Source: Ruminococcus flavefaciens
GTDB taxonomy: Bacteria > Bacillota > Clostridia > Oscillospirales > Ruminococcaceae
DNA: 43,972 nucleotides
Direction of reading: 5' to 3'
Assembly: GCA_002348905.1 (NCBI GenBank)
Contig: DEBW01000068.1
Coordinates: 8,395-52,366, forward strand
The translations under genes were made by a program, and so were the position numbers. Numbering within the stretch: the first letter of the stretch is position 1; every line of letters starts with the position of its first letter. Shown piece after piece: positions 1-43,972 of the stretch. Below the pieces are notes generated by a model that saw only the letters and a list, made by a program, of their open reading frames with translations, ran no database searches and was not told the DNA's origin.

Positions 1-197
1 CCTGCTGTAAGCTCAGCCTGACTTGCAAATATGGTTATTCCACGTTCACGCTCTATCCTGTCCGTATCAAGAAAAGAGCTGCCGTTGTCAACTCTGCCAG
101 CCTTGCGTAACTTTCCTGTTTTGAACAGAAGTGCCTCGGCGAGCGTTGTTTTGCCCGAATCGACATGGGCGGTTATTCCTAATGTTATTTTTTTCAT
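1..197 (-). CDS. TetM/TetW/EF-G-like translational GTPase, N-terminal fragment (runs off the window)
   Basis: Read manually (not in the ORF track). ATG at 197 with GGAGG RBS; translates MKKITLGITAHVDSGKTTLAEALL...DTDRIERERGITI, the G1 and G2 motifs of the EF-G/ribosome-protection GTPase family. Confidence 0.85.
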   Translation of the reverse strand, partial: MKKITLGITAHVDSGKTTLAEALLFKTGKLRKAGRVDNGSSFLDTDRIERERGITIFASQAELTA

Positions 198-215
198 TGG
201 CTGTACCTCCCGTTT

Positions 216-755
216 TCAGCGTTTGCGTTTGAATTTCGGCAGCAGTCTTTTCAGATAATATCCGTATACCGCTCCGAGATTGAAGTCATAGAGCAGGAAT
301 ACCACATTGCATATACCAAGCAGGATATAGCTGCCGTATCTGCCGAAATCGCTCATATCTTCAAGCATCTGCTTTATGCCGAAAAGGTACACTGTCACAT
401 AAAAATAGCTCACGGCGCAGACGTTGAATACTGCCAGTTTAAGCAGAAGTCTCAGCGGCATGAAGCCTACTTTTTGCAGATAGTACCTTAGTATCGGATA
501 GTGTCCGAAGAGCATGACGAATATGAGTGCCGCTTCTTTATCAGCGGTTATGAACATCGAGAGCAGACTTACTGATATGTATGTGAGAAATCCCCAGCTT
601 ATACTAACCTCCTCCGCTATGATAAGGAGCAGGACTCCGGCTATCATAGGCAGGAGGAAGTAAAGCGGAGCAAGTATCCCTGCAAGGAACATCGTTACGA
701 GACAAAGTGCAGATACTATGCCTCCAAGGGCAACTCTGTAGCTTATGTCCCTCAT
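216..755 (-). CDS. Hypothetical multi-pass membrane protein
   Basis: 179-aa hydrophobic ORF with about 5 TM segments; ATGA overlap with the upstream SDR gene. Confidence 0.75.
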   Translation of the reverse strand: MRDISYRVALGGIVSALCLVTMFLAGILAPLYFLLPMIAGVLLLIIAEEVSISWGFLTYISVSLLSMFITADKEAALIFVMLFGHYPILRYYLQKVGFMPLRLLLKLAVFNVCAVSYFYVTVYLFGIKQMLEDMSDFGRYGSYILLGICNVVFLLYDFNLGAVYGYYLKRLLPKFKRKR

Positions 756-1531
756 GAAAGGGCAGCCTTTCCTTTGCCTTCAGACGATTTCTTTCTGTGC
801 TGTATACCGTAGGTTATGGCTGACATGAGCTTATACGGCACAAATCTTGACGCAAATACTCCTGCTCGCATTGAAAATCCCGGTATAGCTATGAGCTGAC
901 CTTCAAAAGTCTTTCTTATAGCGTACTCAGCGGCAAAATCGGCGGTAATAGGCTTTACGCTGAAGTTTACGCCTGCACGGTTGTTGAAATTCGTGTCAAC
1001 AGGGCCAGGACAGAGTATAGTTATGCTGACATTTGACTTGTCACGGCGAAGCTCCTCAGCTATTGCGAGACTGAGCCTTACAACGTAGTTCTTTGATGCA
1101 TAGTAGGACGAAAGAAGCGGACCTGTCATGAATCCGGCTGATGAAGCCACATTGAGTATCATACCATGGTCACGGCGCTTGAAATCACGGAGGAACAGCT
1201 TTGTAAGGATGTGTACGGCTGTGATATTAACGTCTATCATTCTCAGCTCGTCTTCAAGGTCAGTCTGCTCGAATCTGCCGAATATTCCGTATCCTGCGTT
1301 ATTCACGAGGAGGTCTATATTCTTGTCCTTGCAGAATTCGTACACCTTGAACACATCATTGCGGTCAGAGAGGTCTGCTGTTATTACCTCGGTATCGCCA
1401 AGCTCATATTTGAGCTGTTTCAGCATAGCCTCATTTCTGCCTGTAAGTATAAGCTCCCAGCCTCTTCTCCTGAGCTTTCTTGCTATGCTCATACCTATAC
1501 CTGATGTTGCTCCTGTTATCAATGCTTTCAT
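752..1531 (-). CDS. Short-chain dehydrogenase/reductase
   Basis: TGATSGIG Rossmann motif, NNAG, catalytic YYASK (YxxxK). Confidence 0.92.
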   Translation of the reverse strand: MKALITGATSGIGMSIARKLRRRGWELILTGRNEAMLKQLKYELGDTEVITADLSDRNDVFKVYEFCKDKNIDLLVNNAGYGIFGRFEQTDLEDELRMIDVNITAVHILTKLFLRDFKRRDHGMILNVASSAGFMTGPLLSSYYASKNYVVRLSLAIAEELRRDKSNVSITILCPGPVDTNFNNRAGVNFSVKPITADFAAEYAIRKTFEGQLIAIPGFSMRAGVFASRFVPYKLMSAITYGIQHRKKSSEGKGKAALS

Positions 1532-2634
1532 GATAATTCCCTCATTTCTATAAATTTAAAGTTTTCACTCTCAACAGAATCTATCCCGATAAGGAACAGA
1601 GTCTGTTCATAATCATTCGGTTCAAGCAAGCTTGTTATCGGTTTGTTCATTGCCTCCGGACTTATTACAGCTATCTCGCTGTAATGCTGCGTAAGAAAAG
1701 GCACAAAGCTTGCGGCACATCTGCTTCCGATAACGAGCAGACGGCGGTCATTATTGACATCTGTACGTATCCTTACCAGCGGTTTTTCTCCGCCTAAATA
1801 AAGGTCGTACATATCCTCCGATCCAAGAGCATCGGTATCATAAAGACTGCATACACTAACTTTTCCGTCATTTGAGTAGCTTACACAGCTTGTTACTTTT
1901 GTTCCTTCCGGATACTCATAAATATCAAGTATATCCGGCTCACATTTCATGTAAAGTGTCCTGCTGTAGAGGTCTCCCCTGTATTCTCCGGTAACGTGGC
2001 GGATATTGTATTTATCGTAGGAAACAGGCTGAAAGCCAAGCTTCTGTATGACAGTACGGTAAACGCAGTAAGCTCCGTACATAGTCCATTTAGTGTCGCT
2101 GCTGAAATATATATGCTCATCGCTCATCATTTTCAGTATGTTATATGCGTCTATACGGCGTATACTCGTGTCAAGCTGACTGTAAAAGCTGTCTATCTGC
2201 TGTTTTTCGGTAGTTTTCATTATATATGAAGGTACGGTATCTCCATATACTCCGGACGAAGTAGGTACAGCGGCGATATAAACAGCTCCGTCATACCAGC
2301 CGGCAAAACCGTTTATACTTCCGGCGCATCCGGCACTGCTTCCTCTTTTTGATATATCAGCGTCGATAAGTCTGTTATCCGAAACGTAAACTCCGTTGAC
2401 TGTATTTCCTCTGATAGCGTCACTTATCATCGAACCTGCCGATATCCAGCCTTTTCTGCCGGCTATGCACTCAGCCGAGTAAGACTGTAACGCTTTGCCT
2501 ATACCTCCTGACGCATCTCTGCGGATATCTGCACTTTTTATATTCATTGTCATTTTACCGAACATGAATGTTCCGGTAGCGATAACAAATACAGATACCG
2601 CCGCTGCCGTCAGCCAGTTGGATCTGTCTTTCAC
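1528..2634 (-). CDS. DHHW-family (AlgJ/AlgX-like) membrane-anchored protein with degenerate motifs
   Basis: N-terminal TM helix; YFSSDTKWTMYGAY matches the family YYRTDHHWTxxGAY block; RGDLY and YDLYLGG motifs; adjacent to an MBOAT gene. Confidence 0.75.
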   Translation of the reverse strand: MKDRSNWLTAAAVSVFVIATGTFMFGKMTMNIKSADIRRDASGGIGKALQSYSAECIAGRKGWISAGSMISDAIRGNTVNGVYVSDNRLIDADISKRGSSAGCAGSINGFAGWYDGAVYIAAVPTSSGVYGDTVPSYIMKTTEKQQIDSFYSQLDTSIRRIDAYNILKMMSDEHIYFSSDTKWTMYGAYCVYRTVIQKLGFQPVSYDKYNIRHVTGEYRGDLYSRTLYMKCEPDILDIYEYPEGTKVTSCVSYSNDGKVSVCSLYDTDALGSEDMYDLYLGGEKPLVRIRTDVNNDRRLLVIGSRCAASFVPFLTQHYSEIAVISPEAMNKPITSLLEPNDYEQTLFLIGIDSVESENFKFIEMRELS

Positions 2635-2645
2635 CGCTTCACCTC

Positions 2646-4031
2646 CTATAATCTGAGAAGTATCATATCAGAACTGCCTGAGTATGCTATAAGTGCCGTA
2701 CAAATGATAAGCACCAGCAATCCTACCGCCGGAGCTGCTGCATTTATCGCTGCTTTTATGCGGCTTCTGCCCGACCTTATAAGTATATTTCTGAAAAGGT
2801 CTGTTGATGCGTACATCATTATTATCAACAGCACAAGATAGGATTTCATAAGATACAGCGTCTGCATATCTGCAAGGGCGTGGTTTCCTCCAAGCATCGC
2901 AAAGATGTATCTGAAAGAATCTTTAAGGCTGTCACATGAAAGAAATACCGCAAATACCGTAGTCAGAAGAAAAGTATATATTATACCTGTTGCTTTCAGC
3001 ATCTTTGAGTTGCTCAGACGTTTTTCAATGACTATCGAAATTCCCATCAATGCTCCCCACAGAGCGCTTCCGGCATCAAATCCGTACCAGAAGCCTGCAA
3101 GTGTCCATGCTGCAACATATATCATCTTTCTGACATATCTGTTCTTGAACCTTGCTGAAAAAGAGCGTGTGATATACTTTCTGAACCAGTGTATGACCTG
3201 TAAATGCCAGCGTGATGCAAAATATCTTATCCTGCTGCTGAACAGCGGATAATTGAAGCTCTGCGGAAAGCTGAATCCGAAGCAGTAGCCTATGCCTACA
3301 CCCATATCAGCTATACCTGAAAGTGTAAAGTAAAGGCATAGTATGTATGCTGATATTCCCATCCACGCTGTACCGGCAGAAAGGTCGCTGACATTTATTG
3401 AATCAACTGACGAGTACATCGAATAAAGGGTATCCGCAGCTATCACTTTCTTGGCAAGTCCCTTTATGAAAACCGCTGCGCCCTTTCCTATCTCCTGAAA
3501 GCCAATGCGTCTTGTTCTGAGTATGCGCTTGAATATGTCATACCGCAGTACAGGTCCCATGAGAAGGCGTGGGAACATCATTATATAAAGTGCAAAGCGT
3601 ACAAAGTTCTTGTCAGCCTTATATTTGCCGCTGTATACATCAATAAGGTATCCTGTCGCCGAAAGCGTGAAAAGCGAAACTCCTACAGGAAAAAATCCTT
3701 CCGGCAGCCTGACTGAATGGCGTATCCACGCAAAACAATCCATGCGTAATATGAACAGACCTGCTATATTGAATACCATGCCTGCCGCCATAGGGATAAG
3801 CTTGTATCTTCCGTCTTTTTTGCTGCTTAAAATATAAATATGTCTGGCGCAGGTGTAATTCACAAGTGTAAAAACCATGACATAGGCAAGGTAAGGCAGT
3901 CCTGCAAGTCCGCAGAAAGCCATGCTCATAAGCAGCAGGGACATATCTTTCAGCTTATTTGGCACACAGTAGTACAGCAGAAGTGACACAGGAAGAAAGC
4001 AGTATATAAAGAAAAGACTGCTATATTCCAT
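2646..4031 (-). CDS. MBOAT family O-acyltransferase (AlgI/DltB-like), degenerate active site
   Basis: FLP..LLLYY start, PVGVSLFTLSATGYLIDVY, FPRLLMGPVLRY, GLAKKVIAAD, SGIADMGVG, FNYP, RWH; the WHG motif reads WYG. Confidence 0.88.
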   Translation of the reverse strand: MEYSSLFFIYCFLPVSLLLYYCVPNKLKDMSLLLMSMAFCGLAGLPYLAYVMVFTLVNYTCARHIYILSSKKDGRYKLIPMAAGMVFNIAGLFILRMDCFAWIRHSVRLPEGFFPVGVSLFTLSATGYLIDVYSGKYKADKNFVRFALYIMMFPRLLMGPVLRYDIFKRILRTRRIGFQEIGKGAAVFIKGLAKKVIAADTLYSMYSSVDSINVSDLSAGTAWMGISAYILCLYFTLSGIADMGVGIGYCFGFSFPQSFNYPLFSSRIRYFASRWHLQVIHWFRKYITRSFSARFKNRYVRKMIYVAAWTLAGFWYGFDAGSALWGALMGISIVIEKRLSNSKMLKATGIIYTFLLTTVFAVFLSCDSLKDSFRYIFAMLGGNHALADMQTLYLMKSYLVLLIIMMYASTDLFRNILIRSGRSRIKAAINAAAPAVGLLVLIICTALIAYSGSSDMILLRL

Positions 4032-4620
4032 TGTCTTCCTCCTTCAGCCGTTTCACCTCATCCGCAAGCTCCTCAGCGGTCATCATGGTATTCAGCACCT
4101 CTATCAATGCGCCGGCAGAAAGAAGTGAGGGAAGTCCCAGCTTTTTTTGCAGTTTTTTACGGAGTTCACTGCTGTTGTTTCCTCCGCTCAGACCAAGCTC
4201 AAACAGTGTAAGCTTTGTTATATCCGGCGGAGCAGTTCTCTCCCCTGCCGTTATACCGGCTTTTCTGAAAGCTTCAAGTATTATATCCTTATCAACGCCT
4301 TCAACTCCGAGCTTTCCCTCGGCGGACGGCTTTACTTTGCGCTTTTCCTTGCCGAATATATCAGGGATATACACGTTTTTTACGCTGCCGTTCTTTATAG
4401 CACCCTTGATATATCCTCGTATCTTACGTCCGGCGCTGTCGGAATCAGTAAGTATGATGATACCGGTCTTTTCAGCGTAATAGCGTATCAGGGCGAGTTT
4501 TTCCTCGTCCTTGAAGATACAGAAGCCTCCGGTAACTATTATAACAGCATCAACGATAGAACACAGCTTTATTTTATCATACTTTCCTTCAACGATTATA
4601 GCTTCATTTATCTTTATCAT
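4021..4620 (-). CDS. rnmV: Toprim/DUF4093 protein, ribonuclease M5-like
   Basis: IIVEGKYD and LTDSDSAGRKIR Toprim motifs, LGVEG, C-terminal LFELGLSGG...LRKKL domain. Confidence 0.75.
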   Translation of the reverse strand: MIKINEAIIVEGKYDKIKLCSIVDAVIIVTGGFCIFKDEEKLALIRYYAEKTGIIILTDSDSAGRKIRGYIKGAIKNGSVKNVYIPDIFGKEKRKVKPSAEGKLGVEGVDKDIILEAFRKAGITAGERTAPPDITKLTLFELGLSGGNNSSELRKKLQKKLGLPSLLSAGALIEVLNTMMTAEELADEVKRLKEEDNGI

Positions 4621-4627
4621 CTTTACC

Positions 4628-5728
4628 TCATCTTCTGCGGATATTTGGTCTTACAGTGAGCATCTTTGTAACTGCCTGTTCAATTGCAATACGTGGATCG
4701 GCTGCTGTTGAATTCAGCTTTACTGTCGTATCACGAAGTATCACAAGGCAGGCTCTGAGTTTTTCAATGCCGGCAGCGGATGCCGAATTCATAGCCTTTT
4801 CAACTACAAATGCACGGTTGCCGTAGCCGAAATCAGAGGCAACAGTCTGAGCCGATACTCCATTCGCTCTTGCGGCGGCAGCTCTGTAGAGGTCGAGAAA
4901 TACGCCTGTTATCGCATAAAGCACCGAGCCTCTGTTGTCGTTGCTTATATTCAGCTGCTCAATTGCTTCAAAGGCAGCTTTTGCATTTGAAGCAGCTACA
5001 GCATTGGCGAGGTTATATATAGTAACATCGCTCTGCTCATGTACAAGAAGGTGCAGCATATCAGAGTCTATTTCCCTGCCTGCTGCATAGGCACAAAGCT
5101 TGTCTATCTCATTGGTAACGGCAAGCTCGTCACAAAGGCACATCTCCGCAAGCTGCTGTGCGTTTGCAATTGATATCATATTGCCTCTTGATGATACCTT
5201 TGAAGCTATCACCTTTGCAAGCTCCTGAGGAGTTTTCATCCTCAGCTCGCAGAGTATACCGTTCTTTGCAGCAAAATCCGCAAGCTTTTTATTCTTGTCG
5301 GTTATGACGTTGGTACCGGCTCTTTTATCGTACTTTACGCCGACTTCAAAGCCGGTAACGTTGAATACCACAACTGTATACTCCGGTATATCCTTCAGCA
5401 CCTCAAGAAGTGCCTTGTTTACACTGTCAGCGCTGCGTCCACGCATATCCTCATACGGCTTTTCGCAGTTATAGTCATTTATGAGTATGCAGTTATACTC
5501 TGACAGCATCGGAGCTATTTGTATAGTATCATAAAGGGCAGGTATATCAAGTTCCCTGCCATTCAGTTTTGTAAGGGCAAAATCAGCATTGTCGCCTACT
5601 GCGGCATTCACCACGTATTTAGCCGCCTTTTCAACTCCAATGACATCTGCTCCGAAGATGTAGTATATACGGCTGAGACCGTCTTTTTTAAGAGCTGCTG
5701 CCAGCCCCTTAGCATCGGTTTTAGGCAT
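4628..5728 (-). CDS. holA: DNA polymerase III subunit delta
   Basis: IYYIFG N-terminus, NEIDKLCAY, IYNLANAV; conserved comEC-holA gene order. Confidence 0.85.
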   Translation of the reverse strand: MPKTDAKGLAAALKKDGLSRIYYIFGADVIGVEKAAKYVVNAAVGDNADFALTKLNGRELDIPALYDTIQIAPMLSEYNCILINDYNCEKPYEDMRGRSADSVNKALLEVLKDIPEYTVVVFNVTGFEVGVKYDKRAGTNVITDKNKKLADFAAKNGILCELRMKTPQELAKVIASKVSSRGNMISIANAQQLAEMCLCDELAVTNEIDKLCAYAAGREIDSDMLHLLVHEQSDVTIYNLANAVAASNAKAAFEAIEQLNISNDNRGSVLYAITGVFLDLYRAAAARANGVSAQTVASDFGYGNRAFVVEKAMNSASAAGIEKLRACLVILRDTTVKLNSTAADPRIAIEQAVTKMLTVRPNIRRR

Positions 5729-7722
5729 TACAGCCTCCTTATCTTGTATTTGTCCTTGTCTTTGAATATTATTTCTGTATTATTCCTGCATTTTACAGTA
5801 TCTTTACCGGACGTATCACTGCTAAGATGCACAGAATATACTCCGGAACTTTTCTTTTCGTTTTCCGGCAGAAAACACATTTTTCTGCCACGATAGCTTA
5901 CTTCAAGAACTCCGTCAGTATACCTCATCTCACAGCCGGCATTGCTTACAGATATCTCACCGCCGCCGGCAATGTGTACCTCAGTATCTCCCGAAGCCGG
6001 ACGATATATTGAAAGTTCCTTTTCGTATACCGCATACTGCGAAGGCGCTTTCTTTGCAAGAATAATATTGTCCGGAGCAGGAAGTCCGTTTGAAGCAAGA
6101 TATTTTCTTACATATCCGGCTGAGCGGTAATGTCCGCTCATATCCGATAATTCTGTATGACCGTCATGAACTATTACTATGACAGTATTTTTGCCGCTTC
6201 CGAGGACTGCGGCTGTGAAGCCTTGCTGTACTGTATACGTCATTATGCCCGACAGCACCGAGAAAACAGCCATCGAGCAAGCTGTCAGCACCGCAGTTTC
6301 ACGCCGTTTTTCTCTGAAAATATGGTGTATTATCAGCAAAGCTCCGGAAAGCATAAGAAACGTACAGAGTATTCCGTTTCTGTCCGAGATATGGAATATC
6401 CTGACAGAAGCTATCCTGTCCGATATCCATAGTATCGTCCTTAAAACTCCGCCTGCAAGCGGCAGTACAGGTAGCAGACCGGCTGTAATGACGTATACTG
6501 CTCCTATGATAATAACTCCGCTGCATAAGGGCATAAGCAGTACATTCACAAAAGGTGATATGACCGAAGTTTCGTCAAAATAGTATACACACAGCGGAAA
6601 CACCGGAATAACAGTACATATAGCCGCTGCGAGAATACGCTCTGCGCTTTCAAAAAATGTATCATTCTTCATATCCCTTACCATGTACGGAGCAAATACA
6701 GCCGCTCCGAATGTTCCTGCCAGTGAGAGCATGAATCCTGAGTTGTAAACCACATAAGGATCTGCGAGAGATATGATAAAAGCTGCAACAGCCAGCGAAT
6801 TGAGCGAGTCAGAGTCACGGTAAAAGAGCTTCGCTGAGTAAAGAATCTCCAGCATTATAGCCGCTCTTATGACAGATACCGGATAATCCGCAAGTGCCGC
6901 AAAGAGCATGATAAACACGTTCATTATGCCGAAAGAAAGGTACTTATTCAGTCTCAGCTCTGTAAGCAGTGTCATGATAAGTGCAGCTATCATCGAAACA
7001 TGAAGTCCCGAAACTGCAAGCACATGACCTATACCCGTCCTGTAAAGTGCAGACACGGTATTGTCATCGAGATACGACTTTTCTCCGAACACCATTCCGG
7101 CTAAAAAGCCTCCGCATTCGTCGCCGAGCTGTACACGGAAATCACGCACCATTTTCTCACGGTAGGCTGCAAGAGCCTTTTTCAGCCTGTGACCGCCACT
7201 ATGCTCAACAGACACTCCCTTTGCATCCTGTGCCGCAAGGTAGATATGCTGTGAGCGCAGATACCGTTCAGTATCGGAAAGATAGGTACTTTCAGGCTTT
7301 TGTAGCGTACATTCTTCAAATGTAACTATGTCGCCGTAATCAGCACCAAAATCATTGCCGTAATAGCTTATTTTTGCAGAGATACCGCCGTTTATCCTGC
7401 CTTTCAGCGTATAGGAAGCCGTATCGCCAGTATATCTTTTATAATCTGTGACAACTCCCGAAAAATTGCAGTTTCTTCCGTCATAGGACGTTATCCTGTT
7501 ATATTTCAGCGAAGTATAAGCCATACTGATGCAGGCTGCCGCAATGAACGACAGGACTATTATACCATAGTCAGCACTCCTGAAATTTTTTCTTCTTCCG
7601 CATAGCACAAGCAGTACAAGCACCGCAGAATACATCAGGATGCCCTTTGCATCGGTAAAAAAAGAAGCGAAAAACAATCCCGACATATATGCTGCTGCCG
7701 CTCCAATCATTTTTCGCTTCAT
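5728..7722 (-). CDS. comEC: ComEC/Rec2 DNA-uptake channel protein
   Basis: TGIGHVLAVSGLH, SVIRAAIM, GFMLS competence-domain motifs; many TM segments. Confidence 0.88.
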   Translation of the reverse strand: MKRKMIGAAAAYMSGLFFASFFTDAKGILMYSAVLVLLVLCGRRKNFRSADYGIIVLSFIAAACISMAYTSLKYNRITSYDGRNCNFSGVVTDYKRYTGDTASYTLKGRINGGISAKISYYGNDFGADYGDIVTFEECTLQKPESTYLSDTERYLRSQHIYLAAQDAKGVSVEHSGGHRLKKALAAYREKMVRDFRVQLGDECGGFLAGMVFGEKSYLDDNTVSALYRTGIGHVLAVSGLHVSMIAALIMTLLTELRLNKYLSFGIMNVFIMLFAALADYPVSVIRAAIMLEILYSAKLFYRDSDSLNSLAVAAFIISLADPYVVYNSGFMLSLAGTFGAAVFAPYMVRDMKNDTFFESAERILAAAICTVIPVFPLCVYYFDETSVISPFVNVLLMPLCSGVIIIGAVYVITAGLLPVLPLAGGVLRTILWISDRIASVRIFHISDRNGILCTFLMLSGALLIIHHIFREKRRETAVLTACSMAVFSVLSGIMTYTVQQGFTAAVLGSGKNTVIVIVHDGHTELSDMSGHYRSAGYVRKYLASNGLPAPDNIILAKKAPSQYAVYEKELSIYRPASGDTEVHIAGGGEISVSNAGCEMRYTDGVLEVSYRGRKMCFLPENEKKSSGVYSVHLSSDTSGKDTVKCRNNTEIIFKDKDKYKIRRL

Positions 7723-7729
7723 ATGTTAC

Positions 7730-8269
7730 TTATTTAAAGAAAAGAGGCAGCTTTTCAAGGAATACGATGTCTGTTCTGTCAGCAGCATCGCCTTCAGCGA
7801 GTACAGCGGCTTCAGCAGCTATATTGCCTCCGGCAGCCTCAACGAGCTTTTCAAGCGCTTTAAGAGACTCACCTGTGCTTATTACGTCGTCAGCAATGAG
7901 AACTCTCTTGCCTCGAAGCATCTCTGCCTTTTCAGCTGCGAGGTAAAGTGTCTGCTCAGCAGCAGTAGTTATCGACTTTACTGTTACGGCAATAGGATCT
8001 GTCATGTAGAGTTTTACAGACTTTCTTGCAACTACGTAAGGCTTTCCGCTCTGGCGTGAAAGCTCGTATCCAAGAGGTATACCCTTGGATTCAGCAGTAA
8101 GTATAACATCAAATTCAGGACACTTTTTGAGAAGCTCCTCAGCAGCAGCAACTGTTACCTCAACGTCTGAGAACATGATGAATGCTGCGATATCGAGCTT
8201 ATCGTTAAGCGGACATATCGGAAGTTCACGCTCAAGTCCTGCTATGGTCATTTTATATGTCTTGCCCAT
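7730..8269 (-). CDS. Adenine/purine phosphoribosyltransferase family protein
   Basis: PRPP-binding motif VLIADDVISTGES; TAESKGIP and VARK motifs. Confidence 0.88.
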   Translation of the reverse strand: MGKTYKMTIAGLERELPICPLNDKLDIAAFIMFSDVEVTVAAAEELLKKCPEFDVILTAESKGIPLGYELSRQSGKPYVVARKSVKLYMTDPIAVTVKSITTAAEQTLYLAAEKAEMLRGKRVLIADDVISTGESLKALEKLVEAAGGNIAAEAAVLAEGDAADRTDIVFLEKLPLFFK

Positions 8270-8281
8270 TTTATCTGCTCC

Positions 8282-8635
8282 TTATTCGGTTTTACCGAGT
8301 GATTCCGGTCCCCAGCCCATTTTTACTCCTGCGAGCATATGGAAGTGGAGGTGCTTTACAGTCTGACCGGCATCATCGCCGCAGTTGTTTATTATACGGT
8401 AGCTCTCGATACCCTCAGCCTTTGCGATCTTTGCAGCAGCCTCGAATACCTTTGCTACGAGAGAGGAGTTCTCCTCTGTGATATCATTTGCAGAAGTGAT
8501 ATGTACCTTTGGTATGATAAGGTAGTGTACAGGAGCTATAGGAGCGATGTCCTTGAAGCTGTATACATACTCGTCCTCGTATACCTTTGTGCTTGGTATC
8601 TCACCGTCAACTATTTTACAGAATAAACAATCCAT
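8282..8635 (-). CDS. HIT-family (Hint-like) nucleotide hydrolase
   Basis: DCLFCKI start; AGQTVKHLHFHML histidine triad. Confidence 0.95.
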   Translation of the reverse strand: MDCLFCKIVDGEIPSTKVYEDEYVYSFKDIAPIAPVHYLIIPKVHITSANDITEENSSLVAKVFEAAAKIAKAEGIESYRIINNCGDDAGQTVKHLHFHMLAGVKMGWGPESLGKTE

Positions 8636-8657
8636 AGTAATACTCCTTTACAATATA

Positions 8658-11285
8658 TTATAATGCAGAAGAAACGATGTTCTCAAACTGAGCGATAGCC
8701 TCGTCTATCTTAGTGATATCACCGGCACCAGCCATAGCGCCGTCAGGCTTTCCGCCGCCCTTACCGCCTGTTACAGCAGCAACTTCACGAACTATCTTGC
8801 CTGCATTTCCGCCCTTAGCTACAGCTTCCTTTGTGCATACACAGTAGAATGTGCCCTTTTCACCTGTTGCAGCAGCAAAGAGAGCTATAATAGCATCTTC
8901 CTTGTCCTTTACGCTGTCACCAAGCTTACGGAGAGCGTCAGGAGTTGAACCGTCCATTCTTGCAGATACGATCTTTACGCCCTTTACTTCCTTTGCATTG
9001 TCAAAGAGTGAAGCAGTCTTAGCGTTTGCTATCTGCTGATTAAGGCTTTCAAGCTGCTTGTCCTTATCCTTTATCTCAGCAGCTACAGCAGCACACTTCT
9101 CAGGAAGCTCTGTTACGTTAGCAAGCTTGAGTGCCTTTGCTGAACGTGCGATAGTGTCCTTGAAGCCGTTGAGGAGGTCAAGTACGCCAAGACCAGTTAC
9201 AGCCTCGATACGTCTTACACCAGCAGCTACAGAGCTTTCAGAAACTATCTTGAAAAGACCAATCTGTGAGGTATTTGATACGTGTGTACCTCCGCAGAAC
9301 TCAACAGAGTGGTGAGCAGTTACAACTCTTACCATGTCGCCGTACTTCTCGCCGAAGAGAGCCATAGCGCCGAGCTTCTTAGCCTTCTCGATAGGCATTT
9401 CCTCCATAGTTACAGGGAGTGCTCTCATGATCTCCTTGTTTACGAGGTATTCAACTCTTGCTATCTCCTCCGGAGTCATAGCAGAGAAGTGGTTGAAGTC
9501 GAAACGGCAAGCCTTGTCGTTAACGAGCTGACCAGCCTGATGTACATGGTCGCCGAGTACCTGACGGAGAGCATACTGGAGAAGGTGAGCTGTAGTATGG
9601 TTTCTCATAGTAGCCATTCTGCGGTCATGGTCGATAGAAGCAGTGACCTTGTCACCCTTGCGGAGTGTACCCTGCTCGATAGTTGCAAGGTGGAGGAAGT
9701 GTCCCTCAGACTTGATAGTATCAGATACAGCAGCGATATTGTGGTTTACCATGATAGTACCGATATCGCCTATCTGTCCGCCGCTCTCAGCATAGAACGG
9801 AGTAACATCGAGAACGATAGCTACCTCGTCTCCTTCGTCAGCGTAGTAAACTTCCTCGCCGTTCTTGTACATTGCAAGTATCTCAGCGTCCTCAGCAACG
9901 AAGTCGGTATAACCTGTGAATACTGTAGGAGCAGCATCTACCTTGATGCTGTTGTCAGCCCATGATGAACCAGCCTTTGCAGCGTGGTCAGCCTTGGCTC
10001 TTGCTCTCTGCTCCTTAGCAAGTTCAGTAAAGCGGTCACGGTCAACAGTGAGACCTCTTTCCTCGCATATTTCCTCAGTGAGGTCTATCGGGAAGCCGTA
10101 TGTATCGGAGAGCTTGAATGCATCATCGCCGGAGAGAACAGTCTTGCCCTCAGCCTTTAATGCGTCAGTGAAGCCGTTGAGAAGCTCTGTACCCTTGTCG
10201 ATAGTCTTAGCGAAAGCTTCTTCCTCAACGCCGATGATCTTCTTGATGTAGTCACGCTTTTCAGCGAGTTCAGGATAAGCCTTTTCATTCTCCTTGATAA
10301 CAGTGTCGCAAACATCGCAGAGGAAAGGCTTTGTGATGCCTAAGAGTCTGCCGTGACGAGCAGCTCTTCTGAGGAGACGGCGGAGAACGTAGCCTCTGCC
10401 CTCATTTGAAGGCATGATTCCGTCGCCTACCATGAATGTGGTACTTCTTATATGGTCAGTGATAACACGGAGAGAAACGTCAGTCTTGTGGTCTTTCTTG
10501 TACTCAACGCCTGCTATCTTTGAGATATGCTTCATTATGTTCTGAACAGTATCTACCTCGAAGATATTGTCAACGTCCTGCATTACACAAGCAAGTCTTT
10601 CAAGTCCCATACCTGTATCAATGTTCTTGTTCTTCATCTCAGCGTAGTTGCCGTTGCCGTCGCTGTCGAACTGGCTGAATACGAGGTTCCATATCTCGAT
10701 AACTCTGTCGCAGTCGCTTGCCTGCTCGAAGTTCTCGAAAGGACCGTAAGCCTCGCCACGGTCGAAGTGTATCTCAGAGCATGGACCGCATGGACCTGAA
10801 CCGTGCTCCCAGAAGTTGTCCTTCTTGCCGAGACGGATGATCCTGTCGTGAGGGATACCGATATTGTTCTCCCAGATCTGCTCAGCCTCGTCATCGCTCT
10901 CGTATATAGTTATCCAGAGGCGGTCAGCCGGTATTTCAAGCACCTTTGTAAGGAATTCCCAAGCCCAGTCGATAGCTTCTGTCTTGAAGTAATCGCCGAA
11001 TGAGAAGTTGCCGAGCATCTCGAAATATGTACCATGTCTTGCAGTTTTACCAACACTCTCGATATCAGGAGTTCTGATACACTTCTGGCAGGTTGTTACT
11101 CTTACGTTAGGAGGAGTAGCCTGTCCGAGGAAGAACTTCTTGAGAGGAGCCATACCTGAATTGATGAGGAGAAGGCTCTTGTCTCCCTGAGGAACGAGAG
11201 AAGCGCTTGCCATACGTGTATGGTTCTTGCTCTCGAAGAAAGATAAATACTTTTCACGAAGATCGTTAAGACCTGTCCACTGCAT
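8658..11285 (-). CDS. alaS: Alanine--tRNA ligase
   Basis: NSGMAPLK, TCQKCIR, HGTYFEMLGNFSFGDYFK, IDTGMGLER, editing NHTTAH and CGGTH, GGKGGG. Start moved to ATG 11285 (AAGGAG RBS); the longer ORF start lies inside the tRNA-like element. Confidence 0.98.
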   Translation of the reverse strand: MQWTGLNDLREKYLSFFESKNHTRMASASLVPQGDKSLLLINSGMAPLKKFFLGQATPPNVRVTTCQKCIRTPDIESVGKTARHGTYFEMLGNFSFGDYFKTEAIDWAWEFLTKVLEIPADRLWITIYESDDEAEQIWENNIGIPHDRIIRLGKKDNFWEHGSGPCGPCSEIHFDRGEAYGPFENFEQASDCDRVIEIWNLVFSQFDSDGNGNYAEMKNKNIDTGMGLERLACVMQDVDNIFEVDTVQNIMKHISKIAGVEYKKDHKTDVSLRVITDHIRSTTFMVGDGIMPSNEGRGYVLRRLLRRAARHGRLLGITKPFLCDVCDTVIKENEKAYPELAEKRDYIKKIIGVEEEAFAKTIDKGTELLNGFTDALKAEGKTVLSGDDAFKLSDTYGFPIDLTEEICEERGLTVDRDRFTELAKEQRARAKADHAAKAGSSWADNSIKVDAAPTVFTGYTDFVAEDAEILAMYKNGEEVYYADEGDEVAIVLDVTPFYAESGGQIGDIGTIMVNHNIAAVSDTIKSEGHFLHLATIEQGTLRKGDKVTASIDHDRRMATMRNHTTAHLLQYALRQVLGDHVHQAGQLVNDKACRFDFNHFSAMTPEEIARVEYLVNKEIMRALPVTMEEMPIEKAKKLGAMALFGEKYGDMVRVVTAHHSVEFCGGTHVSNTSQIGLFKIVSESSVAAGVRRIEAVTGLGVLDLLNGFKDTIARSAKALKLANVTELPEKCAAVAAEIKDKDKQLESLNQQIANAKTASLFDNAKEVKGVKIVSARMDGSTPDALRKLGDSVKDKEDAIIALFAAATGEKGTFYCVCTKEAVAKGGNAGKIVREVAAVTGGKGGGKPDGAMAGAGDITKIDEAIAQFENIVSSAL

Positions 11286-11321
11286 AAAAATAATCTCCTT
11301 TGATAATAAAATAATAAGGTG

Positions 11322-11436
11322 TGGTGTGCCGTGCAGGAATCGAACCTGCGACACGGTGCTTAAAAGGCGAACCTCTTGCTGTTACTGTCTTATACAAGAC
11401 AGGATTTTCCTGCTCTGCCAACTGAGCTAACGGCAC
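11322..11436 (-). ncRNA. tRNA-like element (Lys UUU-type loop) with ~37-nt internal insertion; encoded CCA
   Basis: Minus strand: GTGCCGT TA GCTC AGTTGGCA GAGC A [GGAAAATC CTGTCTT GTAT AAGACAG TAACAGCAAGA] GGTTCGC CTTTTAA GCACC GTGTC GCAGG TTCGATT CCTGC ACGGCAC A CCA. 7/7 acceptor, 4/4 D-stem and 5/5 T-stem pairs; canonical T-loop; 115 nt. Confidence 0.85.
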
Positions 11437-11439
11437 ATC

Positions 11440-11660
11440 AAACAAAAAACACCTCCGCCGCCAAATGGGACGAAGGCTCTCGTGGTACCACCCAAATTCA
11501 AAGGGACAATATATCCCTTCCTCGTATATCTTTAACGCAGAAATACGCCGCAGTTTCCCACGGAAGCTCAGGGTAAGCACCTGTCTCACGTCTGAAAGCT
11601 CACACCAGCCGCTTTCTCTCTGAAAGGCGTTACACGACAGTCAGTCCCTTCAATGCCATA
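11440..11660 (-). promoter_or_regulatory. Alanine T-box riboswitch upstream of alaS
   Basis: Stem I with AGAGA and GGTG motifs, GCT (Ala) specifier at 11576-11578, T-box AATTTGGGTGGTACCACG at 11481-11498, followed by a terminator. Confidence 0.93.
11441..11478 (-). terminator. T-box intrinsic terminator
   Basis: Imperfect hairpin CCTTCGTCCC...GGCGGCGGAGG followed by TGTTTTTTGTTT; overlaps the antiterminator 3' strand. Confidence 0.8.
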
Positions 11661-11667
11661 CTCCTAT

Positions 11668-11696
11668 ATTATATATCCATAAAAACTAAAAGTCAA
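11668..11696 (-). promoter_or_regulatory. SigA-type promoter for T-box/alaS
   Basis: TTGACT-17 nt-TATAAT. Confidence 0.85.
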
Positions 11697-11769
11697 TAGC
11701 TTTTTAAATTTTCACATAAAAGCAGCATATATTTTTAATATTTTATATTTTTTAGCAAAATTTAAATCA

Positions 11770-11860
11770 TAAATTAGACGGATATTCTCCGTCCTTAACT
11801 GTTGAAAAACATGATATTTGCAGTAAAATTAGCGGGCGACGGGACGGCGTTCCGCCGTCC
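11770..11860 (-). terminator. Two GC-rich hairpins downstream of the orphan membrane gene (probable terminator region)
   Basis: GGACGGCG/CGCCGTCC (11842-11860) and GACGGA/TCCGTC (about 11777-11793); U-tails are weak. Confidence 0.45.
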
Positions 11861-11866
11861 GTGTTT

Positions 11867-12277
11867 TTACTCTTGAGTTTTTCTTTTCGCTTTAATAATG
11901 CTGAAGCCTGTCATAATGAGACTTATAACAGCTACAGCCGCCCACCAGTGCCACTTTCTGAATACAGCTCCAAGACCTGCAAACGGAGTTGCAAAAACTA
12001 CGGCAACAGGAATGAACCAATCGGCAAGGAGAGAATATTTTGCGATAACAAGTCCCGTGACCGAAAGCACAAACAATACGGAAAAGAACACTGTCCCTAT
12101 TTTCGTATGCCTTCCTTTGACAATAAACACGCACCAGTACCCGATGTACAGAAGCGTGACTGCAAAGTAAAGCCATTTGATATCCGAATGTCCCGAAACA
12201 GAATAGGCGAAGTTTACGACTGCTGCAATAATATGCATGATAACAAGTCCCAAAGGCGACAAAAACAGTTTTTTCAT
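11867..12277 (-). CDS. Hypothetical 4-TM membrane protein
   Basis: 136-aa hydrophobic ORF with an AAAGGAG RBS and its own consensus promoter. Confidence 0.75.
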   Translation of the reverse strand: MKKLFLSPLGLVIMHIIAAVVNFAYSVSGHSDIKWLYFAVTLLYIGYWCVFIVKGRHTKIGTVFFSVLFVLSVTGLVIAKYSLLADWFIPVAVVFATPFAGLGAVFRKWHWWAAVAVISLIMTGFSIIKAKRKTQE

Positions 12278-12309
12278 ATGAACACGCTCCTTTCGTTTTT
12301 TCTGATACC

Positions 12310-12338
12310 ATTATAATAGGAAATCAGCGTGCTTTCAA
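12310..12338 (-). promoter_or_regulatory. SigA-type promoter for the orphan membrane gene
   Basis: TTGAAA-17 nt-TATAAT. Confidence 0.75.
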
Positions 12339-12488
12339 GAGGTCATCTGTAACTATAAACTGTTACATTTGTCACTGTTTTCTCAAAATGTAACATCCAT
12401 TACGTAGAAAATTTGATTATTTTTAGTCTTAAATTTATCAAATATGGTAAAAAAATATGAAAGAACCGCAAATTTCCCGTTTCATCGC

Positions 12489-12517
12489 TTGACTTTTATA
12501 TTTCACAGTGATATATT
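12489..12517 (+). promoter_or_regulatory. SigA-type promoter for the Thr-rich surface protein
   Basis: TTGACT-17 nt-TATATT with extended -10 TG. Confidence 0.7.
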
Positions 12518-12584
12518 AACATTATACGAGAAATAACTCTCGTGAGACTATCATATGTACAAAAAATGAAAAGGAGAAAGCATT

Positions 12585-13073
12585 ATGAAAAAGTCAATTT
12601 CAATCATCGCTGCAGCTGCTATGGCTGCTTCACTCACATTCGCAGGTACTATGAATTCCTTCGCAGACGAAGAAGCTCCTGTTGCTACTGCTCCGGCTGC
12701 TGCTGAAGAGGCTGAGACTACTACAACTGAGGCTGCTGAGACTACAACTACAGAGGCTATTGAAACAACAACTACTACTTCAGAAGCTATTACAACAGGA
12801 ACTTATACTACTTCAACAGAGGCTGCTGAAACTACAGCTGTAGCTTCTGAGACAACTACAACTGTTGCACCAGCTACTGAAACAACAACTACTACAACAA
12901 CTGCTGCAACAACAACTACAACAACTACTACAAAGGCTACAACTACTACAACTAAGACTACTGCTAAGCCAAATTCACCAAAGACAGGCGTTGAGTTCCC
13001 TGCACTCGCTGTAACTGGTATCGGTGTTTCTGCTATCGCTATCGCTTTTGCTTTAAAGAAGAAGGAAGACTAA
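12585..13073 (+). CDS. Thr-rich sortase-anchored cell-surface protein (SPKTG motif)
   Basis: Sec signal peptide (…NSFA/DEE), Thr/Ala/Glu low-complexity body, then SPKTG, hydrophobic stretch and KKKED tail; AAGGAG RBS. Confidence 0.88.
   Translation: MKKSISIIAAAAMAASLTFAGTMNSFADEEAPVATAPAAAEEAETTTTEAAETTTTEAIETTTTTSEAITTGTYTTSTEAAETTAVASETTTTVAPATETTTTTTTAATTTTTTTTKATTTTTKTTAKPNSPKTGVEFPALAVTGIGVSAIAIAFALKKKED
12700..12965 (+). repeat. Coding low-complexity repeats (EAAETTTT-like units; ACA/ACT runs)
   Basis: Degenerate GAGGCT(GCT)GAGACTAC(T/A)AC units and long ACA/ACT codon runs. Confidence 0.7.
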
Positions 13074-13092
13074 TCATTAAATAAAAGCTTAT

Positions 13093-13127
13093 AAAGAGCG
13101 GCATCTGTCACGATGCCGCTTTTTTTA
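13093..13127. terminator. Intrinsic terminator between convergent genes (likely bidirectional)
   Basis: 9-bp stem AGCGGCATC/GATGCCGCT with a T-run on the right and AAAG on the left; overlaps the PBP stop codon. Confidence 0.8.
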
Positions 13128-14706
13128 TTATCCCGTCAACGATATCCGCAAATACAGGAGCTGCGGCATCATTTCCGTAACCGCCGTCCTCGACGAGTAC
13201 TGTTACTGCATAAGTCGGAGAGCTTGATGGAAAAAATCCGGTTATCCACGCATTGCAAAGCTCCTCGCCGTTATTGCTGAATCTGCCTGTCTGAGCCGTT
13301 GAAGTCTTTGCTCCTGCCCTGATATACCTCGGACGAGCCTTTGAATTATCATTCTTGTATACAGCAGCTATCATCATTTTTCTCAGTTCCTTTGCTGTAT
13401 CCTCAGACATCACTCTTGACCTTCTCGGCAGCTTTTCATTCCCGACAGTTTTGCCGTCAACGGTTATACCTCTCACTATATCCAGCATCACAAGTTCTCC
13501 GCCGTTAGCTATCGCTGCAGTCATAGCATTTACCTGTAATGGAGTTGCAGTCAGTTTTCCCTGACCGAAAGAAAAATTCGCAAGCTCCGCCGGTATAAGA
13601 AGTTCGTCCACAGAGGGCAGTACTCCGGCAGAAGCGGTCATACCGGCACAGAGGTGTATCTCACGCCCGAAGCCTAAGTCAAATGCACAGCTTCGGAATG
13701 ACGGCACATCGAGGTACTGACTCAGGGATATGAAGTAGGTATTGCAGGAATTTGTCATAGCCTGCGTCATATCCTGTACTTCGTGACCGTCATATTTATG
13801 ACAGCGGAAAAGCTGACCTGAGATATCAATATCACCTTTGCAGTCGTACATATAGCCTTCAAAGCCTTCATTCATACTCTCACAGGCTGTAACAAGTTTG
13901 AATATCGAGCCGACACTATATGAGTACAATGCACGGTTTATAAGCGGACTTCTCTCATCGTTCAGAGCCTTTTCTATATTGTCAACGCTGAAATCCGGAA
14001 AGCTTGCAAGTGCGAGGATATCTCCGGTATCAACGTCCGTGACAACTATGCATCCCTTGTCTATGCCCTTTCCGGCTTCTTCACATATACGCTGTATGCG
14101 GCTGTCGATAGTGGTGACAACTCCGGTATTCTGCTTATTGCTTCGTATCACGCTCTTTTCACTGCCTATGAGAACATTTCCGAAGCCGTCTGTATTATAG
14201 GTAACGCTGTTTTCGATGTTTCCGCCACGAAGCAGGTCATTGTAGGCATACTCTATGCCGGAAGCTCCTTTCTCCTCCGAAAGATAGCCTACTATATGAG
14301 GAGCAAGCGTTTTTCCCTTATTGTGTACCGGAACTTCAAAAAATGTAAGTCCGGCAGAATCATTTCCTTTTACTCTGCACCGCACAGCAAAAGGTCTCCC
14401 CTCTTTGTATTCTTCCCTGACCTGCTCCTTATCTCCGGTATATTTCAGCAATTCGTCAAGAGACACCGCCGACGGAACAACAGATGCTGTTATTTCTGTA
14501 TCTGTATTGGTCAGCGGTATGAAATTCCGGTCAAAAACAGTTCCCTGACTTTCTCCGGCATTTATCGTAAGCAGTGAACGTTCAGCCGCCGCATCAACAT
14601 ATTTATGCCTGTCTGAAAGCTGTAGGTAGTTTAAGGCGAGTATACCGAATAACAGCATAAATAAAACAGCAAGAAGGATCACACCTCCCTCGGCACGTTT
14701 ACGCAT
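13108..14706 (-). CDS. Class B penicillin-binding protein (transpeptidase; FtsI/SpoVD-like family)
   Basis: N-terminal TM, FDRN, GIEYAYNDLLRG, GSIFK (SxxK), SCN (SxN); third motif reads KTS instead of KTG. Confidence 0.9.
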   Translation of the reverse strand: MRKRAEGGVILLAVLFMLLFGILALNYLQLSDRHKYVDAAAERSLLTINAGESQGTVFDRNFIPLTNTDTEITASVVPSAVSLDELLKYTGDKEQVREEYKEGRPFAVRCRVKGNDSAGLTFFEVPVHNKGKTLAPHIVGYLSEEKGASGIEYAYNDLLRGGNIENSVTYNTDGFGNVLIGSEKSVIRSNKQNTGVVTTIDSRIQRICEEAGKGIDKGCIVVTDVDTGDILALASFPDFSVDNIEKALNDERSPLINRALYSYSVGSIFKLVTACESMNEGFEGYMYDCKGDIDISGQLFRCHKYDGHEVQDMTQAMTNSCNTYFISLSQYLDVPSFRSCAFDLGFGREIHLCAGMTASAGVLPSVDELLIPAELANFSFGQGKLTATPLQVNAMTAAIANGGELVMLDIVRGITVDGKTVGNEKLPRRSRVMSEDTAKELRKMMIAAVYKNDNSKARPRYIRAGAKTSTAQTGRFSNNGEELCNAWITGFFPSSSPTYAVTVLVEDGGYGNDAAAPVFADIVDGIIKKAAS

Positions 14707-14746
14707 AAAAAATCACCTCATCGGTAGTATTGACCGATAAGGTGAC
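14707..14746 (-). terminator. Terminator-like hairpin after dtd containing the PBP RBS
   Basis: TCACCTTATCGGT-loop-ACCGATGAGGTGA followed by TTTTTT and directly by ATG. Confidence 0.65.
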
Positions 14747-14771
14747 TATACTCTTTTATTATGCCGGAATT

Positions 14772-15206
14772 TTATTCCAGCACTATTGTGAAAGGTCCGT
14801 CGTTGACAAGCTCAACTTTCATATCTGCGCCGAATATGCCAGTCTCAACGTGTTTGCCCTTGCTTCGGCAGTAATCTGTGAAGTAGTTGTAAAGTCTTTC
14901 AGCTTCATCTGGCTTGCCTGCTTGTATAAAGTTAGGGCGATTTCCTTTGCGGCAGTCAGCATAAAGGGTGAACTGCGACACCACAAGCAGGTCTCCGTCG
15001 ACATCGGAAAGCGAGAGATTTATCTTGTCGTTCTCGTCTGAGAATATACGCAGATTTATTATCTTGTCAGCAAGTCTCCGGCAGTCCTCCTCAGTATCTC
15101 CCTGACCTACGCCAAGAAGTACGAGATATCCTGTGCCGATGCTTCCGGTAACTTCTCCGTCAACTTTTACGCTTGCAGACGTTACCCTCTGTAATACTAT
15201 CCTCAT
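14772..15206 (-). CDS. dtd: D-aminoacyl-tRNA deacylase
   Basis: [19 protein letters not shown] motifs. Confidence 0.96.
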
Positions 15207-15209
15207 ACG

Positions 15210-17180
15210 TCACTTCCTTACTATATCCATTTCAAACGGATCGAGTTCGAGCTTATCTCTGCCTCGTGAGCTTATCATGCTGAACATAGGCTTCGGAAGC
15301 GGTATTGTCTGAGTCTGATTAGTGTTATTGAAGAAGCATACATACTCATCTCTGCCGTTTGTTCGTGTAGTTACCTCTACACCGTCCGGCAGATTTTTCA
15401 GCTTAGGTATACCCGTCTGCATCATAAGATTTGATGCAAAGCTGTTGTAGAAGTCCTGCTCGCATATCGTACCTACGTAGTACGCAACACCATTGCAGTA
15501 GCGGTTCATGGTAACGGCAGGCGTACAGTCAAAGAAGCCGTCGCTGTACTCTGCGTAGGCTCTCGCCGTAGTAAGCTGGAGAAGGTCGCACCATTCCTTG
15601 CATACGAACTCATTTCCGGCAAAATCACGTATAGTAAGCTCATGCTTGCCTATCGGATCGTACTCTGTCACCTCTGCACCGACAAGCTCCTTGAATACTG
15701 TCGGAAGGCTGTCCATGATGCAGTTGTTCAGCTCATTTTTAACACCAGTTCTTGCAGTAAGTACAAGTGTACCGCCGTTTATAACGTAACGGTAAAGATT
15801 CTCGGTAACTGAACGCTTGTTTATATGAAGTGACGGTGCAATTACCAGTTTATAGCCTGATATATCCGTATCTGGTGAAATAACGTCAATGTTTGCGCCG
15901 TAGTGTGTGAACGCCGCATGGAAAGCTTTGAGCTGTTCGAGGTAGTAGAATCCTTCGACCTGCGGCTGTATCTTGAATGCAGCATCCGTCTCCGGAGAAT
16001 AGAGTATGGCGATATCTGAGATTATCTCGGTATCATCAAGTATACTGAGCTGAGATACGCTCTTGCAAAGCTCAGAAAATTCAAGATACCGGCGGTTAGG
16101 CTTGTTGCTGTGGTCGAGTATGCCGTGCCAGTACATCTCTGCGCCGGTAAGTGCAGTACGCCAGCGGAAGTGTACAACTGCGCTTGCACCGTGTACAAGA
16201 GCCTGCATAGAGTATCCCTTTATCTGTCCCGGACGAGGAGTCTGTGACATAGGCATCCAGCTTCCTGTAGGACCGCTGAGCTGTTCCATTACCCAGAAAT
16301 TCTTCTCCTTTATGCCACGCATAAGGTCAAGATGAAATGCGTGGGAGTAAAACTCCTCTGTATCATTCGGGATACTCACAGGCGGATAGTTGTCGTAGGA
16401 GACAAAATCCATAAATTCAAACATCTGATAGAAATCAGGTGTATTCTCGCTGAACCACGTATTTGTAGTTATCGGTACTTTTGTATCTTCAAGCCTTATG
16501 ACAAGCATAAGCTCTTTGAGGAAATTAGCCGTACTGTCTGAGGTGAATCTGTACCATTCGAGGCAAAGCGAAGGATTCTGCCAAGCCTTCGGGTAAGCAG
16601 TCGGAGGCTGTATCTGCTCGAAGCTGCTGTATTCACCGCTCCATACGCTTGTACCGAATGCAGCATTGACGTTCTCGATAGTATCGTACTTTGAAGCGAG
16701 CCAGTCTCTGAACTTAGCCTTGCATACCTCACAGCAGCAAGGATACGCTTCAAGCTCATTGTCTATCTGCCACGCAACTACTGTCGGATTTCCGGAGTAG
16801 CGGCGTATCATCTGTTCTGTTATTCTCTTTGCATAGTACTGGAACATCGGCGCATTTATACAGCGATGCCCTCTTATACCTGTCTGTATCCTTTTTCCGT
16901 CAGCGCCTACCTGTATTATATCAGGATAAGCCTCATAAAGCCAGAGCGGCGGACAGTTTGTCGGGGCACATAGTATAACGCCTATGCTATACTTTGAAAA
17001 AATACTTATAACATCATCAAGCCAGAAAAAATCAAATTCGCTGTCCCGTGGCTCAAGTCTCGACCACGCAAATTCACCTATGCGTACAAGCTTAACACCT
17101 GTACGAGCCATAGCCTCAGCATCTTTTTCCCACATTGATCTGTCCCATTGTTCAGGGTAGTAGTCAACACCAATTCTCAC
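15210..17180 (-). CDS. Beta-galactosidase, glycoside hydrolase family 42
   Basis: GVDYYPEQW, GEFAWSRLEP, WQIDNE (acid/base), VMEQ (nucleophile), FRWR..GAEMYWHG; no signal peptide. Confidence 0.93.
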   Translation of the reverse strand: MRIGVDYYPEQWDRSMWEKDAEAMARTGVKLVRIGEFAWSRLEPRDSEFDFFWLDDVISIFSKYSIGVILCAPTNCPPLWLYEAYPDIIQVGADGKRIQTGIRGHRCINAPMFQYYAKRITEQMIRRYSGNPTVVAWQIDNELEAYPCCCEVCKAKFRDWLASKYDTIENVNAAFGTSVWSGEYSSFEQIQPPTAYPKAWQNPSLCLEWYRFTSDSTANFLKELMLVIRLEDTKVPITTNTWFSENTPDFYQMFEFMDFVSYDNYPPVSIPNDTEEFYSHAFHLDLMRGIKEKNFWVMEQLSGPTGSWMPMSQTPRPGQIKGYSMQALVHGASAVVHFRWRTALTGAEMYWHGILDHSNKPNRRYLEFSELCKSVSQLSILDDTEIISDIAILYSPETDAAFKIQPQVEGFYYLEQLKAFHAAFTHYGANIDVISPDTDISGYKLVIAPSLHINKRSVTENLYRYVINGGTLVLTARTGVKNELNNCIMDSLPTVFKELVGAEVTEYDPIGKHELTIRDFAGNEFVCKEWCDLLQLTTARAYAEYSDGFFDCTPAVTMNRYCNGVAYYVGTICEQDFYNSFASNLMMQTGIPKLKNLPDGVEVTTRTNGRDEYVCFFNNTNQTQTIPLPKPMFSMISSRGRDKLELDPFEMDIVRK

Positions 17181-17193
17181 GATGTTCCTCCTG

Positions 17194-17730
17194 TTAAATT
17201 CTGTATTCTATTATCTGACAATTTTCCATAAACCAGCCTTTAAAGCTTTCGATGGTCATATTATTGAAATAAGTCTCCATAACACGGCATACTCCGCCGT
17301 GGCTTACGACAAGCACGTTCTTATCACTGTATTTTTCTATTATATCATCAATCGCTGAGTATACACGATGAGCAAGCTGCATGAGTGATTCACCTGAACC
17401 GCCCATACGCACTCCGAATTCGTATTTTCCCTCGGCAAAACCTTCGGTATATCTTGATTTTCCTTCGTAACAGCCGTAGTCCCACTCACGAAGTCTTACA
17501 TCTGTTATTATCGAAAGTCCGCATCTTTCAGCAACAACTTTTGCGGTAGTCTGTGCTCTGAGCATAGGAGAAGCTATGATAATATCTATATCTCCCAGCT
17601 TTTCAATATCCTCTGCAAGCTTTTCAGCCTGTAGTATACCTGTTTCGTTGAGCGGAAGGTCAGTTGAACCAAGTACGATATCCTCTTTGTTATAGTCGGT
17701 CTGACCGTGTCTTGTAGAATATATCTTCAT
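17194..17730 (-). CDS. Histidine phosphatase (phosphoglycerate mutase-like) family protein
   Basis: RHGQT, SPMLRAQTTA, LREWDYG, VSHGG. Confidence 0.92.
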   Translation of the reverse strand: MKIYSTRHGQTDYNKEDIVLGSTDLPLNETGILQAEKLAEDIEKLGDIDIIIASPMLRAQTTAKVVAERCGLSIITDVRLREWDYGCYEGKSRYTEGFAEGKYEFGVRMGGSGESLMQLAHRVYSAIDDIIEKYSDKNVLVVSHGGVCRVMETYFNNMTIESFKGWFMENCQIIEYRI

Positions 17731-19388
17731 ATTTCAGCAGCCTTTCTTATTTCTGCGCCGGCATTTTCAAGCATTAGTCTGCTTGGATCGTCTCCGCCCA
17801 TGATACGTGCGATCTCAGATATCCTGCCGTCCATGTCGAGCTGTGTAACGTTAGTCTCTGTGCGGTCGCCGACAACTTTTTTCTCTATCATAAGATGATT
17901 GTCAGCCATAACTGCTATCTGAGAAAGGTGAGTTACACATATCACCTGACGAACCTTTCCTATCTCACGCAGCTTTATGCCTATCTTCTGAGCAGCCTTA
18001 CCGCTTACGCCGGTATCTATCTCGTCGAATATCATAGTAGGTATGCTGTCCTTGTCAGCGATAACGCTTTTAAGTGCGAGCATTATACGTGAAAGTTCAC
18101 CGCCGGAAGCTATCTTGGATATCGGCTTGGGTTCTTCGCCCTTGTTTGCCGATATCATGAACTCTACGCTGTCCATACCATTTACTGTCAGTTTGCCTTT
18201 TTCATGGCGGACAGCTATTATAACTCCCGACATATTGAGAAATTCAAGCTCATCTGTAACACTTTTCGCAAAGCGCTGAGCGACCTCCTCACGGTAGTCA
18301 TAGAGAGCTTTCGCCTGCTCAGTGACTTTGTGCAGAAGCTCGTCACGCTTTTCAGCAAGCTCCTTTATCTCGTCAGAGCAGCTGTCAAGCTGAGACATCT
18401 CCATGCAGGCGCTGTCATAGAGCTTCACAAGTCCTTCGCAGTCCTCGGCGTATTTGCGTTTCAGCCTGTTTATAGCACTCAGTCTCTCGCTGAGATAACC
18501 AAGTCTCTGACCGTCAAGCTCTATCGTATCAGCAGCTTTTTCAAGTTCAGAAGCAATGTCAGAAAGCTCTATCTCAACGGCAGAAAGGCGCTCGTAAAGC
18601 TCGGCAAGAGCCGTGTTGTTATCGGTAAATGCAGCTATCTCGTTTTCAGCAGAAGCTATCATATCATTTGCGGCATCTTCTCCGATTATTGCGTTTACGG
18701 CACTTCCTACGGCGATGACTGTCTTTTCAGAATCCTTTGCAGCGGCGTACTCTTTTTCGAGAGTATCGTCCTCGCCGGCAGACAGTTCAAGTTCTCCGAT
18801 ATCGTCTATGACTTCATTGAGATACCGGCTTCGCTCCTGTCTTGACTGTTCAAGCTTTTTAAGTTCACCGAGCCGTCTTGCTGTACTCTGCAATTCACGG
18901 AAAGTAACTCTGTAAGCCTCTAAAAGTGTATCATCTCCGCCGAAATCATCGAGTATCTGCAAATGCTTTTCACTGTCAAGAAGTATCTGATTGTCGTGCT
19001 GACCGTGTATATTTATAAGCATCGAGCCTATCTCTTTCAGCAGAGATGCAGAAGCTGTACGGCTGTTGATGCGTGATACACTTCCGCCGTCAGCGCTTAT
19101 CTCACGGGTAACAGTTATCTCATGTCCCTCGTGCTCTATGCCGAGTTCATCGAGTTTAGCCTCATGCTCAGGCGAAAGGTCGGTGAAAAGAGCAGTAATT
19201 ACCGCCTTATCACAGCCTGTACGTACTATGTCCTTGCTGCTTCGCTGACCGAGCACAGCGTTGATACCGTTTATGAGTATCGACTTTCCTGCTCCGGTCT
19301 CGCCGGTGAATATATTCAGCCGGTCAGTAAGAGGTATAACAGCTTCTTTTATGACCGCAAGATTCTTTATATATATCTCCTTCAACAT
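17727..19388 (-). CDS. recN: DNA repair protein RecN
   Basis: TGETGAGKS Walker A, IHGQHD, ASGGELSR, FDEIDTGVSG, VTHLSQIA. Confidence 0.97.
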   Translation of the reverse strand: MLKEIYIKNLAVIKEAVIPLTDRLNIFTGETGAGKSILINGINAVLGQRSSKDIVRTGCDKAVITALFTDLSPEHEAKLDELGIEHEGHEITVTREISADGGSVSRINSRTASASLLKEIGSMLINIHGQHDNQILLDSEKHLQILDDFGGDDTLLEAYRVTFRELQSTARRLGELKKLEQSRQERSRYLNEVIDDIGELELSAGEDDTLEKEYAAAKDSEKTVIAVGSAVNAIIGEDAANDMIASAENEIAAFTDNNTALAELYERLSAVEIELSDIASELEKAADTIELDGQRLGYLSERLSAINRLKRKYAEDCEGLVKLYDSACMEMSQLDSCSDEIKELAEKRDELLHKVTEQAKALYDYREEVAQRFAKSVTDELEFLNMSGVIIAVRHEKGKLTVNGMDSVEFMISANKGEEPKPISKIASGGELSRIMLALKSVIADKDSIPTMIFDEIDTGVSGKAAQKIGIKLREIGKVRQVICVTHLSQIAVMADNHLMIEKKVVGDRTETNVTQLDMDGRISEIARIMGGDDPSRLMLENAGAEIRKAAEI

Positions 19389-19400
19389 CAGTCCGTTACA

Positions 19401-19844
19401 CTACCTTCCGGGAAAAACCTCGCTTTTGAATTTCTTCGATAGCTTCTTTGCATCAGCTTCGGTTCTTACAAGTATGAATATAGTATCATCTCCGGCGATA
19501 GTACCAACGATACCCTCATGATTAACAGAGTCTATCGCTGCACAAGTGCCCTGAGCCATTCCGGCACGACATTTCAGCACAATGGTATTCATTGCGTAGT
19601 CAACGGATATCACGGATTCAGCAAAAATGCTCTTCTCCGCAACTGCTGCCGCTGGAAGAGTGTATCTGTATACGCCGTTTTCGTCACGCTGCTTGACAAG
19701 TGAGAGCTGCTGTATATCTCTTGAAAGAGTTGCCTGAGTTGTTTTTATCCCTTTTTCAGCAAGCAGCTCTATGAGCATTTCCTGAGTAGCAACAGGACGC
19801 TCGCTGATAAGTTCGAGTATAACTTCATGTCTGCGATTTTTCAT
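19401..19844 (-). CDS. argR: Arginine repressor
   Basis: TQATLSRDI and GTIAGDDTI; start set at ATG 19844 (GGAG RBS). Confidence 0.95.
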   Translation of the reverse strand: MKNRRHEVILELISERPVATQEMLIELLAEKGIKTTQATLSRDIQQLSLVKQRDENGVYRYTLPAAAVAEKSIFAESVISVDYAMNTIVLKCRAGMAQGTCAAIDSVNHEGIVGTIAGDDTIFILVRTEADAKKLSKKFKSEVFPGR

Positions 19845-19858
19845 ATTTTTCTCCATAA

Positions 19859-20713
19859 TTACTTTATTGGACGGCAAAGTTTCCTGCAAAGAGATTCATG
19901 GAATGAATTGCCGATAAGATTCACAAATTTTAGGTTGTTCTGACCACGTTTTATCTCGATAGATTCGCCGCCGGAAAGACTTTTTATCACTTCGCCGTCA
20001 ACGCTTATGACCATTTCCTCGCCGGCTGTATTGGCATTTGAAAGTCCAAGCTTACGGGAAGGCGCAAAAATAGTAGCTCTTGAAAAGAGACTGTGCGGAC
20101 ATATCAGCGTCATTTCGATACATTCAAGGTCAGGCTCAATTACTGGTCCGCCTGCTGAAAGCGCATACGCCGTTGAACCGGAAGGAGTGCTGAAAAGAAC
20201 TCCGTCAGCACGGTATTTCCCCACAAGGTAGCCGTCCGAGAATACCTCAAAATCACTTATCCTGAAACTTCCTGAACGAGCTGAAATCTCATTGAGAGCC
20301 GTATAAACTATATCGCCGTTTTCGCCGTGAACTATCATATCAATGGTCATTCTCTCGGATATCTCATAGTCTCCTGTCACAAGGAGCTTCAGCTTATCGA
20401 GCTGGTCAGCTTCAAGTCCTGCCATGAATCCGAGAGTTCCGGTATTTATTCCCAGCAGCTTTGTGTCGATGCCCATAAGATGCTTCGCACAGCGGAGTAT
20501 AGTACCGTCACCGCCGATGGCAAGGACGATATCCGCAGTCTTAGCCGATTCAGATATAGGTTCAAATTTAACACAGGTCTTATCTTCAAAGTCGTTTCTG
20601 AATTTTGGACTTACGCTCACCTCGATGCCTGCTTCTCTGAGAATATCGCAGGCTTCACGGGCACAGCTGAGTGCATTTTTCTTTTGAAAATTAGGATACA
20701 AAGCCGCTTTCAT
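19859..20713 (-). CDS. nadK: NAD(+) kinase
   Basis: GGDGT, GINTGTLGF, LNE, STPSGSTAYALSAGGP. Confidence 0.96.
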   Translation of the reverse strand: MKAALYPNFQKKNALSCAREACDILREAGIEVSVSPKFRNDFEDKTCVKFEPISESAKTADIVLAIGGDGTILRCAKHLMGIDTKLLGINTGTLGFMAGLEADQLDKLKLLVTGDYEISERMTIDMIVHGENGDIVYTALNEISARSGSFRISDFEVFSDGYLVGKYRADGVLFSTPSGSTAYALSAGGPVIEPDLECIEMTLICPHSLFSRATIFAPSRKLGLSNANTAGEEMVISVDGEVIKSLSGGESIEIKRGQNNLKFVNLIGNSFHESLCRKLCRPIK

Positions 20714-20722
20714 CTTATCCTC

Positions 20723-21508
20723 CTAAAGGCAGGAGAAAGCTTCTCCCACCAATTTTCTGAAATCGTGCGGCGGCGGACTTTCCGCAGTTTTTTTAAACTC
20801 CGCCAGATACTCTATGTTACCACTTCCGCCCTTTACGGGAGAAAAGGTATAATCCACAGGAACAAGTCCGCAAAGACGGGCGAAAACGTCTGTCTCTGCG
20901 AGTACACGCTCATGTGCCTTTCTGTCTTTAACTATGCCTCTTTTGCCGATATCACTTTTACCGGCTTCAAACTGAGGTTTTATCAGTACCGCTGCACAGC
21001 CGCTGTCATTGAGAAGCTCGCACAGCTTCGGCAGTATCTTAGTAAGGGATATAAACGACACATCAACACTTATAAAGTCTGCCTGACCGCCGATATCCTC
21101 AGCAGTTACATTGCGGATATCGGTATTTTCCATATTAACTACCCTGCTGTCAGTGCGGAGCTTTTCAGCAAGCTGACCGTGACCTACATCAACGGCAAAT
21201 ACCCTTTCAGCTCCGTGTTCAAGCATGAACTGAGTGAATCCGCCTGTTGAAGCTCCGATATCAAGACATATCTTGCCATTCAGGTCAAGACCGAAGGTAT
21301 CATAAGCCTTTTCAAGTTTCAAAGCTCCTCTGCCGACATATAACTCCTGTTCGGATGATTCTATCCTGTCCTCCGGAAGCACTTCATCAGAGGCTTTTTT
21401 TGCCGGTTTTCCGTTTACAGTAACAGCTCCGGACTTTATCATTTCCTTTGCACGTTCTCTGCTTCTTGCGATACCTCTCGCAACAAGCTCAGCATCAAGC
21501 CTCGCCAT
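20723..21508 (-). CDS. tlyA: TlyA-family rRNA 2'-O-methyltransferase
   Basis: S4 domain RLDAEL..SRERA, DIGASTGGFT, DVSFISL, KPQFEAG, GNIEY; start at ATG 21508. Confidence 0.95.
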   Translation of the reverse strand: MARLDAELVARGIARSRERAKEMIKSGAVTVNGKPAKKASDEVLPEDRIESSEQELYVGRGALKLEKAYDTFGLDLNGKICLDIGASTGGFTQFMLEHGAERVFAVDVGHGQLAEKLRTDSRVVNMENTDIRNVTAEDIGGQADFISVDVSFISLTKILPKLCELLNDSGCAAVLIKPQFEAGKSDIGKRGIVKDRKAHERVLAETDVFARLCGLVPVDYTFSPVKGGSGNIEYLAEFKKTAESPPPHDFRKLVGEAFSCL

Positions 21509-23390
21509 TTTTACTGCTCCTGCTGCAGATATATTCAACCATTTTATCATATGTCAGACCAAGTTTGCTGAGAGCTGAACGTGCAGAAGCCTGCTTGACA
21601 AATCCCTCAACAGCGACTCTGCTGTAATCGCCCTTGTATCCTTCCTCCATGAGCATATCTCCGAACAGAGAAGAAATGCCGCCGTTTTTCTCGGCTTCTT
21701 CAAAGAATACAATGCGCTTGTAGTCTGCTATTTCCTTAACAAGTTCACGAGCTACAGGGAATATCTTTGTAAGCTTGAGGATATCGCAATTTATACCCTT
21801 TGCTTTCAGCTTATCCTTAGCCTTGTAAGCCTCATTGTAAAGCCTGCCGTAGGTTATGATAAGAGTGTCGCTTTCCTCACTTCTCATGAAGATATGTTCT
21901 GTGCTGACGTAGTTTCTGTTGAAGTTCACACTTTCAGCACCACGGGGATATCTCACAGCAACAAGACCTTTGTTTGCGTATATCGCCTTTCTGAGACAAA
22001 GACGAAGCTCCTCATAGCATGAAGGGGAATATATGACTGTATTTGGTATAGTCGTGAGCATAGGAACATCGAAAAGTCCCTGATGAGTTTCACCGTCCTC
22101 GCCTACTATGCCTGCACGGTCGATACCGAGTACAACGTGGAGCTTGCCTATAGCGATATCGTGTACGAGCTGGTCATAGGAACGCTGTAAAAACGTGGAG
22201 TATACAGCGAATACCGGTATCTGTCCCATTGAGGCAAGTCCGCCTGCAAAGGTAACAGCGTGTTGTTCGGCGATTCCGACATCATAGAAGCGTTCAGGGA
22301 ATCTCTTGCCGAAGAATTGCAGACCTGTACCGTACTTCATAGCAGCAGTTATAGCACATATCCTGTCATCCTGCTCAGCAAGCGATACAAGCTCCTTACC
22401 GAAAACGGTCGAGTAGCTGTCGCCGGCAGATACTTCCGGATTGCCGGTAACTATGTCAAATTTTGAGATGCCGTGATACTCTCCCGGATTCTTTTCAGCC
22501 GGAAGATAGCCTTTTCCCTTAGTAGTTTTAACATGGATGAAAACAGGCATATGGTAGGATTTTGCCATATGCATGACCTGTTCAAGCTCACTGAGACTGT
22601 GACCGTTTACAGGTCCGAGGTATATGAAGCCCATATCCTCGAACATAGTTCTTTCAAGGATAGTAGACTTTATCGCATCCTTGGCGTACTTCATGCCCTT
22701 AGCCATTTTATTGCCGACTACCGGCACTTTTGAAAGATTCTTTTCAACAAGACGCTTGGTATCGAGGTATTTCTCGGTATTTCTCAGAGTTGTGAGGTAC
22801 CGACCGAGTGCGCCGACGCTTTTTGAGATAGACATATTGTTATCATTAAGGATAACAATAAGATTGCTGTTCTGTTTGTAACAGCAGTTGTTCATAGCCT
22901 CGTAGAACATACCTCCGGTCATAGCTCCGTCGCCTATAACAGCAACGGTATAATTATCTCTGCCCTGGAGCTTCATAGCCTCGGCGATGCCGCAGGCTAC
23001 TGATACAGATGTACTGCTGTGACCGGAAATAAATGAGTCATGCACCGACTCCTCCGGCTTCGGGAATCCGGAAATACCATTCTCCTGACGGAGAGAGGAT
23101 AATTTATCAGCTCGTCCGGTAAGTATCTTATGGACGTAAGCCTGATGTCCCACATCCCATACTATCTTGTCGTCAGGCGAGTTGAAATTACGGTGTATAG
23201 ACATTGTAAGCTCAACTACGCCAAGGTTTGAAGCAAGGTGACCTCCTGTCTTGGAAACAGTGGAGATAAGAAGAGTTCTTATCTCACTGCAAAGGTATTT
23301 GCACTGCTGCAAAGACAGGTCTTTAAGACCTGCCGGCAGCTCAAGATCAGCAAGGCTCACCCTGCTGGTGTCATTTATAACTTCATTCAT
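21495..23390 (-). CDS. dxs: 1-deoxy-D-xylulose-5-phosphate synthase
   Basis: GGHLASNLG, DVGHQAY, GDGAMTGG, NDNNMSI, DVGIAEQHAV, DRAG..GEDGETHQG. Confidence 0.97.
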   Translation of the reverse strand: MNEVINDTSRVSLADLELPAGLKDLSLQQCKYLCSEIRTLLISTVSKTGGHLASNLGVVELTMSIHRNFNSPDDKIVWDVGHQAYVHKILTGRADKLSSLRQENGISGFPKPEESVHDSFISGHSSTSVSVACGIAEAMKLQGRDNYTVAVIGDGAMTGGMFYEAMNNCCYKQNSNLIVILNDNNMSISKSVGALGRYLTTLRNTEKYLDTKRLVEKNLSKVPVVGNKMAKGMKYAKDAIKSTILERTMFEDMGFIYLGPVNGHSLSELEQVMHMAKSYHMPVFIHVKTTKGKGYLPAEKNPGEYHGISKFDIVTGNPEVSAGDSYSTVFGKELVSLAEQDDRICAITAAMKYGTGLQFFGKRFPERFYDVGIAEQHAVTFAGGLASMGQIPVFAVYSTFLQRSYDQLVHDIAIGKLHVVLGIDRAGIVGEDGETHQGLFDVPMLTTIPNTVIYSPSCYEELRLCLRKAIYANKGLVAVRYPRGAESVNFNRNYVSTEHIFMRSEESDTLIITYGRLYNEAYKAKDKLKAKGINCDILKLTKIFPVARELVKEIADYKRIVFFEEAEKNGGISSLFGDMLMEEGYKGDYSRVAVEGFVKQASARSALSKLGLTYDKMVEYICSRSSKNGEA

Positions 23391-23423
23391 TTTAATCAGG
23401 CGGAATGTTCCGCTGCTCCTTTG

Positions 23424-24314
23424 TTAGTTTTTACGTCTTAAAAGAGTTTCAGTAAGCTCTTTAAGGAAAGCGTTGTCCTCGAAAGCATCAAGCCATTCAA
23501 GCGCCTCAGAAGTTGCCTTATCAGCTATTTTCTGAGCTTTTTCGATACCCAGAAGTGAAACGAGAGTTCTCTTGTTCTCTCTCTCGTCGCTGCCGACAGG
23601 CTTTCCGAGTTCTTCCTGAGTGCTTGTAATGTCAAGGATATCGTCGATTATCTGGAAAGCAAGACCGATCCTCAGACCGTACTCAGCAGCAGCCTGCATA
23701 TGTATGCTTCCGCCTTCGCCGCAGATAGTACCCATAACACATGATACAGCGATAAGCTGACCTGTCTTACAGCGGTACATATTTCTGAGTTCTTCCTCTG
23801 TAACGTCATCACGCTCTTCGTTTTCCATATCTATTACCTGACCGCCGATCATGCCGTCTCTGCCGACAGAGTTGGCGAGTACAGATATTATCAGCACTTT
23901 CTGGTCAGATGAAAGCTCCTGAGAATCAGCGATTATCTCGAAAGGCAGCACTGAAAGAGCATCGCCGGCGAGTATAGCTAAAGCCTCGTTGAACTGCTTG
24001 TGACATGAAGGCTTTCCTCTGCGGAAATCATCGTTATCCATTGCAGGAAGGTCATCGTGGATAAGGGAGAATGTGTGTATCATCTCGATAGCAGCAGCCG
24101 GTGCAACTGCGTTCTTGATATTTCCTCCGAGAGCCTCACAGAAAGCGAAAACAAGAGCTGGTCTTATACGTTTTCCGCCGGCTTCAAGGGAATAGTTCAT
24201 TGCGTCGATAAGGTTTTTCTGCGGTTCGTTGACTTCGGTATGGCTGTTGTAGTTTTTAAGGTTCTCTTCCACAAGAGCCTTATACTGAGCCATTTTCTCG
24301 TTAAAATTACTCAT
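23424..24314 (-). CDS. ispA: Geranyltranstransferase / FPP synthase
   Basis: GGKRIRP, HDDLPAMDNDDFRRGKP, FQIIDDILD; start set at ATG 24314. Confidence 0.93.
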   Translation of the reverse strand: MSNFNEKMAQYKALVEENLKNYNSHTEVNEPQKNLIDAMNYSLEAGGKRIRPALVFAFCEALGGNIKNAVAPAAAIEMIHTFSLIHDDLPAMDNDDFRRGKPSCHKQFNEALAILAGDALSVLPFEIIADSQELSSDQKVLIISVLANSVGRDGMIGGQVIDMENEERDDVTEEELRNMYRCKTGQLIAVSCVMGTICGEGGSIHMQAAAEYGLRIGLAFQIIDDILDITSTQEELGKPVGSDERENKRTLVSLLGIEKAQKIADKATSEALEWLDAFEDNAFLKELTETLLRRKN

Positions 24315-24318
24315 AATA

Positions 24319-24519
24319 CTATTTCGACGCTGCAGTACCGTCATCCTCCGTTATTTTTATTTTTGCTTCGTCCAGCTGTTTTCTGCAGACAGCCGAGAGC
24401 TTAACGCCCTCGCCGTACAGCCCGACTGCTTTTTCAAGCGGTATATCGCCTTTTTCAAGCTCTGCAACGATGCTGCTGAGCTTTTTCATATTATCTTCAA
24501 AGGTCGTTTTTTCTTCCAT
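24319..24519 (-). CDS. xseB: Exodeoxyribonuclease VII small subunit
   Basis: TFEDNMKKLSSIVAELEKGDIPLE..Y.EG..L...C; lies between xseA and ispA; start at ATG 24519. Confidence 0.92.
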   Translation of the reverse strand: MEEKTTFEDNMKKLSSIVAELEKGDIPLEKAVGLYGEGVKLSAVCRKQLDEAKIKITEDDGTAASK

Positions 24520-24523
24520 AAAC

Positions 24524-25717
24524 TCACCATTTTTTAACAATTTTTGCTTCTGCTCCGCCATTATCGAACCTGAGAGAAACAGTATCGCCCTCATTTATGC
24601 TGTCCGAACTGCGAACCAGTTCATCTCCGCTGTAAACAAGGGAATAGCCTCTTGACATTACTTTGAGCGGACTAAGACTGTCGAGACGTGCTATCCTCTC
24701 AGAAAGCTCAGCCGAGCGCTTTTCAGTATATCTCTCAAAGGCTGAATCAAGGCGTTTTCCGGCATTTTCAACTTTCTCCGACATAAGTTTAAGCTTATTT
24801 TCCGGAGACTGTGCTGCAAGGCGTGAGCTGAGAACGCCATACCTGTCGGAAGCTCGTTCAAATGCTGTATTCACAGCTTTTTCAGCTCTGTTCATGTACT
24901 GACTGATGTTATTTTTTATCGTGCCGATATCGGGCGCAACAAGCTCTGCTGCTGCTGACGGGGTAGGTGCTCTCATATCCGCAGCGAGGTCGGTTATGGT
25001 AAAGTCCACCTCATGACCAACTGCCGATATAACAGGCACTTTGCAGCCGTAGACTGCTCTTGCCACCTGTTCGGTGTTGAAAGCGCTGAGGTCTTCGGCA
25101 GAGCCTCCGCCTCGTCCGACTATTATAACATCACAGCCTGCATTTTCAGCACGGAGTATACCTCTGCATATCGACTCCGGCGCACCTTCGCCCTGTACAA
25201 GAGCATTCACAGCGTAAAGCTCGCATAAAGGATAACGCCGTGTCAGCACATTGATGATATCACGCACAGCCGCTCCGCTGAGGGACGTTACAGCACCTAT
25301 TTTCTTAGGCATATAAGGCAGCGGACGCTTATGCTCCTGCGAGAATATCCCATCTTTTTCAAGCTTCTTTTTAAGCTGTTCAAGAGCAATACTCGCCTTT
25401 CCTGCACCTTCCGGTATGATATCGTTTGCGTAGAGCTGATATACTCCGTCACGCTCATAAACGCTTATACTTCCCGATACCACAACGGACATACCGTCCT
25501 CAGGAGCAAATTTAAGTCTTGACGCAGCCGATGCGAACATGACTGCTTTAAGCGAACTTTCAGCATCTTTCAGCGAAAAATAGCAGTGTCCGCTTTTGAA
25601 GTGTCTGGTAAAATTCGATATCTCGCCCTTGACCATTATGCCCTGAAGTATCCTGTCCCCTTTCAGCTTTGAGCCGATATACTTGTTTACCTGTGTAACT
25701 GTTACTATAGGCATCAC
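24524..25717 (-). CDS. xseA: Exodeoxyribonuclease VII large subunit
   Basis: GEISNF, SGHCYFSLKD, RGGGSAEDL, SAVGHEVD, RAPTPSAAAE. Confidence 0.97.
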   Translation of the reverse strand: MMPIVTVTQVNKYIGSKLKGDRILQGIMVKGEISNFTRHFKSGHCYFSLKDAESSLKAVMFASAASRLKFAPEDGMSVVVSGSISVYERDGVYQLYANDIIPEGAGKASIALEQLKKKLEKDGIFSQEHKRPLPYMPKKIGAVTSLSGAAVRDIINVLTRRYPLCELYAVNALVQGEGAPESICRGILRAENAGCDVIIVGRGGGSAEDLSAFNTEQVARAVYGCKVPVISAVGHEVDFTITDLAADMRAPTPSAAAELVAPDIGTIKNNISQYMNRAEKAVNTAFERASDRYGVLSSRLAAQSPENKLKLMSEKVENAGKRLDSAFERYTEKRSAELSERIARLDSLSPLKVMSRGYSLVYSGDELVRSSDSINEGDTVSLRFDNGGAEAKIVKKW

Positions 25718-26661
25718 TTATCACCCGTATGTTTCAGATATCCGTATATAGCCACTCCAGCCGCATTATCGCACGAAAACTCAGGAGCAGCAAAAGAAGC
25801 GCCGCTGTATACCGACACTATCCTGTCACGTATGAGCTTGTCTGACATTACTCCGCCTGCAAAAACAAGAGGAAGTCTGCCGTATTTTTCGATCGCAGAA
25901 GAAGTCATAGCAATGATAGTCTCAGCGATGAAGTCAAGGCAGTAACGTGCGATATTCTCAGGCTTTTCGCCTTTTTTGAGCATATCCTCGCACTTGTTCT
26001 GAACTCCGGAAAGGCAGCAGCTGCCGTCTTTCAGCACAGGCTTCACCTTATAGAGCTTATCTGCATTCACAGCAAGCTTTTCAAGCTCGATACCGCATGG
26101 GAAGCGCAGTCCGAGCATAACGCCTGTCCGGTCAACAGCCTGACCTGCTTTAAGGTCGAGGGAAGTACCTGCTTCGGTGATATTCATTATGTTCTCGCTG
26201 TCAGGTTCGCAGAGAAGGCAGTCAGTCGTACCTCCGCTAACATGGAAAGCGATGAATCTCTCGTTCACGAGGTCAAGTCTTTCCGCAGAATAAAGAGCAG
26301 CAAGGATATGACCTATCTGGTGGGAAGTAGTATACATCCTTACGCCCTGTATCGCTGAATAAGACCTTGCAAGTCCCTCACCGCAGAGAAAACACGGCAT
26401 ATATGAGCCTTCAATATTTCTCGGACGGGAAGAAGCCGTTATCGCTGCCGGACGGGAAATATGATACTCGCTGCAAAGCTGCTCTATCATATCCGGAAGC
26501 TGTTTTGTATGGTGGAACACAGCATCGCTCTGTCTCAGACCAAGCTCTCCTTCTTTTACCGGAAGGAGTTTTTTCCGCTGTACAATACGTTTTTCCTCGC
26601 TTATGTACACCGCAGCAGAGGTGGTATAATTACTGGTATCTATACCTATATAATCAGGCAT
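25714..26661 (-). CDS. TsaD/Kae1-like (peptidase M22 family) paralog
   Basis: IGIDTSNYTTS, SHQIGH, HVSGGTT, AGQAVDR.G..LGL.FPCG, AGGV, DNAAGVA; start at ATG 26661. Confidence 0.85.
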   Translation of the reverse strand: MPDYIGIDTSNYTTSAAVYISEEKRIVQRKKLLPVKEGELGLRQSDAVFHHTKQLPDMIEQLCSEYHISRPAAITASSRPRNIEGSYMPCFLCGEGLARSYSAIQGVRMYTTSHQIGHILAALYSAERLDLVNERFIAFHVSGGTTDCLLCEPDSENIMNITEAGTSLDLKAGQAVDRTGVMLGLRFPCGIELEKLAVNADKLYKVKPVLKDGSCCLSGVQNKCEDMLKKGEKPENIARYCLDFIAETIIAMTSSAIEKYGRLPLVFAGGVMSDKLIRDRIVSVYSGASFAAPEFSCDNAAGVAIYGYLKHTGDK

Positions 26662-27064
26662 CTGCTTTTTCTCCGTGGTCACGGGAGTAAGTGCCGAGTA
26701 TGCCGTTTATGAAAGAAGTATCCTCACGGTATGTATAGTTCATGGCAAGCTTTACAGCCTCGCTTATAGCGACGTTCATCGGTGTCTTATCGTCGTATAT
26801 GCACTCATAGAGAGCTATTCTGAGTATAGCATGATTGAGCTTGGAAATACGTGAAAGCTTTCTTGATTTGCTGTAGCTTTCAATGATAGTATCTATCTCC
26901 TCAGCATGGGCAAGAGTACCGTTGACCATTTCCTTTACCTCGTCATTAACGGTTATCTCGTCTATCTCCTCAGCGATATCGTAAAGCTCCTGAATATCAT
27001 CATCACGCAGAAGCTGCTCAAAAACAAGCTTAAAAGCGCTGTCTCTTACATCTCTTCTTGACAT
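26654..27064 (-). CDS. nusB: Transcription antitermination factor NusB
   Basis: SRRDVR N-terminus, ILRIALYE, VAISEAVKLA, FINGILG. Confidence 0.94.
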   Translation of the reverse strand: MSRRDVRDSAFKLVFEQLLRDDDIQELYDIAEEIDEITVNDEVKEMVNGTLAHAEEIDTIIESYSKSRKLSRISKLNHAILRIALYECIYDDKTPMNVAISEAVKLAMNYTYREDTSFINGILGTYSRDHGEKADA

Positions 27065-27082
27065 TATATCTCTCCTTAACTT

Positions 27083-27418
27083 TTAATCGAACACAACTCC
27101 GCTTACTGTAACATTAACTCTTGCTACAGCAACGCCAGTCATATTCTGAACATTTTCCTTAACGGCTGTCTGAACCTCTTCAGCTACAGCAGTGGCTTTT
27201 ATGCCGCTTTTAACTTTAATCTTTATGTCGAGAGCTGCAACGTCACCGATAACGCTCACAGTAATAGGACCGTTCTTTCTCAGTTTACTCATTGCATTTA
27301 CCTCTCCGGCGAGACCTGCCACACCCTTGACATCAAGTGCAGCAAGTCTTGCAACGGTGATGATAACATCCTCTGATATTTTAAGCTCGCTCGGTGCAGT
27401 GTTTTTCACATCGTCCAT
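27083..27418 (-). CDS. Asp23/Gls24 family protein (YqhY-like)
   Basis: KISEDVI..VA..AALDVKGVAG, VQ..VK..V..MTG..V..VNV; directly upstream of nusB. Confidence 0.9.
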   Translation of the reverse strand: MDDVKNTAPSELKISEDVIITVARLAALDVKGVAGLAGEVNAMSKLRKNGPITVSVIGDVAALDIKIKVKSGIKATAVAEEVQTAVKENVQNMTGVAVARVNVTVSGVVFD

Positions 27419-27491
27419 TTTTATACCTCCGTCTTGCTGAAGATTTGAGTGTATCTTTTAATCAAAAGCACGTATACACTCCTACCTTTAC

Positions 27492-27520
27492 ATTATACCA
27501 AAAAAAATAGAAATATTCAA
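27492..27520 (-). promoter_or_regulatory. SigA-type promoter for the asp23-nusB...recN operon
   Basis: TTGAAT-17 nt-TATAAT with extended -10 TG. Confidence 0.8.
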
Positions 27521-28084
27521 CTACTTTACCTCAAAAATTCTGATATTTTCTGAAGAAACTTCTGTTTCGCCAAGAATTATATCTTTTATAGCCGCTGCCT
27601 GCGCCTTGTCAAGCCCTTCTGTCCTTACTACGACCTTAGCAGATTCGCCGTCAAGATAGGCAACGCAGTCCTCGAAACCCTGTGCTTTTACCAGTGATTC
27701 GATAGTACCTTCTGATTCTATCAGCTTTGAAACTTCGACAGCATCGAGAGCGTTGACTACCATTTCATTTTCGGTAATATCTCCGCCGCCGATCATCGTC
27801 TGTAAAGTCTGAACAGCCTCATCACGGTCGTTCATCTTGTCAAGTCTTGCCTGAGCGAAATAATCAGAGGCGGAAGGTTCGTCCACAGAAGCGCCTGCGT
27901 TCACGAATTCTGTATCGCCGTAGTTCACCTTGTCGCCCATTTCAGCACTTACCGGCATATCTCCGTTATCCTTTACTATCTTCGGTGCAGTTGTATAATT
28001 TATGTATACTGCGATAGCAAGCATAAGTGTAAGGCAGGTCATGATTATCTGTTTTTTACCGATTATGATTGAAGGCTTTTTCAT
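27521..28084 (-). CDS. spoIIIAH: Stage III sporulation protein AH
   Basis: KKQII..L..ML.IAVYIN, DYFAQARL, IESLVKAQGFEDCV; last gene of the 8-gene operon. Confidence 0.88.
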   Translation of the reverse strand: MKKPSIIIGKKQIIMTCLTLMLAIAVYINYTTAPKIVKDNGDMPVSAEMGDKVNYGDTEFVNAGASVDEPSASDYFAQARLDKMNDRDEAVQTLQTMIGGGDITENEMVVNALDAVEVSKLIESEGTIESLVKAQGFEDCVAYLDGESAKVVVRTEGLDKAQAAAIKDIILGETEVSSENIRIFEVK

Positions 28085-28095
28085 AGTTTATCTCC

Positions 28096-28614
28096 TCATT
28101 TCATTTTAGTTACGTAAATTTTGCTTGTTGGTATACCAAGTGCCGCAGAAGCCGCTTTGTATACCCTCTCCTCAACTGCCGGACTTCCGCAGCCTGTACA
28201 TACGATGACTGCGCCTTTTATTTCCGGAGTCTCGACTGTTTCTATCAGCGGAGTGCGCTGACTGCTTCCACCCGTCATAACATATTTTTTCTCCTCCTCC
28301 GTCTTGTTCTCTGAGCTGCTTTTTTTGCCCTCAGCAGCGTAAACGTATCTCTCACCGCTGCCAACAGTGAGGTATACTTCTGCTTCGCCTGCGCCGTCTA
28401 TATTGCGGATAAGCTCCCTGAGCCTTTTTTCGGTAGTCCGGCAGTATTCCTCACTTGCCGACGGCGGTGCAGGTTCGTCAGTTACAGGCTGCTTCTTGTC
28501 CGGCAGAAAAGATGATATCATTATCAGCAGCAGACCTGCCGCTGCGAGAGCTGTGACGGCAGCAGCAGAGCGTCTACCCTTCGGCAGTTTCAGCAAATTC
28601 TTCACCGCTTCCAT
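28096..28614 (-). CDS. spoIIIAG: Stage III sporulation protein AG
   Basis: TM, then L..LI..IDGAGEAEV, PEIKGAVIVC.G, ALGIP..KIYV. Confidence 0.85.
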   Translation of the reverse strand: MEAVKNLLKLPKGRRSAAAVTALAAAGLLLIMISSFLPDKKQPVTDEPAPPSASEEYCRTTEKRLRELIRNIDGAGEAEVYLTVGSGERYVYAAEGKKSSSENKTEEEKKYVMTGGSSQRTPLIETVETPEIKGAVIVCTGCGSPAVEERVYKAASAALGIPTSKIYVTKMK

Positions 28615-29059
28615 TTATGACCTCCGTTTCCCAGCCGATGCTGTTTTTCACAATGACAGATGCAGCTTCAAAATCCTCTGTTGTGACCGTCACCTTAGTA
28701 ATAGATATGCTGCCGTCAGAAGAAATATTAACCTCAGCCGAAATATTTTTAAGTTCTATACCGGCGGCTGATATCTGCTGTGAGAGGATATCCTCCACAT
28801 TTCCGGCAGTCTGCTGAGCAAGAGCCTTGTTGTATATCTCCTGCTGAGTATCAGAATATTCAAATTCGTATGCACTTATTTCCGGCAGTTCAAAGTGAAA
28901 AACTCCGCTTACAAAAGGCGTGATAAGCACGACAGCCAGCAGTATATCCAGCATAGTTTTAAGCTGGTCTTTCATTTTAAGTCCTCCGGCAGTCTGACCT
29001 ATGATGAATTTTACTGCCGAGATGACACATACTGAGAGCACCGCTGCTTTTATCTCCAT
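28574..29059 (-). CDS. spoIIIAF: Stage III sporulation protein AF
   Basis: Two N-terminal TMs ending in LITP; operon position between AE and AG. Confidence 0.7.
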   Translation of the reverse strand: MEIKAAVLSVCVISAVKFIIGQTAGGLKMKDQLKTMLDILLAVVLITPFVSGVFHFELPEISAYEFEYSDTQQEIYNKALAQQTAGNVEDILSQQISAAGIELKNISAEVNISSDGSISITKVTVTTEDFEAASVIVKNSIGWETEVINGSGEEFAETAEG

Positions 29060-29069
29060 AAAGCACCTC

Positions 29070-30164
29070 CTAACCTATGGTCTGAGCGATTATCGCTGAG
29101 GAGATTATGAACATCAGCGAGTAGCTTATGAGTATGCACTGAGCTATAGCAAGTCCGCTGTCAAAGCTTTTCAGCAGTTTTGACACAGCTTTTACCGAAA
29201 AAAGGTCAGCAGCGGCTGCTCCGGCACACATAACTCCACGATAAATGAATATTTCAAGTATTTTCGGCAGAAGAAGTATCACAACGCCGATTATGCCAGC
29301 CACTCCGACAGTTCCGCCTATGACTTCAAAGCTGCCTTTGATAGTTGCATATGCATCAGAAACTGCTCCGCCGACTATCGGCACAGCACTTGATACAAGC
29401 ATTTTTGCAGTTTTGGCAGCAGCTCCGTCAGCTTTTCCGCAAATCGTACACTTCAAACCCACAAAACCGGTAAAAAGTGTCATTGAAGCCGTAACTGCAA
29501 AGGTAACTCCTTTTTTAAGAAATGAAGATATGCTTTCAAGCGATGAATCCGGAAAAACGCTTCCGGCGGCTGCAAGAGCCGCTGTTGTACCGAGTACAGG
29601 CAGAAGCCAGTTATCAGAAAGTTCGACAAAAAGTTCAGACGCTCCGAGCATGAGCATATGATAAGCTCCGGCAGTTGTGAAGCCTCCAGACAGCAGAGCC
29701 GCCGCTGAAAATACCGGCACAAACACAAGTATAAAGCTTCCGCAAAGTTCTATATCCGTCAGAGTATCGCTGTAGACCTCCATAAGCTGCGGAGCTGTCA
29801 CGGTTACGGCACTTATAACGCTTACCATGCTGTAAAGTTCGCCGGACGTTCCGTTCAGGACACCGCCGGCAGTATTTTTTATGACTGCACTCAGCACCAC
29901 CAATAAAAATATCACCGTAAGCATATGCATCGGAGCTGTAAGCCTTGAAGTGAGTTTTCCCACGATAAGTTCGGATATTTCGCTGAAACTCATATCTGTA
30001 ATATCTTCATAGGCTATGCCAAGGTCATAGTCTGCAAGAACACCGTCAATCTCCTGAGTAATCTCGTCACGCACATCAGCTTCATCTGTGGCACAGGCTG
30101 TAAACGGCTGAACTACGCATAAAACAAGTATAAACGCAAGAAAAAATATCATTACCCTGTTCAT
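29070..30164 (-). CDS. spoIIIAE: Stage III sporulation protein AE
   Basis: Signal peptide, multiple TMs, VPIVGGAVSDA motif. Confidence 0.88.
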   Translation of the reverse strand: MNRVMIFFLAFILVLCVVQPFTACATDEADVRDEITQEIDGVLADYDLGIAYEDITDMSFSEISELIVGKLTSRLTAPMHMLTVIFLLVVLSAVIKNTAGGVLNGTSGELYSMVSVISAVTVTAPQLMEVYSDTLTDIELCGSFILVFVPVFSAAALLSGGFTTAGAYHMLMLGASELFVELSDNWLLPVLGTTAALAAAGSVFPDSSLESISSFLKKGVTFAVTASMTLFTGFVGLKCTICGKADGAAAKTAKMLVSSAVPIVGGAVSDAYATIKGSFEVIGGTVGVAGIIGVVILLLPKILEIFIYRGVMCAGAAAADLFSVKAVSKLLKSFDSGLAIAQCILISYSLMFIISSAIIAQTIG

Positions 30165-30165
30165 T

Positions 30166-30564
30166 CTAATTCCTCTGTAATAATTCGCTTATCTGACTTA
30201 TCAGCGCCTTGACAAGCGGCAAACTTATAAATGCTACCGCTCCCCTTCCCCACATCTCCGCCGCCGAAGCTATGGCATTTTCACCGCTGTCCCGGCAAAG
30301 TTCACAGGTGATCTGAGTTATGAAGCATATAGCTGCCGCCTTGAATATCAGCGAAAGATAGCTCTCAGATACTCCGGCTTGTGTGAAAATATCTCGCACA
30401 TCGCTAAGAACCGGTGAAAGAAGCGAGAAAGTCCCTCCGGCAACTATGGTACAGGCGGCTATCGAAAGCAAAAGTGACTGTTCACGGCTGTACTGCCTTA
30501 GAAGTACCGCAAGAATAGCTGCACATACGCAGAATACAGCCGTTGCAAAAGTACGGTCTACCAT
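30166..30564 (-). CDS. spoIIIAD: Stage III sporulation protein AD
   Basis: Y...IFKA..I.FITQ....LCRDSGENAIAS motif. Confidence 0.9.
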   Translation of the reverse strand: MVDRTFATAVFCVCAAILAVLLRQYSREQSLLLSIAACTIVAGGTFSLLSPVLSDVRDIFTQAGVSESYLSLIFKAAAICFITQITCELCRDSGENAIASAAEMWGRGAVAFISLPLVKALISQISELLQRN

Positions 30565-30755
30565 AGTCCGAACACCGTCTTTACAGTCTCGAACAAGCCG
30601 CCGATCTCCTGAACGATTATCACAAGGACTACTATAAGTCCGGCAAGTGTTGTCATCATAGCCTGCTCTTCACGCTCAGCACGTTTCAGCACGAGATTCA
30701 GTACCGCAACTATTATACCAGTTCCGGCAATTTTAAAAATGAGGTCGATATCCAT
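30558..30755 (-). CDS. spoIIIAC: Stage III sporulation protein AC
   Basis: MDIDLIFKIAG.GIIVAVL..VLK...REEQA..TTLAGL. Confidence 0.93.
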   Translation of the reverse strand: MDIDLIFKIAGTGIIVAVLNLVLKRAEREEQAMMTTLAGLIVVLVIIVQEIGGLFETVKTVFGLW

Positions 30756-30770
30756 TATTCACCCTTCCCG

Positions 30771-31274
30771 TCATATCACGATGATACCAGCCATAAGCCC
30801 CATTAACAGTCCGGCACTTCGGTAAAGTCCGGACTTTTTTATGTAGTTTTCCCTGCGAAGCACCGATAAAGCTTCCGCCTCTGTTATAAGCTGGTCTATT
30901 GCTGCCGACTGGCTTTCCCTGTCAGACCTGCCGAGAACAGCTCCGAGCTGTAGAAGAATATCCATCTCCTTTTCGGGTATATTCTCCGAGCGCACTTCAT
31001 TCTCCCATATATTGCGGAAGTCACAGCTATGACCGTAGCTATCAGGAAGTCTGCCAACAAACGAAAACACTTTAAGTTCATCGTCCGCCCTGAGATTTCT
31101 GCACACCTCATAAATGTCGTCACAACGGTAGCAGACAAGAAATTTCACACGCTGTAAAAGGTAAATCAGCACTTCGCAGACTTTCTGCTGACTTCTCAGC
31201 TTGTCCGAAAAAGTCATGCCTGCAAAACATCCGGCAGCCGTAAACATCGCCGCAGCCAAAATTCTAATCAGCAT
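30771..31274 (-). CDS. spoIIIAB: Stage III sporulation protein AB
   Basis: N- and C-terminal TMs, LG..LGRSD.ESQ, LYRS.G.L.G; ATG 31274 with GGAGG RBS. Confidence 0.85.
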   Translation of the reverse strand: MLIRILAAAMFTAAGCFAGMTFSDKLRSQQKVCEVLIYLLQRVKFLVCYRCDDIYEVCRNLRADDELKVFSFVGRLPDSYGHSCDFRNIWENEVRSENIPEKEMDILLQLGAVLGRSDRESQSAAIDQLITEAEALSVLRRENYIKKSGLYRSAGLLMGLMAGIIVI

Positions 31275-32190
31275 TGTCAAGCCTCCTTATCTCAACAATT
31301 TCTCCCGGAGAGAACGAACCTTTCAAGAAAACCCCGTACTTAAAAGCGCCGCTTTTCAACAGTTTCTGAACTATTTCACGCTTTACAAGTTCGGCATATC
31401 CGGAAGCGTGGATAGTCGCACAGAAGCTTACTCCGCAGCCTGCACCTTTTAAAATTGCCTCCACATCAGCATCTCCGGCAATCTCATCGCAGAAAATATA
31501 GTCCGGAGAAAGTGCCCTTATCGCTGAAATTATGCCTTTGCTCCGCTCACATCCTGAGAGTACATTTGTAAGTGCTCCGACATCGTTCGTTATCTTCTTA
31601 CCCGATGTACAGGCAATCTCGTTCCGCTCATCTATGAGAGAAACTTTTTTCCTGTTCCCGACACATCGGCAGGCATCACGCAACAGTGTTGTCTTGCCTG
31701 AGTTGACTCCGCCGCATATCAGCACTCCGGCATTTTCATTAAACAAAGGAAGTATCTCACGGCAGCAGTCTTTCACGCATCTTGATATACGAAAAGAAAT
31801 ACCAGTTACAGCCGTAATGATGCCGTCCTCGTTGTACTGACCTGACAGACCGGCTCTTACACCGTTTTCAAGCATAATATAGCCTTGTTTCAACTCTTTT
31901 TCGTGGCTGTGGAAAGAATAATGTGTTATCTTGTCAAGAATACTGTCTATGTCCTCCGGCATACATATAATACACATAGTATTGCTCCTGCAAGAAGCAA
32001 TACCGTTCCCTGTGAGATACATAATGCAGTCAGGGTATACCAGTGCCGGAGGTCTGCCGGTATATAATCGAAACTCGGTAAGGTCAGATGCTCTCGGCAT
32101 CTTTTCAAGCGCCTGACGATATCCTGCTGTCATATAGTTCATGATGACATCAATGCTTGTACGTTCCAAACCTTTCAACTCTCCTTTCAC
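31264..32190 (-). CDS. spoIIIAA: Stage III sporulation protein AA (ATPase)
   Basis: GGVNSGKTTLLRD, IDERNEIA, IRALSP....DEI, ATIH; exact start uncertain (a downstream TTG is possible). Confidence 0.9.
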   Translation of the reverse strand: MKGELKGLERTSIDVIMNYMTAGYRQALEKMPRASDLTEFRLYTGRPPALVYPDCIMYLTGNGIASCRSNTMCIICMPEDIDSILDKITHYSFHSHEKELKQGYIMLENGVRAGLSGQYNEDGIITAVTGISFRISRCVKDCCREILPLFNENAGVLICGGVNSGKTTLLRDACRCVGNRKKVSLIDERNEIACTSGKKITNDVGALTNVLSGCERSKGIISAIRALSPDYIFCDEIAGDADVEAILKGAGCGVSFCATIHASGYAELVKREIVQKLLKSGAFKYGVFLKGSFSPGEIVEIRRLDNAD

Positions 32191-32193
32191 TTA

Positions 32194-32223
32194 ATAGTAT
32201 GCCTGTCCATCAGGAGATATGAC
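32194..32223 (-). promoter_or_regulatory. Sporulation SigE-type promoter of spoIIIA
   Basis: GTCATATCTCCTGATGGACAGGCATACTAT fits the SigE consensus (ATA-16 nt-CATAcanT); spoIIIA is an established SigE operon. Confidence 0.75.
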
Positions 32224-32280
32224 AAAAAAAGGGACGCACGAAGCGTCCCATAAAAAACAGCGTACCGAAGTACGCTGTTT
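32224..32280 (-). terminator. Tandem intrinsic terminators after the ABC operon
   Basis: AAACAGCGTAC-TTCG-GTACGCTGTTT+T-run, then GGGACGC-TTCGT-GCGTCCC+T7. Confidence 0.9.
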
Positions 32281-32289
32281 GATAAGCAA

Positions 32290-33183
32290 TTATTCCTTTA
32301 CGCCACCGAGAGCAACACCAGCGATGATGAATCTTGAAAGTGCAACGTAAGCAATGATGATAGGTACGATAGACATTGCGATAGCAAGGTAAACAGCACC
32401 GTAGTCGTTAAGTACGTCGGAAGACTGAAGAGCATTGATCATCATAGGTAATGTCTTCTTCTTTGTGTCAACGCTGATAAGGATCATGTTTGGTGTATAG
32501 AAGTTGTTCCAGCTTGCGATGAAAGCAAAGATAGCCTGAACAGCTATAGCTGGCTTCATCATTGGGATAGCGATAGAAACGAAGGTTCTGAACTCTGTAC
32601 AGCCGTCGATTCTTGCAGCCTCAACGATATCAAGCGGGAAGGATGACTTCATGTAAGATCTCATGAAGTATACAACTGCAGGAGCAGCTATTGCAGGAAG
32701 AATGAGCGGCCAGTAAGTATTTGTAAGATGAATCTTAGACATAAAGCTTAAGAAACCGGCAGATGTAACCTGCATAGGAACCATCATTACGAGGAGAATA
32801 GCTGTGTAGGAAATTTCCTTGAGTTTGAAGTCGTAAACGTGGATACCATAAGCTGTGAGTGCTGAGAAGAATACGGTAAGGAAGCAGGATGATACAGTGA
32901 TTATCAAGCTGTTCTTATAACCGAACATAGCACGGTAGTTAAGTCTGAAGTCAGGACCTGATACAGACTTGAAGTTCTCACCGAGATGAGTACTTGGGAT
33001 GAAGCTGATACCATTGGAAATATCAGTAGTTGTACGTGTTGAGTTTACAAGAAGTATGTAAATCGGGAATAAGCATATTAATGTAAGAATAACGAACCAT
33101 ACGAAAAGGATCGCTGATTTTGTTTTCAGCCTTGCAGTATAATTGTCCTTGGCTTTTCCATAAACTGCGTCCATTTTACTCAT
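32290..33183 (-). CDS. Carbohydrate ABC transporter permease (MalG-like)
   Basis: IVEAARIDGC EAA loop, FIASWNNF, 6 TMs. Confidence 0.93.
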   Translation of the reverse strand: MSKMDAVYGKAKDNYTARLKTKSAILFVWFVILTLICLFPIYILLVNSTRTTTDISNGISFIPSTHLGENFKSVSGPDFRLNYRAMFGYKNSLIITVSSCFLTVFFSALTAYGIHVYDFKLKEISYTAILLVMMVPMQVTSAGFLSFMSKIHLTNTYWPLILPAIAAPAVVYFMRSYMKSSFPLDIVEAARIDGCTEFRTFVSIAIPMMKPAIAVQAIFAFIASWNNFYTPNMILISVDTKKKTLPMMINALQSSDVLNDYGAVYLAIAMSIVPIIIAYVALSRFIIAGVALGGVKE

Positions 33184-34247
33184 ATTGAAAAACCTCCAAA
33201 CTGTTTGCTTTCCTGCTTGAGCTGCTTAGCAATCTTCTTTCTCTGCTTCTTCTTAGCGATCTCGTCCTTGTCACGAGTAATGTAGAATGAAAGGAGACCG
33301 AGAGCAAGAGTGATGAAGAAGAGAAGAACTGAAGCAGCACCAGAATAACCGATCTTACTCTTTGAAAGGTCAGATACATGGAAGTATTTGTAAATAAGAG
33401 CAGCTATTGTTTCGAGATGATCCTTAACCGTACCGTCTTTATTGTAGAGGTATGGGATATCGAACATCTGAAGACCACCGATCATAGATGTTACAAGTGT
33501 ATATGCCATAATAGGTGTAAGAAGAGGAAGAGTGATCTTTCTGAATACCTGTCCGGAAGTTGCACCGTCGATGCTTGCAGCCTCGAACAGAGATGGGTTG
33601 ATACCCTGGATACCTGACATGAGCATAATCATAGTGTTGCCGAACCACATCCATGTCTGGATGAACATTACGACACCTCTTGACGGCCAAATGCCGTCGA
33701 TGAACTTGATCGGATCAACCTTACCGCCCTCGATAGTCTTAACGATGCCTATCTTGTTGAGGAGGGAGTTGATTGCGCCTGGGTTTGTTTCTGACTGACC
33801 GCAGAGCTGAACGAAGAGAACAGCAACTGAAGCAGCAGTAAGGATATTAGGAAGATACATAACGATTTTGAAGAATTCTTTTCCCGGGATCTTCAGATTA
33901 GCTTCTGTGAACCATACAGCTAAGGAAAGAGAAAGAACGATCTGGGGAATGAAGTTACCGATCCAAAGGATAACAGTATTGCCGAGACATCTGAAAAAGC
34001 TTTCATGAACTGTCTGAGCAGTGGAGAAAGGCTTGTCAGGATTACCGAAAAGGATATCCTTGTAGTTTGCAAGACCTACAAAGGTATCAATACCAGTATC
34101 CGCATTGCCCTTGAAGCCAACTATGAACGTATTGATAAGCGGCCATAACTGGAAGAATAAGTAAACGATGAAAAACGGAGCTATAAAGATATAGCCGTAT
34201 TTAGCATAGCTGATCGATTTTATACGACTCTGTGCAGCAGATGCCAT
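33180..34247 (-). CDS. Carbohydrate ABC transporter permease (MalF-like)
   Basis: YIFIAPFF, FVGLANY, LFEAASIDGA, LQMFD; ATG 34247 preferred as start. Confidence 0.93.
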   Translation of the reverse strand: MASAAQSRIKSISYAKYGYIFIAPFFIVYLFFQLWPLINTFIVGFKGNADTGIDTFVGLANYKDILFGNPDKPFSTAQTVHESFFRCLGNTVILWIGNFIPQIVLSLSLAVWFTEANLKIPGKEFFKIVMYLPNILTAASVAVLFVQLCGQSETNPGAINSLLNKIGIVKTIEGGKVDPIKFIDGIWPSRGVVMFIQTWMWFGNTMIMLMSGIQGINPSLFEAASIDGATSGQVFRKITLPLLTPIMAYTLVTSMIGGLQMFDIPYLYNKDGTVKDHLETIAALIYKYFHVSDLSKSKIGYSGAASVLLFFITLALGLLSFYITRDKDEIAKKKQRKKIAKQLKQESKQFGGFSI

Positions 34248-34288
34248 AACACACACCCTCTCGTGAAATGATTAGAAACAAATATACA

Positions 34289-34316
34289 CCTACGGAATAC
34301 ATAAGTATTCCGTAGG
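34289..34316 (-). promoter_or_regulatory. Intercistronic 12-bp stem-loop (mRNA stabiliser or attenuator)
   Basis: Perfect inverted repeat CCTACGGAATAC-4 nt-GTATTCCGTAGG with no strong U-tail. Confidence 0.7.
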
Positions 34317-34349
34317 CATAAAAGATATTAATGAATGTTTAACTTGTAA

Positions 34350-35828
34350 TTATTCAATAGTAAGTGTAGGAATATCCTCAGCGATCTTCTTCTTGAATGT
34401 TACGAGTGTATCATCCCATGACTTGCCGCCCTTGAGGTACTCATCAGTTACAGCGTTGATGAAGTCGCCCTTAACTGTAGCGTCATAAGGAGTGATAAGA
34501 CCATTGAAGTTGATGCTCTTAGCGTTGCTTGCAAGCTCAGCGAAGTAGTTCTGACCGTCCTTGAAGTTGCCGGAGATCTTCTCGTTGAATACTGTATCAG
34601 CAGCGATGAGGTCATCCATAACCTTTGTGTTGTTTACGTACTCAGGCTTAGCCTTAGCGAATGCAGAAAGCTGATCCTCGTTAGATGTAGCAGAAAGGAT
34701 GAAGTCACGAGCCTCTTCACCGTTGTCAGTAGCTGGATTTACAACCATCCAAGTACCGCCCCAGAAGAATGCCTGTGGACCCTGGCAAACTGCCCACTTA
34801 CCGTATGCAGGGCCGCCTTCTCCGCCAGCAGCATCGAGGAAGAATCCGCCGAAGCCCCATGTAGAAACGAAGTAACCCATGCAGTTATCTGTTGTACCAG
34901 CAGCTGTCCACTCATCAGACCACTGTGTGTTCTTTGTAACACCGCCGCAGTCCCAAAGCTCCTTAGCTGTATCAGCGAAGTCCTTGCAGAAGTCGTCGAT
35001 TACGAGAGCCTCGTCCTTAACCCATGGCTGTGTACGGCCACAAGCGAATGCCTGCCAGAGACCACCAACTGTATCAGCGAGAGCTGTCTTGCCGCCGGAC
35101 TTGTCAGCAACTGTCTTAGCAGCTTCTACAAACTTGCCCCAGTCAGAAACCTTCTCCTGCATCTCTTCAGGAGACTTAACTTCGAGGTACTCCTCAGCGA
35201 GGTCAGCTCTGTAAGCGAAACCGCCTGCTGCAGCCTGCCATGAAACGCCCTTACGAACGCCGTTGGAATCCTTACCGATCTCGTCTGTGTACTTGTAGAT
35301 GTTAGCGAAATCGCTGTCGCCAAGACCGAGCTTGCTGAGTGCGAGTGTCTTGGAGTCGTCGTTGATGTACTTGAGAGCCCAGTCAGCTTCACAGAAGTAA
35401 ACGTCGAGGTCTGTACCATCGTTGAAGAGCTGATCGTAACGCTCAGAAGCCTGACCGCCGCCTACACCGAATACGATGCAGTTGATGCCGTCAACCTTAC
35501 CGTCAGAGAGATCGTCAACTACTGTATCATAGTCAAGACCCTTCCACTGAGCGATGAGGTAAGGAACGTCGTCTGCGTTCCAAGCTGCAACTGTGAATGT
35601 GTCGCCGCCTGTTTTAACAGAAGCGTCGATCTCGCCTGTAGACTCTTCAGAAGTCTCAGGCTTTTCTTCGCTGCCTTCTTCAGTGTCAGCTGGTGTCTCA
35701 GCAGCTGTGTCAGACTTTGCAGCTGGCTCAGATGTAGAAGATGATTCGCTTCCGCCGCAGCTTGCAAGAGCTGTAGCTGCCATAGCAAGAGTTGCTACTA
35801 ATGCTAAAGTTTTCTTAAGTGTGTTCAT
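34350..35828 (-). CDS. Oligosaccharide ABC transporter substrate-binding lipoprotein
   Basis: Lipobox LASC, acidic Ser/Glu linker, YRADLAEEYL, FFWGGTW; codon usage resembles alaS (highly expressed); AAGGAGG RBS. Confidence 0.92.
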   Translation of the reverse strand: MNTLKKTLALVATLAMAATALASCGGSESSSTSEPAAKSDTAAETPADTEEGSEEKPETSEESTGEIDASVKTGGDTFTVAAWNADDVPYLIAQWKGLDYDTVVDDLSDGKVDGINCIVFGVGGGQASERYDQLFNDGTDLDVYFCEADWALKYINDDSKTLALSKLGLGDSDFANIYKYTDEIGKDSNGVRKGVSWQAAAGGFAYRADLAEEYLEVKSPEEMQEKVSDWGKFVEAAKTVADKSGGKTALADTVGGLWQAFACGRTQPWVKDEALVIDDFCKDFADTAKELWDCGGVTKNTQWSDEWTAAGTTDNCMGYFVSTWGFGGFFLDAAGGEGGPAYGKWAVCQGPQAFFWGGTWMVVNPATDNGEEARDFILSATSNEDQLSAFAKAKPEYVNNTKVMDDLIAADTVFNEKISGNFKDGQNYFAELASNAKSINFNGLITPYDATVKGDFINAVTDEYLKGGKSWDDTLVTFKKKIAEDIPTLTIE

Positions 35829-36065
35829 TAGAATTTTCCTCCTTAAATATGTATATTATATTTCTTCAATATAATATGTGTGAGATAAATATGTTTTTAC
35901 AGCCTACGAATGTTTCACGTTACGTGCAGCGACTGTGCTCACCGCATCGCCGCTCAGCATTTTTCAGCTGCCTTGTCCATTTGGACATATTTGCCAATGA
36001 CTTTCATCATTGAGCTTACTCCGGCAGACCCCATTGAGAGTTCTTGCAGGTGTCTTGCTTTTGTA
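35829..36065 (-). promoter_or_regulatory. Long structured 5' leader (candidate cis-regulatory RNA)
   Basis: About 235 nt between a consensus promoter and the ATG; a GC-richer island with several hairpins in an otherwise AT-rich intergenic region. Confidence 0.5.
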
Positions 36066-36070
36066 CTAAC

Positions 36071-36099
36071 AATATACCGTATTTTTCGTCTAAAGTCAA
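36071..36099 (-). promoter_or_regulatory. SigA-type promoter for the ABC operon
   Basis: TTGACT-17 nt-TATATT. Confidence 0.7.
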
Positions 36100-36328
36100 T
36101 GATTTGAACTGTTCTTTAATATTTTTCAAACATCTTGTACATTTTCAACAGAACAATTTTGTTAACTTTCACATATTTCTTTTAAAGATTTTTCAAAAGT
36201 TACAAATTGGTAAAAGGCTTTTTTGACCTTATTTCACATAGAAAGTTCTTTTCTTTTATATTGATTTACCAAAGAATCCAACTATCAGTAAAAATTAGCC
36301 TATCGTTTTTGTGTATATTGGCAATATA

Positions 36329-38746
36329 TTATGAGGTAGATAATTCGCTATACCTCATAAGAACTCCGCTTGCATCCTTGGCAGTTACAGAGCCGTCGCC
36401 GTCGAAATCAGCGTACTTTCTCATCTCCGGCAGGACTATGCCTTCTCCGCCGACTGAAAGTGCCGAATAATCGGCAAGTATAAGGCTTGCGTCCGAAGCA
36501 TTCACAAAGCCGTCACCATTAGCGTCACCGCTGTCGCACCTGAGAATAGTAACATCAAGAATACCGTCCGGAACGTCCTTACCGGTTATCCTGAGCCTTT
36601 CGGAATTCCTTCCTTTGGCTATATTAAGCGGAATACGGCTTCCTGAGGAGTATTCACAGTCCTCATGGTAAATTTTACCGGCAGCCTGAGGTATAAGAAA
36701 TACCTTTTCAGACTCCGTATCTGCCTCTATAACGATATTGCTTTCGGAGGCAGAATATGCGTATTTATGCGTTTTTCCGGCTTCTGCCAAAGATGAAAGA
36801 GCGTACTCCAGCGAATAGAGCGATGCTTTTTCGGGATAATAACGGCTCGACTGTGGATTTTCACCATTTTTTTCAGATGAAGCATATATCACAGTTTTTT
36901 CCGTTATTTCTATCGGCTGTGTATAAGGCTTAAAATCGCCGTTTTCGCCAATTCTGCAATATATTTCACCGCTATCCGATGAGAGTTCTATCTTCTCACC
37001 GAAGGGTACAGCACCCTCAATCTGTGAGAATTTAACAGTATCAGGAGCATCGCCGAATACTTTTAGTGAAATATTTCCCATTTTCAGAGCAACAGTGCCC
37101 TTTGCGAACATTTCTTTGAAATTCTCCAGCGATTTTCCGGCATTTTCAAGCAATTCAGTCTCGTCAGGCTCAATTCCGTCATACAAGTCTACTTCGAGCA
37201 CTTCAAGCAGTTCCTGCTCTTCCTCGTCGGAATATACCTCGTCATTTTCTGTGACATCCAGCCAATTTTCGCCGTCCTGACTGAAAAAGCTCTCGTTCTT
37301 GCCGGTATATTGGGTTATACCCTCATAAGTCGTATAGCTGCCGAGGCTTTCAATTTCTCCCGTAGTATCATCCGTGACGATCATGCAGGTCTCAAGCGGG
37401 ACAACAAACGGCGAATCTTTGCAGAAAAGCTTGACCACAACTGAAAAATCCTCAGATTTTCCGACAGTGACCTTTTTATCAAGGTCAATAGTCGTATAAC
37501 CTGTAATATTGCCAATACCCTTACCGGCAGTCACCGCCGTTCCGGAAGTCGGATCAGAGCGGTCACGCAGACCGGTATATATCGTTATCTCGTACTCTGT
37601 TCCTGGCTGACGTATATATGTGCCGACAGCTCCGAGAACTGTAGTCTCGTCAGCCGTGAAAACATTTGCCATATAGGACGGCGCATTTGTCTCCGTATCG
37701 TCAAAGACTGAGAGAGTCTGCACCGGAACAAAGCTGTCATGCTGGAAATTCTTCGTGAAATTATTCTTGCTGTCAAGTTCATACACAGTGAACTCCGTGA
37801 GTGACCTATCCTCGTAAGATATCCATATATAGCCGTTTTCGCCGTAGTTTGCACCCCAGCTGTTCTTAACGAGCCAAGCGCCGTTCTCCTTTGCAGGCTG
37901 TAAGAAGCCGTCAGCAGGATAATTGTCGTCCCAGCCGATCACTGCGACCGAGTGATTGGCAAATCTTGGCTTTTTATGGCTGTTTGTGGAGTGTTTCACG
38001 CTGTCATAGCAGTCCTTTGAATTTGAGTAGAACGAAACGTCTACAGCTTTTCCGTCAAGGACATACTCCTTTATCAGCGCATTTATCTCCTTTTCGTTAG
38101 ACCTTTCCTTGTCGTAGTCAAAGGTATGTGCGCTTCGCAGGTGATAATCCGCAGTATTTTTAAGCTGTTCAATTTTTTCTGCATCTTCATAAAAGCTAAG
38201 GTCACCATACGGCATCCTGCTTTCACTGACTGGACCTATCCACTGTGACCACAGGTTAACAACATTTCCAGAAGTACCACCGCTTGACAATATCTCTTTT
38301 ATATCATCGGATTCCGGCGGTATCTGATCGCCTCCGGAATAAGTGAAATAAGCGGTATGGAACTCAGAAAGGTCAACGGACGGATCACTTCTCAGGATAC
38401 TGCTCTCAGCGCAGGCAATTGACGAGTGCGCCCAGCAAGTACCGTACCCTGACTGGTTCTTGACCGGTGTCACGCCGTACTTCTCACGCATATCGAAGCT
38501 TTCCGGAAATACGGAAGCATACATTGTCGAAACAGGATATCTTCCGCTGTATACCGGCTCTTTAAAGTCCGTTTCCCCGTCAGGAGATACAGAAAATAAC
38601 GGCTCTGACAGTGTATATCTGCGTTCATGGATATTATTTTCAAAAATAGTGCCGGCTGCATCTGCCACATTATCACTATATACAGCAGAGCTTAGCATCA
38701 CAAACGCAGTAACAGCCGATGCTGTTTTTTTAAATTTTTTCATCAT
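36329..38746 (-). CDS. Secreted papain-family (C1A) cysteine peptidase with lectin-like domain and C-terminal type-I dockerin
   Basis: Signal peptide; VKNQSGYGTCWAH (Gln/Cys), NHSVAVIGW (His), KNSWG (Asn); ANVFTA lectin-like region; duplicated GDANGDGFVNASDA / ADFDGDGSVTAKDA. Start is 38746 or 38743 (GAGGT RBS). Confidence 0.9.
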   Translation of the reverse strand: MMKKFKKTASAVTAFVMLSSAVYSDNVADAAGTIFENNIHERRYTLSEPLFSVSPDGETDFKEPVYSGRYPVSTMYASVFPESFDMREKYGVTPVKNQSGYGTCWAHSSIACAESSILRSDPSVDLSEFHTAYFTYSGGDQIPPESDDIKEILSSGGTSGNVVNLWSQWIGPVSESRMPYGDLSFYEDAEKIEQLKNTADYHLRSAHTFDYDKERSNEKEINALIKEYVLDGKAVDVSFYSNSKDCYDSVKHSTNSHKKPRFANHSVAVIGWDDNYPADGFLQPAKENGAWLVKNSWGANYGENGYIWISYEDRSLTEFTVYELDSKNNFTKNFQHDSFVPVQTLSVFDDTETNAPSYMANVFTADETTVLGAVGTYIRQPGTEYEITIYTGLRDRSDPTSGTAVTAGKGIGNITGYTTIDLDKKVTVGKSEDFSVVVKLFCKDSPFVVPLETCMIVTDDTTGEIESLGSYTTYEGITQYTGKNESFFSQDGENWLDVTENDEVYSDEEEQELLEVLEVDLYDGIEPDETELLENAGKSLENFKEMFAKGTVALKMGNISLKVFGDAPDTVKFSQIEGAVPFGEKIELSSDSGEIYCRIGENGDFKPYTQPIEITEKTVIYASSEKNGENPQSSRYYPEKASLYSLEYALSSLAEAGKTHKYAYSASESNIVIEADTESEKVFLIPQAAGKIYHEDCEYSSGSRIPLNIAKGRNSERLRITGKDVPDGILDVTILRCDSGDANGDGFVNASDASLILADYSALSVGGEGIVLPEMRKYADFDGDGSVTAKDASGVLMRYSELSTS

Positions 38747-38987
38747 GTAAACCTCTAAGATCAGGGCATCCCCTGATACAGTGAAGCAGCCATTCTCTTT
38801 TAAAAGAAACCGTTGCTTCATCTGAAATTTCATATATATCAGCATCATCAATAACTTTTTCAAGCTTGATATACTTCACCGCCTGCTGCTCAAATGAGAA
38901 TCTTTTGGCGAATACCAGGTTGCTGACATACAATTCAGGCGTTGCATAATAAAGTTCATTTTTACTATTTTTCAGAACATACGTCAT
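38730..38987 (-). CDS. Small hypothetical protein (85 aa)
   Basis: ATG 38987 with AGGTGAGG RBS; fills the gap between DUF218 and the protease and overlaps the protease start. Confidence 0.6.
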   Translation of the reverse strand: MTYVLKNSKNELYYATPELYVSNLVFAKRFSFEQQAVKYIKLEKVIDDADIYEISDEATVSFKREWLLHCIRGCPDLRGLHDEKI

Positions 38988-38995
38988 ATCCTCAC

Positions 38996-39775
38996 CTATT
39001 TTTTCAGTAAATAGTAAATAACACCATACCACTCTCTCACCCAATATGTAGGCAAAAGCCAAATAGGTGTGTTTGCTGAAATATTATAAGCATTGATATC
39101 AAGTTTCTCTGCCTTCATATCTGAACGGAACTGATGAAATCCGTCAGTTACTATGGTAATATGTTCAGGAAGTCTCTCACTTTCAATAATTTTCTTTGAA
39201 AAGCTAAGATTTTCGTCAGTATCAGTAGACTTGTCCTCCATATATATACGCTCCGGAGCAATGCCTTTCCCAACGAGATAATCTCTCATACACTGAGCCT
39301 CGCTGATAAGCTCGTCACTCCCCTTTCCTCCTGAAACGACGACCTTTACATCGGGTTCATCTGCAAGATACTCATAAGCTGTATCAAGCCTGCGTCTGAG
39401 CATAAGGCTCGGAGCGCCGTCTTTCACCTTGCATCCCAGCACTACGACAGTAGTATTGCTGTCAGGCGGACGGTCATTAATCTCACGTATCATGAAAAAG
39501 CTTATCACGGATGCCGTGATAATACATAAAACTGCAAATGCCAAAACTCCGCACACTACTGCTTTTCCAGCCGGACGCTGCCAAAGCCATTCAACGATGC
39601 CTATGAATCTGTCCCAGAAGAGTATTATGACTGTCAGGAGCGCAGAGACCGCAGCTCCGGTAAAATTTCCAATGTTAAATATACCTGTTGCTATAGGTGA
39701 CAGGAATAATAATAACAACGCAAAAGGAATGAGAGCGAATAAGGCTCTCATTCCCATTCTGAAAGGAATATCCAT
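38996..39775 (-). CDS. YdcF/ElyC/SanA (DUF218) membrane protein
   Basis: 3 N-terminal TMs, VVLGC, VVSGGKG, SEA..M, EDKSTDTDENL, VTDGFH..R, REW. Confidence 0.92.
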   Translation of the reverse strand: MDIPFRMGMRALFALIPFALLLLFLSPIATGIFNIGNFTGAAVSALLTVIILFWDRFIGIVEWLWQRPAGKAVVCGVLAFAVLCIITASVISFFMIREINDRPPDSNTTVVVLGCKVKDGAPSLMLRRRLDTAYEYLADEPDVKVVVSGGKGSDELISEAQCMRDYLVGKGIAPERIYMEDKSTDTDENLSFSKKIIESERLPEHITIVTDGFHQFRSDMKAEKLDINAYNISANTPIWLLPTYWVREWYGVIYYLLKK

Positions 39776-39787
39776 ATCAGTTTATTT

Positions 39788-40624
39788 TCAGTCCTTTTTC
39801 GGCGGAAGCTTTATTATCCTTTCAAGGTCTTCTTTAGACGTAGTCTCAGAGCCGAGGTGAGTCGGGACACTGTTATACAGTCCGTGGAAGTCAGAACCGC
39901 CAGTCCTTATAAGTTCATATTTGTCAGCGATAGCATTAAGCTCACTGCGGTAAGCCTCATCAGCAGAATAATGTCCTATCTCAACACCGTCTATCTTGCC
40001 TTTTTTCGCAAGTTCTTCAAGAAGCTCAATATTGTCGTACTGAGCCGGATGTGCCATAACAGCGACACCTCTTGCGGTATGTATAAGGTCAATGACGAAA
40101 TTTACGTCAGGGTACTCACGTTCAACGTAGCAGCTTCCCTTTTTCGGGTTGAACAGTTCGCTGTCAAGCTCGCCGTAAAACTCAAGGGCATAGCCGTAGT
40201 CTATAAGAGCCCTCATGATATGCTGTTTGAATATGCTTTTTGAGGCTGTTGTATGCTTCAGAATACTTTCAAGTGTTATAGGGTATTTTTCGATAACTTT
40301 GTCTATCATTTCCTTCGAGCAGGCTTTTCTTATCTCGCATGATTTCAGGCAGAGACCTTCAAGTCTGTCGGGTTTCTGCGGAGCATAGCAAAGTATATGA
40401 ACCTTGCTGTTTCTTGCCTTATCCCATGCAGAAAGCTCAACTCCGTGGAGTATCTTCACGCCTTCACGCTGACCTATGATGTCAGCTCTTGAAAATGATG
40501 CCATTGTGTCGTGGTCGGTGATAGACAGCCAGTCTATACCGGTACGCTTTGCCTGAGCAATAATATCCTCGATGCCAAGAGAACCGTCAGAAAGCTTTGT
40601 ATGACAGTGCAGATCACAGATCAT
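39788..40624 (-). CDS. PHP-domain phosphoesterase (TrpH/YciV-like)
   Basis: DLHCHT..SDG, ITDHDT, GVELS, AHP, TGGSDFHG; ATG 40624 with GAGGT RBS. Confidence 0.92.
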   Translation of the reverse strand: MICDLHCHTKLSDGSLGIEDIIAQAKRTGIDWLSITDHDTMASFSRADIIGQREGVKILHGVELSAWDKARNSKVHILCYAPQKPDRLEGLCLKSCEIRKACSKEMIDKVIEKYPITLESILKHTTASKSIFKQHIMRALIDYGYALEFYGELDSELFNPKKGSCYVEREYPDVNFVIDLIHTARGVAVMAHPAQYDNIELLEELAKKGKIDGVEIGHYSADEAYRSELNAIADKYELIRTGGSDFHGLYNSVPTHLGSETTSKEDLERIIKLPPKKD

Positions 40625-40736
40625 AATTCTCAACCTCTTTTCATTGCCGAAGCAATAGGATGCTTTCGGCAGACCAAATAGTATATTGCATTGTATGCAT
40701 GAACAAGTAAGTTAAGAAGCATATACAACGATAATA

Positions 40737-40765
40737 ATTATATCATATATTGTGACAAATTTCAA
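40737..40765 (-). promoter_or_regulatory. SigA-type promoter for the PHP-DUF218-protease unit
   Basis: TTGAAA-17 nt-TATAAT with extended -10 TG. Confidence 0.75.
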
Positions 40766-40848
40766 GCTTTTTTGTACATTTTTTCTTGCATTTTTTACAG
40801 TAAAAAATGCACAACGGTTAATTTTGGCTATTTATAGGCGTTTATAGG

Positions 40849-41670
40849 TTATTGCAAAGCAGAATAAAGCTCGCTCTTTTTGAATCCTGTCTCCTTAGCG
40901 ACGGCTTTGCAGGCATCTGTAGGCTTTTCGCCCATATCTATCAGCTTTTTCACCTGTTCGAGAGCCTGCTCTATAGTCAGCTCCTCAGCTTCGGCAGATT
41001 TGCCTTCAAGCACAAGAACATATTCACCTCTCGGCTCATTTACCGAGTAGTATTCAACGGCTTCTCCGAGCGTGAAGCGGAGAGTTTCTTCGTGTATCTT
41101 GGTTATCTCACGGCAGAGGGAAATATTCCTGTCCCTGCCGAAAAAGTCAGCCATATCGTCAAGGGTATTCCTCAGCTTGTGCGGAGCTTCGTAGAATATC
41201 ATGACAGCCGTCTCATTCCTGAGAAGTTCAAGGCGCTCAGTACGCTCTTTCTTAGGAACAGGCAGGAAGCCCTCAAAAGTGAAACGTTTCACATGAAGAC
41301 CTGAAAGTGCTGCCGCTGTGGTAACTGCTGTCGGACTTGGTACTGCCTTTACGTCGATATTGTTCTCGTAGGCAAGCTTCACAAGTACCTCGCCAGGATC
41401 AGATATGCACGGCATACCGGCATCTGTGACTATTCCGCAGTTCTTTCCGGAGAGCAGTCTGTCTATTATCGCCTGAGCTTCAGCACGGCTGCTGTGCTCG
41501 TGGAAGCTGACAAGCTCGTTCTTTATCTCGTAGCGGTTCAGAAGTTTCAGTGTCACACGGGTATCCTCGGCGCAGATAAAGTCAACTTCTTCAAGCATTC
41601 TCAGCTGTCTGAGAGTTATGTCCTCCATATTGCCTATCGGAGTACCTATTATATATAGTATACCGCTCAT
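40849..41670 (-). CDS. rsmI: 16S rRNA (C1402)-2'-O-methyltransferase
   Basis: TPIGNMEDIT, AEDTR, DAGMPCISDPG, FEGFL, YEAPH, REITKIHE, RGEYVLV. Confidence 0.96.
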   Translation of the reverse strand: MSGILYIIGTPIGNMEDITLRQLRMLEEVDFICAEDTRVTLKLLNRYEIKNELVSFHEHSSRAEAQAIIDRLLSGKNCGIVTDAGMPCISDPGEVLVKLAYENNIDVKAVPSPTAVTTAAALSGLHVKRFTFEGFLPVPKKERTERLELLRNETAVMIFYEAPHKLRNTLDDMADFFGRDRNISLCREITKIHEETLRFTLGEAVEYYSVNEPRGEYVLVLEGKSAEAEELTIEQALEQVKKLIDMGEKPTDACKAVAKETGFKKSELYSALQ

Positions 41671-42389
41671 GACTGCTCCTTTCCTATTGCGTATATCTGT
41701 TTCAGTTCGTCGGTAAAACCGTCACCGCTTCTTATGTATAGCTGCGGTTCTATCTTCATGAATGGCTTCGAGCCTTTCTTTCCCTCTATCAGGAACAACC
41801 ACGGAGCTTCATCCGGCTCTTTTGAGACCATTCTCAGGCGCTTAGGCTCGATATTGTGCGATTTCATGGCGTATATAACGTCGCTCAGGCGCTCCGGACG
41901 ATTGCAGACACACAGCCTTCCGCCGAATTTCAGAAGCTTTTCGGCTGCTGCACAAACATCGTCTATGGTACAAAGTATCTCATGCCTTGCTATCCTCTGA
42001 GCTGTTATCGCACTCTGAAAGCCTGCATTGTCAGCCTTATACGGCGGATTGCAGGTAACAAGGTCAAGTCTGCCGAGAGGAGCATCATCCCACAATTTTT
42101 TCAGGTCGGCGCATACTGGTACTATGCCATTTGTTTCACTGTGTTCCAGTCCAAGTTTCAGCTGTTCTATCGCACCTTCCTGTATGTCCACGGCATAAGT
42201 CACCTTAGGCGGTTTGTACTTCTGCATTATCAAAGGTATTATACCGCAGCCTGTACCGAGGTCGCAAACCATATCTTTCTGCCTGTAGCCTGAGAAATTC
42301 GCAAGCAGAAAAGCGTCTGTGCCAAAACGGTGGTCGCTGCTGGCACAGACATATATCTTATCAGTTAATTTTTCGTATTTGTATTCCAT
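41667..42389 (-). CDS. tRNA1(Val) A37 N6-methyltransferase-like (YabB/YfiC family)
   Basis: FGTDAFLLA, DLGTGCGIIP, CNPPY, ARHE, RPERL; adjacent to rsmI. Confidence 0.88.
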   Translation of the reverse strand: MEYKYEKLTDKIYVCASSDHRFGTDAFLLANFSGYRQKDMVCDLGTGCGIIPLIMQKYKPPKVTYAVDIQEGAIEQLKLGLEHSETNGIVPVCADLKKLWDDAPLGRLDLVTCNPPYKADNAGFQSAITAQRIARHEILCTIDDVCAAAEKLLKFGGRLCVCNRPERLSDVIYAMKSHNIEPKRLRMVSKEPDEAPWLFLIEGKKGSKPFMKIEPQLYIRSGDGFTDELKQIYAIGKEQS

Positions 42390-42391
42390 AC

Positions 42392-43480
42392 TTACTCCAT
42401 TGCCCTTATGATAGTTCCTCCGCCCACAACGGTATCTCCGTCGTAAAGCACTACAGCCTGTCCGCTTGTGACAGCTCTCTGAGGCTCGTCAAATTCTACC
42501 AAATATTCGCCGTTTCCGAGGTATGACACAGTTGCCGGCTGTTCTTTCTGACTGTAGCGTGTCTTTGCAGTAACTCTCATCGGAGCTTCAAGCTCTGCCG
42601 CTGAAATGAGGTTGAAATCGTCTGCGATGAGCGACTTTGTGTAAAGGTCGGCTTCATCTCCGACTGTTACGGTATTAGTCTCAACGTCCTTGCGTACCAC
42701 ATACGCCGGTTTTCCGAGGGATATTCCGAGATGCTTACGCTGTCCGACGGTATAGTTTATGATGCCTTTATGCTCTCCGAGGACTTTTCCCTCAACGTCA
42801 ACGAACTTTCCGCAAGGCGAGTCTTTACCTGTGAATCTGCGGATAAATCCGGCATAATCGCCGTCCGGCACAAAGCATATGTCCTGACTGTCAGGCTTGT
42901 TTGAGTTGACAAGTCCGGCTTTTTCGGCGAGTTCTCTCACCTGTGACTTTTCAAGAGTGCCAAGCGGAAAAAGTGTATGCGAGAGCTGTTCCTGTGTCAG
43001 TGAGTAAAGCACGTATGTCTGGTCTTTGCTTCGGTCTGCCGGACGTTTCAGAAGCCAGCGACCTGTATTTTCGTCGTATTCAATAGCTGCATAGTGTCCG
43101 GTAGCTATGAAGTCGTAGCCAAGTTCCTGCGCTCTGCGGAGCATTTTGTCGAATTTGACATGACGGTTGCACTCGATGCACGGGTTAGGAGTACGTCCGC
43201 AAAGGTAGCTGTCAGCAAACTGTTTCATAACGTTTTCACGGAAACAGTCCTTGAAATTGAACACAAGATGCTCAAAACCAAGTCTCATTGCGACACTTCT
43301 TGCATCCATGACATCCGAAAGCGCACAGCAGGTCTTGCCCTCTTTTTCGGCTTCGGCGATATCCTCATCACCGAAAAGCTTCAATGTCACGCCCATAACG
43401 TCATATCCCTGCTCTCTAAGGAGCATTGCTGCAACGGAGCTGTCAACTCCGCCGCTCATTCCAACCATTACTTTTTTCAT
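42392..43480 (-). CDS. mnmA: tRNA 2-thiouridine(34) synthase
   Basis: MSGGVDSSVAA, TPNPCIECN, ATGHYA, KDQTYVL, SQDICF, YTVGQRK, GQAVVLY. Confidence 0.97.
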   Translation of the reverse strand: MKKVMVGMSGGVDSSVAAMLLREQGYDVMGVTLKLFGDEDIAEAEKEGKTCCALSDVMDARSVAMRLGFEHLVFNFKDCFRENVMKQFADSYLCGRTPNPCIECNRHVKFDKMLRRAQELGYDFIATGHYAAIEYDENTGRWLLKRPADRSKDQTYVLYSLTQEQLSHTLFPLGTLEKSQVRELAEKAGLVNSNKPDSQDICFVPDGDYAGFIRRFTGKDSPCGKFVDVEGKVLGEHKGIINYTVGQRKHLGISLGKPAYVVRKDVETNTVTVGDEADLYTKSLIADDFNLISAAELEAPMRVTAKTRYSQKEQPATVSYLGNGEYLVEFDEPQRAVTSGQAVVLYDGDTVVGGGTIIRAME

Positions 43481-43510
43481 ATAAAAATCCTTACCTTAAT
43501 AGTGAATATA

Positions 43511-43972
43511 CTATTTAAATAGTGTTTCTGCCTTGTCGATACGGTCAAAGCAGCAGTCAGCCTTGTTTTTTATGCTGTCCCAGTCGGCATCCGAGGCAGC
43601 GTCATAAAAGCCGGCAGTGACAAATCCGGCATTTTTCGCCGTTTCTATGCAGTGGAGAGAATCCTCAGCCACGAGAGTTTCCGCCGGAGATGTGCCAAGA
43701 CGCTCAGCTCCGCCGAGGAATATATCCGGAAATTTCTTTCCCTTAGGGTACTCCCTGTCGGTCAGGACGAATGCGAATCTGTCGTATATCCCACACCGTT
43801 TCAGTGCAGCTTCTGCAAGCTTCTTATATGTAGCCGTGGCAACTCCGTAAGGTATTCCCTTGCTGTCGAGAACGTCCAGAAGCTCGGTAACGCCGGCTTT
43901 CAGAGGTATATTCTCCTCATACTCGACACGCACAAGCTCCTCGATACGCTGCTTTACATCGTCAACAGTGCA
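43511..43972 (-). CDS. HAD-family hydrolase (5'-truncated by the window edge)
   Basis: Frame open to the window end; GVATAT, KKFPDIF, VAEDS motifs II-IV. Confidence 0.85.
   Translation of the reverse strand, partial: CTVDDVKQRIEELVRVEYEENIPLKAGVTELLDVLDSKGIPYGVATATYKKLAEAALKRCGIYDRFAFVLTDREYPKGKKFPDIFLGGAERLGTSPAETLVAEDSLHCIETAKNAGFVTAGFYDAASDADWDSIKNKADCCFDRIDKAETLFK

Follow-up and report, generated by a model that had tools for sequence, protein, structure and literature searches.

A tRNA-shaped RNA between the T-box terminator and alaS in Ruminococcus flavefaciens likely represents a class of Ro60-partner RNAs that is apparently undescribed

RNAs with the shape of a tRNA are known in connection with aminoacyl-tRNA synthetase and T-box control, both in clostridia (T-box-controlled tRNA genes) and in Bacillus cereus (a pseudo-tRNA), all of them having an anticodon arm of normal size and no module of the type that is found beside DUF2828 genes. 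In the alaS T-box riboswitch (RF00230), pairings of the GCU specifier with the anticodon and of the UGGU bulge with the ACCA end of the tRNA have been described, and even minor alterations of the tRNA affect antitermination (PMC4695836). Bacterial Ro60/Y RNA biology, which provides the closest relatives in overall plan, rests so far on few TROVE-type proteins. The Y RNA YrlA (RF02553), which works with Ro60/Rsr, is about 110 nt long. Its D and T arms resemble those of a tRNA, a stem that binds the protein takes the place of the anticodon arm, and the motif GNCGAAN0-1G lies near its 5' end, with RtcB in the neighbourhood of its partner gene (PMC4201824). In the rsr-yrlBA-rtcBA RNA repair operon of Salmonella, RtcB, a Ro60-fold gene and several structured RNAs occur together, and PMC7790460 raises the possibility that the tRNA-like domain inhibits an anticodon nuclease by competition.

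Here, we analyse a tRNA-shaped element in the leader of the alanine-tRNA ligase gene (alaS) of Ruminococcus flavefaciens, in a stretch of 43,972 nucleotides (the window; contig DEBW01000068.1, positions 8,395 to 52,366). Given that a folded tag in this element recurs beside genes for DUF2828 (a protein predicted to be Ro60-like), it is likely that the element belongs to an apparently undescribed class of Ro60-partner RNAs, and its role is likely to be that of a Ro60 partner rather than of a switch for the synthetase gene.

The alaS leader and its tRNA-shaped element

In transcription order (all features lie on the minus strand), the leader starts with a SigA-type promoter (11668-11696; TTGACT and TATAAT separated by 17 nt, an 11/12 consensus match), followed by a T-box leader (11463-11662; RF00230, 97.4 bits against an Rfam cut-off of 93), whose GCU specifier (11578-11576) and antiterminator bulge UGGU (11490-11487) agree with the downstream synthetase gene. 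An intrinsic terminator comes next (11440-11478, hairpin of -15.8 kcal/mol, U run at 11449-11440), then the 115-nt tRNA-shaped RNA (11322-11436), an AU-rich spacer of 36 nt (11286-11321) with the RBS AAGGAG at 11300-11295, and finally alaS itself (8658-11285, ATG at 11285; 875 aa, TIGR00344, 987 bits, E 9e-297). This order had been proposed in a first-pass annotation of the window and is confirmed by the promoter scan, Rfam and TIGR00344. In the same annotation no separate promoter had been seen for the element, which is borne out for this genome by the scan, where no other minus-strand promoter-like site was found between the promoter at 11696-11668 and alaS. The specifier, the bulge, the terminator and the gene downstream are those of the alaS T-box described in PMC4695836, from which the window differs in having a structured non-coding RNA between terminator and RBS. 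The neighbours of alaS in the window are a hinT-like gene, apt and a gene for a PBP, and an inverted repeat is present upstream of the alaS promoter (11842-11860).

The element has the outline of a canonical tRNA, with a 7-bp acceptor stem (containing G3:C70), D arm, T arm, A73 and CCA, its 3' end being ACCA. The Rfam tRNA model scores it at 44 bits (cut-off 29), matching the acceptor, D and T arms and leaving a 55-nt middle unmatched, while ARAGORN calls no tRNA in the window; the folding z-score is -3.08, with 1 of 200 shuffles equally good. Within this middle, a 7-bp hairpin is inserted in the anticodon arm (11385-11402) and is followed, 2 nt later, by the motif ACAGCA (11377-11382). It is this conserved part (11402-11377) that was absent from the first-pass annotation, in which the element was described as a tRNA mimic with a UUU loop; the loop was overstated. 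The Lys-like anticodon loop (11360-11366, UUU at 11364-11362) is degenerate, since only 2 pairs close it, and in the minimum-energy fold the UUU is paired into another hairpin. A functional tRNA-Lys was considered and is ruled out by the length and the anticodon stem of the element, which should be about 76 nt and 5 bp (with a 7-nt loop) in a canonical tRNA-Lys(UUU); ordinary genes for tRNA-Lys(UUU), on another contig, and for tRNA-Ala(GGC) are present elsewhere in the genome. The identity rule of AlaRS for tRNA-Ala is a G3:U70 pair, whereas the element in the window has G3:C70.

Contigs from rumen RNA libraries match the region without differences, and three of them (X2, 11260-11484; X5, 11260-11498; X4, 11150-11484) start at the antiterminator, cross the element and extend towards or into alaS. 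These bridging contigs, which carry no information on ends, strand, level or processing, fit a single transcript from the promoter and co-transcription by read-through, in line with the earlier suggestion that the element is read through into the alaS transcript. The RNA runs end at 11610-11648 or further downstream and X15 (whose kind is not on record) extends upstream, a weak hint of a promoter at 11668-11696. Among the joints listed for 8 runs (7 of RNA and one of unknown kind), no joint skips just the insert, which, these being contigs, is no proof that a spliced form is absent. The X7 record that matched both arms turned out to be another tRNA.

The element family in alaS leaders of the genus

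DNA searches of the genus provided 26 copies that could be aligned, 23 from alaS leaders and three from DUF2828 leaders. With a structure set by hand on these copies, pairing holds in 96.5% of 592 cells and two-sided changes are seen in 19 of the 23 pairs, the covariation spanning the acceptor, D and T arms as well as the inserted hairpin (6 of its 7 pairs); slid controls pair at 48% at most, and a shuffle control is inflated by the relatedness of the copies. The covariance model built from this alignment (R1), which the 26 copies match by construction, separates the family (at least 58 bits, in 21 of 150 genomes) from ordinary tRNAs (at most 53 bits) and, at E 1e-9, has no match in 149 other genomes of the order. 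An AlaS match was found in 146 genomes, from which 140 leaders were fetched and five left out (partial match or contig end). R1 detects 29 copies in 17 of the 140 leaders, which, including the window, makes 30 copies in 18 of 141 leaders, with one to four copies per leader. The element thus recurs and is not a one-off, incidental insertion; in all 18 carriers it is located between the terminator and the RBS.

What does not vary in the middle of the family is a core formed by the 7-bp hairpin, 2 nt and ACAGCA (exact in 25 of the 30 copies). Its surroundings range from a full anticodon-like arm (UUU or CAU) down to none, and 13/30 alaS copies pass a loose test for an anticodon-like loop. A73 is found in 28 copies, an encoded CCA in 11, G3:U70 in two and the YrlA motif GNCGAAN0-1G in none of the 30. 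The two copies with G3:U70 differ at position 73: the one in G055 has G73, and the one in G063 (L319:869-969) has both A73 and CCA, which makes it a possible substrate of AlaRS. By eye, a TATAAT without a good -35 is present ahead of the element in four genomes (G005, G067, G041 and G007).

In one alternative reading, the core would be an intron-like insert in a masked tRNA gene, with halves that RtcB would join into a spare tRNA-Lys(UUU) on demand. Several copies do keep a loop with U33 and a purine at position 37 (UUU, CAU) together with a split anticodon stem, RtcB is a neighbour of DUF2828 and A73 fits the identity rules of both Lys and Met tRNAs. However, the insertion point differs among copies, many copies have no anticodon at all, a canonical tRNA-Lys(UUU) is already present in the genome and the sole fold matched by DUF2828 is that of Ro60, with no match to a nuclease domain. 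This possibility is very improbable.

Two further roles are both related to the control of alaS. In the first, which the first-pass annotation favoured, excision of the element would give the alaS mRNA a new 5' end and thereby a second control layer, which binding of DUF2828 or AlaRS could modulate. The constant location between terminator and RBS, the contigs that bridge element and alaS, and the modules located 5' of the gene in DUF2828 leaders too (as autoregulatory sites would be) are in favour of such control in cis. Nevertheless, 123 of the 141 leaders are without the element, the copy number and the spacing vary widely (196-709 nt from antiterminator to ATG in the carriers with a T-box), modules are also found downstream of DUF2828 in the phages Archie and REP7, and G3:U70 occurs in only 2/30 copies. 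With most relatives lacking the element and three of the 18 carriers having lost the T-box while keeping 2-4 copies, the second layer becomes less likely, and we regard it as improbable. That the module accompanies DUF2828 genes in phages and bacteria irrespective of alaS speaks against it, as well as against the second role, that of a ligand for the T-box.

This second role would involve pairing of the AGC within ACAGCA with the GCU specifier and of the terminal ACCA with the UGGU bulge, the uncharged RNA exerting positive feedback on read-through. The AGC is perfectly complementary to GCU, 28/30 copies have A73, and the element is likely not charged by AlaRS because 28 of the 30 copies are without G3:U70. 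Still, the AGC lies outside the anticodon loop, CCA is encoded in only 11/30 copies, three carriers have no T-box, and alaS antitermination is sensitive to small tRNA changes (PMC4695836). ACAGCA is found family-wide, in phages without a T-box, and is therefore no adaptation to the alaS leader. A ligand role seems, in consequence, hardly credible. The AGC was also tried as an anti-specifier and rejected, given that in G007 the motif is ACUGCA with the GCU specifier unchanged and that the motif is family-wide.

On a nucleotide tree of alaS (FastTree, 132 rows, with G041 left out for having too little sequence), the carriers are scattered and at least 12 state changes are needed. The alaS copies all have similar acceptor stems, and what by eye look like remnants occur in genomes scored as non-carriers, namely a decayed tRNA-like copy in G137 and acceptor-like stretches in G155, G107 and G065. 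From these sequences we infer one ancestral insertion behind the alaS terminator, with tandem duplication and repeated loss, after which the element would have been retained in about 13% of the examined leaders.

The T-box itself has a history of loss in the genus. In the 136 genomes with at least 400 nt upstream, the T-box motif is present in 15/18 carriers and in 71/118 non-carriers, and a GGTGCT stretch is found in all 86 T-box leaders of this comparison. The motif is absent from the remaining 50 of the 136 leaders (set L287-L426), which fall in several separate clades; alaS T-box control has been lost repeatedly in the genus. The three carriers without it (G093, G074 and G104) keep 2-4 copies, and T-box gating is hence not needed for retention of the element. 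A link between the element and T-box loss was considered and is unsupported, as 47/118 non-carriers are also without the motif. In the leaders of these three carriers (L313, L330 and L363, respectively), the T-box is deleted and a terminator-like hairpin with a U run (-10.7 to -14.5 kcal/mol) is retained about 60 nt after the promoter, ahead of the 2-4 copies.

The scattered distribution also counts in favour of a relic: an ancestral array of the DUF2828 type would have landed behind the alaS terminator and would now be decaying, with no partner or function in the genome of the window. No DUF2828 gene was found in this genome, the anticodon stem is degenerate in its copy, non-carriers contain remnants, and other repeats also insert at the same spot of the leader. 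We consider this unlikely, for in the window copy the four helices and ACAGCA are intact, the pairs covary across copies, G093, G074 and G104 retain arrays of 2-4 copies, and the genome in which no partner was found is 75% complete. Beside the elements in five alaS leaders (L007, L008, L027, L029 and L035), there are AT-rich short tandem repeats and GC-rich inverted repeats, and these flanking repeats are possibly small mobile repeats.

ACAGCA modules and the DUF2828 protein

Outside alaS, a DUF2828/DUF7788 gene directly follows the element in both G112 and G157, and in G100 two tRNA-scaffold copies (58 and 88 bits) directly precede a DUF2828 gene. DUF2828 leaders in general contain tandem modules (up to 8 per leader). 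In each of these, one strand of a stem is followed by 2 nt, ACAGCA and a variable loop, before the partner strand closes the stem; the alaS insert is a circular permutation of this module. No hexamer is more enriched than ACAGCA over the 800 nt preceding DUF2828 genes, both viral (128 sense versus 2 antisense sites in 51 non-redundant loci of 80 fetched) and bacterial (297 versus 15 in 72 loci of 80). At 78/128 viral and 231/297 bacterial sites, the strand of a 7-bp stem that stops 2 nt short of ACAGCA finds its partner downstream, against a background of 172 in 4041 ACAGCA sites in the genome of the window. The DUF2828-associated ACAGCA class, for which we defined the criterion in the present analysis, comprises RNAs with such a stem on a scaffold that is tRNA-like or carries an anticodon loop, and positions 11402-11377 of the window conform to it in permuted form. 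The inserted hairpin is likely the stem that the protein binds, in circular permutation with respect to the bare module.

The full tRNA-scaffold form (R1, at least 58 bits) is found at 34/80 viral DUF2828 loci (many of them near-duplicates), always sense and upstream, and is rare at the bacterial loci (2/80). Anticodon-like stem-loops of at least 4 bp follow ACAGCA in 33 of 145 viral modules (3.9 in shuffles) and 55 of 307 bacterial ones (9.8 in shuffles), the commonest loops corresponding to Asn, Lys, Phe and Asp. The cultured phages Archie, LP-064, REP7 and VRE9_3 have ACAGCA modules beside the DUF2828 gene, with Archie and REP7 having them downstream as well; no module was found in the 6.4 kb around the DUF2828 gene of phage CBB. 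In Escherichia phage REP7, the downstream modules are interleaved in a tRNA cluster (L431:4100-4850), where an annotated 131-nt 'tRNA-Thr' contains one of them. In Listeria phage LP-064, a ROOL-like RNA (L430:884-1435, 87.4 bits, below the cut-off of 99.1) precedes three ACAGCA modules and DUF2828, and an RtcB-like gene lies further downstream. In G100, a match to an HDV-like ribozyme that is below cut-off (L052:2811-2884, 41.4 versus 50 bits) lies just downstream of DUF2828, among unannotated small genes.

DUF2828 was analysed with a profile of 23 aligned sequences. By sequence, it stands apart from known Ro60 proteins: domain searches at E ≤0.001 returned only DUF2828 and DUF7788 (and not the Pfam TROVE domain, PF05731), and a profile search of the PDB gave no Ro60 chain at E ≤1 and nothing else relevant. 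By predicted structure, the picture is different. An AlphaFold model (pLDDT 82) has its best Foldseek match at E 3.8e-7, all the matches listed at E ≤0.001 being Ro60 chains, and VIA-align superimposes the model on 2i91_A with Z 21.7 (rmsd 4.2, 412 aligned), the first non-Ro60 row having Z 9.3. DUF2828 is thereby predicted to fold like Ro60 over its full length, as a ring of helical repeats plus a vWA domain. The pattern of the MIDAS motif is DxSxS, and D292, S294 and S296, invariant in the 23 sequences, fit it. The resemblance to Ro60 is not new, since some phage records already label DUF2828 homologues as 'Ro-like RNA binding protein'.

RtcB is encoded directly upstream of the array in 7/16 DUF2828 loci (chosen by hand and mostly from carriers), and neither RtcR nor RtcA was found among the 44 neighbours scanned. 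DUF2828 matches occur in 692 phage records and in 81 of 161 genomes of the genus. Carriers of the alaS element have DUF2828 more often (15/18 versus 52/118 non-carriers, Fisher p 0.002), and on phylogenetically independent pairs the co-occurrence is not significant (median p 0.625). The protein is present without an alaS copy in 52 genomes, and there are carriers without a DUF2828 match: G022, G064 and the genome of the window (G000, 75% complete), in which no DUF2828, DUF7788 or TROVE gene was found and neither of the two RtcB genes is followed by an ACAGCA array.

Comparison with YrlA and the proposed role of the element

The element is similar to YrlA in its length, in its tRNA-like D and T arms and in having a putative protein-binding stem where the anticodon arm would be, and the two also share a partner gene with a Ro60 fold (here predicted) and an RtcB neighbourhood (PMC4201824). 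They differ in the motif, which is GNCGAAN0-1G in YrlA (PMC4201824) and stem-NN-ACAGCA in the present family, and in the partner, as DUF2828 has no sequence match to solved Ro60. They also differ in topology: YrlA has the order T arm, loop-closed acceptor, D arm, whereas the alaS form keeps the normal tRNA order and is circularly permuted, with free acceptor ends and a binding stem closed by a loop. Additionally, YrlA is expected within 4 kb of a TROVE/Ro60 gene, while the element sits in an aminoacyl-tRNA synthetase leader. RF02553 has no match in the window at its cut-off (69 bits), and related alaS arrays score 26-28 bits. Some DUF2828-leader modules come closer. The best of them (L235, 50.3 bits, below the cut-off of 69) encloses a T arm, a closed acceptor and a D arm in YrlA order and can be aligned with the YrlA model along its entire length of 114 positions, its ACAGCA stem falling on the 5'/3' closing stem of YrlA; a second module (L227, 46.1 bits) is similar. 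By analogy, the element likely works like a Y RNA, although on motif, topology, Rfam score and neighbourhood it is no YrlA.

The likeness to the Salmonella operon (PMC7790460) likewise has its limits, since the DUF2828 loci show no RtcR or RtcA among the scanned neighbours and contain up to 8 modules, many of them with anticodon loops, and the RNA in the window is under a SigA promoter and a T-box. Rfam 15 has no family for the element, the alaS and DUF2828 leaders giving only tRNA, sub-threshold YrlA and unrelated weak matches, and no description of an ACAGCA RNA or of an RNA partner of DUF2828 was found among the open-access papers that the literature searches listed. The present analysis provides a concrete RNA motif for DUF2828, in three topologies (bare module, YrlA-like and open tRNA-like), and this motif bears on the purpose of tRNA mimicry in Y RNAs.

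We propose that the element is a Y-RNA-like partner of DUF2828, made by T-box read-through, excised and acting in trans, and we give this whole chain a probability of roughly 0.55. The starting points are observations, namely the anatomy of the leader, the family with its covarying pairs, the association of the module with DUF2828 genes and the presence of RtcB upstream of many of these; the identity of the family, on its own, is very probable. Read-through of the alaS T-box likely makes the RNA, which RNase P and a 3' nuclease would then release, tRNA-processing enzymes being the likely agents of the cuts. DUF2828 would bind the stem-ACAGCA module as Ro60 binds the stem of Y RNA, an interaction that we consider probable. 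The tRNA body and the anticodon-like loop could serve as a decoy or a tether for enzymes that attack or repair tRNAs. The alaS promoter would mainly supply expression, with alanine-dependent gating as a likely by-product; it is not obvious why uncharged tRNA-Ala should be a signal of tRNA damage, and this counts against the explanation. Further points against it are the missing DUF2828 match in three carriers (the genome of the window among them), the lack of significance on independent pairs, the 52 genomes with DUF2828 and no alaS copy, the rarity of the tRNA-scaffold form at bacterial DUF2828 loci, the failure of R1 to match in 149 other genomes of the order and the many alaS copies in which an anticodon-like loop is missing.

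A broader and considerably more tentative version, which we think is possible but would not expect, is that DUF2828 and the ACAGCA RNAs form a second Ro60/Y RNA system, widespread among phages and bacteria, in which genuine anticodon loops (for Lys, Met, Asn, Asp, Phe and other amino acids) bait anticodon nucleases beside an RNA ligase, and that one Ruminococcus lineage wired such RNAs to the alanine T-box. If this were true, a riboswitch that senses uncharged tRNA would control the output of a non-coding tRNA decoy. The alaS copies are, in any case, an example of a non-coding RNA under a T-box, and ACAGCA modules explain some of the oversize 'tRNA' annotations in phage tRNA clusters. Finally, in another genome (G173), a YrlA-like stretch (L042:1516-1579, 34.5 bits) was observed before a fragment that, by eye, resembles the end of a TROVE/vWA gene.
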